A DNA stretch of 64,000 nucleotides, taken from Paramoeba atlantica (taxonomy: Eukaryota > Protista > Discosea). Shown in pieces: positions 1 to 64,000 of the stretch (within the stretch, counting starts at the first letter, position 1; every line of letters starts with the position of its first letter). The notes beneath the pieces were generated by a model. It did not search any database. It was given only the letters and a program-made list of their open reading frames with translations, and was not told the DNA's origin. The position numbers and the translations under genes are program-made. Location of the stretch: contig CDRNVI010000039.1 in the NCBI GenBank assembly GCA_977017575.1, positions 248,001 to 312,000 on the forward strand, in the 5' to 3' direction.

Positions 1-2
1 GG

Positions 3-1049
3 GGTGAGAAGGGGAATTGGATATTGCGCACCCCAGTCGACGCTCAGTCGAGGACATGCAATTTGAATTGCAGCATCAAAAGATGGAACTAATGATGCAA
101 CCTTCGCGGGGGAAAGCTCACACATAAGAATAACGGAAAACGAACGTTGATGTTTCTTCAGTAGATCCTGAAGTCGCTTCAAAATATACGGGCTTCCTTG
201 TCTCCCTAATGTGCCTAAAATAATTGCAAAATGTTCCGCACCGCGTGCAGTATCAATGGACTGTTTTCGAAGAGCTTTCATGGCCCCATGGTCATAACTC
301 TCTGTAGTAAGGAGTTTTGTATAAGGATTGTATTGGTAAAACTGACGAAGAACAGGAGTATGCGTCGCATTTCCCTCACCAGCATGTCGCGTGGGTGCTG
401 TCTCATTAGCAATCATCATGCTTTCAAGATGAAACCTGCCATCCCCAAGAAATATCACGGTATGGATTTCAGGAGATAACCGAGGCGACGTACAACCAAG
501 CACCTCTCCACAGGAAAGGGGCTTTACTTGAGGAACGAAAAGGTTGGTGTAACCTTTCAGTTTTAGTGACTTTGCGGCAGCTCGCAAAGACACCACAAAT
601 TGTATTGTAGAAAAAAGAGCAATGCCCGTGCCAACCTCGGGAGGTACCAGCGACAAAATCGTTTCAACGAAATGAGTCACATCTATGCCGATGTCGACAA
701 AAACGTACATCATGGTAGGTAAAACGCAATCCTTGATACTTATCAAGCAACTGTGACCATAATGAACAAGGAAATCGCATTCCATAGCTCGAGCGGTTAA
801 ATCTTCAACGCAGCAGGCCCCGTAGGTAACATCACTAAGTATTGCAGTCTCACACCCTCCATAACGGGAGATGATGTCACTCAGGGGAATAGAATATGCA
901 AGAAGACCCTCTGGAAACTGCAGAGCTATGCGCTTTGCGCCAACTTGTCGTATTCTGCGTACAGTTTTGGAAACTTCAAAATTGTAATTGAAGGGCAAAA
1001 CTTTACGTACGTCTTCGTTGAGACTATCAAAGAAATCGTTGTCAAACAT
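3..1049 (-). CDS. DPH1: Diphthamide biosynthesis protein 1, 3'-truncated by the window edge
   Basis: Not in the ORF track. Manual translation from ATG at 1049 gives LPFNYNFEVSKTVRRI, RIALQFPEGLL, DVTYGACCVED and DFLVHYGHSCL; the same frame gives ACPRLSVDWG at the window edge. All are DPH1 signatures. Positions ~60-720 were not checked codon by codon. Confidence 0.93.
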   Translation of the reverse strand, partial: MFDNDFFDSLNEDVRKVLPFNYNFEVSKTVRRIRQVGAKRIALQFPEGLLAYSIPLSDIISRYGGCETAILSDVTYGACCVEDLTARAMECDFLVHYGHSCLISIKDCVLPTMMYVFVDIGIDVTHFVETILSLVPPEVGTGIALFSTIQFVVSLRAAAKSLKLKGYTNLFVPQVKPLSCGEVLGCTSPRLSPEIHTVIFLGDGRFHLESMMIANETAPTRHAGEGNATHTPVLRQFYQYNPYTKLLTTESYDHGAMKALRKQSIDTARGAEHFAIILGTLGRQGSPYILKRLQDLLKKHQRSFSVILMCELSPAKVASLVPSFDAAIQIACPRLSVDWGAQYPIPLLT

Positions 1050-1428
1050 GTAAGTATTGTCTTATATTCTCCTTATGAAATATACTTTAAAAGCATGAAG
1101 CAGTATGACGGGAAGAGAGAAGAAATATCTATTTCGTTGGCATGAACTGCCGAAACATGGACTGGAGGATTAGAAAAAAGAATCACGGATCAGAACTATG
1201 TGCCTTTAAGAACAATTTCATAAATCATTTAAATCCTTTTAGACCAACTTCAATATTTCAACAAATTAGTGATACTCATGCCAAATATTCATTTCTTATT
1301 CATCCACATAAGAATTTGACAGGTAAAGGTCTGAGAAAGGCGTATTAATTTTTCTACTACATTTTCGCAGAAGCACAAATCTGTATTTATTATCATAGCG
1401 ATATCACTGAGAATCAGAATCTATAATA

Positions 1429-3138
<1,710 letters not shown>

Positions 3139-3214
3139 TCATTAATAGAATAACCGTTATCCAATTAACGTGTGTGATGTCAACAAAAGATATACATTAT
3201 GAAAAGATTGATGA

Positions 3215-4522
3215 TTACGTTCGGGTACGCTGAGCTAAGGCACTATCCAGTAAAGCACAGTAAGTCATCGCTTCCACGATTGGCACCGCTCGAGGTACGA
3301 CACATGGATCATGGCGTCCTGTGGCACGCAAGGTTGTTGCTTGACCGCTTAGATCATAAGTGCTCTGGGCTTGAGATATTGTGGCGGGAGGTTTAAAAGC
3401 GACACGAAAGTAAATAGGCTGACCATTGCTAATGCCTCCCTGAATCCCCCCACTGTCGTTCTTCGTGGTAGTAAGTGGAACGTGGGTGGTAGGAGGAGGA
3501 GAAGACGGACATGTTTTTTTATGGTGTCTTTGGTCTTCAGCAACTGTTCCGTTCGAAACCAAGTGGCTCGACATTTTGCACACAAAGGGGTCATTGTGTT
3601 CACTTCCACGCATGATAGAGGCGCTGAAACCTGAACCCACGTCAAAGCCTTTCGATGCAGGAAGTGACATCATGGCATGGGCAAGAATTGCCTCGAGTTT
3701 GTCGAAACAAGGCTCGCCCCACCCAGAAGGGACATTGTGTACCACACAAGTCACCACCCCACCGATAGAATCTGCGTGCGCCATCACATCTTCCAGAACG
3801 ATTTTCATGTTAACAGTGGTCTTCACATCAGGGCAGCGCAGTGGCCCGAAGGAGTCAACCCATTCGGATGTCCATGGAACACTGTGCTGGGAGGCATGGT
3901 CCGTTTGTGTTGTCTCGAAAATAGATGACGAGTGAAAGATCGGGAGAACCAGTGCATCGGGTATGGAAATATTCCCTATAGAGGACACGAAGGCGACTAC
4001 CTTGAGTTCGGGGTACCAATCTCGTAATATTTTCTTTGCCACAGCCCCTGCAATGACTCGAGACAGCGTTTCTCTTGCGCTGCTTCGACCACCGCCGCTG
4101 CGTGCGTGTATGCCATATTTGCAGAGATAAGAATAATCTGCATGCGATGGACGAGGAATAAAATCGGTTGGAAAGCTCTCGACCGCTTTCTTATTGCTTT
4201 GCTGTAGCGATTTCGCAACTTCATCAGAAAAATGATAGTCCTCCGGGCGAGCATCTTGGTTATAAACAAGAAAAGATAAAGGGGTACCCAGCGTGAGATT
4301 GTTTTCCGTGTCAATACCGCTCAGTATCTGGACGTGATCCTTTTCTTTTCGAGGTGATGTGTATTGGCTGTGACCTGTGCGCCGCCGATCTACAAAAGGT
4401 TGGATGTCATCCGCAACGGATAATAAAATTTTAGAAGGAACTCCGTCCAGTATGCATCCTACAGCTGCACCATGACTTTCACCGAATGTTGTAACGCGAA
4501 AATAATGCCCGAACGTACTCAT
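3215..4522 (-). CDS. aroC: Chorismate synthase, eukaryote type
   Basis: MSTFGHYFRVTTFGESHG, PRPSHADYSY, GGGRSSARET, DSIGGVV, GEPCFDKLEA, GGIQGGISNG, FRVAFKP and GRHDPCVVPRAVPIVEAM signatures. Confidence 0.97.
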   Translation of the reverse strand: MSTFGHYFRVTTFGESHGAAVGCILDGVPSKILLSVADDIQPFVDRRRTGHSQYTSPRKEKDHVQILSGIDTENNLTLGTPLSFLVYNQDARPEDYHFSDEVAKSLQQSNKKAVESFPTDFIPRPSHADYSYLCKYGIHARSGGGRSSARETLSRVIAGAVAKKILRDWYPELKVVAFVSSIGNISIPDALVLPIFHSSSIFETTQTDHASQHSVPWTSEWVDSFGPLRCPDVKTTVNMKIVLEDVMAHADSIGGVVTCVVHNVPSGWGEPCFDKLEAILAHAMMSLPASKGFDVGSGFSASIMRGSEHNDPFVCKMSSHLVSNGTVAEDQRHHKKTCPSSPPPTTHVPLTTTKNDSGGIQGGISNGQPIYFRVAFKPPATISQAQSTYDLSGQATTLRATGRHDPCVVPRAVPIVEAMTYCALLDSALAQRTRT

Positions 4523-4667
4523 TAGGCATATCCATTACGAAAAGGTATAAATAGAAAAAATCATGTGTACATCATACAGGAAAGTAAGTTATGTGGTGAC
4601 CTAGACAATAGCTACTTTGAAAAGGCATAAGAATATTGTACCTCTTGTAAAAGAAGTGTTATGTATA

Positions 4668-4991
4668 CTCCCCCTCTCATTAATAATTAAAAATATGATC
4701 TATAAACCTTTTTAGTTATAATTATAATTATAGTTTATATTATTAATGAGATTCGATAAGTGATTTTTTCTTATTATGGACTTCAAATTCTTGATTTTCG
4801 AGACACTTCGTTCAACTTGGAAACAAGTTTTAGTGCAAAGTATGTAGTAGAGGTGTCTTTCCAGATAAAAAATGAAGTATTTGAGGTTTATAATTATAGA
4901 AATGAGACTCAGAGTTATAATCTCATTAAACTTCTATAAACGTACCCTTTAATGAGTTTTGGAGGTTTATAATTATTAATGAGAGGGGGAG
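4668..4991. mobile_element. 324-bp MITE with CTCCCCCTCTCATTAATAATTA terminal inverted repeats, flanked by TA
   Basis: 22-bp perfect TIRs at 4668-4689 and 4970-4991. TA at 4666-4667 and 4992-4993. AT-rich non-coding interior. Confidence 0.88.
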
Positions 4992-5504
4992 TACATACAA
5001 GTTGTATACATACAGTACCTTACCACATACAGGGGGGGTCACCAATTTCCGGGGGGTCTAAAATTTATGTCGTGTGAGCTTTTGACCTAATTCCTTCGGC
5101 ATTCAACAGATCTCGAAATTCTAAGCTGTTTTGCGGTATAAAAACCCATTTTAAAAATTATATACAGGGGGTGGCACGAAAATATGGGGGGGGTCAAAAT
5201 TTTTATAGCTTGTCCAATTTTGGAAAGTAGCACCGCATTCGAGAGCTTTCGCAGAGATACGTCTCACCTGATATTGCGTTTCCCGTATCCAGGGGGGTAG
5301 GTCCCTATGCCGAAGGGGCTGAAAATAGCAAAGTTTGAAATTTTGAAAAATATGTCATTTAATATCCACAATCACCTCCATTGTTTTGTAATGTAATCTT
5401 AATACGAGTTCGAAGAGTCTTCAAAGTGTTTAAAAATGTTTTGCTCTGTTCTCCTTTGAACAATTCAATCCCAGATGCGATCGCCGATCGCAATTCTGAC
5501 CGAT

Positions 5505-5552
5505 TTGTGGGGCATACTGAGCTTGTGTGGCATACTGAGCTTGTGGGGCATA
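5505..5552. repeat. 18-bp tandem repeat (ttgtggggcatactgagc, about 2.7 copies)
   Basis: Units start at 5505, 5523 and 5541 (partial), inside the TIR element. Confidence 0.9.
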
Positions 5553-5800
5553 ACGGCAGCAAAGGACCCTGTTTCTTCATAATTCTTTACCAATAATATG
5601 CGGTGGGTGACTTTAAGCTGTCCACGAGGACTGCAACAATGCCGATGTGATTGTAAAACTACCGCTCTACACTCGATTATTGAAAAAAAAGTGAACAAAA
5701 ACAGTGAAAATATAAAGGGGAACACAGTAATATAATAGAAGAAAAAAATATAAAAGGGGGCTCCGGTGGTCCAAAACTGAGAAAAAAAATTGAAAAAAAT

Positions 5801-5833
5801 GGGGGGTCCATGGGGGGGTCCATGGGGGGGGTC
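5801..5833. repeat. Tandem G6-8TC(CAT) motif array inside the TIR element
   Basis: ggggggtccat-gggggggtccat-ggggggggtc. The same GnTC motif occurs twice in each TIR and at 5186-5195. Confidence 0.8.
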
Positions 5834-6428
5834 AAGCAAATGAGTCGAGCATGGTCGAGCAAATTTTTTCGAAAAAATTAGTTTTCGAAAAAAACCCGCA
5901 GAAAGGGTAGCCGGGGTCTTGGCGCGCATTTTCCACCCCCCTACCCGGGGGTGACCCCCCCGCGTATCCGCAGGACGGGTCCGCCAAGTTCGAATTTTTT
6001 CGGAAAAAAAAATTTGAAAAAAAATTCAACTTGGCGAAAAAAATGGCAAAAAAGATATTTTTCCAAAATCGTTTCCCCTATTGTATTTTGATAGTTTGGG
6101 ACCTACACTAGCCTTCTCCGCAGTTGTTTTCGCAAGGTATCCCTTCTTCGAACCGTGGTGCGCCCCTCAAAATGACCCATTTTTGACTAAAAAAGGTGAA
6201 AAAGTATTCTTCGGACCTAAAGGGGCATTTTTGTGTCGAAAGAATGGTATGGTTGGAGTCGCATTCTCTACCCAATACGTTCGGTAGGCTTTCATTCATG
6301 CCTACGAGTGATTTCCCATGCGCAAATGTCGGATTTAGTGCTCTGAGAGCAAAAATACGCGAAAATCACCCCATTTTTACCCGATATTCGGCTATTTTTG
6401 GCTATAATCTTTCCGTTTTCCAGGCTAA

Positions 6429-6549
6429 ATTTTCTTTTTTAGGCTCTTCGTTAAACGCGGCGGTAGTTTTCAACGCGAAGCGCGCAGCATGAGTGACTTC
6501 TAAGTTGAAAACAACCACCGCGTTTAACGAAGAGCCTAAAAAAGAAAAT
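6429..6549. repeat. 121-bp hairpin (46-bp arms, 29-nt spacer), copy A
   Basis: Arms 6429-6474 and 6504-6549 match at 44/46 positions as inverted repeats. Confidence 0.92.
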
Positions 6550-6819
6550 GAAGTTTCGTAGTAAACTTTATTTCGAATAATTTGCAGAATTTTGACCCTA
6601 CTTTTTCCTTAAAAATTTCTCATATAGTCATTTGGTTTTTTATGAGACTTTTTATAGCGCAAAACAGCTTAGAATTTCGAGATCTGTTGAATGGCGAAGG
6701 AATTAGGTCAAAAGCTCACACGACACAAATTTTAGACCCCCCCGGAAATTGGTGACCCCCCTGTATGTGTAAGTAAAGATAGCACAAAAAAATTATTTGA
6801 AACAAATGTCTTGGAATAA

Positions 6820-9819
6820 CTAAGAATTAATGTGTCCCTTCCACGTGTTTGGTAAAAGCTGAGCCAGTGTCTGCCCTGGATGAGTAGAATTATTGAGAAG
6901 ATTCAGAAAGTATAGATCTTCCAACGACGCTGCATATCTGGCGTTATACTTTCTGCTGTAGGCCAACAACGCATCTATCAGATTATTGGAAGAAGAATTG
7001 GAAGAATCCGAATCATTTTTGTGCCACGAAACGCTAACCAACCTCTCCTTTGTATGCGTTATTAAAACCGCGTGCAAGCAAAGATGACCGACGGTTGATC
7101 GCTTATTAACCAAGAGCCAATCTCGACAAAAAAACAAAAGCTGTCGCAAATTATCTTTATCCAAGTCTCTGACAGCATCCAAAATTTCAGGTGAAATACA
7201 GGTGTAAGATTTTGCAGAACTCACAGCTTTGGACTCGTGACGTGTCTTATTGTCTTCCGCGACGCGTGCGGGAAATGCGATTAGAGTAACAACTCGATAA
7301 AGAGTGCGTGGGTGTTTCAACTTCAACGCTAGTCGAAAACATTCCACATATTTTCCATGAGAAATACAATTGTCCAGCTTCTGTTTTTCCTCAACGCGCG
7401 TCCTTCGAGAGACAATGGTCTCTTTCTTCACCTGTTCCGTGACATCAATCCATTTCCGCAAAAACGAACATTCCGCGCCAATATAGAGAGCCTCTCCGTC
7501 TCGATCTGCCGCTAAAGTGGCGGGTTTTCCGAGTTCTGTATCAAACGTGTGAACGGAAGCGTACGTTTGTAAACTCCATACTTTACATACGCCCTCCTCA
7601 TCGACGCTGCAAATTTGAAGCCCATGATTTAGGAAACACATTCGACGTACGGCGGCGGTGTGGCCTTGTAGCGTTACGCTGCAGCAGCCGTTCGAAATGT
7701 TCCATAGTTTAATAGTACCGTCTGAGGATGCGGAGGCAATCATGTGCCGGTTACTAGGACTGAATTGGACGGAGTGTATAGCTTTTTTATGTCCCTGAAG
7801 CTCTCCTTGAGGATGTAATCCTGTGCCTGCTGCCCAATTCCAAATGCGCAGTTTCTTGTCTCGCCCTCCGGTGACTATTTTATCGTTTTGTGGTGAGAAA
7901 TCGATGCAATAAACTGAACTGGAAGAGAGATTCTCAGAAAGTTTTGAGCCACTGTGGATATCGGCAATGGTGTGATCAGAAGAAGCTGTGAACTTAATAA
8001 GTGGGCTATCTGTTTCCATATTTCGTTTTTTTAATGCCTTCGTTAAAGAAGTTAGTAACCATACTTTTAAAGAGTTATCGGAACTTATCGAGGCTAAAGC
8101 AACAACTGATGACTTTTCGTTTTGCGCGAAACACAGCCCCGTGATTGCAGCGTTGTTTCCAACGCATTCTGCAACACAAACGAAATCACAGTTCTCTGTA
8201 GATGCCGTTAATACTGTTGTTAATGATTCGAAACGCAGCTTTTGTTTCCATATTTTGATAGTGTAATCCTTTGATCCTGTAGCAATATATCCTAGGTGCT
8301 GATGTGAAGCTACGCAAAGGACGATATCGGTGTGACCTGCAAGAGAAGTAAAACGGTGTGAACCACCATTGTCCATAAAATATGCGCTTGTCGTATCCCC
8401 CAAAAAAATGATACCAGGGTTCGAAGGCTTTTCGCGGGCGACAGGATATTCTTCAGATTCGTCCCCAACTCCTTGGTCACATGTAATATTTCGAGGCAAT
8501 AGACACATGTCGAGTACGGAATTGCATTGTCCTAAAATATTACTTTTTATTTCACCACTTACGGCGTCCAAAATTAATACTTTACTACTTGCCGAAACAA
8601 ATGCCAGAGTTTTCATTCTTGTGTTAGGAGACAGAAAGGGAAAACTTTCGCCGAAAAGCTCATCGCTCTTCTTCTTGATCACAATCTCTGCTGAACAGCC
8701 TTTGGACTTCGGATTACAGCGTCCTTGTAACCATTTCTCAAGACTGTATATTGAAATATGACCTTCCTCAGAACCGATTGCAAGATGCAGCTGTGAAACA
8801 GTGGATCTTGAAGGAATACAGTAGAGAGACATGGACTGAACATTGTCCTTTAATGCTAGTTTCGCCGAAAGAATAAACTCTTGAGCTTCATCATTCCACT
8901 TAAAGCAGAGAATCAACCGATCTCGGCTTCCGACAAGGAAGCATTTTCTGGACTTCATGTATAAGATGCTCAAAATCGCATGCCTGCTTTCTGAGATCAC
9001 TTGTTTACATTGAAGTTGACCTAAATCCCAGACAAAGATTTTTCCCAATTCGTTCCCCAAGATTACCCAATCACTGTTAGACTTTGAGGAAACTTCCAAA
9101 GAAGAATTATTCTCTGAATCTCTCTTTATCCGGGGCTTCTTTTTCGCTGATGTGCTCTCTACACGCTTGTCTGTTGTTTGAAAACTAAGAAATAAGCACT
9201 GAATCAGTCGTCCAGACTCTTGAGGTCGCAGATAAACATGGTTTTGAAAATCATTTAATTTCCATATCTGTGCACTCCCGTCTGCGCATAAACTGACTAC
9301 ACTGTAAACGTCTGGTGAAAATTCTACTGCGCTAATTGATGTTGAGCGGCGTCCAATGGACCACTTGCGATGCAAATAAAAACGAAGCTCAACTTCATTT
9401 ACGGAAAGAAGCATCATGTCATTGTCAGTAGTAGCGAGAATAATGCGATTGTTTGATGTATCAAGTGAGACGTTCTCCATGGTTGTGCTATTAGACTGAG
9501 GAACACTAGATGCTGCCATAGCCACAATGAAGTCCTCTTGATCTTCAAACGTTGTTTGTGATACCGGCATGGGTAACAACTTATCCTGGGAAGATAACCG
9601 AATCGCAGTTTTACAGTTGGCTGATGACACTATTCTTCCTCGATCAGCGTCGACAAGACAAACGTTTTCGCCGCATGAAGTAAGAAAGTAATTCCGATTG
9701 GGTATCCAGTGGATGTTTCCTGATGTCAGAAGAGGACGAAAAATTGGCTCATCAGTGACTGCGTATTGTGAGCGCAAAGAAACAACATTGGATGAAGCCT
9801 CCTGGAGTCCTTGGGTCAT
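6820..9819 (-). CDS. UTP13: U3 snoRNP WD40 protein Utp13/TBL3
   Basis: Multiple WD40 repeats (GHTDIVLCVA, GHKKAIHSV, ASASSDGTIKLW) plus a Utp13-type C-terminus (ALKLKHPRTLY, LLFFCRDW, ALLAYSRKY). Confidence 0.88.
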   Translation of the reverse strand: MTQGLQEASSNVVSLRSQYAVTDEPIFRPLLTSGNIHWIPNRNYFLTSCGENVCLVDADRGRIVSSANCKTAIRLSSQDKLLPMPVSQTTFEDQEDFIVAMAASSVPQSNSTTMENVSLDTSNNRIILATTDNDMMLLSVNEVELRFYLHRKWSIGRRSTSISAVEFSPDVYSVVSLCADGSAQIWKLNDFQNHVYLRPQESGRLIQCLFLSFQTTDKRVESTSAKKKPRIKRDSENNSSLEVSSKSNSDWVILGNELGKIFVWDLGQLQCKQVISESRHAILSILYMKSRKCFLVGSRDRLILCFKWNDEAQEFILSAKLALKDNVQSMSLYCIPSRSTVSQLHLAIGSEEGHISIYSLEKWLQGRCNPKSKGCSAEIVIKKKSDELFGESFPFLSPNTRMKTLAFVSASSKVLILDAVSGEIKSNILGQCNSVLDMCLLPRNITCDQGVGDESEEYPVAREKPSNPGIIFLGDTTSAYFMDNGGSHRFTSLAGHTDIVLCVASHQHLGYIATGSKDYTIKIWKQKLRFESLTTVLTASTENCDFVCVAECVGNNAAITGLCFAQNEKSSVVALASISSDNSLKVWLLTSLTKALKKRNMETDSPLIKFTASSDHTIADIHSGSKLSENLSSSSVYCIDFSPQNDKIVTGGRDKKLRIWNWAAGTGLHPQGELQGHKKAIHSVQFSPSNRHMIASASSDGTIKLWNISNGCCSVTLQGHTAAVRRMCFLNHGLQICSVDEEGVCKVWSLQTYASVHTFDTELGKPATLAADRDGEALYIGAECSFLRKWIDVTEQVKKETIVSRRTRVEEKQKLDNCISHGKYVECFRLALKLKHPRTLYRVVTLIAFPARVAEDNKTRHESKAVSSAKSYTCISPEILDAVRDLDKDNLRQLLFFCRDWLLVNKRSTVGHLCLHAVLITHTKERLVSVSWHKNDSDSSNSSSNNLIDALLAYSRKYNARYAASLEDLYFLNLLNNSTHPGQTLAQLLPNTWKGHINS

Positions 9820-10131
9820 CCTAGATAAAAGGGAAAGAAAGCAACTGACTAAACTGAATTATAAGAAAAAATTATTTGAAGATTGGTTCCAAAAAAGTTG
9901 CTTCTAGTGTGCAGCTTAAAAGGAGTGTATGAAAAAGCAACATGTCAACCATTCGTTCCTGTATTGCTATTGAGCCATGTATGACACAAAGAGATAAAAA
10001 GAGATGCAATGAAGTGGACTATAAAAATAGAGAATTAGAGATGAGATGAGGTTCAAAAGCGGATCACGCGGAACTGTTCCTCGACCTAAATAACCAAATA
10101 TGATATCACACGATAGTTAGATTATGATAAA

Positions 10132-12114
10132 TCAATCGTCTAGCTCTCTTAGAACACTAAAAAAACTCTCTGCGTATTTTAACAACTCCACTATGGACCG
10201 AGATGAATTTTTCGAGTTGCTGAATGTAGTAAACGCCTCCGAGAGTACAATATCGCATTCGTAGAGAATACGCAAGAAGTGCCCCAGACGTGACCACAGA
10301 GACGAATGAAGATTTATGCATTCTAAAAAACCTCTTAATTTATCTACTCCAGCTGCATCCTCTCTGCCCCCAAAGCGATCTTCCAGCAGAATACCTTGGA
10401 AAGTTATACAACATTTTTTAAAACATTTCTGTGCTGCTTTTGAGTGATCCTGTGAGAAGTCCTCTGAAGATATTGCGTGTTTCGTTTCCACATGTTGAAT
10501 AGAATATTGCAACAGTGATACTAATAAAGCAACACCCACGTCCTCTGGCGATTTATTGTAGCAAAAACGAAGTTGACTGAGTCCTGTTGATACATCTCGA
10601 AGATCGTGATCACTCTCCAAAGCACAGCAAATAGTGTCGGTGATTTCCAATTGGAACATTTCCTTACTGTCTTTGCATTTCACACTATCCTTTTGTGCAC
10701 ATTTCGTACTACTGGTTGCATGAGAACACGAAAAGTTTTGAACAGAATTGGATTCCTTTTTACAAACAGATATAAACTGCTGAGATAGTGGCCCAAAACT
10801 TGAAATATCCGAAGGTAAAGGTGAAGTATAGGTCGATTCTCGTACAGATCGAGAGCCGGTATCCATACTAGGGGAAGTGGATGATTCGATTGTGGTGTCT
10901 TCAGGCCGTTGGTAAACTCCTTGAACACTGATATTTCCTTCCAATGATGCATCATATTCTAAGGGATTTCCCCAATTGGTTTTAATACATTGAAGCGCGC
11001 AGCTCGATAATCGTTTGAGAAGGAATTTGCTAGAAATAATCTCCAAAGCTACTTTATTTCCGAGAAGGTCATCGGCTAAGGTGGTTTCTGAGAAGTCCAA
11101 CAAAGTTTCTAGATCAAAATTCTCTTTGAATACCTGTATGACTTCTGCACTACAGAATGCCATTCCTGAATCCCCAAGATCACTGCGAAGCCTTACCGAA
11201 ATATGAGAAGCCAGAACGTTATTATGAAGAACCAATTCAGAATGAGAATTTTCCTGCATAGAAATTATTGCGTGTAGCCTTGAATCTTCATCACAAAGGG
11301 TTGCTATTTTCTCTAAAGTGCAGGAGCAGGATGATCTATGCCTACGATGCTCATTCATTTCGATTTCATTAACGTTTTTTCGACCATTTGAGAAGGCCGA
11401 GATTTGCTCGTACATGAATATGGTCATCAAGACTTTTGGGTCTTTCGACCTACGAGTTCGATGTCGAATATACGCACTGGAAAGTTCTGTGTAGTTGCGA
11501 ACTATATCACTTCGAAGAATTAAGAAATCTTTCTCTCCAAGAAAGGTGTGAAGTGAGGAGGTTAAATGAAGCTCTCTCAAGGAGTCACCAAGAGATGAGC
11601 ATCTAGGTTTTGATGCACACACTACTCTGACAGAAACCATTCTTGGAAGGTCTCGCAAATTTTTTAGAACATCCAAATAACTTTCAGTTCCATCGGCGTG
11701 ACTTGGATTTGCACAAAATATTAAAATCTTTTGAACGCCATTGAAGAGTAAAAATTGCAAGCTGTAGCGCAATGAGCTCTTCATAAAACATGATAGCTCC
11801 ACAGTCTGAGACGAAAATTCATCACAAGAGTTTACCATGTTCGAGGTGCTAGTGGAAGGTTCGGGGGATAGAAAGAGCAACGCCGAAACTAGCTTGAAAT
11901 CCGTAGTTGATAACTTCGAGTCCACCTTACGTGGACCATTTTTTTCTCGTGAGCCCATAGGAGAGAAGTTGGTGAGAAAGAAGAGGAAGCTATAAAGTGT
12001 TTTGTAGTAGTAGGATATATACCACATGTACCAAAGCAATACGTTATTTGCATGTAGACACACAACATAAAATGAGTTTGAATACAATGTGTTTGAATGC
12101 ATATAAAACATCAA
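10132..12114 (-). CDS. Translation initiation factor eIF2B epsilon subunit (likely start ATG at 11958)
   Basis: Nucleotidyltransferase-like region (DFLILRSDIVRN, RSDLGDSGMAFCSAEVIQVFKENFD) and a C-terminal W2/HEAT region (FQLEITDTI...LRFCYN...LYECDIV). Confidence 0.8.
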   Translation of the reverse strand: MMFYMHSNTLYSNSFYVVCLHANNVLLWYMWYISYYYKTLYSFLFFLTNFSPMGSREKNGPRKVDSKLSTTDFKLVSALLFLSPEPSTSTSNMVNSCDEFSSQTVELSCFMKSSLRYSLQFLLFNGVQKILIFCANPSHADGTESYLDVLKNLRDLPRMVSVRVVCASKPRCSSLGDSLRELHLTSSLHTFLGEKDFLILRSDIVRNYTELSSAYIRHRTRRSKDPKVLMTIFMYEQISAFSNGRKNVNEIEMNEHRRHRSSCSCTLEKIATLCDEDSRLHAIISMQENSHSELVLHNNVLASHISVRLRSDLGDSGMAFCSAEVIQVFKENFDLETLLDFSETTLADDLLGNKVALEIISSKFLLKRLSSCALQCIKTNWGNPLEYDASLEGNISVQGVYQRPEDTTIESSTSPSMDTGSRSVRESTYTSPLPSDISSFGPLSQQFISVCKKESNSVQNFSCSHATSSTKCAQKDSVKCKDSKEMFQLEITDTICCALESDHDLRDVSTGLSQLRFCYNKSPEDVGVALLVSLLQYSIQHVETKHAISSEDFSQDHSKAAQKCFKKCCITFQGILLEDRFGGREDAAGVDKLRGFLECINLHSSLWSRLGHFLRILYECDIVLSEAFTTFSNSKNSSRSIVELLKYAESFFSVLRELDD

Positions 12115-12248
12115 AATTCAAGTTCCTATTGATTGCACCATGCGTTGGCTTGCGAAAAAGAGCCCAAAATATTAGAAGTCAAAGCGTAATTTTGTCTATA
12201 TTTGTATAGCGGTCTATTCTGCGCGCGAGTATTCTGATAAAAAAATAC

Positions 12249-14678
12249 CTATACATTAAGAGTCGCCTTTGTATGCTTAAAAAGCTGAGTACTCGGTTTA
12301 GGAAACACTCTCTTCCACAGATCAAGACACACAACATCATGTTGCTGAACCGGGTTCTTAAAAAGCGCCTTGAAGCTTCCGTGAGAACCAATCGGCTTCA
12401 AAATGGACCCCTTTCCTCCGTGTTTGGTTCGTATTCCAACGGGAGAGAACCACTGGACATCCTCCGCATTGAAGAACATGAAACGAACTGCAGCGATTCG
12501 ATTTCGGACTTTATTAGGTCTTCCTGTAAGTGTAATCCGCTTTAGAAGCATCAGCGAGGGATCGGGTGGAAGCATTGTTCCATTTGCGGCAAACGACCAG
12601 TTTGTGCTTCCGTCGTCGTTCTGCGTGAGTGCCCACGCCAGTATAGGGCATGGGGTATGACTCAAGGGACCGAAGAACGTGGCTCGCGCTCTCATGTCAC
12701 TTTCTCTAAAGCTCCGGAGATATTTTGCTCGATCGCACATGCGTGAGGATAGCTGAGAATAAAGGGGCGACGAGTAGAGCAAACGAAAACCAATAGCACA
12801 TAACATAGGATGTTTACTTGGAATAGGCTCCTCAAAATCATCTTTGCGATATTGTAGAGAGGCGTGAAGAACTGTCCACTTTTGTTCATGAGGAAGAAGA
12901 CCACTAATGATAAGTGGGTTGAGTTCGCAAATAGTGTTAGCATCAGATTCCGGAGCACAAACGGTTATCGATACATAATCTCCGGCAGAAAATTTCGCAC
13001 AAGTTGCATCACACTCAGGGATATCTCCGAAGTAAGGTTTCACGCCATCTTTGACGAGGCGCTTGTAATCGCGTATGTGATAAATTTGAGCATAACTTGG
13101 AGGAAGATTTTCGTTTGAGTCCCAAGGAGCGGAGAAGGAAGTCAGTCCTCGGTACTTTGCCAATCGTTCCCTGATTCGCATATTCGGGTGAAATTCAACT
13201 TCGTCTTGGTTAGCATCGTCCATGGTTGGCTCTTCCTCGTCATTATTTTCACTCAATAATTCCGTACCAGATGCTTCACGATCAGTGAGTTCTTCTTCAG
13301 AGTGAATCTCACCTGCGAATTCTCTTTCAGCATCTCGAAAAGATAATTGGCTCGTTTTTAATGCCTTTTTCGTTAGAAGGGAAGAATTGCTGTCTGGAGC
13401 AACACCGATGTTATCCTTTTCAAACCATCCTGTGTGATATTCTGATAAGCCTTGAGGAACCTGTACGTAGCGAATTGGAGCCTGAAAAGTTTCAGCGGAA
13501 GGCCACGTTTGTTCCACGCCTCCAAGCATCGGATCTACGGAGTTTAGACAATCAAGGGAGTCAGGATTGCCCAATTCACCCCGGTGAAATTTTATCGCAT
13601 CTTTTTCTATGCACTGAATCACATACGTTCCCAACCCTGTGACGTGGAGTAGTTGATTAGCGCTAATTGGTTGGCCACGAAGGTGGCCTGCAAAACGCAA
13701 GTGGACCATCTTTTGTGATCGTTCAGAGGAAGCATTCTCCTTGTCAAGATCCATTGTTACTTGATCCGCAGAATCTGGTAATATTTCGACTGTGTCTGGA
13801 AGCATGTATGGCTTAATTTGACGCCATTGTAAATCAAACAAGGGACATTCCTTTAATCCACGCCAGAGCTTGGTAAGTTCGCCTTCCTCATGAAAAAATA
13901 ATTTTTCCGATGGAAGAACACTGTGAAAATACCGCTCATGAAGCTTGACCACACTAGCCTTGCGTTGCTTTGTAAGACCATTTAGCCCTACGAAGAATAT
14001 GAATACGGTAGGAACACCTTGAGCATTCAACAAGTGTATATTGTAGCGACCTAAGTCATCTACAGCGAGCCCTATGTCGGAGTACCATGTATTCATAGGC
14101 GATTCTTGCTCTCCATTTTCGCTGAAATCTTCTTCCATGCAGGGATCATTAGAACAATTGGCTTCTGCAGCGACGCTTACAACGAGTACCACAATGTCGG
14201 ATACGGCCATAAAACCGATGGCATCCCATGGAGACGTAGTTCTATTTTCCACAGCTAACCACGAAGTTTGTAGTCCTTGCCACTCCAGTGCTTCGGACTT
14301 TGATTTGTTCTGTGGAACATCTTCGGTAGAACCTTTTTGTGACTGTACCCAGCTTCTAATGCGATCGAGCGATGCAAGAGTGTGACATGTTTCGCTCATT
14401 GGAATAAGGCTTACAATGCGCCGACTTTCTCCTCTTCCAATTCGACGAGATTGTACCGTATTTGTTCGGGACTGATGTCTACGCTGTTGTGAAGTTTGAA
14501 TGCGTCGACTTTTATCTCCTTGACCAAGCCCTCCTTTCTGCAGACGTACAGAGCCCTGCGGCATGCGGATCGTTCGCGCTGCTCCGCGTCCAGATTGCTT
14601 CTTCTTCACTGCACTCTTGCTGCGATGCTTTTGCTTGTGAGCTTTATTTTTCTGGTTAGTCATAGATAAAAAATCCAA
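12249..14678 (-). CDS. TSR1: Pre-rRNA processing protein TSR1
   Basis: N-terminal NKAHKQKHRSK, RERLAKYRGLTSF...PWD, and a C-terminal BMS1/TSR1 domain (KRITLTGRP, VRFMFFNAEDVQWF, IGSHGSFKALF, LWKRVFPK). Confidence 0.93.
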   Translation of the reverse strand: MDFLSMTNQKNKAHKQKHRSKSAVKKKQSGRGAARTIRMPQGSVRLQKGGLGQGDKSRRIQTSQQRRHQSRTNTVQSRRIGRGESRRIVSLIPMSETCHTLASLDRIRSWVQSQKGSTEDVPQNKSKSEALEWQGLQTSWLAVENRTTSPWDAIGFMAVSDIVVLVVSVAAEANCSNDPCMEEDFSENGEQESPMNTWYSDIGLAVDDLGRYNIHLLNAQGVPTVFIFFVGLNGLTKQRKASVVKLHERYFHSVLPSEKLFFHEEGELTKLWRGLKECPLFDLQWRQIKPYMLPDTVEILPDSADQVTMDLDKENASSERSQKMVHLRFAGHLRGQPISANQLLHVTGLGTYVIQCIEKDAIKFHRGELGNPDSLDCLNSVDPMLGGVEQTWPSAETFQAPIRYVQVPQGLSEYHTGWFEKDNIGVAPDSNSSLLTKKALKTSQLSFRDAEREFAGEIHSEEELTDREASGTELLSENNDEEEPTMDDANQDEVEFHPNMRIRERLAKYRGLTSFSAPWDSNENLPPSYAQIYHIRDYKRLVKDGVKPYFGDIPECDATCAKFSAGDYVSITVCAPESDANTICELNPLIISGLLPHEQKWTVLHASLQYRKDDFEEPIPSKHPMLCAIGFRLLYSSPLYSQLSSRMCDRAKYLRSFRESDMRARATFFGPLSHTPCPILAWALTQNDDGSTNWSFAANGTMLPPDPSLMLLKRITLTGRPNKVRNRIAAVRFMFFNAEDVQWFSPVGIRTKHGGKGSILKPIGSHGSFKALFKNPVQQHDVVCLDLWKRVFPKPSTQLFKHTKATLNV

Positions 14679-14961
14679 TCAAAAATCAAAGACACTCAAA
14701 TGTTGCGACTAGAAGCTAGAAAATGACCACGGAAAATTGGAGGTAAAACAATAACTTATCTCTCCACATGCAGTAGCTTTTCATTTTCCCGTGTTGGTCA
14801 AAATAGCAGCCTAAATAAAACAACGATTTACAAAAAGGGATGCACTTGTACGACGTTACACAATATAAAAAAAAGAGGTATGTGATAACAATGTAGAATT
14901 ACATGGTTCACTCTCTGTTTAATATTTTCCCTTTTTGTGTCCATGGACCTCAGGTTAGTAG

Positions 14962-15789
14962 CTACTCTCTTACTTCGTCGTACGGATTTCCTTCATGAGA
15001 AATATAAACGGAAGCTGGTACACGCCTAAGATCCAGATGCCCGCCCAAGGCGTTATGCGAGATATCAAGAACAGCGAGCGCAGAGGACACGCGACCTGCG
15101 ACAGGGATCATTGTCGTGAACTGGTTATACGACAAATCCAGCTCAGTTAGACGAGGAGGTAAACGAGAAACGTCAATAATTTCACCACAGAATTGGTTGT
15201 GCTCCAGGTACAGCCCAATCAAATAGGGAGGGAGAGCACCTAGGTTCACGAAACCTCCAAACAGGTTACGTCGCAGACAAAGTAGATTAAGCTGGGGTGG
15301 TAGACGACTGAGGGATATCTCCCCGCCAAAGTGATTGGTACCCAAGTCGAGCTCTGTTAGGGAATTCGGGAGGACTTCCAAATTTACCGGACCACGAAAA
15401 AGAGCACACGCAAGACGGATCGTTGAAAGCGTATCCGTGAGAACAGGGGTGGGAATCTCCCCGGTCAAGGCACTCCTCCTCTCGGGGTGACCTCCGATGT
15501 TTATCCGGGTGAGCTCAGAGGGAGCATAAGACCAGCTTAAGTTGCCTCGGAGGGCAAATCCTCGCCACAACAGGGCGCTGACTTTGGACGGGGCGTCACA
15601 CAGCACTCCCTCCCAGCGACAAACACTGTGACGGGTGTTCCATGAGGAGGGACTGTGCGTAAGTTGTGCCACAAATTTTTGGAAGATATCCTCGTCAGAG
15701 AGCAGGGAGGCCCGAGCCTTCCCAAGACGAAGCCTATCACAAGGTACAACATCGCGTGTATAGACTTTTTGAGTAATTGTAACAAGCAT
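14962..15789 (-). CDS. Leucine-rich repeat protein (paralog 1)
   Basis: N-cap CRWEGVLC followed by ~22-aa repeats of type LPxxLxxLxLxxNxFxGxxxLxx. Confidence 0.88.
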   Translation of the reverse strand: MLVTITQKVYTRDVVPCDRLRLGKARASLLSDEDIFQKFVAQLTHSPSSWNTRHSVCRWEGVLCDAPSKVSALLWRGFALRGNLSWSYAPSELTRINIGGHPERRSALTGEIPTPVLTDTLSTIRLACALFRGPVNLEVLPNSLTELDLGTNHFGGEISLSRLPPQLNLLCLRRNLFGGFVNLGALPPYLIGLYLEHNQFCGEIIDVSRLPPRLTELDLSYNQFTTMIPVAGRVSSALAVLDISHNALGGHLDLRRVPASVYISHEGNPYDEVRE

Positions 15790-15976
15790 TGTAAGGAGGG
15801 AGAAATGTAAATGACGAACAAAAATAGAAAAAGGGGTTATTTCGTTGAAAAGAGTGAAACGGGTAAAAGGAAATAATGCATGAAGTCTAGGAGCAAGAGA
15901 GTCTTGAATAAGGAATTAACACACGAAGGTAAGGTGTTGAAAATACATTCGGACGCACATTTAATATTTCGTGGAG

Positions 15977-17497
15977 CTAAAAGTTTTTCTTTACTCGAAA
16001 GTTGAGCCCGTTTTTTTCAGCACTTAGCATATTCCTTTGATATTGTTGCACGTCCGGATTAGCTCGGAGTACGTCAATGGAATCGACGCGGTAGTATAAA
16101 TAAAATGGAAGACTAAAAGGAATTTGACTTGCATAATCCACTAAATATTGCATAAGAGTTGATTCCTTCTCCGGGGGTAGTCGAAAACATGCCAGATCAT
16201 GTACCATAATCGTGACCTGAAGCGGAAGTCGCCCGGGATCGTCAATCGCAAGGGTGGGGCTGATGTACTCCGATTGAGACTTCTGCGAATTTCTATTCGA
16301 CTCCGGCTGTTGTGACCTTGAAGAGCCATCGCCACTGGTGCTCTTTGCTCGCGAAAGTTTGGGATCGGAAAACCACTCCTCCTTCCCACCTTCTGGCTTC
16401 GGCGCGTTCGCGGTAACTTTAATGATAACAGAGGGTGCAAATGGTACATCCACGGGCACCCCACGCAAAAACCTCTGCGGCGGGGGCACCATAAACCACG
16501 GCCGCAGTACCCCTTGCTGATCCACCATCCGGTATTCCACCACCGTCCCATCCGGATCCGGAGCATAATTCAACGTGTAGGCCATATCCGGCTGCAACTC
16601 CCCCGGTCGAATCTCCAACGGCTGCGGCACCCCTTTCTCCGTCCCATGCACCTCCAACAACTCCCCCAACACGTGCCGTAGCTTCTCCGCGTGCGTATCC
16701 CACTCCACCGCCGGGGCAATCACCTGTGCATCATATCTCGGATCCTCCGGGTGTACCCTAAAATCGAACCCCATTGTCTGCACCACAAACCGCGATGGCC
16801 CCGGCCCCGGCTCCCACACCCGCGCACGGTACTCCTGCCGCCGCCTCCCCACGATCTCCAACGGGGGCATCGCCCGGGTCTCCACCACCACCCCGTCCTG
16901 CATACTCCGATGCCGGGAGAGCGAGGCGGCGTGGGTGGCACTGCCCGCGGCTCCGCCCGAGTGAGCCGACCGGGCCACGAGCTTGTGCTCGAAGTAGCAC
17001 GAGGCGGTGTGGCCGTCCTCCCCGCAGCGCCCACCGTGCGCGACACGACCCGCGCGGGTGCAGTACGTCTGGGGCGCGGAGGAGAGGGAACTCTGGGTGA
17101 GTACCCCGCAGAGGTGGGCGTGGAGGGCGAGGGCCAGGATGGTGCGTTGGGCGGGGGTGAGACGGAGGGCGTCGAAGACCATCAGACGCTCGGACCGGGG
17201 AAGGGTTTTAAGGTCATGCCAGTCGAGTTGCATTTGACGGAGACGGGCGCCGAGGGGTCGGAGGTTAAGACGCATGGGGTACTGACGACGACCTTTGTGG
17301 GTGCTGAGGGTTTCGAGGATGAGATCGAGGGATTCGTAGCGGTTTTCTTCTGTGACTTTGTCGTATTTTAAGGAAAGTTCTTTGTTGTAGCCGCCACGGG
17401 TGTTGCCATAAGATTCCCTTGAAAGTTGATCGCTGGAGCTTATTGGACGAGGTACGGGAGCAGAAACACGAAGCGAACGCAAGCAAGCGCGAAACAT
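15977..17497 (-). CDS. Hypothetical protein, probably mitochondrial
   Basis: 506-aa ORF on the gene strand. MFRACLRSLR presequence-like start. Family not recognised. Confidence 0.75.
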   Translation of the reverse strand: MFRACLRSLRVSAPVPRPISSSDQLSRESYGNTRGGYNKELSLKYDKVTEENRYESLDLILETLSTHKGRRQYPMRLNLRPLGARLRQMQLDWHDLKTLPRSERLMVFDALRLTPAQRTILALALHAHLCGVLTQSSLSSAPQTYCTRAGRVAHGGRCGEDGHTASCYFEHKLVARSAHSGGAAGSATHAASLSRHRSMQDGVVVETRAMPPLEIVGRRRQEYRARVWEPGPGPSRFVVQTMGFDFRVHPEDPRYDAQVIAPAVEWDTHAEKLRHVLGELLEVHGTEKGVPQPLEIRPGELQPDMAYTLNYAPDPDGTVVEYRMVDQQGVLRPWFMVPPPQRFLRGVPVDVPFAPSVIIKVTANAPKPEGGKEEWFSDPKLSRAKSTSGDGSSRSQQPESNRNSQKSQSEYISPTLAIDDPGRLPLQVTIMVHDLACFRLPPEKESTLMQYLVDYASQIPFSLPFYLYYRVDSIDVLRANPDVQQYQRNMLSAEKNGLNFRVKKNF

Positions 17498-17969
17498 AAA
17501 AAAAGTAAACGATCAAAAAGGTGTCGTTCAATTTCTAGTTTAGTTTCGAATATTTGAAGGAAAATTTATTGTTCTTCTTAAAAGACTTTATAACTCTGAA
17601 AATTGCGCCATGTAAAACAAAGAGAAATGACTCAATCAATATCACTTTATATTCTCACACAGCTATGTACGTATACCATGTGCTTGATGCACTGTGAATA
17701 CGTACTGTATTCACTACGTACACTGCGAATAAGGTGATGTCGTATAAAATATAGGTCCAACTATGTTTTGCAACTTGATGAGTAATTAAATATCGAATGT
17801 ATGATAAAAATAGAAAGTTCACCTTTTAGTATTTGATTTAGCCTTGAACAATTCTTTTATCTCCCCGTGCGGACTATATTTTTACAAACTACACGCAAAA
17901 ATATGTAATCATTGTTTTGAAGCATAACCGAAGTAGGGATTGAAATGAAATGTAGTAATACTTCCATTA

Positions 17970-19937
17970 TCACGCAACGATCTTGCTTGGATAGTAGCTT
18001 CGGTATAAACTTCGCGCGACAGTACGGTGAAGTCCGGATTGCATCCTTTCTTTGGCAATGAGGTGGCACGTTTCATTTATGCACTGATATAATTTTTCCA
18101 GCTTCAAGGACCATTGTTCCGTTACAGAAGCGTCAGCATTCCTAACACTTTCAAACACAACAATGCCACGCGCACGGTCAATTTTTGCATGCATAGCGCC
18201 CTCACTGACGAGGTTCATGAGAATAATTTCAATATTTGCGATTGGAAGTTCAAGCAACTCGCATAATTTCTGAAGAGTGCATCGTGTGTAACATTTTGAA
18301 AGAAGGATAACATTATGCGACATTAACTGCGTACAAATTTTGGCTAGAAGCTCAGGGTAAGAATTAAAGAAAGGGTGTTTACTCAACGGCGAAAAATATT
18401 TTTCATCTGCTTTTACCGACGAAATAGGCGACTTGCCAAGAAAGTCCATAGCTAGGTCCTTTAACAGCGTCATCGAAAAAAGAGATTGTTTATCAACTGA
18501 GTGATCAATTTGAGACAAATCTTTCGCGTGATAACCTGACAACACACTTTGCGATGCTAATTCCGAAATCCACTTGGTTCTTTCCAATGGATCAGGAACT
18601 GGAGCCGTTAACGTAGACGGGAAAACTTCCCCAGTGTTTCCGCGTTTGAAATCCGCATTGCTACAGATTAGAAGAAAAAGTACCGCCTTTTGATATGTAA
18701 TCCTGATTGCAAATGTTACTTTTGATACAGTATCGCTTGACTGTTCTTCATCAGATGAAGCCAAGAGAAGCTCTTTAAGTTCTCTCAAATGATATGACCA
18801 TTCCCACCAGCAACGGGCGACTTCTGAGTATTGGGAATTGTGCATATGATATAAAATGCGGCACCGTAGGTAAAATTCAGTCGAACTCTTACATGGACGT
18901 ATCTCGTCGTGAAATAGGAACTCTTTATTATTCCCATTTTTGCAAAAACGTGGAATGTCGAATTGCTTTTTTGAGGCCTCTTCCAATGCTTGAGGTCCAA
19001 TTTTTCGCAGCAGAAGCCCAGATCGAGGATAATCTTGCATGTAGATACAAAAAGCTATGTGATAAAGTAGATTCAGCGTTCTTTCTCCACGAGCCATAGA
19101 TGATACATTTTCAATTTGCAAGTCTTGTAGCAGTTCGAAAGCTTCATTTTTTAAAGACATTACCTGAGAGTCAGACTGTTCGTTAGAACTTAGTTCAACG
19201 AGGACCTTAACTAGACGAAGCGTACTGTATGTGTGCTCTAACTCCACATGGAGCTTACTACGAGTGGCCTTTGAAAAACGACGCAGCAACGGTAAGAGCA
19301 ATGTCTCAATTTCCGGAACAGTCTCAGCGATCAGTTCATTTGAAACGGGTATTAAATTGTCTGATAATTGCTGCAAACCGTCGTAACATTCACCAACAAT
19401 AGTTGCTTGAGTTTTCGCTGCCTGACCACGTCTTTGAAGAAAGAATTCCATGAGATCTACCATATCTAGATATCGGGAAGCCAATTTATATATTCGAAGA
19501 AGTTGCTGCGAAATAAAAGTCACAGTGTCAATGTCCCCTGCTAAACGTGCCCTTTTCTCCATATTCAGAAATGCAATAAGATCATTTCGAAGGAGCATTT
19601 CTTCGCTAGAAAGATTTGACAAATGCTCCATATCACTCTGATGTTGGCAGAGCCATGTCGCTGATGGTATAAGGCAAGAGATTTCAGGCGCTATTCTACT
19701 ATCTAAGAGCTTTCCTGGTTCCTCGATAGACGATTCATCCGGTAATTTTTCTAGAACCTTCGAAAAGGATTTGAACGATAGTAGGATTCGATTGTTTACG
19801 GCATTAGCCTCTTCGGAAAAGTCTTTCTCCTTTTTCCAGACCCCAGTTTTCCACTCACTGACGTCGCGATCTCCTACATCATCAATTTCCATACTTCCTA
19901 TACTGTAAAAGTATAAAAACAAACAATCTAAATACAC
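17970..19937 (-). CDS. RPN5: 26S proteasome lid subunit RPN5/PSMD12 (likely start ATG at 19892)
   Basis: LNMEKRARLAGD near the N-terminus and a C-terminal PCI domain (HNVILLSKCYTRCTLQKLCELL, HAKIDRARGIVVF, TCHLIAKERM). Confidence 0.9.
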   Translation of the reverse strand: MYLDCLFLYFYSIGSMEIDDVGDRDVSEWKTGVWKKEKDFSEEANAVNNRILLSFKSFSKVLEKLPDESSIEEPGKLLDSRIAPEISCLIPSATWLCQHQSDMEHLSNLSSEEMLLRNDLIAFLNMEKRARLAGDIDTVTFISQQLLRIYKLASRYLDMVDLMEFFLQRRGQAAKTQATIVGECYDGLQQLSDNLIPVSNELIAETVPEIETLLLPLLRRFSKATRSKLHVELEHTYSTLRLVKVLVELSSNEQSDSQVMSLKNEAFELLQDLQIENVSSMARGERTLNLLYHIAFCIYMQDYPRSGLLLRKIGPQALEEASKKQFDIPRFCKNGNNKEFLFHDEIRPCKSSTEFYLRCRILYHMHNSQYSEVARCWWEWSYHLRELKELLLASSDEEQSSDTVSKVTFAIRITYQKAVLFLLICSNADFKRGNTGEVFPSTLTAPVPDPLERTKWISELASQSVLSGYHAKDLSQIDHSVDKQSLFSMTLLKDLAMDFLGKSPISSVKADEKYFSPLSKHPFFNSYPELLAKICTQLMSHNVILLSKCYTRCTLQKLCELLELPIANIEIILMNLVSEGAMHAKIDRARGIVVFESVRNADASVTEQWSLKLEKLYQCINETCHLIAKERMQSGLHRTVARSLYRSYYPSKIVA

Positions 19938-20087
19938 AATGTATGGTGATCTTTATTTATAGTGATCAACACTACCTAGAAGATAATACTGTCTGGAAAA
20001 TAGATGTATGCAGAAAAATGTCTCGCCGGAAAACCAGTTTAATAAGCAGAATAAACTTTATTCTGAAAGACCGAGTATAGCTTGAGG

Positions 20088-20516
20088 CTAAGTTCTTCTT
20101 CGTTTAATGGTTGGCCCTTCATCACATATCATATCATTCCCTGAACAACCAATGTCCTTTTCTAGTGATGCGGGCTTTTGTTGAAGAACGTTTTCCTGTT
20201 TTCTAGGGGCGTTTGACTTCAGACGCTTCCTCAATAATCCACGCGCTCTCTTGCTTAAATGTTTTTGTGTTTTTTCCGTTTCTATTGTGTAAGCTGTATT
20301 CTTCAGATGTGCCTGTTTAGTGATCGAAGACTCCATTTCATAACGTGTGCGCTTCCTCTTCGTTTTCTCAAGCCTTTGCAATCGCTGTTCATCAAGGCGT
20401 TTTTGCAGTTTCATTGTTTGCTCATTCAATTGTTTCTGCCTTTCGCGACGTTTCTTTCCCATTTCAAAATAAGAAATTATGGTTGAAAGTAAAATAATAT
20501 AGGTCATCGAATGCAA
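20088..20516 (-). CDS. Small basic Lys/Arg-rich hypothetical protein
   Basis: Gene-strand ORF filling the gap between genes, with a KKRRERQK-type start; possibly nucleolar. Confidence 0.55.
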   Translation of the reverse strand: MHSMTYIILLSTIISYFEMGKKRRERQKQLNEQTMKLQKRLDEQRLQRLEKTKRKRTRYEMESSITKQAHLKNTAYTIETEKTQKHLSKRARGLLRKRLKSNAPRKQENVLQQKPASLEKDIGCSGNDMICDEGPTIKRRRT

Positions 20517-20748
20517 AACTAGTAGGATACTCGAAAAGACCTAGAACTAGATTTGGCGTGGCATATCAAAAAAAAAATTAAACGAAGTTTAATGGATGGA
20601 CAGACGAAATTTAATAGTGGAAATTAGAAATCTCGGAAGCTTTTCGCCCTAAGACAGTCTAATTGGTCTCAATATCGGTCTGTATTTATAAGAGCACGAA
20701 CCTGTCATTTTCCATTAAAAAAATTACGTAGAATGTTTCCTATAAGGC

Positions 20749-21345
20749 CTAAAAGTTGTCCAACTTTCTATTTTGTGAAACAGGTCGGTACGAAAAAGAC
20801 CGAAGACTGGACTCCGTGCGAATAGAGTCAGTGTCACTACCCGCCATCGTTTCATTGTCATCATGATCTCCAAAGCGAAAGTTCAAGAATCTAGCCATAA
20901 ACCAAGTGTAGGATAACCAAATACACATAGAGAATGTGATCCACGTTACTGTTGAGATAATAAAACATAAACACTGTGTGTTGCAAAGAAATCCATGCAA
21001 GTGCACAAGGTAGGCCTCCACTATCCAGCAAGGAAGAATGTGTGGAAAATATATAAGAGCGAATCCCAGTGTGATTCGTCGACGTCTCTCATTTGGAAGC
21101 ATTTCATGTCCGAAACGATAGACCTGCATCCAACAGGCCGAAGCGCCGAATAGGTAAAGTGCGGCCCCCGTGCTCAGACAAATGGCGTAAACCAAAGCTA
21201 TGGTTGAACCTAAAAGAGAAGTTTCAACCCAGAGAAAAGTCCACCAGTAGTAAAGTGACACTATGTAGTGCGAAAGACACCAATACAACAGAAAAAGTGT
21301 TGTTCGTGGTAAACGAATGAAACTAAACACGGCTTGCAGCGCCAT
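20749..21345 (-). CDS. Hypothetical multi-pass membrane protein
   Basis: About four hydrophobic segments and a polar C-terminal tail, on the gene strand. Confidence 0.7.
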   Translation of the reverse strand: MALQAVFSFIRLPRTTLFLLYWCLSHYIVSLYYWWTFLWVETSLLGSTIALVYAICLSTGAALYLFGASACWMQVYRFGHEMLPNERRRRITLGFALIYFPHILPCWIVEAYLVHLHGFLCNTQCLCFIISTVTWITFSMCIWLSYTWFMARFLNFRFGDHDDNETMAGSDTDSIRTESSLRSFSYRPVSQNRKLDNF

Positions 21346-21836
21346 ACGTTATCGTTGTGTTAGAGAGGAAGCGCAGTACCTACTGGAATAACATTTTTAG
21401 TATTGTTAATGAAATGTGTAGCAAATTTCACGAACGGACAAAACGACTTCTAGCGTTTAAGCAGAAATATATTAAAAAAAGATGATAGAATAGAACTATT
21501 CCAATGCAATCGTTATACTACACGCAATCGTTATACTGTGTATGTAATACACAGCATAATTTTTATACAAGTCGGGTACCTTGTGTTTAAAATTTCATTT
21601 CAGAGAGCAAGGTTCATAGAAACATGGCTACAAGATATCCAATGATCAAGGGAATCTCTCTTCCTCTGGGATCTTCAAACCATCAAAGTTTTTCTAAAGT
21701 ATCTCAAAATATAAAATCCTCATACAAAACCGCACTATCGATGCATTAGAGAGAGAGAGAGAGAGCTGTACTGTCGATTTCCCACATCAATAGGAACACA
21801 TGAAGAGAATCAACAACCGGATAAAAACGCAATAGT

Positions 21837-24122
21837 TTATCGACGACGAGTAAGCATGCGTAGGCTCCAGCATTGCGATGGCTGAAACATATGTCCAAGA
21901 TCATGTGTTCGAAGGTTTGTTGACATTCCGAGAGGAACTTCAAGACTTTGAGGTTTCTGTGGCTTTACATCACCCACAGGTTCAACAACGAAGGGGTTTG
22001 AATACTCAGTGTTTGACAAGCCTTTACTCATCTTCGTCAGCAAGGTTTCTGTCCAAACTTGTTGCCTCTGCGCACTAAATTTGCTTGTACAAGATTGTGA
22101 GAATTCTGGATGCTTGTCCGTACCTTGCTCTCTAGCGTTATCCTCCGGCTGTATTGATGGAGTATTTACCTTAGAGTTGCATACGTCATTTGGCAATGTG
22201 CTGGATGTAATAGGTTTAGTCTTTACTTCTTGATGTTTTAGCTTTTCTTGAGCTTTAGCTTCCATACGCTTTAGCCTCTCTCTAATCTTTTTCGGCCGTT
22301 CTCGTTCTCTAACTTTTTTTTTCTTGTCGGAAGTGAAATGTTTTAATTTTTTATCGAAGTCGTTTACCAGATCCATACTTTTTCTGATGATTTTTCTTTC
22401 TTTCTTAACGGACCTCTCTTCTTCCGGAGTTCTCGGAAGACGCACTTCATCAGTGTCATCGAGTAATAGACCTGCACAACGAAACAATCGAACAGATTTC
22501 AGCGCGCTTCGGAGAATGGAGATATAGTGCTCTGCTCCGGGTAGATCTGCCACCTTAGTTTCCACAAGATCCATAAGTTGTCGGAACGGTACTGACTCTA
22601 AACGCCTAACAATCTCGAGTGCAAGAGAAGCCATGTGAACAGCAGTTTCTTTTTCCTCCTTGCTGAACACAGGTGAGAAAAGAGTACATCGCAAAGGGTC
22701 CTTTGTGCCTAACTCATTGCTAGCCTCTACAAATTTTTCTTTCATAAAGCTATATCGCTGCCAACTCATGTGTCTTCCCAAATTGAAGTCAACTTCATAA
22801 GGGTCTTCAATCGCTACGTAATATTGCAGGGACTTTTTTCTCGAACCCGATTGTCCTGCATCGCTTCCCCACTTAAGGAATTCTTTCATTGTGGACTTTT
22901 TGCGATTAATAGTTATAACGTGCGAATCCCAGGAAAAATCATTGGCAAAATAATGGAAAAAGTTTTGCAATAAACGACCCATCTTTCCCCAAAGCTCGTT
23001 GGGAAGGTAACATGGATTATATTGTGGTGCAACGGGCAAGAGTAATGGATTTTCAGGAATGCTCTCAGGGGATACATACTCTACTACGCCCTCGCGAAGG
23101 AGAAAGTGTAGCCACATAACGTGAAAAGCATATGTACATAGCCAGCCACATGAACTATTGTTCAGGCCTGTGCATTTGCTCCAGTTCTTAATCGCATGAG
23201 CACCGACACTAACCATTGGATTCTGTTGGATGTATCGTTGAAGCAGGTAGCTATTTCGAAGTCCAAACGCGCGTGTGCTTAGATCAAAATCTACTGAGAA
23301 GAGAGCTATACGGGCTAGGGCTTGTCGATGAGTCTCATTAGAAAGTCCTGCTTGATTAGATAAAGTCTTAAGGGATAACACAACGGAGGCTATCGGTGCA
23401 GGACCAATTTTTGGCGTGGTTCTCAGCTTTACGTAAGCATCGAATACATACTTTTGCTCTGGAAATGTAATAGTTAGGTAATTCCCATGATCTCCGCTCC
23501 AATTAAATAATAACGGTACATCCGGCAGCATTTCCTGTATCCGTTTTCCAACATTTTCTTGAGATTGAGTTAAGAGATCGCCACTGTACCCAGGTTTTTG
23601 AAATATTACGATGAGACAGAGAGAGTTGCCTTCCTCGTTTCCGTTTCCCTGAGGCACATCCGTGCCGCAGTACTCGATAAGCGATACTTGGTTCAGGTTA
23701 TTCTTCTTCTCACCCCGAATTTTCGAATACTTTAGAATTGGAACACGTGCACCCGTGATGGATAGTACGTGACGGGGTTCCGCAAGCCTACCCAATGTCG
23801 AACTGCATTCTAAAATAACCAACCTCTCGTTGTGAGGAGGCCAGCGCCCTTTCGCCCATGCATTCGGATCGATACATGTGAAGTCAATGTCGGAGTCTCC
23901 GTCCCACATTTGGTGCGCAACACAGCTCCCAAAAACATACACATGGGCTCCAGGATAGTGCCGCCGGACAACTTGCTCGAGTTGCTCACGTGCTTGTAAC
24001 ATCCTGTTAAACTTCATTCTGCCTTTCGTGGTATCTTGCGGATACAAGCGTAGGTGTCCGCCCCATAAAGTATATAGCTTTTCTTGCTTTCGAGCTTTCG
24101 ATTTCGAAGATTCTTGGGTCAT
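21837..24122 (-). CDS. Terminal uridylyltransferase, RET2/TUT3-like
   Basis: FGS...DSDIDF nucleotidyltransferase motif, ARVPILK, an inserted middle domain, FDLS...GLRNSYLL, IKNWSK, and the nucleotide-recognition loop IEDPYEVDFNLGRH. Confidence 0.9.
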   Translation of the reverse strand: MTQESSKSKARKQEKLYTLWGGHLRLYPQDTTKGRMKFNRMLQAREQLEQVVRRHYPGAHVYVFGSCVAHQMWDGDSDIDFTCIDPNAWAKGRWPPHNERLVILECSSTLGRLAEPRHVLSITGARVPILKYSKIRGEKKNNLNQVSLIEYCGTDVPQGNGNEEGNSLCLIVIFQKPGYSGDLLTQSQENVGKRIQEMLPDVPLLFNWSGDHGNYLTITFPEQKYVFDAYVKLRTTPKIGPAPIASVVLSLKTLSNQAGLSNETHRQALARIALFSVDFDLSTRAFGLRNSYLLQRYIQQNPMVSVGAHAIKNWSKCTGLNNSSCGWLCTYAFHVMWLHFLLREGVVEYVSPESIPENPLLLPVAPQYNPCYLPNELWGKMGRLLQNFFHYFANDFSWDSHVITINRKKSTMKEFLKWGSDAGQSGSRKKSLQYYVAIEDPYEVDFNLGRHMSWQRYSFMKEKFVEASNELGTKDPLRCTLFSPVFSKEEKETAVHMASLALEIVRRLESVPFRQLMDLVETKVADLPGAEHYISILRSALKSVRLFRCAGLLLDDTDEVRLPRTPEEERSVKKERKIIRKSMDLVNDFDKKLKHFTSDKKKKVRERERPKKIRERLKRMEAKAQEKLKHQEVKTKPITSSTLPNDVCNSKVNTPSIQPEDNAREQGTDKHPEFSQSCTSKFSAQRQQVWTETLLTKMSKGLSNTEYSNPFVVEPVGDVKPQKPQSLEVPLGMSTNLRTHDLGHMFQPSQCWSLRMLTRRR

Positions 24123-24856
24123 ACTGTGAGTAAATACAGTGTACGTATGGAATCAAAGGCAAAGGAGAATACTGTACACGTTGGAACATAAATAAAATAC
24201 GCGGAACATGTTGTATGTACAATTGCATGCTGTACTGCCGTACAATCCGTACTATTAAATTAATTGAGTTTTGTAAATGCATGATTGTAAGAAAAGGTGA
24301 TCAATAAATTCTCAATAATTCGAACTTGCCATTCAGAAGTTTGAGAGAGATAGCTTAATACGGTTCTCTTCACCGGATACCCAGCCTACCCGGTCACTAG
24401 AAATTCCAAGGCCGCCTCTGAGAAAAAGTGCCACATTTTGTCCCAAATCTATCGAAGTTTCTGTGAGGATTTCGAAAGGCAAAAGGCTGAACATGAAAGA
24501 CAAGACAAGAGCGCGTGATAAGAGCCTTTGTTTGAGCAAAGCAAAGCATATCTACATTGAATTGAATCGAGTTTTTGAGAAGCCTACAACAGACATTCAA
24601 GCGTCCATCGATCTTTTAACACTTAAGTGCCTTCTAATATTACTTTAATAATGAAAGTAAGGAAAGTTTCACTATTCTTAAGTGCATACCTTAGCGAGTA
24701 CGGCGTGTACATACGATTTGGCGAGTACATGCGAGTAAGTAGAGTTCCTGTACTAAATTACTGGAGTGCCAGTACCAGAAAGACTTCTACAAGACCAAAA
24801 GATTGGATCCCCAAGTTGGAGGTCAGTACAGTAGAAAGCGTAGTGGGATATGCGAC

Positions 24857-26266
24857 TTAGCACTTGAATCGACCTTCTAGAAGATCACGTGTGAAAATTT
24901 TCCAATCGTTTAATACATACTCTGCAAGCGAGGGATCGCTCACTAATATACCGCCACCCCGATTTACGATATCGAGAGCTGTGGATTCATGACGTCCCCG
25001 CAGGGAGACGCAAATGCGTTTATCCAGAAAGGGCGGAGGAGCATATCGCGTACCATACTCCCTTTCGCCGACCCAACATCGATGTTCAACGCAGGCTTCC
25101 AAGTACGCGCTTGGTAAAACCCAAATTCCAGTTACCAGAGCGTGTAATACCTTCATGGTCACCCTCCTTACGTGTCCTTGAGGCACGATAAGGTGAGTTA
25201 CTCGACTAGAAAGCGATCCATTATGTGAAAGCTCCAAACTGACCTCTTTTGCCATTGAAATCACGCTGGATAGGAAGGTGAGGTGAGACGCAATTTTTCC
25301 AATATCACAACTCTCGTCGAATCCAGTCGCGGCAAAGCAACGGAAAGCTGCATCGGCATCTTTTGTTGCCTCTTTTTTCGATTTAAGATTTTGTCGAAGT
25401 GCATTCAGTTCTTGAGTAATTTCAGAATATCGAGTATGCATTTGTTGTCTTTCAAGTTTCATGGCATTGATTTCGTTTTCTTGTTCCATTGCCATTGTGT
25501 TATGCTTCTGTTTCATAGCGTTTATTTGTTTATTCGCCGATTGCAGCTCTAAATGAAAGACAGACTCTCTTTCTTGGAGGTACAACTGCTGTTGAGAAAG
25601 AAGGTTATCTTGTTCCAAAACCCGTGCTTCGAGTTTCAAGTATTTCTTTTCTGCCTCGTAGGTTCGAGATAGAGATTTTTCTAAGGCAGAAGGGGCGTTT
25701 TCTAAAACACATTTAAGAAGATAATTTTTATTCTCACCCGATTCTGATCTTGAATCAGCCTTGAGATATTCTTTTGCTAACAAACGTAGTACGACACACT
25801 CTAGCTGAAGACTGTTTACCGCATCCTGAAGCGATCGAATCTCAACACGTAGGTTATTTTCGATGGAAATAATGCCAGCTCCAGGGTGCTGCATAGCGGG
25901 AGGATTCGATACGCTAGGAAAAGTATTACGATCATTTCGAAGATTTGATTCAGATGAGAGGTAAGGCGAAATGTCCCCATCTTTACGCTTCAATAATGGT
26001 TGACCCAGTGGAATCTCGAGTGCCTCCTCTTCAGAACGCAAAGAGTTGGATTTTTCGGCCAATAGAAAAGGGGTTACACTTTCCGTTGAACATTCAGCAG
26101 ACGAAAGCCTTTGCTTTTTAGATCCAATGAAACTATCCGAGGTTCTACTTTGCAGCTTCTGGCTGCTCTTTTCTTGGTCAGATGGATAAGTAGATTGCGA
26201 GTTCTCGGAAGTAGAACTTGAACTGATGCGAGTTAGCGAGTCAGGAAGGTCGGGTAAACTATTCAT
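24857..26266 (-). CDS. Coiled-coil plus C-terminal tandem BRCT protein, KKT4-like
   Basis: Central coiled coil followed by BRCT motifs (VTHLIV, MKVLHALVTGIWVL, CWVGEREYGTRYAPPPF, DIVNRGGGILV). Confidence 0.75.
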   Translation of the reverse strand: MNSLPDLPDSLTRISSSSTSENSQSTYPSDQEKSSQKLQSRTSDSFIGSKKQRLSSAECSTESVTPFLLAEKSNSLRSEEEALEIPLGQPLLKRKDGDISPYLSSESNLRNDRNTFPSVSNPPAMQHPGAGIISIENNLRVEIRSLQDAVNSLQLECVVLRLLAKEYLKADSRSESGENKNYLLKCVLENAPSALEKSLSRTYEAEKKYLKLEARVLEQDNLLSQQQLYLQERESVFHLELQSANKQINAMKQKHNTMAMEQENEINAMKLERQQMHTRYSEITQELNALRQNLKSKKEATKDADAAFRCFAATGFDESCDIGKIASHLTFLSSVISMAKEVSLELSHNGSLSSRVTHLIVPQGHVRRVTMKVLHALVTGIWVLPSAYLEACVEHRCWVGEREYGTRYAPPPFLDKRICVSLRGRHESTALDIVNRGGGILVSDPSLAEYVLNDWKIFTRDLLEGRFKC

Positions 26267-26650
26267 TTTGTGCTAAATACATTGCCATTAATCAAATACA
26301 CACATTGAAAATTAATCAGAAGATTTTCTAATTACAGTTTCATTTTTTTTAAAAGAAAGTTTACACATACCAAACAAATTCAAGCGATGTGCATGCAAGA
26401 ATTGTTTTTACTACTCTGCGTTTTTCGTGTAAGATGCACCTAGCTGTGCATACAAAATTCAAGAATCCATAGAAGGAAATTTATTTATTTCCCATTCACT
26501 GGATGACGGTAGTAAGATCATACTCTAAAACCTACTCTAAGAAAACTAAAACAAATCTAAAACCAAGATTCTCGAACGAGAAAAAAATAACGTTCAGCGA
26601 AAAAGACATCGCTGTAAAACAATAAAAACCAACGATATACTCTATTCCTC

Positions 26651-28126
26651 TTACAGCACCTCTTCTTGCTCTTCTTTTTGGCCTGTTTCAGTCTTTACCT
26701 TTTTTTCTTTTTCCTGGTACGTATAAAAGGGTAAGACTTCCGTCTCACTCCACTCTACTGAGCCCGGCTGCCATAGATGATTACGCATGACTGGGAAGCG
26801 GTTGTAAGGTACAGGGTTACGCAAACGAGCAAGCATGCGTTCGTGCGGATAAACGTCTGTCATGGTCGCCACTCCACGAAGTGAGGGTACCTGAGGCAGG
26901 ACTTCACTCATGCGATAATTCAACATACTGCCAAATAGAAGATTCGCGGCCCACACCGCCGTGGGAGCCTTTGGGGCTGTCTTATCTTTAGGGCTAATGG
27001 AACGACGAAGAACAGCAATCATATCTTCCGCAAGAAACGTTACGTTTCCTACCTTCCGGTCAGGATACCTCTTGACCCACTCAGCTCGTATTTTAGGCCA
27101 AGCGACTTCTGCGAGCTCCACGTTGGGACGTTGAATTTCCACCCCGATAGCGTCCGCCCCTGTTTGCAATGCAACTTGCATAACGACACTTCCATGTCCA
27201 CTGCCAAGATCCCAGAACACGTCTGAAGAAGAAACCTTCAATAACCGAATCAGCCGAGAAACAAAGTTCGGAAGAATACTCTTTGCGTTGAGTATACGCA
27301 GTCCGCTCACACGAGATTTTCCCGTTCCCTTCAAATGTCGCCAAATCAACTCTTTCATCTCGACACAATCACACACTTCAATACCCATAGGGCAATGGTA
27401 GCACGCACTACCATTCGGGGACTCTCGCAAAGGGATTCGAAGAGGGTTACTACGCTTTCCGGTTCCGACCAGAACCCCCGGGATATCAATCTCAACACGG
27501 CTTCCTCGACCCATACGACCTATAGGGCTGAAATCCAGTGCTTTTGAAGGTGTCGAAGGCTTGACTACCGCCGAAGGCTTGACCGTAGGCGAGACTTTCC
27601 TATCCTGTGTCTTGCCCGTGTCTTCTTTCTTTTCCCGTCGACCGTTTTCTAACTTTGCCGTTGATTTCTTCACCGTACTTTCGTGCAGTTTTTTTCCGGT
27701 GGTTTCTTTTAGGGGCTTGCCGACAACCAATTCTGATTTTCCTGGTTTCGTTGTTTTAGAGCCCGGCTTTGTGGGAGGGGGAAGTTTTTGTGTTGCCTTT
27801 GTGTGCTTGTCTTCGTATTCAAGCACTTTGTTGACTTTGCGTAGGAGGGTGACATCATCCAGCCGAGAGCGTGTCATGGATCGTGTGGTGATGCGAGCCA
27901 CTTGTCTCACATCTTCAGGGGAGGAGGCGCGAAAAGAGCTGGTGTCGCGTACCGGGGAGAGACTCTTGGTGCTGGACCGGAGAAGACGAGAGTGTAGAGA
28001 GGCGCCGGCATCGCGTGTCATGCGTCCGTGTGCGGCTCCGTCTTGGCGATTTACAATCGTCGGGGAAGGTTTCTTGCGAGAGGACTCGGTCATAGGAAGT
28101 AAGAAGTAAGAAGAAGAATATATCAA
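26651..28126 (-). CDS. DOT1: DOT1-family histone H3 methyltransferase, trypanosome DOT1A/B type
   Basis: CYHC...CDC module, NAKSILPNFVSRLIRLL, SAM-binding FWDLGSGHGSV, GVEI and VWAANLLF. Basic low-complexity N-terminus. Confidence 0.9.
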   Translation of the reverse strand: MIYSSSYFLLPMTESSRKKPSPTIVNRQDGAAHGRMTRDAGASLHSRLLRSSTKSLSPVRDTSSFRASSPEDVRQVARITTRSMTRSRLDDVTLLRKVNKVLEYEDKHTKATQKLPPPTKPGSKTTKPGKSELVVGKPLKETTGKKLHESTVKKSTAKLENGRREKKEDTGKTQDRKVSPTVKPSAVVKPSTPSKALDFSPIGRMGRGSRVEIDIPGVLVGTGKRSNPLRIPLRESPNGSACYHCPMGIEVCDCVEMKELIWRHLKGTGKSRVSGLRILNAKSILPNFVSRLIRLLKVSSSDVFWDLGSGHGSVVMQVALQTGADAIGVEIQRPNVELAEVAWPKIRAEWVKRYPDRKVGNVTFLAEDMIAVLRRSISPKDKTAPKAPTAVWAANLLFGSMLNYRMSEVLPQVPSLRGVATMTDVYPHERMLARLRNPVPYNRFPVMRNHLWQPGSVEWSETEVLPFYTYQEKEKKVKTETGQKEEQEEVL

Positions 28127-28328
28127 CAGATGCTACGCAACTTTTACTGTGTTCGAAAAAAAAACGCTAACATCAACGTTTCTTACGAATTCAAACGTAT
28201 TAAATAACTGAGGGAAACCTATGCGGTCGAACGACGACTTTTTCATTGAAACTTTCATTACCATATTCCAATGAATGTATCCCGAATGGTCTCGAAGCAA
28301 ACGTAGTGCTATAGCTAAATGGTGGAAG

Positions 28329-28370
28329 GTAGTACGTGGTTACTGCCTCGTAGTACGTGGTTACTGCCTC
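28329..28370. repeat. Perfect 21-bp tandem duplication (gtagtacgtggttactgcctc x2)
   Basis: Copies at 28329-28349 and 28350-28370, intergenic. Confidence 0.9.
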
Positions 28371-28487
28371 TGTAATATGTAGTATAATGTAATAGTACTG
28401 GTATATATTGGTATGGTATTCGCATAGGATTGATATAGATAGCACGCAATGTGCAGCCCAGCGTTTTAAGAAAGGTAGAATGAAATA

Positions 28488-29381
28488 CTATATTTGCACG
28501 CATATGGGAGCAGGGACAGGGGTATACGAAGATATAGAATTTCCCCCAAGCCGCACTATTTTTAAACTCCTAGGAAGAGTGGTCAGATCTACATGACCAG
28601 AAAAATTATTTTCGTCCAAAGTAATCATTATTATGCATTTAGGAAGACAACTTAAATCGATAGATCCGTGAAGACGGTTCGCTTCTAGACACAATACAGT
28701 CAGGCGAGAGGGTAAGCTTGTGAGAACCACATTTCCCGAAAACAAATTATGTGAGACATAGAGCTCCTTCATTGAAGAAGGAAGTAAATCGATTTGGAGA
28801 GATCCGCTCATTTGATTTCTTGAAAGATTTAGAAAGGACATTGTACCAGGGAGTTGCTCTAATTCCGCACTACCTTCTAAACAGTTGCTCAACACGTCAA
28901 GAGTTAGCATAGTGCGAGGCATATGAGAAAGATCAAGTTCATTAGAAAACTTATTTTTGCGTAGAACAAGAATTTCCATGGCATGTGGAAGTTCATATAG
29001 TGGAACTGATCCCTCCAGAATATTCATTGTATCATGCACCATCACATTGCTAAGATCTACTGTCCGAGTGGTGGAAGGAAGATACTTCCAACATGGTGTA
29101 CCATGGAGATTAAAGTCTGGCCACAATACGTATTTAACTTCAAAATCCCCATTACAATGTACACCTTTCCAGGTGCAAGCATCAGCATCGGAATTCCATG
29201 TGATATCCTGACCAGTAATGTTGCTAACAAATCGCACAAGAAGATATTGAGAAGGTAATTGTGCACCTCGAACCTTTGCTGCACGGGAAGAAGGAATTGA
29301 AAATTCATTACTTGACGAAGCTTGTGCGGAGTACCTTTTGTTTTGAGAAACATCGTCTTGGCACCGAATCTGACAGGTCAT
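28488..29381 (-). CDS. Leucine-rich repeat protein (paralog 2)
   Basis: N-cap ACTWKGVHC...VLWPDFNLHGTPCWKYLPST followed by LRR repeats. Confidence 0.88.
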   Translation of the reverse strand: MTCQIRCQDDVSQNKRYSAQASSSNEFSIPSSRAAKVRGAQLPSQYLLVRFVSNITGQDITWNSDADACTWKGVHCNGDFEVKYVLWPDFNLHGTPCWKYLPSTTRTVDLSNVMVHDTMNILEGSVPLYELPHAMEILVLRKNKFSNELDLSHMPRTMLTLDVLSNCLEGSAELEQLPGTMSFLNLSRNQMSGSLQIDLLPSSMKELYVSHNLFSGNVVLTSLPSRLTVLCLEANRLHGSIDLSCLPKCIIMITLDENNFSGHVDLTTLPRSLKIVRLGGNSISSYTPVPAPICVQI

Positions 29382-29527
29382 CTTACAGGATGAAAGATTA
29401 AATTTGTTTTTCTACTCCTAGCTGTTGTTGCTAAAAACAGCGGCTCTTTTCCACTACAAGATGGAACAATAGAAGACCGGACTAAAAATAATCTAACGTG
29501 AAATAAATTGAATAGACCCACCAAAAA

Positions 29528-30874
29528 TTATTTTCCCAATATGACTTCATCTCTTTTTTGAAGGTCTAAGGCCATGTCCATGTCTTCTTTTGGATAAAAA
29601 ATAATAAGGAACTGCAGAAGAACCCAATCAACAACCGCTATGGCAACACACAACAGCCCATATACAGGGCCAATTTTTACGTATCTGCGAATACGTTCAG
29701 AAAGTCTGAGAGCGGGACAGTCGACACTAGAAATTTGTTTATAAATCTTCTCTGTACGCTCTGCCACGCTACGCCACGAATAAAACGAAGACACAGATTC
29801 ATGAAAGCTCCACGGAGACACGTAAGGCACTCTCGCAATGGCCCTTTCTAAGGCTGCAATCAGGGAAGCGGGATCGGGTTCGGCAAGGTAAAGCATTGAG
29901 GGTGGGAGCACCTCGGGAACCCCACCAACTCTTGTGGACACGGCCAGCAGTCCACACGCCGCCGCCTCTAGTATGGCAATGCAGAACGCCTCCGTGAGCG
30001 AACAATTCAAAAAAATCTGTCCGCGGTTAAGTGTGCTCTTAATTTGTGAATGTTCCAGCGCCCCGAGCATTTCCACGCGATCAAACAAAGCGTGCCGTTC
30101 AATCATTTGCACCAACTGCAGCCGGCGTGGTCCATCCCCACCAATCACAAAGCGTAGTCCGGGGTGTCGCGCACACAACCCCGGGATCACATCCACCAGG
30201 AGGTCCACCCCTTTGCGGTACACCAACCGGGTTAGTACCACAACCGTGGGCGGGCCCCCACGCAGTACGGTGCCCCAGGGCAGTCCCTTCATAGCGACCG
30301 GCGGGGCAAACCCCGTGGTGTCCACGGCATTGGGAATCACACTGACCGTCTCGGGGGAGATCTTCGCCCGTAGCACGGTGTTCTCCCGGGAGGTGTGGCT
30401 GACACAGATCACTTGGTGCATACAACGCAGGGACCACTCCAGTACTTTGTTAATGTGGATCGAGGCACTGTCCGCGAACCCGAACAGGGAGTGGTCGGTG
30501 AAACACACCCGGAGTCCCATGGTGAGGGCATGGAGAAGGGCTTCGTGGCACAGGGTGCTGGTGGTTTGGTGACCGTGGACAATCTCCACCCGCTCTCGGA
30601 GAAATATACAGCGGAGTACAGGGAAGTTGGCAAACAGCGTTGGTAGAGTGACGGTACCGGGGGGGACGCGTACCCCAATAAAGGGGAGGTAGTACACCTT
30701 GAGACCGCCAGTGAGCCAACGGACACCGGTATAGGAGGCGCCGTAGGACCGGGTAATGACAATGACCTTATGTCCGCGACGTAGGAGACACTGTGCCACG
30801 TTGTAGATGTGAATTTCCACCCCTCCAAATCCGGGGTGAAAAAAGTCGGAGACCAGTGCCACGCGATGGGGCAT
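29528..30874 (-). CDS. PIGA: GPI-GlcNAc transferase catalytic subunit PIG-A/GPI3
   Basis: VSDFFHPGFGGVEIHIY, VHGH, FTDHSLFGFAD, RLVYRKGVDLL, SLTEAFCIAILEAA...STRVGGVPEVLP, and a C-terminal TM helix. Confidence 0.97.
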   Translation of the reverse strand: MPHRVALVSDFFHPGFGGVEIHIYNVAQCLLRRGHKVIVITRSYGASYTGVRWLTGGLKVYYLPFIGVRVPPGTVTLPTLFANFPVLRCIFLRERVEIVHGHQTTSTLCHEALLHALTMGLRVCFTDHSLFGFADSASIHINKVLEWSLRCMHQVICVSHTSRENTVLRAKISPETVSVIPNAVDTTGFAPPVAMKGLPWGTVLRGGPPTVVVLTRLVYRKGVDLLVDVIPGLCARHPGLRFVIGGDGPRRLQLVQMIERHALFDRVEMLGALEHSQIKSTLNRGQIFLNCSLTEAFCIAILEAAACGLLAVSTRVGGVPEVLPPSMLYLAEPDPASLIAALERAIARVPYVSPWSFHESVSSFYSWRSVAERTEKIYKQISSVDCPALRLSERIRRYVKIGPVYGLLCVAIAVVDWVLLQFLIIFYPKEDMDMALDLQKRDEVILGK

Positions 30875-31360
30875 GTAAGTGCACGTGGAATTCTGCCTCG
30901 TGCGGATTAGAGAGGAGGTTTTATCTTGTCCATTGATTGAGGTGCAGGAATGTCGAATTTACCATGCGATTTTACCACAAATAGGAACCGAACCATTTTT
31001 AGAACGTTTACCAAAAATAAAAAGCATGATTACTGCTGACATCGTAAGTAAAGTTCAAGCTGTCCGAACCTATTCCATATGATTTTCTTTAAGGCTACTC
31101 CCTCTTTCATATTCTTTATATTGGCCCTTTCATAACTTGTTGGCACTTTTTGTGGGAATCCGTTGAGGGAGCAGAGCACTTCAAGAGGAAAAACGTTTTG
31201 CAAGTACAAGTAGGTCAACGTTGCGCTGCAATCCGTAAAACTTAGTAAAACCCACAATGACAGAGTTCAAGCTTGGCAATACCGTATGCAGAATCTATAG
31301 TACCTTTGCCGCGCTACGACTCTGAGAATCCTGATTGAGATGAATCAGTTAGCGATGAGG

Positions 31361-32062
31361 TTACTTTTCGTGAAGCAATAATAAACTTGAGTTTTGAATA
31401 TTGAGCTTGGATAATGATGCTGGTAATTTTTTAACATCTATAGTACCACTTAAATGGGTGTCATTGAGTCGGAGAGATTGTAACCTGCTAGATAAATTGT
31501 CAATTTTGATTTTGCCTTCAAAGCCGTTTCCGCTCAAGCTCAAATGCACCAAAGTTGAAGGTAGCGAAGACAAATCAATCTTTCCAGAAAATCTATTTTC
31601 ATGGACACTCAAGGTATGTAATGTTTGAGGAAGTTGAGAAAGATCAAGACAACCTTCCAGCGAATTCATATATGCCAACCACTTATGAGTGCCGGGCGGC
31701 ATTTGATTGATTGGCATATGACCTAAGAATTTGTTCCTAGCAACATCAATTTTGTATAATTTGTGAGGTAGGTCTTCCAGCATGATCTCGCCCGTTAATA
31801 AATTTTCATGCAAAAAGAGAACAGATACCGTATGAGGAAGAGATCTCCAGTAAAGAGAACCACGAAGATCACGGCCAGACCAGTGCAATCTCCGAACGAA
31901 TCCATGTTGATCACACTTAACACGGTGCCAGCTGCACGCTTCATTTGCTTCTGTCCAACTTGCGTGCACTTTCGTAATATTTCTTAGAAAACGAGAAAGT
32001 TGAGTTTCGGAGGGCAAAGCAAAGGATCTCACGCGGCCTTTCTTTTGCAAACAGGAATCCAT
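31361..32062 (-). CDS. Leucine-rich repeat protein (paralog 3)
   Basis: N-cap ACSWHRVKC...LHWSGRDLRGSLYWRSLPHT followed by LRR repeats. Confidence 0.88.
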   Translation of the reverse strand: MDSCLQKKGRVRSFALPSETQLSRFLRNITKVHASWTEANEACSWHRVKCDQHGFVRRLHWSGRDLRGSLYWRSLPHTVSVLFLHENLLTGEIMLEDLPHKLYKIDVARNKFLGHMPINQMPPGTHKWLAYMNSLEGCLDLSQLPQTLHTLSVHENRFSGKIDLSSLPSTLVHLSLSGNGFEGKIKIDNLSSRLQSLRLNDTHLSGTIDVKKLPASLSKLNIQNSSLLLLHEK

Positions 32063-32807
32063 ACTTAAAAATAGATATTCACATTTAAAATATGATATTT
32101 TTTCATTTGTTTTAAAAATAGATAATGATTCATCAGACCAATATGCACATGAAACATGTTAGATCATTTCATCAAGATTAAGAAGGAATCCCCCTCCCCT
32201 AGTTAGTTTTACTAGTTAGTATATTCATTTAAAAAACACCAACGTCGGAACATAACAATGATATCAAATACAAAATAATGCATAAAACGTTTACAAAATA
32301 AACTCATAAACCCCATTCGTGTCCCTATTCGAAGATATTCGCAATTATGTTCGCAGATGGTATTCTTCTCTCTCAGCAAAACCTGTAGAAGCAGACGCTT
32401 CACACCGAGGGCCATCAAAATGGAGCGGTGCCAGGCATTAAAAAGAGAGTTTGATGAAGTAACATAAAAAAGTAAACAAAAATATATTTCCAAAGTGTAG
32501 ATTTCCATGCGATATGCATCATGAAAGAAAAATAGTGGATTACTTGTAATGAATTGAAGATACACACAGTCGAAATTCCCATAAAATTGATCCTCGAGAT
32601 CTAGATCTTCTTCCTAAGGAAAAGGACAATTCTATATGGGGAGTGAGATTTCGGTGCAACGGAGTAAGCGAGCTCCGTATCCGTCTGCAACTCATAAATT
32701 TTGAACCCAGAAGTAAAATTCATGTTCGATTCAATTGGAGACGCCGAAGTAATGTGAGTACTGGTTGCCGCGAAGATTTCCACTCTTGATATCGAGTTGA
32801 CTGCATA

Positions 32808-33811
32808 CTCCCCCTCTCATTAATTTTTATAAATTATATTTTATAACAAAAAATGAGTTATAATTATAATTATAAAAAGATATTTTGACGGGGATATTTT
32901 TCCCTTTGTTCCGTGCACGTATCGTAGCTTTTATCGTGCCTTCGAAGATGCCTTTCTGCCGATATGTAATCGGGCTGCAGACCTCTTGCCGTCAAAAACG
33001 TTTATTGTTATTCTCAGGACACAATTTACATTGTTGCCCTCTGCATTAGGTACTTGAGCAAAGAATTCTTTACAAAAACTGCCCCGGGTGAGCTTTTGCA
33101 TCGGAAAGAGTGTCATGTATTGTATAGAGGCCTGATAATAAACTGTAATGAATACAGACGAATCAAAATCATGAAAGAAATTCTGTGATTCTAAGGTATA
33201 CGAAAAAAAAAAGTTTTTGAAAGTTTTTAGAAAAAAATAAAGTAACTTTAAAGTACTTTCTTGAAAGTTTCAAATTTTCCGCAAACCCGTTTTTTTATCA
33301 AAATATACTAGAATGGAAACTCGAATTAACTAAAAACATTGAGAACTCAGTCAAGCTTTTTCTCATCCGTGCAATGTAACTTGCGATGAATTTTCATCGA
33401 AGGTCCCCCTACCCAGAAAACGGTAGTTGGTCGGCGTTAGTACCATCAGTGAGATGGCAATTCCAGGGAAGACTACGAGGAGGTTCTGACCTTACTTCTC
33501 CACATCGAGTTTGCATCCAACTTTTAGAGAAAGTTGCTTTTTACATAAACGATATCTTTATCGTAATTTTCTTACCATTATTCTCCACCATAGAAACCAA
33601 CCACTTTCTCTTCTCTGAAAGAAACCGCTGTGAAGGACGCCCATGAAGTAATCCATTTTCAGTAGAACAAAAGAGTCATTTTTGTTTGCTTCGAAACATA
33701 ATTTAAAAAGAATACTTGAATTTGTTTGTTGATTTATAAAAATTAATGAGAGCGCATAAAACGAATTTTTATAACTCAGAATCCATTTATAAAAATTAAT
33801 GAGAGGGGGAA
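32808..33811. mobile_element. ~1004-bp TIR element of the CTCCCCCTCTCATT family, flanked by TA
   Basis: Left end ctccccctctcattaatttttataaat. Right-end reverse complement ttccccctctcattaatttttataaat (26/27). TA at 32806-32807 and 33812-33813. Shares its termini and a gttataattataattata motif with the element at 4668-4991. Confidence 0.85.
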
Positions 33812-33913
33812 TATACAAATTATGTACTCTCCAGGACGTTTTTCCAGGACGTGAATGGTGCGCATAGCTGCAATAATAATTTTTGTAATAATATTTATTA
33901 ATTTCCGTCGCTA

Positions 33914-34014
33914 CGTTAAACGAGGTGGTTGTTTTCAACTTAGAAGGCACCACAGTTGCGCGCTTCGCGTTGAAAACTACCTCAGCGTTTAACGAAGAGC
34001 CTAAAAAAGAAAAA
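33914..34014. repeat. Hairpin copy B, inverted relative to copy A, with one arm truncated
   Basis: Reverse complement of 6429-6529 with a few substitutions. The 29-nt spacer at 33940-33968 is the same length as in copy A. Confidence 0.88.
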
Positions 34015-34107
34015 TTGACGAAAGATCATGCATATTATATTCTCTTTTTGGGGGTGTTCACTCGTGCGACAGTGCGCGCTTCCCTTTCTTGTCATGCGTA
34101 GGAGCCC

Positions 34108-34656
34108 TTGATAGAAATGCATAGTTCGCACCCATGCCACGGAGGTTGTCACGGAGGCAAACACCATTATCTATCGTCCCATCTCGGGTTGTGGTGGGGC
34201 TCTCCTAGGAGGAGTGATACAGATTCCTACTATCTTTGGGACTTTTTTCATAATCTTCGTCAGCAGAGGCGTATTGTTGGATATAAGGGGGTCACAAATG
34301 GAGATTTGTTTTACGAACTGGGCAATAAACTACGCGAACTAAAACATGATTCCTTCTCGGTTTGTATGTGCAAAGTCAAAAGTCATTGTGGAAATAAATG
34401 GAATGAGGAGGCGGATGGATTGGCACTCATGAAAGCACGAAAAATTTCTCGACCTCCAGTGCAGAAAAGGAGGAAAACAACTGAAGACTCCGAGGAATCT
34501 CAAACAAATGAAACCTTAGAAAAACTGATGAAAAATAGAGCCTTAGAAAAGGGAAAGCCGAAACCTTTTCCAGCGGCCAAGCGCGGAGCTGAGGCAAAAG
34601 AGAAACTCCGGGGGAAAGTAGCGAAAACTGGTGGAAAGAGGAAGCCTTCCGAGTAG
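34108..34656 (+). pseudogene. Ribonuclease H fragment, probable retroelement remnant
   Basis: DTDSYY, NGDLFYEL and KVKSHCGNKWNEEADGLA match the C-terminal half of RNase H. The first Asp and Glu motifs are not seen in frame. Antisense to all neighbouring genes. Confidence 0.72.
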
Positions 34657-34753
34657 GGGTTGATAGGACGGAAGTGTTTTCCCCCAGTAGGTTTAGGGTA
34701 CCCTGAGGAATATGTATCAAATTAGTGAAACGTAATGTGTGTTTTCAGGAATA

Positions 34754-34799
34754 GTGCACATACGTATGTACATATGTATGCGCATATACATATGTATAT
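34754..34799. repeat. 46-nt strictly alternating purine-pyrimidine tract
   Basis: gtgcacatacgtatgtacatatgtatgcgcatatacatatgtatat. Confidence 0.85.
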
Positions 34800-34877
34800 T
34801 AACTCTAAATTTGGAGGTGGAAGAGTATAAGTTTAAGGGAACAATGTTAAGTATTCTAACCGACTTACGTCGGTCTA

Positions 34878-35252
34878 TTGGATTGGACTGGAGGAGGAGT
34901 GATCACTTCGACGAAGTCCACGTTTGTAAATACCATCTCTAGGGACGATTTTCTTAGCACAATCCACTTCGAGGACATAGCTTCCGTCATGCGGCCTGAT
35001 TTGCTGTGCGTAGTGCACTCCCTGGGCCTTGTCCTTCAGACATCCAGAAAAAGAAAAACGGATCCTTATACGGCTCGGCTGCCTGAGGCAGACACTAAGC
35101 AAACACGTGCTTTATGGATGAGTGCTCGTCCGAACCATTTCGAGCACTACACCCACCTCGAGAGACTCGGGATAGATGACTGCAATCCGTCTTCTTTAGC
35201 TCCTTGGACCATCCTCCGCACAAGAAGTGCGCTCGTGGAGCATTCTTCCTAA
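34878..35252 (+). pseudogene. Possible decayed C-terminal region of a non-LTR retrotransposon ORF
   Basis: RALWMSARPNHFEHYTHLERLGIDDC resembles the 'L..LRTGH....HL.R.G...C' segment that follows RNase H in ingi/I-type elements. Same strand as, and downstream of, the RNase H fragment. Confidence 0.35.
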
Positions 35253-35750
35253 AACTTCGTTTCAGCTCATATTACAGCGGTACATTAACTCCCCGAACCA
35301 TACTCGGTAGTCTGTGTATCGTATTGTACTAACGTTATCGGCTGCACGGAATAGAAATGCTATAATGTGTGTCATAATTCAATCAGATTTAATTTACATA
35401 CTTAGTGGAAAACGCGTAAATTGGAAATAAGGAGAACACTATATTCTACTATGCAGCCTTGTACTCATGGTAAAAATCACCATTTTCTATTTTTATGCAT
35501 ACGTTTTCATTCCGAGAGATTTGATGTCATTTAAAGATATGATAATCCAAAGCAAGTAATGACAATTACAATAAACAATAATTTGTTCGTGTTTTTCTTA
35601 TTTTGATACCAGCCAATGTGATTGAGAGTGTACAACCTCCATACAACGGTAACCTGCATTTTAAACAGGTTAAAGTAGGGCAATTCTATGGCAAGTAAAA
35701 ACTTCCTATAAAGATGTATTACCAGGATAGGAAATGCCTAGATATGCACA

Positions 35751-38700
35751 TCATAACTGCAACACGTCAAATATTCGAGGATGAGCAGCTAAGAGATCTG
35801 CATGGATCTTAGGAAACTGTTGCAGCAAGAATGTATGACACGCTAGTAGACGAGCAAAATCAGCTCCAGGGCGTGCAACGCTACAGTACTCAGTTTCACT
35901 ATTTTGGTCAGTGCTTAAAGCATCGAATCGCGTACCCAAGATACGTACAACAACAGGATCTTTGAGATTGGAGCCCTCCAAAATTTCCATACGTGCTGTC
36001 GCTTGCTTCTCAGCTTTCAATGTGTTTTTGACACAATTGAAGGCAACGACCCACGGATCCTGCAGGGAGGTTTTGTTCACTTCGTCCGGAAGTAATTTCG
36101 AAGCAGCTTCTTTCATTGAAACGTCCGGCGTTGTACGTTTGGATGCCTGGTGTGGCCCAGCTTCTACTTCATTTTCTTGCGACGTTGACATCTTCATACG
36201 TTCCCGGAGACACATTTCTCCATACTCTGTGTCAAAAACAGACACTATATCAGGTATACGTTGCACTTTCCACTGGTTCAATGGTAAACTATGGAATTCG
36301 TAAATTTCTGGAATGTGAATTTCCATAGCTCGCATACTTGCAGCGCGTATGCTGTTTAATTTAGTAGCGCACGTTGCGGAACACAGAAACAAGACCTGTT
36401 CCGGGGAAGTGCGGCATTGTAAAGATGTAGTCCATTGCTGATTTTGGTGGTTGACTATAGTTATGGCAGTTCCAAATTCCACCTGAAGTCCATAGCGATA
36501 CTTCATGCCGTACTCAAGCAAAACTTCCGGAAGCAAACGATTCGAGGGATCATACGGATGACCTTCTAGTATACGTGTGTAGAGTTCTTGCGATTTGCCC
36601 ATAGAACGCGAGTCACTGAGGAGTTTGTCATAGACCTGATAGACGCCGTATATTTTAGAAATGCATTTCGTCTCGGACAGAACCTCACCTTTCCTATCAA
36701 GAAGTATTACTGTGTACATCTGACAAGAGGGATCCCATGCTATTTCTTCACGTGGAAGATATCCCAGTGCGAAGCGTATCGCGATCCTCATGTAACCAAA
36801 GGAGCAACATGAATGAAGAGGGATAATACTCATTTGAGTTGTATTCTGAGCAATTGGCAAATGTTGTTGCATGGGTCCCTGATCTGAAGTGCTTTGTTCT
36901 ATGCTCCGAGTATGTTCGTCGGTACATTCTTGTCGTTTTAGTAGTATATCGGGGGGGTCTTCCATAAGTGGTTCCACTATTGGAAAAATCTCAGGAAGTA
37001 ATGCTGCTATTACTTGCGTACAAGCGGCTCGTATTGCATCCTGCTTAGTTAAGTAACCACTTACGTACGTAATTTCTCGAGGCTCTAAAGGTATTTTAAT
37101 TTGCATCCTGTCAAACTCGGGAATGGTGGCAATCGATGCCGTCGCTTCCCATTCGACATCAGAATCTCCCTTACTGCGTGAAGAAACGTCAAGGGCCACT
37201 CCATATTCACACCTTAAGAGCTTCTGACATGCACTCTCTAATGTGTAATCCAATTGAGCATTCGTGTAATCTCTTATTTTGTGAAAAGCATGTATTCCCA
37301 ATACGTTTAGTTCTTTGCAGAATTCAGTTTCACTCAAAACATATTTGAACGCATCCAAAAATGCACGCAAGGGATGAAAATAGCTCGTTTGACGATATAG
37401 TGTGTGATTATCCGGCGTTTCTAGTCTGATTTCATATTTTTTTGAAGCTCTACTAAATGCTACATGCTCACTGATGGGTTTGGCATTCAAACGTGACGCG
37501 CGATATACTGCTTCTCGAAAAATACTAAGTGTGGATGTACTACTCCAATCAAAATCCTTACCAATCATTTTTTTTGGTGTTTTCTTAAGAGCTGCGCTTT
37601 GTTTCAAAGTCTCTGCTTTTGTCAAAAATCTAGTGTATTCTTCAGGAAAATGTTTTTTACATAGAGCAAGACAACCATCCGAGATCATTATAGTTTTGCT
37701 TCTTCCGATGTAGCGTGAAACGCACGAAACGCACTTGCCGTTTATAACACTCCAGAGTTCCACACAATGCAATTTTAATAATGAAAGTCGAATGGTACGT
37801 TCAATGCACCTGAGTCCAATTCTTGAGCTTGAAGTGCGAAAAAGAAATTCCAGATCTGGCAAAAGCGTCCTCTCGGGTGGAGTTGCTTGGCTTGTCTCTT
37901 CATCTTTGGTAATGCTCTTCTGCTGAGGGTTTACATACCAACTCAGCTTTTTTGTTCGTTCATAAAGAAGTGGAAAATAGCTTTGTAAAGCACCAAGTGA
38001 TGCAAGCTTGATTGCATCTTTTTTTGTAGTTGATGTGCACTTACCAATTTCTATCTGAACGCCTGTCATATCAGTACCCAAGTAAAGCGTACAGACTTGT
38101 TCTCGTTGCGAACCCGTGCTGACAATCAATATTTCCGCATTAAAAAATTTTCGTGCAGCTAAAGTAACAACTGCTACGGCATTTAGCGAGGGAGATAGAG
38201 TTAAGTCCTGAGCCGCGCTTAAGAAATGTTTCCACGCAACATATGCTTGGGTATCAGCAAGTTTTAAGACTTGGGCATATAGTTCTACGCCTGAAAATAA
38301 AGGACAGGAATTTTCTGCGCAGAACGCTGGATGAGGCGGAATAATAATGCTAAACTTTCCTTTGCCATTCCTCGGAGGAATTACTTCTTCTACAACCTGA
38401 GGCTGTAACATTCGAACAAGGCTTTGTAGTGTGTAGAAATATCCTTTGCTAAAAAGATGCATACCATGTAAGAAGGGATCCCATATGTTGAGATCCGCGA
38501 CCTCGGGATGTTCCAATACAGCAGTTTCGTACCTCTCGGGAAAAAAGATTCTTAGGGCTATCGTGTAAGCAATAGCATGGAGCTCGTCAATGTTTTGCTT
38601 TCCTGATTTTGTGAGGGGCGGAAAACGGATCACTGCCAAACAAAGCACTTTGGAATCCTCATGCAGTTCATTTTCATTGCTCTTCTCTAGTGAAGAAGCG

Positions 38701-39131
38701 TGTGATTTCCCAAGCTCATCTTTAACAAAAAATTGAGAAGTGAAGCTTAAACGATTCATGTGTAATTCAAGAGTATTTCTTGCAGTTCCATCTTTAGTGT
38801 GGGCACAAGTATTCTTAGTATTGGCGTTTTGAAGGAGTGTAAATGTAGTTGGGTGGACAATAGGGTTACGGAGGTTAGCGACCAGACGGCAATAAGTTTC
38901 ATTTTTCTCGGAAAATTCCTCTGCAAAAGTTGTAACTGATCCATTTGACGCAGAAGAATCGACACATGGTTCATTTGACAGGGATAGGGCTATTTCCTTT
39001 TTTGGAAAGTCACCTGTTTCGGGAGGATTAGAAGAAAAAGATCCACAAAAAAGCCTTGTTAAATCGTGCTCAAGGATTCGCCTTGAAAGGGTGTAGACTG
39101 TACAGCAACGAAAACAAGAGCGAAACAACAT
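35751..39131 (-). CDS. Large, probably mitochondrial protein with repeated degenerate dsRBD-like modules
   Basis: MLFRSCFRCC presequence-like start. Repeated helix motif such as TKKDAIKLASLGALQSYFPLLY, TKQDAIRAACTQVIAALLP and TKLNSIRAASMRAMEIHIPEIY. Confidence 0.7.
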   Translation of the reverse strand: MLFRSCFRCCTVYTLSRRILEHDLTRLFCGSFSSNPPETGDFPKKEIALSLSNEPCVDSSASNGSVTTFAEEFSEKNETYCRLVANLRNPIVHPTTFTLLQNANTKNTCAHTKDGTARNTLELHMNRLSFTSQFFVKDELGKSHASSLEKSNENELHEDSKVLCLAVIRFPPLTKSGKQNIDELHAIAYTIALRIFFPERYETAVLEHPEVADLNIWDPFLHGMHLFSKGYFYTLQSLVRMLQPQVVEEVIPPRNGKGKFSIIIPPHPAFCAENSCPLFSGVELYAQVLKLADTQAYVAWKHFLSAAQDLTLSPSLNAVAVVTLAARKFFNAEILIVSTGSQREQVCTLYLGTDMTGVQIEIGKCTSTTKKDAIKLASLGALQSYFPLLYERTKKLSWYVNPQQKSITKDEETSQATPPERTLLPDLEFLFRTSSSRIGLRCIERTIRLSLLKLHCVELWSVINGKCVSCVSRYIGRSKTIMISDGCLALCKKHFPEEYTRFLTKAETLKQSAALKKTPKKMIGKDFDWSSTSTLSIFREAVYRASRLNAKPISEHVAFSRASKKYEIRLETPDNHTLYRQTSYFHPLRAFLDAFKYVLSETEFCKELNVLGIHAFHKIRDYTNAQLDYTLESACQKLLRCEYGVALDVSSRSKGDSDVEWEATASIATIPEFDRMQIKIPLEPREITYVSGYLTKQDAIRAACTQVIAALLPEIFPIVEPLMEDPPDILLKRQECTDEHTRSIEQSTSDQGPMQQHLPIAQNTTQMSIIPLHSCCSFGYMRIAIRFALGYLPREEIAWDPSCQMYTVILLDRKGEVLSETKCISKIYGVYQVYDKLLSDSRSMGKSQELYTRILEGHPYDPSNRLLPEVLLEYGMKYRYGLQVEFGTAITIVNHQNQQWTTSLQCRTSPEQVLFLCSATCATKLNSIRAASMRAMEIHIPEIYEFHSLPLNQWKVQRIPDIVSVFDTEYGEMCLRERMKMSTSQENEVEAGPHQASKRTTPDVSMKEAASKLLPDEVNKTSLQDPWVVAFNCVKNTLKAEKQATARMEILEGSNLKDPVVVRILGTRFDALSTDQNSETEYCSVARPGADFARLLACHTFLLQQFPKIHADLLAAHPRIFDVLQL

Positions 39132-39350
39132 GGTTGGTAGGACCAGTAGTAAATATCAAGTTATTTAATTAGCACGTACGCGTATTATGCCTATAAGTTG
39201 CTACTTTTTTGATCACACTCCATGTAAAAAGACCAACATTGATACGTAGATATTGATACCAATATGTAGGCTTCTTTAAAAAGTTACAAGTCGTATGAAA
39301 ATACAGTACTAGTAGGATCATGTTTCGTTGATTTCATTTAATTGACCCAC

Positions 39351-39394
39351 AGTCCACAAGACTTGTGGACTATTAGTACTTGTCAAGTACTAAT
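39351..39394. repeat. Two abutting perfect palindromes
   Basis: agtccacaag-a-cttgtggact (39351-39371) is immediately followed by attagtacttg-t-caagtactaat (39372-39394). Confidence 0.93.
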
Positions 39395-39542
39395 ACCAAG
39401 ACCATACTACTGTAGCTTATTATTACACATACTACTGCAGCTAAACTGAGGTAATTAAACAAGAATCATAGGATGCTATCCTTAAGCGGCCTAATTAAGG
39501 ACCAAAAAAGTCTCGGATCAACGAAATCAAAGAGTACGAGGC

Positions 39543-40586
39543 CTACTTTCCTGATTTTGACTTTGTAAATATTGAGTGTATATTGCTAAAGTAAGGGTGT
39601 GAGAGCGCATTTTCAACTGTGATTCTATGCGTAGGTTCATATTGAAGCATCTCTCGGAGTAGATTACTGCCGTAAATTCCAACAGAACGAAAAGCGGTGC
39701 TTCGAAACAAGCTTGATTCTCGCGCGTGTGTAGACTTTATTGTGTCGATCACAACTTTTGTACCAGGATACTTGTGTAAAGAGGGCCAAGAATGAACAGT
39801 AGGAGACCCTAGATGACGGATAATTAATTTTAGTTGCTCGGATTCCGTCTTTCCTGGACAAAAAGGCTTTCCTTGTATCATTTCCGCAAATATACATCCG
39901 ACACTCCACATATCTACTGGAAAACCATAGTTTGAAGAACCTAGAATAACATCAGGTGGCCGATACCATAAAGTTACAGCTTCGTGACTATATTTTTTAG
40001 TAGGGATTCCTTCTACGCGTGCTAATCCAAAGTCTGCAAGCTGAAGCTTTTTATCTCCATCAATTAATATATTCTGTGGCTTCAAATCACGATGCACAAT
40101 GCTCTTCGAGTGGAGATAACGCAATCCTTCTAATATTTGAAAAAGGAACACCTTTATCTCGGTGTCAGGGTATAAAGGTCTTGCTACTGCATCCATATAT
40201 TTCTTTAAATCGTACTCGCAGTAGTTGAAAACAAGAGTAAGTTTTGGAAGACGAAACAAAACGTTCGAAAGTCGTATTACGTTGCGATGTTTTATATTTT
40301 TTAGAATGCAAACCTCACGAATTGCTGTAGCGGGTATTCCATCTTCGTGCTCTGTGATATTCATTCGTTTCAAAGCTACCACTTCACCAGTTACTTTATC
40401 ACGCGCCTTGTATACCACTCCATAGGTTCCTTCCCCAAGTCTATCTAGTTTTTCGTATCTTCCTTGTGCAGACATCAGTAAAAATTTCTCGACATGTAAG
40501 TAAAACTTTAAGAGGGAATTAAGACCTAATAAGATGATGGGCAACCTTGTGAAAATGAATAGGCAATGACAGTTGTGTTTTCCCAC
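39543..40586 (-). CDS. Cdc2-related kinase, CRK1-like (likely start ATG at 40475)
   Basis: GEGTYGVVYKA, PATAIRE cyclin-binding helix, HRDLKPQN, DFG, VTLWYRPPDV and DMWSVGCIFAEM. Confidence 0.93.
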   Translation of the reverse strand: MGKHNCHCLFIFTRLPIILLGLNSLLKFYLHVEKFLLMSAQGRYEKLDRLGEGTYGVVYKARDKVTGEVVALKRMNITEHEDGIPATAIREVCILKNIKHRNVIRLSNVLFRLPKLTLVFNYCEYDLKKYMDAVARPLYPDTEIKVFLFQILEGLRYLHSKSIVHRDLKPQNILIDGDKKLQLADFGLARVEGIPTKKYSHEAVTLWYRPPDVILGSSNYGFPVDMWSVGCIFAEMIQGKPFCPGKTESEQLKLIIRHLGSPTVHSWPSLHKYPGTKVVIDTIKSTHARESSLFRSTAFRSVGIYGSNLLREMLQYEPTHRITVENALSHPYFSNIHSIFTKSKSGK

Positions 40587-40755
40587 TTACAGATACTGAA
40601 TTTTGTTCAACTTAAAAATAATTTGTTTACCCCCATTTTTCGGTATAATCGTTCCGAACCCGGTGATATTTCTATTCGAGAAAACCTGCGCCATGCAGTT
40701 CATGCGTAGGAAACGATTTGTACCCCTTTCAAAAGTGCAAGATTATTACGATAAT

Positions 40756-43700
40756 TTAACTCAATGCACAATTTTTTGATTTGTCAACTTCAAGTGAATA
40801 CCAAATTCTATACCTCGTGTGGTCCCTCGATGTCCTTATGGGATGAGATTCTTCTGCAAAATCTCTAGCATACCACCACATTCGGCAGTTATCAGAACCC
40901 TGGATCAGCCACGAGCCTAAAATGCGTCCTTCCTTCCGAAATAAGTTTTCTAAAGACTCTCTGCTTGATGATGATCCCGAAGGAAGAGCCCAGTTCGGCG
41001 GATCCCCAGGAAGGAGTTCCGAACTCCACCCAATTGAAGGATAAAATCTTTGGTTTTCAATGATGCTTATTGCTGTAGACAAAGGTAGAACGGTTCCCGA
41101 TGATGAGAAAGGTCGCTGACCGCGTTGTCTTGAGTAGCGAGAAGATTTGAGTTCCATGCGGAGTGAGCTCGCAAGGGATCCCGTTATGGTGGAAACTTCC
41201 TGAAAGAGACCGCCAACGGGCTTGGTGACAACTCCAATGAGAGATGAAAGTGAAGGTTTGCGCACGACATCGCTTACACCATGCACCATTTCTCGAAGCA
41301 AATGTTCTCCGGGTAAGACTGAATCATTGTTCCGTGAAATAGAGGGAGAGTGTGCCCCTGATCTTATCGTCGGAAGGGGAATTTCAAGACCAGCAGCCAG
41401 TGCCCTGCTTAAGTCGGATACACTTTGAAGTAAACCACCTGAGATGGAGCCAGTTAATTCTACTAAATGAGAAGGAGTTGCAATGGGTTCTTGAATTGTC
41501 GAGGCTGCGGCGTCAGAAATAGCAGAAAAAATCTGTAAGGGTACGCCAAAGACGGGTATATTTTTCATGTAATGGTAAACCGCAGCACCAAGATTACCTT
41601 GAATCGCATTTGAATATGCGAAAATCAAGCGTTGAGCAAGCCGTTTGTGATAGTCAGAAAGACCTCTTAGTTCAATACCTTCGATGCGAAGTTGCAACTC
41701 TTTCAGAGGTGGAATGCTAATCATAAAAGGAAAGCGTTCTGTTTCTTTTACATCATACTTTTCATATTGAAAGGAAAACAACACGCTCACATTCCCGATA
41801 CGAAACTCCTCGCATGCTAAACGACTAGGCAAGCAAAAGAAACAGTCATCACACTCTGTATTTTCCACTGAGTGTAGAACGTTGTGCAACTTAGCAAAGG
41901 ACACTTCAAACGACGATTCATATAATGTTGACAGAGAGCTAATTGAATCCCCACGAATTAGCTGTAACAGATAGCTGCTCATTGCGTAGACCCAATAATC
42001 CGTTAATCTCAAGGCAAAAGGAGAGAAGCACATATGAATCTTACGAAAAGTCATAGTATCTTGCCATTGCAACCAAGATCCGTCTTCCCAGAAGGCAACA
42101 AGAAATGGCGCTTTGCTTTGATTCGATGTGCACAAAATAAGATCAAAAGCAGGTTTTACTTGTAAATGGTTTTCGATAAGGATGTTACCTATATGTAATA
42201 TCCCGTGTGAACGCCTGTTAAACCAGGAAATACCATGAAACATATTTTTTAGATAAATGAGAGCATGCTCTCGAAGGAGTCGTGGATCTATTAGTGATAC
42301 TGAACCACCTTTGATCAAGTACTCGCACTTTACAGAACTTTTTTCTTCTGTAATGTGCGCGTTCTCTTCGTTTTCTCGAAGAAAGAGTACGAAGACCCCA
42401 TTTTCTTGAAGTAGTCGATAGGATACATGATGCGCATTGTTTTCACCATTGCAGCTTTCGAAAGAAGATACTGCCCCCCATTCTCGTGCAAAAGGCTTCT
42501 CCAATGGAATCTCAAAGGAGCAAGAAGAGTGAAGTACCAATGATGCAATGTTATCACATATTTCGATACGGGTAACCCTTTGCTCTCCGACAGAAAGAGT
42601 CTCCGAGCAAAACGCGTGTCCAAGAACAGTTTCTTGCAAAATATGGCCAAGTTTAAAAGACTGATTAGTCCAGTTTACTAGCCAAAGCGTCTTCCAATGC
42701 GTAATTGGTAAAATATTGACAACTTCTGTTCCAAATATTTCATTTGTTCGAGTAAAGAAAGGAGTTTTGCACAAGGTCCGTGAAATTCGATGCTGATCTT
42801 CCAGAGAAAAAGTGCGACCTTCACTGAAGGAAGCGCAACTACATTTAATTTTACAATTTTCACCGAAGTTGTGGTAAACTGGAGTGCTCGCCTTAGAGAA
42901 AAATTTAATGTGTTTCTCCGTTACTGCCCCCTTCATCGTGTAGGTGAAAGTCATATCGGAATCAGTGTAGTTACGCACAACGCGAGGGGCACTGATGTGC
43001 AAAATACGAGTCTGAGAATCTGAGACGGTTTCCAAACTGCACGTCACGTGAACTGAATCCTTCTGAGCACTCGAAAGAGCAACTACTTTTGGGACCAACA
43101 TAGACTGCACGTGAAACCAAGATGAGGAAACTTTGGAATTTAAAATGGACGCACAACATTGTAAATCATCATGATACCGCATTCCGGATATTTGCGGACG
43201 AGTTGAAAGTGCATGAAGAATATACACATGTTTTGATGACGAAGCGTGCGTTCGGAACCTTACTTGGAGAGGAAGATTCGTATGATTTAGGATAGCGAAA
43301 TCAGCGCTAAATAAGAGTTCCCTATAACCGCAATTCGCATTTACTTCATCCTTTAATTTCAGACAAACAGGAGGGCATGCTTGTGAACTCGTGCACGGTA
43401 ACGTGAGTTGGGTTGTCGCACATTGAGTGCGTAATTCGTAAAGTTCGACTTGTTCAACTTTTAGATGTAACTTCAATTCCTGAGAAGGATGAATTTCATC
43501 AATTCTGTATTTTTTTCCACTTTCCACGACAATCTCTACTGTGTTCTTGTTCTCCCACGAGTCATCGCAATGTGAAGCAACAAGTCCTTCCTCGGAAATG
43601 AAAGTAAGAGCCGGTTGTAGTGACAACAAGCTCAATCGTAATGGTACAGGAAGGCTATTCACAATGTAAATGGGTTCATAGAAAATAAGATGGGAAATAG

Positions 43701-46700
43701 CGAAGCACTCCTCATGACGATTGGTCTCCCAATTTGCAAGAAGGAACACATCACTCGTGTTTTCCCTGTGAAAGCGAAGGGTGGCGCTCCCATTCTTTTT
43801 TATTAGATTATTGCAAAAAATCACACTTTTTGACTCGCATAAAGCATTTTCGGTAGTTGAGGAACCTCCCGTATGAAGCAGAGAAGGTTGAATCTGATTC
43901 TCTAGTTGGTGAGGTATTGTAATAAACGAATTCGATGGGACAAGAATAACCGTTTTGTTAAGGACTAGTGAGTGACTAGAGCGATTCTCACATTTAATGA
44001 GTGCAGGTTTCTGCTCTGCAAGTTCATGGAGCGAATTATAGCGTTTCTTGGCATCGTCTATTGGAAAGTAATAAAGATAAATATGCATGAAACGTACCAT
44101 AATTTGATCTAAACTCCACGTGATGTAGCAGAGAAACGGGAAGTACAGCTGATAACCATTTTGACGCACGCGTATAACTTGTTTCTGATCTTTGGACCCC
44201 TCAACAGCAAAATAAATTCGATCGCTAGAGGAGCTAAGAGTTGTGTTTACTAACTGAGCAGCTTCCAGAGTAAAGGACTCGCAACGCTTTTCCGCGCTAT
44301 CTAGCTCAATAGAAAAGATATCTCTAGTATGATTCACAAGAGTGAGTTGTGAGGAGACCAATTTTCGGTTTAGTATTCGGCCCGGCAAGTTCATGAGACG
44401 GTGCCAGGTGATAGGGTTGATCACTATTGCACAATTTTCCACTTCAACTCTGTGGTATGTGCTATGAGTCTCACTTACCTTTGTATAACAAAGCTCCAAA
44501 TTTTCCAAAATTGGCTCAAGTATCCCAGTTTGATGCGAGGATGAACTGAAGTCAGTTTGTTTTAAGAGCAAGCATATATTTTTATGCTCACCTTTGATTT
44601 CTAGACTGCCAACGGTGAAGTTCAAAAGAGAGATATCTGATAAAAAAAGAGAAATATTAAGCCCTTGGACAAATACTTGAAAACGTTTTTTCGTGTTTTT
44701 AAACCATGCCCGTATCGTGGAGACGAGTTCTGTATCAAGAAATGAAGGTGAACCGTTGAACACTTCCGGGCTACGTAAATTACTTACACCCATGGACTCC
44801 AGTGTGGCGTACACATTTTCAAGGTTTAAGTTACCCCGAATTTTCGGAAGATGTAAGATAACATTGTTATTCTCTATACTACCTCGGACACATTGAGTTG
44901 ATGTCGAAAGGTCTTTGTTGCTTGAGAAACGCATCTTCCATGAAAATGACGTGTAGTCCACAGCACTAAGTGATTCCTTAGAACATTCTACTTGCATTTC
45001 AAGCATAGAAGACCAGCATTTTGGTGAACTCATCGGAAAGACAATATTAATTTTAACCTCAACGAACCCGTTAAGAGGCGACAAAAACGTTGTATCATTT
45101 GTCTCTTTGTTTAAGTCAGGTAACTTAGTTTCTTCGAATTCGTATGAGACGGAAGCTTCATCGACGTGAAGCATAGAGTGCTTACCGAGGCGCACAAAAT
45201 CGTTAATACTCGTCGCATACGGAATTTTGATTTTTCCGTTCTTGACACGCAGTCTAGTAAAATCAGGTAGAATAATCGCTTGAGTAGATGAAAACGTCCT
45301 CGAATCACGTGTGATTTCCAGTGTATGAGATGCAAGGTCAAGGACATAATCTAACAAATATTCTTCGACAATAAGTAAAACCTGGGAGGGAGATACGATA
45401 GCATTGCAGGAAAGTTGTGTTACACGATTTTCCAAAAGTAAACCCACAGTTAAGTCTGTTCGAAAGGGATTAATCTCCATGAAGCGAGTAACATCGTGTA
45501 TTAGGTGACGAAGTTCATTTAGATCAAGATAGAATTCTAGATGGTGGAGCTGCAAACGCCATTGTTTGGCAGAGTATGCTAAATGAAAACAATTGCTCGG
45601 GAATGTGCTTTGTTTATCTGCCTCCATGGAACTACCAGATGCGCAGCTTGAAAGTTGGTTGATCTCAAGGGATTCCAAAAAGTCATCGGAGCCTGTATCA
45701 CTTGATGCTCTCAACAAATGTTGAATTTCTGGGCTACCAGAAGTATAAACGACCCCTTCTTCTTCTCCTCCTCCTCCTCCTCCTCCTCCATGAACAGTAC
45801 AAAGAACAATCTTACGAATCAAAATTTCACCGTCTTGACCAGATAACGGTACCACAGAATCGATTCCTTTCGAAGCAATTAGGTCATGTAATTGGAGCTC
45901 TAAGCTATTCTTCGAGTCGCCCCCTAGCTCCATGATACAGGAAATGGCGAGAAAATGTAAGGAATATTGGTTAAGATTCATCAGAGCGGTCTGAAAAAAA
46001 TGCATAGAAAAAGAGTTTTCGTTTCTGCGTGGGGCACCGAAAGAATCGCATGGGAAAAAATTTCCGCCGATCAGCGTAGTGTATTGGTCTGAATTCAGCC
46101 TGAGAGTAATGTGAGGAAGCTGCGAAAGCCAACACCAGTGATATGCACTCGCTAAAAGAGCAGCACGCACAGGAAAGCTAAAAAGTGATTCGGTAATTAG
46201 CTTTACATTGAAGACTCCCGATGAATGCATTTGAAGGATTGGAGAGCCTAGAAGAAGTGCTTCAGCACCTGAAATCGAGACAGATGCATTTTGAGCATTT
46301 TGAGAAGCCAATTCAGATACCAAACTTTCATTGCTTTCCTCCCTCGATCGAGATAAGTCAGACCTGTTTTTCCCTCTTTCTCCAATTTCAGGAAAGTGTA
46401 AACAAAATTTACAGCACGTAAATCGCAGAAAAGGATCTTTTGAAAAAGTTTCAGATTGGAGATATGAAAGATTGGAACAAGAAAGATGCCCTTTTTTGAC
46501 ATGCCGCATAATTTCATCCGGGTTACTTTTATCGACTTCCGCTGTAAAAAAAGACAGAAAGCTTCGCCACAGAGAAGAACTGCATTCATAAAAAATCATC
46601 TGTAGAAAAACGAAATCTGCACTTAGGCGAAGAGAGGGTTGCTCTCTCCACTGTATTGATGGATTCTGAACCTCGCTTTGGAACTTGAAGCGGCGGAGGG

Positions 46701-49700
46701 TGAAGTTAGCTTTACAAAGAATATCGTGTGAGGAAGTAGACATCACAAAATCACCGATCTGGAGTGAAGAATCTGAGGCCGTGTGCCTAAAGTTAAGAAT
46801 TTTTGACAAGCCATTGTCCCAAGTGAAACGATGTTTCGAGTCGGCCAAAACAAATCTTGACGTGCGGTACAAGAATGTCGTCTTTCCCACGCGAAAATCG
46901 ACGGTCCAGCATGAATGAAAATAGGACTCGACGCCTAGGTTAGTACTCTTGGTGTCGACACTTGTACTATAAAATAAATCATTAAGAACTTCTTCGGATT
47001 GATCGCACTTTCTTAAACACAAGGCGTGATGAAAGAAGGTTTCATAAAATTCCATCAATTCGTCAATATGACCGACCTCCACCTTTCCAAGATAGACCTG
47101 AATAGTGTTTCTTGAAACTGCAGTGCATGTTCGCTCCCATTGCCAACCTGATTCTGAAAATATCAGGATGGGATCGTCCTTTGCTTTCCATTGTATAAGA
47201 AAATGATCCATAACACATTCCAAAAACGCGTCTTTCTTCTCAATTGTTTGATAAAAGTTCACGAAGGGCGCACTGTACATTTGCATATTTCTAATCGAGA
47301 TAACATAATCGTTGCACGACGCACTGCTCACATTTATAGAAACCTCTTTTAAGGATATGTTGAGCTGCATAGGGTCCCCCTCAACAGCTACGGAAACGAT
47401 ATTATCAATAAAAATTCTGGACGGTATGCTGATAAGTCTGTTCCAGGTTTCTAGTAAGACTTCACTCCGTACGGCGTGGATGACCGCAGTGTTTAATATA
47501 TCCGCGATCTCAAATTCACAAGCACCAAATTCGAGGTGTAGGGTAGGAATGTCGTTCAGCACGCCAAATTCGGTGATTCTGTGCTGTACTCCGAAGAAAC
47601 AACGCAAAAGAGGACATTTTATCAAAAACTGGGCAGCAGAAAAATCATTATTTGCACAACACTCAATCCCTTGGACTTCTATTTCGCCCGTTAACTGAGC
47701 AAGAGAACTCTGAAAGTCGTTAACGTTAGGAAATCTCTTGACAGCGGTGCAGAATTTTCGAGATTTAATACTAAGAAGAACGTTCAAAATTTCCGAACCT
47801 GAAGTAGAGCTGTGAGGCAGATCGATCACCATTTCGTCTATTTTGATCGCTAAATCGTTTTCATCATCCAAAGTTCCAGAGGAAACTCCTCCCTGAGAAG
47901 GAGAACCTTTGTCAGTGGTAGCGCATGTTATATCCACAGCTTGCTCCGAATAAAAGAGAAGAAATATGTCCCATAGCTCCTCTAAAAAGGATACCACTTT
48001 CGGTGCCAATACCATGTAAAAAGATCGCGCAAACAGATTCGTTTGAGAATGATTTCCAAAAGCTGGATCATATTTCACATCGCTTAATTTGAAATAGTCG
48101 TTACATGACTGAAGTATTATTTCGGGCTTAGAGGAAAGTAACTGAAGGCTAGATATCGACCCTGAGATAAGTTTTCTAGAATACGAAACCATAGGTTTGA
48201 CAACTAAAACCGAGTAGTTAGCTTCATGTGACGTCATTTCAGCTTCGATAGCACTAAATTCGAAAAGAAGAGTTAAGTGATCGCCAGCTCGCCTGGGAAT
48301 CGGCTTCTGAGTATCATATGTAATGTGTCCTGCCCATAAACCTATCTGCTCTCTGATCTCTATAAGATTCTTCTTTTTCAGACATATTGATAAGTTGTCT
48401 TTAAAAGTGAGAATTAAGCGCGGATCATCTTTCAACGTCTCATATGCACGTACATATTGTATCGTGAACGAAAATTTACGTAATAAACACACCTCTCCTT
48501 CGGAAAATAGGCATTTTACGGTGGCTCCGCAGACAAGCAGCGACTTGTTAGGTGATGAAGAGTCCAAATCAAGCACATGCTTTCGAGGTTGTTCGGGATT
48601 ATTGATTTCACGAATTTTCCCCATTGAAATCGAATCCATTTCCATAGTCACCCAATGTGAGAACTTGTTTAAGTTTTGACTGCGATCCGTGCACAGAATA
48701 ATTCTTGTGCTCTGGAAGAGCCCATCGAAATCAATATCGGAGTTCATTTGTTGAACCTTTGGACCTAAACAGTTCCGAATCGCGTGCTTATTACGGTCAA
48801 TCCCATGAGACGAACAATATACAAGAACATCATTCGCCCAATCAAACATACCTGGAGAAAGAATGCAACATAAATTTTTGATACACCAACTATATTTGGT
48901 ATGTACAGGAGAGGATAGCACGGAGATAAAGTGTGGGCCTCGACTATCCGATGTACTGCTCTTGAGTGAAAGAAGACTGTTAGAGACACATTTTTGAACA
49001 GGAGGATTTGTAATCTCGGAAGAATACATTATATCCTGATTAGCGACACAAGATGCCCAAATAATATTTGAGACTTCGAAGGAAAACGCTTTAAGATCAA
49101 GTCTCCAAGCAGATATCTCTTCATTATATTTTATGTCGCGTGTGAAGCCCAGCTCGCTCATTTCTATTTCCAATTGATAATTTTTATCGGATTCAATATG
49201 CACAGAAACTTCGCTCGTGATAATTTCGAACAACGATCCCGAAAACTCATCCACCGTACCATCGGATGCATTAGGTGAATTCAGATCATCTACAATATGA
49301 CGAATTTCAGCAATTTCTTCTGCGGTTGCACCATCTTGCTCAAATACTTTTTCCCCATACCACCATTCGCTCCAAGATTGTTTTCGCCCAGTGGACGACA
49401 CCTCATTGTTTAGCGGTGAGAGCAAACGGGGATCTTGTGCCGAAATTTCACGAAGAAGAATTTTGTAAACGGTTTTTCTCGAAGAGAGCACTTCTGATAG
49501 AGAGAGTTCTCTTTCCAGCAATCGGATTGTTTTCGGACGGGTAATAACATCGGGTAGAGAAAGATCCTCATTAGTTTTCTTTAGCATTCCTATAATGTGA
49601 TCACGATATACTTGCTCGTATTCTTCTTTGATTGCATTAAGGAAAATCCGTTTGTGTGCAACGTGCTTTCCTTTGAATATTAGATTTGCTGCATATTTCC

Positions 49701-50664
49701 ACCCGCTTCGCGGACATGACTCAATACACGGTCGCTGTATCGGAAGGAAGCTGTCAAGTTCCCTCCTTGGATCGCTATTACACCATGCTAACAGTTGAAG
49801 GATACATTTCCACTGACTCTTAGTGAAGGACCACCGGCATGTGTTAAGCTTCAAAGTAGCCACAGATTTACAGTGCGCTTCTCCCACATGAAGATAGCAA
49901 TCAGAGAACGCTGATGCCGAATACTTCGGAGCAACTTCTCTGAGAGATTCGAAATATGATTCTGCATCTTCCTTGAAGGATCGCTCATCTGGCATAAACA
50001 GTTTTGTTTTTTCTGGTCCTGGCCCAATAAATGACAGAATTTCGCGGAGATGTAAGACTCTTTCTGTTCCGTGACTGGTTTGGACAACGGGAATCCCTTC
50101 AGGACAAACATTAGAAGTTTTTAACCAAGATGCATGTTCGATATGAAAACCAAATACACTTCTTTCGCATTTCAAAGACACCATTACATCATAGATTTGC
50201 AACTCTATGTTTTCACGAATAGCTTGCGCGAGTCTACTAACAAAAGCCAAAGTACTTGCCACCATACCTACCCCAGAAGACTGCGTCCCAGTATTTTTTT
50301 GCGTCCTTTTTAGAAGCAGAGCAACACACTCCTCATTCATTTTCCATATGTTTTGAAGATCTCGAGCTTGACTCCAGTCATTCCCCTGTTGTACTTCTAG
50401 AACGAGACTAACTTTATTGAAAATAATACGGCAGGGCTGAGTGTATATGGCGGACCATGGAATTTGTATCGATATTTCACCAATGTAGCCATATTGAAGA
50501 GAAAAAGGTAGCCCAAACCGATCAAGAGCATCCCGTCGAAACCAAATGTTGTGCAGATGTGCCACACCGGCCCACAATGACAATTTTAAGTTATCTGCGC
50601 TTACATCCTGTATGTAATCACTAAGAATGCTTGCTAAAGCACTGGCAACGTAACGCTCCAGCAT
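40756..50664 (-). CDS. VPS13: VPS13-family lipid transfer protein with a C-terminal dysferlin (DysF) domain
   Basis: Chorein N-terminus (DNLKLSLWAG...LPFSLQYGYIGEISIQIPW), VAB-like IVNSLPVPL repeat, ATG2_C-like amphipathic region (GVVTKPVGG), and ENQRFYPSIGW...WWYARDF...RYRIW at the end. Confidence 0.92.
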   Translation of the reverse strand: MLERYVASALASILSDYIQDVSADNLKLSLWAGVAHLHNIWFRRDALDRFGLPFSLQYGYIGEISIQIPWSAIYTQPCRIIFNKVSLVLEVQQGNDWSQARDLQNIWKMNEECVALLLKRTQKNTGTQSSGVGMVASTLAFVSRLAQAIRENIELQIYDVMVSLKCERSVFGFHIEHASWLKTSNVCPEGIPVVQTSHGTERVLHLREILSFIGPGPEKTKLFMPDERSFKEDAESYFESLREVAPKYSASAFSDCYLHVGEAHCKSVATLKLNTCRWSFTKSQWKCILQLLAWCNSDPRRELDSFLPIQRPCIESCPRSGWKYAANLIFKGKHVAHKRIFLNAIKEEYEQVYRDHIIGMLKKTNEDLSLPDVITRPKTIRLLERELSLSEVLSSRKTVYKILLREISAQDPRLLSPLNNEVSSTGRKQSWSEWWYGEKVFEQDGATAEEIAEIRHIVDDLNSPNASDGTVDEFSGSLFEIITSEVSVHIESDKNYQLEIEMSELGFTRDIKYNEEISAWRLDLKAFSFEVSNIIWASCVANQDIMYSSEITNPPVQKCVSNSLLSLKSSTSDSRGPHFISVLSSPVHTKYSWCIKNLCCILSPGMFDWANDVLVYCSSHGIDRNKHAIRNCLGPKVQQMNSDIDFDGLFQSTRIILCTDRSQNLNKFSHWVTMEMDSISMGKIREINNPEQPRKHVLDLDSSSPNKSLLVCGATVKCLFSEGEVCLLRKFSFTIQYVRAYETLKDDPRLILTFKDNLSICLKKKNLIEIREQIGLWAGHITYDTQKPIPRRAGDHLTLLFEFSAIEAEMTSHEANYSVLVVKPMVSYSRKLISGSISSLQLLSSKPEIILQSCNDYFKLSDVKYDPAFGNHSQTNLFARSFYMVLAPKVVSFLEELWDIFLLFYSEQAVDITCATTDKGSPSQGGVSSGTLDDENDLAIKIDEMVIDLPHSSTSGSEILNVLLSIKSRKFCTAVKRFPNVNDFQSSLAQLTGEIEVQGIECCANNDFSAAQFLIKCPLLRCFFGVQHRITEFGVLNDIPTLHLEFGACEFEIADILNTAVIHAVRSEVLLETWNRLISIPSRIFIDNIVSVAVEGDPMQLNISLKEVSINVSSASCNDYVISIRNMQMYSAPFVNFYQTIEKKDAFLECVMDHFLIQWKAKDDPILIFSESGWQWERTCTAVSRNTIQVYLGKVEVGHIDELMEFYETFFHHALCLRKCDQSEEVLNDLFYSTSVDTKSTNLGVESYFHSCWTVDFRVGKTTFLYRTSRFVLADSKHRFTWDNGLSKILNFRHTASDSSLQIGDFVMSTSSHDILCKANFTLRRFKFQSEVQNPSIQWREQPSLRLSADFVFLQMIFYECSSSLWRSFLSFFTAEVDKSNPDEIMRHVKKGHLSCSNLSYLQSETFSKDPFLRFTCCKFCLHFPEIGERGKNRSDLSRSREESNESLVSELASQNAQNASVSISGAEALLLGSPILQMHSSGVFNVKLITESLFSFPVRAALLASAYHWCWLSQLPHITLRLNSDQYTTLIGGNFFPCDSFGAPRRNENSFSMHFFQTALMNLNQYSLHFLAISCIMELGGDSKNSLELQLHDLIASKGIDSVVPLSGQDGEILIRKIVLCTVHGGGGGGGGEEEGVVYTSGSPEIQHLLRASSDTGSDDFLESLEINQLSSCASGSSMEADKQSTFPSNCFHLAYSAKQWRLQLHHLEFYLDLNELRHLIHDVTRFMEINPFRTDLTVGLLLENRVTQLSCNAIVSPSQVLLIVEEYLLDYVLDLASHTLEITRDSRTFSSTQAIILPDFTRLRVKNGKIKIPYATSINDFVRLGKHSMLHVDEASVSYEFEETKLPDLNKETNDTTFLSPLNGFVEVKINIVFPMSSPKCWSSMLEMQVECSKESLSAVDYTSFSWKMRFSSNKDLSTSTQCVRGSIENNNVILHLPKIRGNLNLENVYATLESMGVSNLRSPEVFNGSPSFLDTELVSTIRAWFKNTKKRFQVFVQGLNISLFLSDISLLNFTVGSLEIKGEHKNICLLLKQTDFSSSSHQTGILEPILENLELCYTKVSETHSTYHRVEVENCAIVINPITWHRLMNLPGRILNRKLVSSQLTLVNHTRDIFSIELDSAEKRCESFTLEAAQLVNTTLSSSSDRIYFAVEGSKDQKQVIRVRQNGYQLYFPFLCYITWSLDQIMVRFMHIYLYYFPIDDAKKRYNSLHELAEQKPALIKCENRSSHSLVLNKTVILVPSNSFITIPHQLENQIQPSLLHTGGSSTTENALCESKSVIFCNNLIKKNGSATLRFHRENTSDVFLLANWETNRHEECFAISHLIFYEPIYIVNSLPVPLRLSLLSLQPALTFISEEGLVASHCDDSWENKNTVEIVVESGKKYRIDEIHPSQELKLHLKVEQVELYELRTQCATTQLTLPCTSSQACPPVCLKLKDEVNANCGYRELLFSADFAILNHTNLPLQVRFRTHASSSKHVYILHALSTRPQISGMRYHDDLQCCASILNSKVSSSWFHVQSMLVPKVVALSSAQKDSVHVTCSLETVSDSQTRILHISAPRVVRNYTDSDMTFTYTMKGAVTEKHIKFFSKASTPVYHNFGENCKIKCSCASFSEGRTFSLEDQHRISRTLCKTPFFTRTNEIFGTEVVNILPITHWKTLWLVNWTNQSFKLGHILQETVLGHAFCSETLSVGEQRVTRIEICDNIASLVLHSSCSFEIPLEKPFAREWGAVSSFESCNGENNAHHVSYRLLQENGVFVLFLRENEENAHITEEKSSVKCEYLIKGGSVSLIDPRLLREHALIYLKNMFHGISWFNRRSHGILHIGNILIENHLQVKPAFDLILCTSNQSKAPFLVAFWEDGSWLQWQDTMTFRKIHMCFSPFALRLTDYWVYAMSSYLLQLIRGDSISSLSTLYESSFEVSFAKLHNVLHSVENTECDDCFFCLPSRLACEEFRIGNVSVLFSFQYEKYDVKETERFPFMISIPPLKELQLRIEGIELRGLSDYHKRLAQRLIFAYSNAIQGNLGAAVYHYMKNIPVFGVPLQIFSAISDAAASTIQEPIATPSHLVELTGSISGGLLQSVSDLSRALAAGLEIPLPTIRSGAHSPSISRNNDSVLPGEHLLREMVHGVSDVVRKPSLSSLIGVVTKPVGGLFQEVSTITGSLASSLRMELKSSRYSRQRGQRPFSSSGTVLPLSTAISIIENQRFYPSIGWSSELLPGDPPNWALPSGSSSSRESLENLFRKEGRILGSWLIQGSDNCRMWWYARDFAEESHPIRTSRDHTRYRIWYSLEVDKSKNCALS

Positions 50665-51186
50665 TGTGGACTAGAATTCCTGAATGACACGCGCAGAATT
50701 ACGTGATTACTAGGCAAAATATTGCGCTTCATGTGATAATCGTACATGACATGAAATATTACATGGAAAACAATTCTGCATTGCTTAAAACAGTTTTGCA
50801 AATGGGCTATTGAATACGTGGATATTCATTTCTCTAAACGGAAATATAGACTATAATAAATTTATGATCGGTTCACCATACAAATTTGAATTCTCAGTAT
50901 AAATTTTACAGTAGTTTACACTCTTTTTGTTGTTATAAAGTTATTTATTTATGAGAAAATTGTATCCGTTTTTAGCCCAATAATAATGTGTGTCGCGCTT
51001 ACATTGTGTCGATTAGGGAACTGCAACTGCACTCGCTATGAGACTTTACTTTTGCTATAAGACACTTGAGACAGCCAAAAAATTAAATTCGTTCTCCGTC
51101 ACCAGTGAAATTCATACACGTTTAGTCCTTTCATCTAAAAATGTGAAAAAGAACTTCACTCGTCCACTTGCGCTCAATCATTCACC

Positions 51187-51978
51187 TTATGCAGTGTCCC
51201 CCTTTAATGTCGCTTCAAGAGTTCCATTTCGATCCAGTTCCAAAATAATATCGCACCCCCCGATCAGCTCCCCCTTCACATAAAGCTGTGGGTACGTGGG
51301 CCAGTTGCTGTACGTTTTAAGTCCGTCCAAAACTTCTGAGTCGCTCATAATATCAAATGAGTCATACGGAACGCCGGTGCGATTCAACACCTCACACACC
51401 CGAGCAGTAAACCCACACCTAGGCTGCGAAGGAGTTCCAGTTAGAAAGATCATCACTGGGCTACGGTGTATTAAGTTTTTCAGACGTTCCTCCAGTGGTT
51501 GGTCCGCATCGGGGCATTGATAGACCCGATGAACCGTACTCTCGATCTCGGGTATATTTGCACCTTGGACGTCACACACGTATTTTCCTTTTCGGAAGAA
51601 CACGACATGGGGTACGGTATGAATGTTCATCGCAGTGGAGACGTCCTCGTTTACCTCTCCGTCAATCGTCGCAAAGGTGACCAGCGGGAATCGCTGACAC
51701 TTGACCCAAGACTCCAACTCGGTGTTTAATTGCTTGCACGGCGCGCACCATTCCGCCGCGAAGTGTACCACAAGAAAGTTTCGACTCGCGCGTGCTGCCT
51801 CAAACTGTGCGCGATTCAAAATTTGAAGCATCACAAACAAAAAGGGATACGAGTGTGAAGTACTAGAATATATTTTGTGAGCGTATAAAGAAAAATGCGG
51901 CGTGATAATACTGGAAAAGAAGCAAGTAAGCGTACAAGAAAAAAAAACTAGAACATTAAAAATGCTAAAATGGGCCAT
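51187..51978 (-). CDS. Thioredoxin-fused monothiol glutaredoxin, Grx3/PICOT type (likely start ATG at 51831)
   Basis: WCAPC Trx domain, then GTPSQPRCGFT, WPTYPQLYVKGELIGGCD. Confidence 0.95.
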   Translation of the reverse strand: MAHFSIFNVLVFFSCTLTCFFSSIITPHFSLYAHKIYSSTSHSYPFLFVMLQILNRAQFEAARASRNFLVVHFAAEWCAPCKQLNTELESWVKCQRFPLVTFATIDGEVNEDVSTAMNIHTVPHVVFFRKGKYVCDVQGANIPEIESTVHRVYQCPDADQPLEERLKNLIHRSPVMIFLTGTPSQPRCGFTARVCEVLNRTGVPYDSFDIMSDSEVLDGLKTYSNWPTYPQLYVKGELIGGCDIILELDRNGTLEATLKGDTA

Positions 51979-52091
51979 TCTTCAAAGTAAAACTTATCCT
52001 ACCATAAATACCCTATAAAAAATCCATTTCTATTCTTTCCCTCCTACACTCTATTTCTTTCCACCATACACCCGCAAGCCAGCCCCCCCCT

Positions 52092-53192
52092 CTACCCCTC
52101 CCCTCGCCCCCCCTCCCCCTCCCTCACCCTCCTCAGCAACCCCTCCACCACCCCCTCACTCAGCCCCTCCACATACCCCGTGGCGTCCCTTAACGTGTGG
52201 TGGACCAGCCCCCGCACAACCCCCCCCCGGTCCCCCACCACCTGCTCCCTTCGCCGGGTGCGCAGGAACCCCTGCGCGGCCCCGTCGAGCATACGCATCT
52301 TCATCCCGGGGCTCACCCCGTCAAGGTACCGCCGGACCCGCACCACGTACTCCGCGGCGCGGGAGAGCTCGGGCTGCACCTCGTCGTAGGTGAAGGGGGG
52401 GACGGCCCAGGCCTTGCGGAACCGGATGTGGTCCCAGAACACGCGGTACGCCGCGACCAGGCGGGCGACCTGGGCCTGGGAGGCCGGGGAGAGGGGGAGG
52501 GGGAGCGCGTCGAGGGGGGAGGGGTCGGGGCTGTGGGGGGAGCTGTGGGGGGGACGATGCTGTAGGTAGTGTGGGGGACTGTGTTGTGGACTGTGTTGTG
52601 GACTGTGTTGGGTGCTCAGTGGGGAGTGGTGTGGGGGACTGTGTTGTGTGCTTCGTTGTGGACGGTGCTGTGTTGTCCGTTGAGGGTTGTGTTGGGGTTT
52701 GTGTTGGGGACTGTGCTGGGGGTTGTGTTGCCTGCTGTGCTGGGATCTGTGTTGGGGGGTGTGTTGCGTACTGTGTTGGGAGTTGTGTTGTGCTCTGTGT
52801 TGGAGATTGTGTTGCGTGCTGGGTTGGGGGTTGTGTTGGAGATTGTGCTGGGGGTTGTGTTGAGGGTTGTGTTCGGGTTTGTGTTGTGGAGGATCTTGTA
52901 GGATGAAGGCGTTGGAGGGGACAGAAACAACGGGGAGAGTGGAATCCGTGGTGGTGGTGGGGGTGGGAGAGGGGTGGGATAAGGTGAAGGCGGAAGAGGA
53001 GGGGGAGGAGGATGAGGGTAAGGAGGGGGTGGGGGAGGGTTGTGTGGGGGAAGGGGAGGAGGGGGTAGGGGAGGATGAGGGGGAGTGGGGAAGGAGGGCA
53101 AGGGCGTGTGGGTAACTGGATGGTAAAGGGTTGGGGTCTCGGAGATGGGGTGGGGTGAAGCGGTAGAGGAAGCGGAAGAAGGTACGACGCAT
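52092..53192 (-). CDS. Low-complexity Pro/Ser/Gln/His-rich protein, probably mitochondrial
   Basis: MRRTFFRFLYR presequence, Pro/Ser tract, (P/T)QH(N/S) tetrapeptide repeats and a short globular C-terminus. Confidence 0.65.
   Translation of the reverse strand: MRRTFFRFLYRFTPPHLRDPNPLPSSYPHALALLPHSPSSSPTPSSPSPTQPSPTPSLPSSSSPSSSAFTLSHPSPTPTTTTDSTLPVVSVPSNAFILQDPPQHKPEHNPQHNPQHNLQHNPQPSTQHNLQHRAQHNSQHSTQHTPQHRSQHSRQHNPQHSPQHKPQHNPQRTTQHRPQRSTQHSPPHHSPLSTQHSPQHSPQHSPPHYLQHRPPHSSPHSPDPSPLDALPLPLSPASQAQVARLVAAYRVFWDHIRFRKAWAVPPFTYDEVQPELSRAAEYVVRVRRYLDGVSPGMKMRMLDGAAQGFLRTRRREQVVGDRGGVVRGLVHHTLRDATGYVEGLSEGVVEGLLRRVREGEGGRGEG
52560..52890. repeat. Degenerate 12-bp tandem repeat encoding xQHx tetrapeptides
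   Basis: ctgtgttgtgga-like units repeated through the region. They explain the spurious Val/Cys/Gly-rich plus-strand ORFs. Confidence 0.85.
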
Positions 53193-53569
53193 GGGGAGGG
53201 GGGGAGGAGGGCGGAGGGGAGCGAAAAAATGAAATTGGTATATTTAAATTTGTTTAATAAACCTTTATTTTGTGAAGGAGAAAGAATTAAACATTCAAGA
53301 AATGGTCTTCTCTATTCAAGGAAAGGAAATAGATAATGTATAATGTTAGTCAATATGCCAAAACTTAGTAAAAATAGGGCACCATATGGAGCTATAAGCT
53401 TGGACTACTAAAGCACAGATAATTTTTGCGTTCAAAAATAGATTTAGTTTGTAGGAAAACTGAGAAGACGTAGATCTCCCTCTCTCTTGAGCTAGATGAC
53501 AAAGCTTCTGGACAAACAGTGTACGAAACAACCTCCGTACCTAAAAGTCTGTCACGCCATTCAGAACGT

Positions 53570-55243
53570 CTAGTATTTTTTCTTTGTCGCCGCGATCAAT
53601 TTGGTGCGAAGGGAATTCGAACAGATCGAAGAAGCTGTCAAATCCGAGCTAAGTGAACTAAGTGATCGGGAAAGCGAGGATTGCCGAGAAGCTGAGGAAC
53701 TAAAGTCAGAACTCATGTCGGAAGCCTCTGCGCTGCTAAGCGAGTCAGAATCAGACTCGTTATGGGTATGGGCTCTGTGTTTCCGTGCGTCTCTGTGCCG
53801 TTCTGCATCTCTCGCAGGAAAACCTTTATGTTCTTTGGATTGAATAGGATGGTCGTGAGTGGGACATTGTTCCCTTGTATGATGACTTCTGCGTTCATGA
53901 TGATGATGATGGTGGTGGTGATGCCGATGTCGATGTTGGTGCGCATGAGGATGATGTGTAGAAGAACGCAGAGCATCACGCCCCTGGTACTGTGGTGAAG
54001 AATGTTTATCTATAGGCCCTGGATGTATCTCCTGAGTCGTACCCTTTTCTATTGGAGAGAGATCGCGCTGCTCCGAGGGGAACATGTCGTTGGCCCGAAA
54101 AGAGTCCATCGTGGCGAGTTCGGGGTGTTGCCGACGCTTTCTGGATCGAGATGTCTCCGGTTCACTCATGTTAAGAAGGAGCGAAGTTACGGGGTTGTAG
54201 GACTCCACAGGCACTGGTTCTTTTACTTTCTTTTTGCTTCGTTTTGGCACCTCGCGGTACGGTTTTCGGTGCGAAGAAGTCTCCGCAATGTGCGGATCCT
54301 TTGTATTCGCCACATCCTCTGTAGGAGGTAAAGCACGTTCAGGTACTTGTTTTAAGGGCTCCAGCACAGTCGGACGCTCTGTGGTACTCAACTTGTCCCC
54401 CGCTGTCTTCGGCACCTCCATGTCACATGTTGGCTCGACAGAAAAACTTCTCTCCTTCACCACCTCAGATGTATCTAAGATACATCTATCTTCCACCTTC
54501 CTACTTTCCTGCCGAAAAAGTTCTCCTTTCTCCTTCCCCTCTCCCGCATCATCGTTCAGCTCCGGCTCTGCCATTCCAATACCCCATGACCGCAACGCCT
54601 CCTCCGTGAGTGCGCTCGGTTCTATCCGCTCCCTGTTCTCAACCGGATTTTCAACCCCTGATTCTGCCTCCTCCTCACCTTCTCTACGAGGAGATGGTTC
54701 CGATGTCTTCACCTTAGGGGGCTGTGGCTTACGGCGTGCCAGCCGGGAGGCGACGCGATCCCACCAGTGGTGTCGAGCTGGTCGTATCGTCTCCACGTCC
54801 CTTCCCTGGAGATAGTCCTGCAGTGAGGTCTCGGAGGCGCTATCCTCCGGGAAGTACAGCAGGGTGAACGAGATCGCGGGGTCCAGCACGGTGTGGGCCC
54901 AGCGCACGAGACGCTGCAGGGCCTGGCAAGGGCTCATGGTGTTGCTGGCCTCCCCGGGGGGAAGAACGAACGGGGGACGCCAGCTCCCGAGGGGACAAAT
55001 CTCGATACCGTGACGCTGGACAAGGTGGAAATAGCCCGGACTCTTGCCAATGGCGACGTTTAGCATGGTGTCCGCGGCGACGATACAGAACACAAAGCTA
55101 CGAGGGGGCACGATGGGACGGGGGGTGCTGAACCGCTCGTCTACACCGCGAAAGAAGGCAACGTTGTCGAGGTCGACGAACAGGACGTGATGGAGGTCTG
55201 CTCCGGGTTTGGGTCGCTCAAGGATGAGGCAGTGGGAAGACAT
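53570..55243 (-). CDS. Protein with an N-terminal PIN-like (ZNF451/PIN_11-type) domain and a disordered His/Ser-rich tail
   Basis: VLFVDLDNVAFF...LDPAISFTLL...RDVETIRP, followed by a poly-His tract and a Ser-rich C-terminus. Confidence 0.65.
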   Translation of the reverse strand: MSSHCLILERPKPGADLHHVLFVDLDNVAFFRGVDERFSTPRPIVPPRSFVFCIVAADTMLNVAIGKSPGYFHLVQRHGIEICPLGSWRPPFVLPPGEASNTMSPCQALQRLVRWAHTVLDPAISFTLLYFPEDSASETSLQDYLQGRDVETIRPARHHWWDRVASRLARRKPQPPKVKTSEPSPRREGEEEAESGVENPVENRERIEPSALTEEALRSWGIGMAEPELNDDAGEGKEKGELFRQESRKVEDRCILDTSEVVKERSFSVEPTCDMEVPKTAGDKLSTTERPTVLEPLKQVPERALPPTEDVANTKDPHIAETSSHRKPYREVPKRSKKKVKEPVPVESYNPVTSLLLNMSEPETSRSRKRRQHPELATMDSFRANDMFPSEQRDLSPIEKGTTQEIHPGPIDKHSSPQYQGRDALRSSTHHPHAHQHRHRHHHHHHHHHERRSHHTREQCPTHDHPIQSKEHKGFPARDAERHRDARKHRAHTHNESDSDSLSSAEASDMSSDFSSSASRQSSLSRSLSSLSSDLTASSICSNSLRTKLIAATKKKY

Positions 55244-55561
55244 AAATGGGGGTGAGGAGAATAAACGAGTGGTTTTGTATTTTGGCGAATAGGTGGTGCA
55301 CGTGTTGCAGAAGTAGAAAGATGTACATCTCGTAGACTACTTCAAAGAAATGAATGTTTTTATGACAGTAAATGTTTTTTAGTGAGTTAGGTGATGTGTT
55401 GAGAGACCATAGGAATAACAGAAACTGAAGAAAGGATACGAAACGTGATTGAACGTTGCGTTCTAAATTAAATTTGTGAAAAATGAAAAATTTCTAAAAG
55501 TGTGAAGTTGTTCTGAAAAACAGAAGACTGAAGGTACGGAATTGAAAGCCATAAACCTACG

Positions 55562-56695
55562 TCATGGCATGTCAACATTTTTCTTACAAAATCGCCGAAC
55601 ACACCGTACAGCTCGCAACCAGTCAGCATCCCTCACTTTCATTCTGGCCCACTGTCTATCACAATCTCCGCGTGAGTACTTCGGCGACTTTGCACTAAAC
55701 GTGTGAAAAAGATCCTCAAAATCGAATAACACCCCATCGGGTCTTGACTGTGCAACCAGGTGCAAACTTTTCAGTGCCAGCCCGATTTGAATCCAAGAAC
55801 TGTAAGCGTGTGCTACGGATTCTTCCAGCCGAGGGACAGTCTTAATTACAAAATCCATACAGTTATCGTAGCTATCTTCCATTTTAACGACCGGGGCTGT
55901 GGACTTGGACGTGATTAGCTCGCGCACAACAGAACGCGGGCGGGTGACTAAGGAGAGCTCAAAAAGTTCGTCGGGGCAGGGATTCCAGTGTAGTGGTCTC
56001 TTCAACGCAAGCTTGTCCAGAGTGGCGTCATCACCAATACTCTTTACACAGTCGTACAACCGCAGCTGTCCCCCAGTACGGTAAATTCCGGAATCAAGAA
56101 CTTCCTTCTTCCAGCGTAGCTTGAGGGAACGCGCCACAATGCGGGAGAAATTGCACAAATCCGAGATGTCCTGGAAAGCCACATCCTCTGCGATCCGGGC
56201 ATGTATGTGATAGGAAAGTTTGTTCACGGCGAAACTCTGCAGGACGACCAGTTTCGAGAATTGCTTCCCGTAGGCGAGTTGCAGCGTACGCTCTGTTTCG
56301 TCGCAGGTGGCCTCCATAAGAAGCTGTCCTTGTTGCTGCGCATGCGGATCTGACGGAGACAACGGAAGGTCGAGATCAGCACAAAAGTCCAACGGAACCC
56401 CCTCTCGTCCAAAGACCGCGTGTAGGGCACGCTGCTCTTTTGGGAGGGTAAGCACGTATCGGTAAATCTCTCTCGCCCCCGCCCCGGGCCATGAGATAAA
56501 CTCCGCAAAGGAACGTAGCTTGGACTTGTTGAGCAAAGAGATGACGTAATCGTCTGTGCTTACGATGTTGCAAAGATCTCTCAAGTTTCGAGAGACCAGG
56601 GGACGAACGCTGAACATAGGGGAGATGTAAAGGTATGAGGTGTGTGAAAAATGGCAAGATGATGTAGGAAGCTGTATTACGGTTTCGTATACCAA
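55562..56695 (-). CDS. AEP-family primase with PriCT-2 domain, mitochondrial PRI1-like (likely start ATG at 56617)
   Basis: Motif I DFCADLD, motif II KLSYHIH, motif III LDSGIYR...LRL. PriCT-2 YSSWIQIGLALK...FSAKSPKY...CDRQW. Presequence-like MFSVRPLVSR. Confidence 0.85.
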   Translation of the reverse strand: MVYETVIQLPTSSCHFSHTSYLYISPMFSVRPLVSRNLRDLCNIVSTDDYVISLLNKSKLRSFAEFISWPGAGAREIYRYVLTLPKEQRALHAVFGREGVPLDFCADLDLPLSPSDPHAQQQGQLLMEATCDETERTLQLAYGKQFSKLVVLQSFAVNKLSYHIHARIAEDVAFQDISDLCNFSRIVARSLKLRWKKEVLDSGIYRTGGQLRLYDCVKSIGDDATLDKLALKRPLHWNPCPDELFELSLVTRPRSVVRELITSKSTAPVVKMEDSYDNCMDFVIKTVPRLEESVAHAYSSWIQIGLALKSLHLVAQSRPDGVLFDFEDLFHTFSAKSPKYSRGDCDRQWARMKVRDADWLRAVRCVRRFCKKNVDMP

Positions 56696-56845
56696 GGTTT
56701 AAAAACAAAGGTAATACATATGAGGAAACATATGAGTTTTGTAAACATATGAGTAACTAGCTCAACATCCACATTAAGTGACGCTTTTTATCTCAAAAAA
56801 ATGTGAATGCCCAACTGGAAACTCGGATGTAGCAGATTTAGCAGG

Positions 56846-57553
56846 CTACAAGATTTCACCCGATTTTCTAAGTGCCTTCGTATTTTTGTGAATAAGCAGA
56901 AGGTCAGCGGGTGTCCCCGACTTGTAGTTTTCATTTTCATGATCAAAGTCGGCCTCTTCCGCCTCGTGGAGAAAAGAAGGCAAGACATTATTGGGCTTCG
57001 TTGCTTTTTCTTTTTTCCTGGGTTCGTGCCGTCGAATTTCTACCGAGTTCTCCATGTTTTTTTGTGACTGTTGTTTTTCAGCAATTACGCTTTGTGTTTG
57101 GTGTATTTTAGTTTCCAGACCACGTAGGTACGCATCGCGTTCATCGCTACTCATATTCAACACTCGTTCACGCTCCGCCTGTAAGACATCTTCCTCAAGT
57201 TTTAGAGCGTGATTTTTGGCGCGTTGCTGTGCTTCCTTTTGTTTGATATCAAGTTGTTCTACCGATTGTTTAAGTGCTTCAAGAGAATCGGCAGAGCTTT
57301 CCGCGGTTTTGTCTTCTAACGCATCCAAAAATTGGCGCTTCTGTTCCTCCGCCTGACGTGCTTTCTCATTTCCCCTTGCGACCTCTTCCTCCTTCTTTTT
57401 CTGTTTCAATGCACGTTGACGCATTTTTGCGGCGTGCTCAATATGATTTCTGCCGCTTTTAGCATCCGAATCTGGACACGCTGCTTCTTGTTGCGCTTTC
57501 AATTTTAGCGCTTTAATCTGATCTCGGTTCATACGGATAAATTTTGGAAACAA
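56846..57553 (-). CDS. Charged coiled-coil hypothetical protein
   Basis: Gene-strand ORF rich in K/E/Q heptads. Confidence 0.65.
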   Translation of the reverse strand: MFPKFIRMNRDQIKALKLKAQQEAACPDSDAKSGRNHIEHAAKMRQRALKQKKKEEEVARGNEKARQAEEQKRQFLDALEDKTAESSADSLEALKQSVEQLDIKQKEAQQRAKNHALKLEEDVLQAERERVLNMSSDERDAYLRGLETKIHQTQSVIAEKQQSQKNMENSVEIRRHEPRKKEKATKPNNVLPSFLHEAEEADFDHENENYKSGTPADLLLIHKNTKALRKSGEIL

Positions 57554-57745
57554 GGATGTTAGAAGGTAAAAAGACTACCAGCGATTAGTTTCCCATAGAC
57601 TATTCTGAATCGTTTTAGTGAACCCGATGTCTACATTCCCACACCCTTGTCATGTTTACCCTCCACATTATTTGCCAAAATTGAACAATGCTACAAGTGC
57701 TACAATTACTATACTAACCCCAACGAACACACCCTCTGTTTCGGA

Positions 57746-58960
57746 CTACAAACCCTCCTGCTTACTCCGCTGTACCCAAACCGGATACGCCACCTCCTCC
57801 GCATGCCTAAGAGCCGTCACTCTCCAATTCATTTCCGCACCCACCGCACACGACGGACCCCCCCTCTCCCCTCTCCCCACCGGACCCAGACACATCTCCA
57901 TCACGGTCATCTTCGCCGGAACATACGGCACCATGGTCCGCATCACCGGATCCAACGTCACCGAGCGAAACACCTTTAACAACCCCCGCGCCCAGGGGCG
58001 GGTCGCGGCATAGGTCGCGGCCTGGTGCCGTAACGGCACAGAGCTCTCCCCCTCCCCCTCCCCGACGCTGCCGGGCTCTGTCCCCGCGACAGCCCCCCCG
58101 ATCGCCCCCCCCTCGGGGACGTGAATCCGTTGGTGACACCAGCGGTAGTGCGGGAGGAACCGTGCGGGGTTGACCCGTACCGTGAGCACGGCACGGATGC
58201 GGAGGGAGAGGAGGGGACCGGTGGGGTCGTGCTGCCCGCTGGGGGGTATGGAGGAGGGGAAGAGGGGGGAAGAGGCATTGGTGGGGTGAATCGGGATGTC
58301 GAATTTTCCCGTGTCGACCTCAGAGGAGGGGATGGCGGTCCACGTAGGGGAGGGGTTCATAGGGGGGGTGGAAGGGGTGGAGGGTTCTTGTTCCTTTTGT
58401 TCTTCTTGCTTTTGTTCTTGTTCTTTTTGTTCTTGTTCTTGTTCTTTTTGTTCTTGTTCTTGTTCTTTTTGTTCTTGTTCTTTTTGTTTTTGTTCTTTTT
58501 GTTTTTGTTCTTCTTGTTCTTGTTTTTGTTCTTTTTCGTTTTGTTCTTGTTTTTCTGTTTCCAATGTAGAGGGGTGCGTCACGGCCACGGGGGGATGGGG
58601 TATTCGATGAGCGTATTCGAATTGGGTCACGGCGATGTGTTCTACCCAGTCGGAGCAGTGTGCGAGTTGGTAGTTGGATTCCTGGACGGCACGAAGGAGA
58701 GTGGGGGAGAAGAGGGGGAGGGGGGGTGGAGGAGAGGACCCGGTTGTGGCATCGCCGGGGGTGCTGTTTTGTGACTCAGGGGGGTCAATGCTGGGGTCTA
58801 CGGCGGCGGCGTAGCCCAGGGTGACATAGGCCTGTCGCAAGCCGGAGGAGAAGTTACAGTTGTGTCGCTGGGCCCACTTTACGAGGGGGAGGGGGAAGAC
58901 ATCCGAGGGGGGAAGCGTGGCATAGGTCTGTAACGCGGAAAGAAGTCGGGAGGAGTGCAT
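57746..58960 (-). CDS. Hypothetical, probably mitochondrial, protein with an EQK repeat insert
   Basis: MHSSRLLSAL start, central (EQKEQ)n tract and globular flanks. Confidence 0.7.
   Translation of the reverse strand: MHSSRLLSALQTYATLPPSDVFPLPLVKWAQRHNCNFSSGLRQAYVTLGYAAAVDPSIDPPESQNSTPGDATTGSSPPPPLPLFSPTLLRAVQESNYQLAHCSDWVEHIAVTQFEYAHRIPHPPVAVTHPSTLETEKQEQNEKEQKQEQEEQKQKEQKQKEQEQKEQEQEQKEQEQEQKEQEQKQEEQKEQEPSTPSTPPMNPSPTWTAIPSSEVDTGKFDIPIHPTNASSPLFPSSIPPSGQHDPTGPLLSLRIRAVLTVRVNPARFLPHYRWCHQRIHVPEGGAIGGAVAGTEPGSVGEGEGESSVPLRHQAATYAATRPWARGLLKVFRSVTLDPVMRTMVPYVPAKMTVMEMCLGPVGRGERGGPSCAVGAEMNWRVTALRHAEEVAYPVWVQRSKQEGL
58385..58560. repeat. TTG/TTC/TTT microsatellite-like tract encoding Glu/Gln/Lys repeats
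   Basis: ttgttcttgttcttttt units in tandem. Confidence 0.9.
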
Positions 58961-59167
58961 TAAAAGGAAAACACTAGGTGGGTATTGCTATAATTAAGAG
59001 AAGATACATGGAAAATCATTGTGTAGCCCATGAAGGCCTACCCCACACTTATCAAGTAAGGCAAAAGAAAATACTGAACAAATATTCTAATAATTTTGAC
59101 CTTCATACGAATATTACTAATTTACAAAGGATAAAACATTTTTTTCGATTTCGTTGTGTTGGCTACG

Positions 59168-59938
59168 TCACAGAAGCGTTTTCAAATGCTTCCACCGATA
59201 TTCGATTTGATCTGGAGATCTCCCAGGAGCCCACACGTCCTGATTGGCGTCGTATATTTGCCGATACCTGTGCCCAAAAAGTCGCACCCCTGTGCGTATC
59301 GCCTCGTCCTCCCGGGGAGAAAACGGTGCCGTGAGCCCTCGCCGGGAGGGGTGGTGTCCCATCGGACCGCACGTTGGGGTAGTTTGCTGCTCCCCTGGGA
59401 TCTCGTTAAAATTATTGTACTGCTGCACACAAAGCGGGGTGCTTGTGAGACACGAAGAGGGGAGAATAGGGAGTGCGGCCCCGTAATCCTCTCTACAGGC
59501 CTGGGTGATATCATCGCAGAGACCCCGAATGTGAGCACATTCCGCAGCGACGTCACCCACATGTGAACTCTCCTGGTGTGGCGTCGCTTGGGTTACGAGC
59601 TTACATAGTCGTGACAGAGAAGATCGCGTGCGCCCTTTCAACGTCAAGAGCGCAAAAGGAAGAATATCCTGCAGAAATTCCAATGCTGCATGTAGGGTGG
59701 CTATTTCAAGGTGGTTTGACGTATCTTGACCTTGAGATAATTCCGATTGCTCACATCGTAACACGGCCTTTTTGCATACATAAGCGGCAAGAAGCGGTGC
59801 CAATGTAGAACATTCGATGAATTCAAACCAAAAACGCTCGTTCCCAGTTATGGTCTGCAGGCTTAACAACGCGTCGGTCGCATCACTGTTTCCGTATTGC
59901 AAGTTCGCCTGGAGGATCCGGAGTATATTTTCATACAT
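59168..59938 (-). CDS. Myb/telobox-type protein, TRF-like
   Basis: C-terminal FSPREDEAIRTGVRLFGHRYRQI...GRSPDQIEYRWKHL single Myb repeat and a helical N-terminal region. Confidence 0.72.
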   Translation of the reverse strand: MYENILRILQANLQYGNSDATDALLSLQTITGNERFWFEFIECSTLAPLLAAYVCKKAVLRCEQSELSQGQDTSNHLEIATLHAALEFLQDILPFALLTLKGRTRSSLSRLCKLVTQATPHQESSHVGDVAAECAHIRGLCDDITQACREDYGAALPILPSSCLTSTPLCVQQYNNFNEIPGEQQTTPTCGPMGHHPSRRGLTAPFSPREDEAIRTGVRLFGHRYRQIYDANQDVWAPGRSPDQIEYRWKHLKTLL

Positions 59939-60109
59939 AAAATTGTTTCAAACAGAGACCACTTTTTTCTAAAACAGTGTTCTAAAATTAATTCCCTTTA
60001 CACAGAAAAAAGCTGCTGTAGTTAATTTATGCAAAAACATTATTCAACTTTTTTGACTAATTTTTCTTTTTTGAACAAAGAGATTCGTAAACATTGAAAA
60101 AACGTGCTT

Positions 60110-61633
60110 TCACTCTGGTGCTAAATGTTTTAAAAAAGGGTAAGCCGAGCTTTGAGCTTCATGCAGCACTCGCTCCACCTGTGCCGCAGGTGTGAGTAGA
60201 CGAAATGAGGCCCTAGATTCAAAACCATCAGGAGTTCGAAGCTGTTGTAGAATATGCAAATCGACAAGTGACTGTAGTACTATTTGTATGCCAGCAAAAT
60301 TGCGCATTCTCTGCGCGAGGTTAGAAATCGAATCCCCTTCACAATTTTGCGAATGCATTTCTTCGATCACCTCAAGTCGTCGGGACATGCACCATACAAC
60401 ATCCATAATTATGTCGGATGAGAGCGCGACTGGGACTTCTGGGGCAATATAGTTTCCTAGATTCGTATTTTGCGTGGAGGTACGATGTTGCACGGATTCC
60501 GCACAGCCTTGCACCTTTTGTGCATTCCAAAACACAGCAAGCACGATATGTGCAAGAAAAGGTAAGTTGCGTAGCTCTGGATACTGGCTGGGTACCAATT
60601 CATGCGCGACCAGCATTGTATATTCAGGACTAATAAGTCCAGTTCTTGGATTTTGTAGAAGTTTTGGATCAATCTGAACACTACAAGCTTGTTTAGACAA
60701 ACTTTTCCATACGGCATCACGCTCTCCGAATAATCGAAGCAGTACGTGCTCGCAAGCGTGAAGTACTCTACGAGCATCCCCTTGCGTACCCCCGCATTTC
60801 CGCATTAGAACCTGAAGAGCGATTGGAGCAAATAAAGGATAGAGGGTCCCACAGTCTGCGTCTGTTTCTTTCTGTAAAACGATTTCTGCATCAAAAACGT
60901 GGAGACGTTGCTTAATCAATCGAACCAATTCCTCCTCTGTGTAGGAGCGTATGATGCATTGTCCCGAGACACGTGACAACATTTTTGACTCATACAACGC
61001 AGGTATACCAATTTGATTTGAGATACCAAATATACAGAGATTGCTGAGAGGGTAGCGTAACAGGTCGAGCAATTGAAAGACTGTTCTCGTACGCTCCTGA
61101 GAGACAATTAACCTGTCGATTTCATCAAGAACAAGTAGGATCAACCTGCTATCTGATGGAGATCGTATTCCGTCCCAACCACTTTCGCACAGCCGCTCAA
61201 GGGTATCTGAAGCGTGTCGAGTAGCGGCAGATTTCGTTGAGGGAACGCGCGTCATTCTTTTACGTGAATCAGCTCTAGCACGACTATAAGTGTGTTGTAT
61301 TTCATGTAGTATTTCGTTTGCAATGCTCTTGGGGTTATCTATTTCGAAGCAATTGATATAGACTGGATGAACAATACCCTCGCGCTCGAGGGTCGTCATG
61401 ACCTGGCGAAGCAAAAATGTTTTTCCTACTCCAGGAGTACCGCTAACAAGAAAAAATTCTGTGCGACGTAGTTCATGACAACTACGAATAAAGTTAGTGA
61501 TGGTTTGAAACTCTTCACGCCGAGTTGAACAAAGAGATATCAAGCGTTCCCCGCTGACGCCACAGGACAGAGCTCGCGCTCCGCGAATGGTTATGTCCTT
61601 TAAATATTTAACATCAATAAGTGATTTTTCCAT
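60110..61633 (-). CDS. ORC1/CDC6-family AAA+ replication initiator
   Basis: Walker A SGTPGVGKT, VYINC, Walker B LLVLDEID, sensor GISN, YTEEELVRLIKQRL, GDARRVL, and a C-terminal winged-helix-like region. Confidence 0.9.
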   Translation of the reverse strand: MEKSLIDVKYLKDITIRGARALSCGVSGERLISLCSTRREEFQTITNFIRSCHELRRTEFFLVSGTPGVGKTFLLRQVMTTLEREGIVHPVYINCFEIDNPKSIANEILHEIQHTYSRARADSRKRMTRVPSTKSAATRHASDTLERLCESGWDGIRSPSDSRLILLVLDEIDRLIVSQERTRTVFQLLDLLRYPLSNLCIFGISNQIGIPALYESKMLSRVSGQCIIRSYTEEELVRLIKQRLHVFDAEIVLQKETDADCGTLYPLFAPIALQVLMRKCGGTQGDARRVLHACEHVLLRLFGERDAVWKSLSKQACSVQIDPKLLQNPRTGLISPEYTMLVAHELVPSQYPELRNLPFLAHIVLAVFWNAQKVQGCAESVQHRTSTQNTNLGNYIAPEVPVALSSDIIMDVVWCMSRRLEVIEEMHSQNCEGDSISNLAQRMRNFAGIQIVLQSLVDLHILQQLRTPDGFESRASFRLLTPAAQVERVLHEAQSSAYPFLKHLAPE

Positions 61634-62222
61634 AACCTTGATTAGCAGGTGCTAACGTTAGCAACAACAGAACATGTTTATCGCTATCAATTGTATTTGT
61701 AAACAGCACTTGTGAGGAGTAGTGGTGTGTTCATTTTCATCCAGTGTAGTAAATCTTACCCAATGAAAGAAATAAAAGTGCTTAGGAGAGCTTGTACGGT
61801 TATATTTCTTTTTGGTGTGTCACTCTATGACACACTGTCTATATACTTTATTTAGACAGTGTGCCCATTTTGGCATGTACAGTGTGAATATGAGAAGGTA
61901 AGGGTGTTAAATATTTGCTACGGGTGATTCGGCACTATACATTTGAGAAATAATGAAATCATGAGAGGCGCCCGCAGAGCCCGTCGCAAAATTTCAAGAG
62001 TAAAGATACGATCCTGTAAGTGTGATGCACTGTAAAATGTAACCTGTGATGTGCATGGCCCTTGGCGACAACTGAGGACGCATAGACCAGAAACAAGTAG
62101 GAGTCAGCAACGTAAGGTAAGTGAAGTAACCGAATTGTTCACTAACTTCTTGGAAGGACTTCGAGGATCATTCACAACACTCTCCTACGTGAATGTGTCC
62201 TACGATTTCGTACATGTAGTTG

Positions 62223-63371
62223 TCACTTTCCAGAGCAAACGTGACAGCAAGATGACTTCCAATTATTGCAGAACACGCGCAGACACTGAGGACATATATT
62301 CGCTACTCCCGTTAGAGCTCCATGACAGCAACATGCAGGTCTCAAGTCGGACCGGGTTTCTGTGCTAGTAGTGTTAAGGGATCCAATATTAGATCTAGAC
62401 CTCTTTAGCGATTCAAGAACGACGGGTACGATTTCATCCAGTGCAGCGTGCACTACTACTCCATGAGTCAGGTATGCAACGTGACGCAAAGCTAAAAGAA
62501 TGTTTAAATCGTTTGACGAACCAGTCGTGAAATGTTCAGAACGGCTGCTCCTATTTGCTTCAGAAAACTTATTTTTCCAAAGAACTGTAGAGAAAGAAAC
62601 GCCCTCCTGCATTGAACAAAAGGTTGCGTTCATAAGTTTCTTCCAAGAAGAATTCGTAAATTGATTTTGTTGTGTGATAGCACACTCTGGAAGGAGAAGA
62701 ATTACGTGAGGTTCTATATTGGCATCAAATTCTAATGTAGACTCTTGACGATGACCAATATTTCTGGAATTTGCTGTGGAAAATTGAGATTGAATACGAT
62801 GCCAAGCGCATAAAGCTAAACTAAGAGCAGTGCCAATGTCTACAGAAGGGGGTAAGACTGCTCGGACACTGTCCGTCTTTTCTTTCAGCACAGATGCGGT
62901 CAACTTTATATTTTGTAGGATTGAAAGAATAGATTGCATGAAGAATGCAGCTTGAGGATAAGTGTATTTTTCTTCTTCTGGAGTCTCACCCTCAGGAGAC
63001 TTTGCTGAAGTGTCATTTACTATATTGTCGAGTGATGGAACAGACGCAAATGAGTCTGGCATGATGTCAGAGTCCCCTATTACTTTCCCTACAATTGGAC
63101 CAACTGAATCAACGTCTATCCATGCACAATGAGGACCATATAATACCAAAACTTGTACCGTGTGCCCCATAGACTGACAAGCCGTAAGAATGAACAAGAC
63201 TTGGTCCAAAAAAGGAATCCTTTGCAAAGAGGAAGCGTTGAGTATATGTGAAGAATCTGAATTCAGATTGATGGTTCCGTCATACGGAGTGAGATCCAAA
63301 AGAAGAATAATGGCCCGTGGCACTTCGCTAACCAAGAGAGGACCAAGATTGTCTTGGACACTGTCATTCAT
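62223..63371 (-). CDS. TFB4: TFIIH subunit Tfb4/p34
   Basis: vWA-like IILLLDLTP and ALSLALC, plus a C-terminal Zn finger RPACCCHG...ICPQCLRVFC...CCHVC. Confidence 0.88.
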   Translation of the reverse strand: MNDSVQDNLGPLLVSEVPRAIILLLDLTPYDGTINLNSDSSHILNASSLQRIPFLDQVLFILTACQSMGHTVQVLVLYGPHCAWIDVDSVGPIVGKVIGDSDIMPDSFASVPSLDNIVNDTSAKSPEGETPEEEKYTYPQAAFFMQSILSILQNIKLTASVLKEKTDSVRAVLPPSVDIGTALSLALCAWHRIQSQFSTANSRNIGHRQESTLEFDANIEPHVILLLPECAITQQNQFTNSSWKKLMNATFCSMQEGVSFSTVLWKNKFSEANRSSRSEHFTTGSSNDLNILLALRHVAYLTHGVVVHAALDEIVPVVLESLKRSRSNIGSLNTTSTETRSDLRPACCCHGALTGVANICPQCLRVFCNNWKSSCCHVCSGK

Positions 63372-63686
63372 GGGAAAGAGAAAAAAATATTAAGACGAAA
63401 AAGTATGGGATCAATTGAACCAGCCTTGTACATGGCAGGCAGGTATACGTACAGGCATACATTTGTATAAGTTAGCATTTGTTTTGTGTTGTAATTTTTT
63501 TTAATGCTCGCTAAAATATTTCGAATGTTTTGCTTCCTACATTCAGTATTGGACTGAGTTAGTCGAAAGCTAGATTATTTACCAGCCATGTAAGGGCCTC
63601 TCTCAACGAATAAAATTTGTAGTATGAAAAAATCTTTTGGTGCTTTAAAAAAACGAAGCAATCGGTAGTGTAGTAGTACGATATAT

Positions 63687-63998
63687 TTAACATGATCTCA
63701 TGATGTTTACTTCGCTTCTAGGAGCAAACAAACAAACACCCAAGTGCATGATGCCACGTCTGAAAGCCTCCATTAAGGCAGGGTCGTGACCAAAATAAAC
63801 TTTGTGAACTACATCGTTGTTCTCTTTGTTCTCAAGTACAAAGAAACAATCGGCTTCTAAATTTTCTGTAAAATTTGCGGATAAAACGCCATAAAAGTTT
63901 TTTACGCTTGGTATTGGAATCTGTAGATAGCCTTGAGAATCGTCAAAGGAAGCGTAAATAAAAAAATAGTGCTTTGGAGCAAATTGTGAACTAAGAGT
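63687..63998 (-). CDS. 3' end of an unidentified gene running off the window
   Basis: Manual translation gives an open frame from the window edge to TAA at 63689-63687 (..YFFIYASFDDSQGYLQIPIPSVKNFYGVL...LMEAFRRGIMHL..). Confidence 0.55.
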   Translation of the reverse strand, partial: TLSSQFAPKHYFFIYASFDDSQGYLQIPIPSVKNFYGVLSANFTENLEADCFFVLENKENNDVVHKVYFGHDPALMEAFRRGIMHLGVCLFAPRSEVNIMRSC

Positions 63999-64000
63999 GT

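Follow-up and report, generated by a model that had tools for sequence, protein, structure and literature searches.

The ends of Tc1, Tc3, and Sleeping Beauty begin TA/CAG (the slash standing for the outer edge of the element), and the target consensus of Tc1 is CAYATATRTG. Merlin, reported by Lopes et al. 2021 (PMC8101967), is the first DNA transposon of kinetoplastids, and its copies in Bodo saltans and Perkinsela are degenerate or inactive (PMC8101967). Retroelements only are listed for Bodo saltans by Jackson et al. 2016 (PMC4728078), only ingi-type retrotransposons are mentioned for Perkinsela by Tanifuji et al. 2017 (PMC5601477), and none of the 57 trypanosomatid genomes covered by a survey from 2025 yielded a confirmed class II element (PMC12278014). 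For trypanosomatids, the published surveys know retroelements alone. In the literature searched, no report was found of Tc1-like elements in kinetoplastids, including Bodo and Perkinsela, with Merlin as the sole DNA transposon. The locus described here lies in a stretch of 64,000 nucleotides (hereafter the window; C39:248001–312000) of a 45.7-Mb assembly that comprises 248 contigs and two haplotypes. We are confident that positions 5030–6763 of the window represent a non-autonomous, rearranged Tc1-like member of the IS630/Tc1/mariner superfamily in a kinetoplastid-type nuclear genome.

Judged from its sequence, the contig is of kinetoplastid type, with an RET1-like TUTase and a one-strand, intronless gene array. 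Twenty-six of the 27 window ORFs of at least 220 aa lie on the minus strand, tightly packed and uninterrupted, and the sole plus-strand ORF of this length is nested in a larger minus-strand ORF. The ATP synthase beta is closest to that of T. brucei (950 bits, versus 855 bits for Euglena), the ORF at 21837–24122 is most similar to RET1, RET2, and TUT4, TUTases of T. brucei, and the kinetoplastid gRNA-binding MRP family is found in the genome. The placement in a kinetoplastid genome, made earlier in a first-pass annotation of the window, is upheld by the TUTase, the ATP synthase beta, the one-strand array, and the MRP family. A paraflagellar-rod gene was not found in a genome search that had no positive control.

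The two terminal arms of the element are inverted copies of each other (~115 nt), aligning over 113 nt with 96.5% identity, four substitutions, and one-base slips in two G runs; CAGGGGG is the inward-read start of both. With a TA on either side, the flanks are laid out as ..ACCACA-TA / element / TA-TGTGTAAG.., and subtraction of the element and one TA gives the empty site CACATATGTG. The long TIRs with this start, the TA duplication, and the empty site had all been claimed before, and each was re-read in the sequence as claimed. The outer symmetry CACATA/TATGTG is part of the flank and lies outside the repeat, since unrelated sequence is present beyond the TA in other copies. Of the 2,297 bp that separate a Utp13-like gene (6820–9819) from the chorismate synthase gene (3215–4522), the element takes up 1,734 bp, with 57 bp between it and a eukaryotic gene. 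The left arm is 94–98% identical to arms of the copies on C90, C16/C29, C59, C9, and C40; among the differences between the two arms of the window copy, two are variants that recur elsewhere in the family, whereas a third is confined to this locus, where both haplotypes have it.

These ends define a family, called A-type here. A genome-wide search with the 116-nt arm gave 218 first-look candidates on many contigs, and all 40 of those scored were significant. At readable loci, TA adjoins 19 of 19 independent family ends. Farther outward, 18 of the 19 ends have A at position −3; at position −4, 16 have T and 3 have C, and 15 have a purine at position −5. The target preference of the family is (R)YA/TA/TR(Y), usually RTATATAY, which overlaps CAYATATRTG. 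The description of the insertion point as an exact Tc1 consensus site is therefore correct as a literal fit to the consensus, but the site is only one of the variants that the family preference allows. The A-type copies differ from each other by 3–11%. Short copies on C90 (816 bp), C16/C29 (774 bp), and C59 (1,623 bp) have both ends as in the window copy, and the short A-type copies keep C-terminal transposase remnants with at most 87% protein identity to a sister subfamily. For the C59 member, the predicted empty site (the flanks plus one TA, 32 nt) occurs twice as an exact match on C23, with four further matches at one or two mismatches and none for the reversed control. Because these paralogous uninterrupted sites contain a single TA, the C59 member is read as having inserted into one copy of a different repeat, duplicating the TA; such sites are evidence for the family, through the C59 member, and not for the window copy. 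When an empty allele was sought for the C90 copy, its flanks proved to consist of repeats, and similarity to the partner contig C48 began only 68 bp outside the element.

Inside the window copy, homology to the A-type family is limited to the two outer segments (Table 1). At the left, blastn identity to C90, C16, C29, and C59 covers element positions 1–135 only; past position 135, the canonical copies run on as ..TTATATATGA.., while the window copy breaks after the TA at 5163–5164, which is directly followed by a new CAGGGGG terminus. This terminus opens a truncated fragment of a second Tc1-like element, called B-type. Its terminal repeat (~5165–5287) is 83–84% identical to element ends at two other loci, L057 and L069, and the matching end in L069 adjoins a transposase with a 375-aa frame. 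In a tblastn comparison, the L069 transposase aligns with the coding remnant within the fragment at 51 positions, stop included, and is 41% identical there (E 6e-11), and the sister-subfamily transposase matches it more weakly. At the right, the A-type end resumes with 92–97% identity to C90, C16/C29, C59, and C9. Two ORFs inside the element, at 5465–5929 (−) and 6196–6492 (+), have no Pfam family and are treated as chance frames. The window copy is a non-autonomous, internally scrambled Tc1-like element: it lacks an A-type transposase gene, and its sole coding remnant comes from another Tc1-like lineage.

Table 1 Features of the Tc1-like element and its target site (window coordinates).
Feature	Position	Strand	Basis
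TA target-site duplication, left copy	5028–5029		Sequence; 19/19 independent family ends adjoin TA
TIR, left arm of A-type element	5030–5144	+	Arm alignment; family matches
A-type end, 135 nt; downstream of transposase in full copies	5030–5164	+	blastn vs C90, C16, C29, C59 (95–97%)
Second Tc1-like element (B-type), truncated fragment, at TA 5163–5164	5165–~5646	−	CAGGGGG start; L057/L069 similarity
Remnant of last 50 codons and stop of B-type Tc1-like transposase	5359–5511	−	tblastn with L069 transposase
Three tandem 18-nt units, broken edge of B fragment	5505–5558		Repeat family D4
R900, nested abundant ~0.9-kb non-coding repeat	5647–6549	+	Genome search with whole element
R900 terminal palindrome, 121 nt (46-nt arms, 29-nt spacer)	6429–6549		Inverted pair I2, 96% complementary
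Filler between R900 and A-type end, 19 nt	6550–6568		Family homology resumes at 6569
A-type end, 195 nt; upstream of transposase frame in C9 copy	6569–6763	−	Family identity 92–97%
TIR, right arm	6649–6763	−	Arm alignment; one private substitution on both haplotypes
TA target-site duplication, right copy	6764–6765		Sequence; family ends

The interior also contains R900. A genome search with the whole element returned 2,053 first-look candidates; of the matches that were scored, almost all cover element positions 618–1520, at 95–96%. R900 has sharp boundaries in more than 30 copies and also exists in head-to-tail arrays; in the window copy, the canonical TTGCG of its 5′ end is absent or mutated. 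No target duplication is consistent across R900 copies, and none is present at the window copy. Against Pfam and Rfam, no family exceeded the threshold, the Rfam matches being sub-threshold and of hairpin type only, and no tRNA was found in R900. The possibility that R900 is a typical passenger of Tc1-like elements was rejected, as only the window copy and L057, among about 20 copies examined, lie inside such elements. Because R900 does not usually accompany Tc1-like ends, it is read as a separate, presumably nested insertion; the lack of a target duplication at the window copy speaks against this reading, and recombination or gap-repair filler may instead account for its presence.

A single coding copy with A-type ends was encountered, on contig C9, where a 195-nt end, 97% identical to the right end of the window copy, precedes a Tc1-like reading frame, a nested insertion of another repeat (~0.9 kb) lying between the two. 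The open frame at C9 is 352 aa long, of which the first 138 aa were read; the assembly contains this coding copy only once, and its match to the catalytic half stops at residue 144 of 235, so that it probably ends short of the region with the catalytic E. A demonstrably complete transposase gene for the A-type subfamily was not found in the genome, and the family may have no working transposase. The sister subfamily consists of TA-flanked elements of 1,539–1,561 bp with TIRs of ~99 nt that are 88% alike to the A-type TIRs, the differences between the two clustering at positions 14–22, between the two G runs. Its transposase has about 364–377 aa, and a DDE_3 ORF lies between sister-type TIRs in L027–L030. 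DDE_3 transposases between matching TIRs, named in the first-pass annotation as a check of its reading, do exist in these relatives, but not in the window copy. The 377-aa ORF in L028, which is open and is the one sister ORF read, carries K instead of the catalytic E.

The Pfam domains of these transposases are HTH_23/HTH_28 (residues 34–77 in L028), HTH_Tnp_Tc3_2, and DDE_3, with HTH_Tnp_Tc3_2 over the cut-off in L029 and L022 and just below it in L028 (residues 116–166) and L030. The NCBIfam IS630 profile matches over nearly the full length (E 4e-24), with a score below the model cut-off. The best solved structure is the catalytic domain of Sleeping Beauty, to which the D, D, and E positions align; the first and second D are 95 residues apart and the second D and the E 32 residues, giving DD32E, a signature for which the literature searched held nothing relevant. 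Because this spacing departs from the canonical DD34E, an origin of the element in another TA-targeting branch, mariner or pogo, was considered, and it is very improbable. The third catalytic residue is E and not D, the Pfam matches are to DDE_3 and HTH_Tnp_Tc3_2, the closest structural relative is Sleeping Beauty, and the ends share the TA/CAG start of Tc1, Tc3, and Sleeping Beauty; the mariner family PF01359 also has no match in the genome, which is a weak negative as it has none in any control genome either. Together with the TIRs, the TA duplication, the multi-copy family, and the transposase remnants, this agrees with the earlier reading of the element as a relic of a cut-and-paste transposon of the Tc1 superfamily.

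Searching the genome with the sister transposase yielded 794 candidate loci, at least 14 of them at 95–100% protein identity, and three open frames of 376–378 aa are found among these near-identical loci. Further transposase classes have ~58%, 42%, and 37–40% identity, many with open frames of 374–397 aa, and a genome search with Pfam DDE_3 gave 676 candidates, of which all 150 that were scored exceeded the cut-off. The proposal that this lineage hosted a class II transposon family is accordingly far surpassed, with 676–794 candidate DDE_3/Tc1-like loci. Outside the genome, a word-based search of a collection of 5.8 billion sequences gave protein relatives of at most 29% identity, viral and metagenome contigs contained no match to the transposase protein or to the conserved TIR pattern, and for the possible horizontal acquisition raised in the first-pass annotation no outside donor was found by these searches; the breadth of divergent subfamilies within the genome would fit a long residence.

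The element is present a second time in the assembly, at C40:597197–599360, with the same structure and the same flanking context. The C40 contig is assigned to the other haplotype on the grounds that both contigs carry the ATP synthase beta gene with 100% identity and at an equal distance of 1,958 bp from the element, and that the flanks differ by ~0.5%: the 1.5-kb flanks of the two haplotigs show 7 and 9 substitutions (99.4–99.5% identity). Inside the element, the alleles differ by 1.1–1.8% substitutions and by an indel of ~430 bp within R900. The occurrence of the element with matching flanks on two independently assembled haplotigs argues that it is not a misassembly. An assembly artefact or contamination, such as a foldback join, a bacterial IS630, or a foreign contig, might be suspected in view of the repeat-rich assembly containing both haplotypes and of the transposase match to the bacterial IS630 profile as well; this explanation is largely refuted and scarcely credible, since, besides the agreement of both haplotigs in structure and flanks, dozens of contigs hold copies, each flanked by TA, a eukaryotic gene lies in the immediate vicinity, the array with the RET1-like TUTase is of kinetoplastid type, the IS630 score stays under the model cut-off, and the best structural match is a eukaryotic Tc1-type enzyme. 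Neither misassembly nor contamination, raised in the first-pass annotation as what could undo its reading, agrees with an identical structure on C39 and C40 and with copies across many contigs.

The composite structure was found by the genome search at the window locus and its allelic site only, and no empty allele of the window site exists in the assembly, both haplotigs being occupied. As, in addition, no demonstrably complete transposase gene was found for its subfamily, the window copy is a fixed, scrambled relic; the uniqueness of the composite means that there is no sign of movement after the scrambling. The low divergence of its TIRs had been taken in the first-pass annotation to suggest recent activity. 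This suggestion does not hold for the window copy, with both haplotigs occupied, the interior replaced, and the composite nowhere else, and it is also opposed by the apparent truncation, before the catalytic E, of the sole coding copy with these ends (C9). An alternative is that the copy is still mobile: as a MITE-like passenger, it would have been carried to its site not long ago by the sister transposase acting in trans, and the TIRs would differ so little for that reason. The nearly intact TIRs with a single substitution private to the locus, the 88% identity of the sister TIRs, and the sister subfamily itself, with at least 14 matches 95–100% alike in protein and three open frames, speak for this alternative. 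It is nevertheless unlikely in light of the insertion on both haplotigs with flanks diverged by 0.5% and the element by 1.1–1.8%, the restriction of the composite to one locus in the genome, the 3–11% distances among A-type copies, and the position of the subfamily TIR differences at 14–22, where a Tc1-type transposase would be expected to bind. We therefore retain the relic reading, under which the window copy would no longer move at all, or could do so only where a transposase supplied in trans accepts its ends. For the sister subfamily, in contrast, recent activity is plausible, its copies being 95–100% alike in protein with open frames of 376–378 aa.

Putting these observations in a sequence of events, of which both the order and the identity of the mobilizing transposase are inferred, we propose the following history. 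The transposase of the family, which combines two helix-turn-helix domains with a catalytic domain of the DDE type (DD32E), would bind the TIRs of ~100–117 nt, each carrying two GGGGGGTC motifs, cut the element out, and reinsert it where a TA is available and becomes duplicated, favoring (R)YA/TA/TR(Y). An A-type element, probably already missing much of its transposase gene, would have landed in the 2.3-kb spacer between the Utp13-like and chorismate synthase genes. A second Tc1-like element may then have entered the internal TA at 5163–5164, the abundant 0.9-kb repeat R900 would also have arrived, and deletions may have stripped the remainder of both interiors.

The copy itself is ordinary, and it is the abundance of Tc1-like transposons in a kinetoplastid-type genome that makes the locus of interest. 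It is probable that a kinetoplastid lineage, aflagellate as far as the weak negative test goes and possibly Perkinsela-like, harbors a large, diverse, and possibly still active Tc1-like (DD32E) population, composed of several subfamilies (37–97% protein identity) at hundreds of loci, some with open frames of 374–397 aa, and that the window copy is a decayed member recording a nested Tc1-into-Tc1 insertion. If true, this would overturn the view of kinetoplastids as devoid of class II elements save for the relic Merlin. Hundreds of TA-duplicating Tc1-like elements, some with open transposase frames, would imply that polycistronic transcription does not keep class II transposons from thriving, would bear on the timing of class II loss toward the trypanosomatids, and may provide a native cut-and-paste system for kinetoplastids. 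To this picture the window copy contributes internal anatomy, namely nested insertions, deletion, and a haplotype indel, and a target preference at the level of the family.

The elements are worth comparing with the known systems that they resemble. They share with Tc1, Tc3, and Sleeping Beauty the TA duplication, the TA/CAG ends, an autonomous size of ~1.55 kb, a CAYATATRTG-like target preference, and a single transposase of ~360–377 aa with a two-part HTH and DDE_3, from which they depart in having DD32E instead of DD34E, TIRs of 100–117 nt with two G runs, and a kinetoplastid-type host. In common with the bacterial IS630 elements, they have the superfamily and the TA target, and the IS630 profile spans almost the whole protein; unlike these, they score below the profile cut-off, lie between eukaryotic genes on numerous contigs of the nuclear genome, and carry long TIRs. 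With the MITE-type derivatives of Tc1/mariner elements (Stowaway in plants and MADE1/Hsmar1 in humans), the window copy shares a composition of TIRs and sub-terminal sequence, the TA duplication, the lack of a working transposase gene, and the dependence on supply in trans. It differs from them in being 1.7 kb long and refilled by a Tc1-like fragment and a 0.9-kb repeat, while the canonical short A-type copies, at 774–816 bp, retain a recognizable transposase C-terminus. Finally, the kinetoplastid Merlin elements (PMC8101967), which occur in non-trypanosomatid kinetoplastids, are likewise class II elements with TIRs, but belong to another superfamily (IS1016/IS1595-like DDE), generate 8-bp duplications, and exist in few, mostly degenerate copies, whereas the elements described here are Tc1-like, duplicate TA, and number in the hundreds.

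When the genome was searched with the whole studied element, a Tc1-like relic at window positions 5030–6763, the bulk of the approximately 2,000 first-look candidates consisted of R900, the abundant non-coding repeat nested inside it. The 5′ end of R900 is sharp, (A)TTGCGGTGGTTG.., and resembles one arm of the 121-nt terminal palindrome carried by the repeat itself; head-to-tail arrays occur on contigs C21, C41, C91, C103 and C71 of the same assembly, and comparison of R900 copies revealed no consistent target duplication. Motifs of the form ATGGGGGGGGTCAA lie within R900, similar to those of the Tc1-like TIRs.

Both haplotypes are present in the assembly, on C39, the contig of the window (loci L001/L011), and on C40 (L002/L012/L032), diverging by about 0.5% in the unique flanks and by 1.1–1.8% in the studied element. 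The C40 allele of the element is approximately 430 bp longer than that on C39; in it, an 88-bp fragment of the R900 5′ end is followed by 261 bp of other DNA, which precedes a complete R900 copy beginning with the canonical start. A further case of nesting is found at locus L057, where one Tc1-like element of about 1.6 kb, with 115-nt TIRs at 92%, contains an R900 copy. The 32-nt insertion target of the Tc1-like copy on C59 is itself a repeated sequence, and its two copies on C23 form an inverted pair 3 kb apart; a further element may therefore have this sequence as its terminal repeat.

Features located in the window, on other contigs (C) and at loci read from them (L)
Feature	Location	Strand	Description
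R900	window 5647–6549		~0.9 kb, non-coding repeat
Solo fragment of R900 palindrome	window 33911–34016
Small TIR element	window 4667–4994		328 bp, TA-flanked; ends CTCCCCCTCTCATTAAT.. / ..ATTAATGAGAGGGGGAG
Chorismate synthase gene	window 3215–4522	minus	full-length; Pfam E 1.7e-118
Back-to-back Tc1-like element pair	L057 840–2600 (C56)		junction ..CCCCCCTG TA TA TA CAGGGG..
Repeats of 32-nt C59-copy target	C23:227681–227712	−
	C23:230767–230798	+
	C103, C14
	C59:148878
Sister-subfamily transposase ORF	L028 236–1369 (C66:270270–271403)	minus	377 aa, open

The small TIR element, situated 35 bp upstream of the studied one, is 100% identical in both haplotigs. It has at least 40 genome copies at 85–93% identity, many matching the full 1–328 span, and its family is probably another Tc1/mariner-type MITE family. 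In the sister subfamily, the open transposase frame of L028 does not imply activity, because Lys replaces the catalytic Glu (NLIKNLW, versus NLIENLW in L029 and L030).

Elsewhere in the assembly, a 463-aa open frame with identical scores, a distant relative of ATP synthase beta (26% identity), is present on each of ten small contigs (C108, C113, C114, C116, C123, C124, C131, C133, C134 and C229), a pattern pointing to a unit in multiple copies, or to another replicon or organism within the assembly. In the window, GC content rises to 0.52–0.55 at 52001–60000, against about 0.41 elsewhere, and GC skew is strongly positive (0.17–0.27) at 52–54 kb and 58–60 kb. Finally, the chorismate synthase gene sits within the kinetoplastid-type gene array; a shikimate pathway is not a known feature of trypanosomatids, and the origin of this gene may therefore be of interest.
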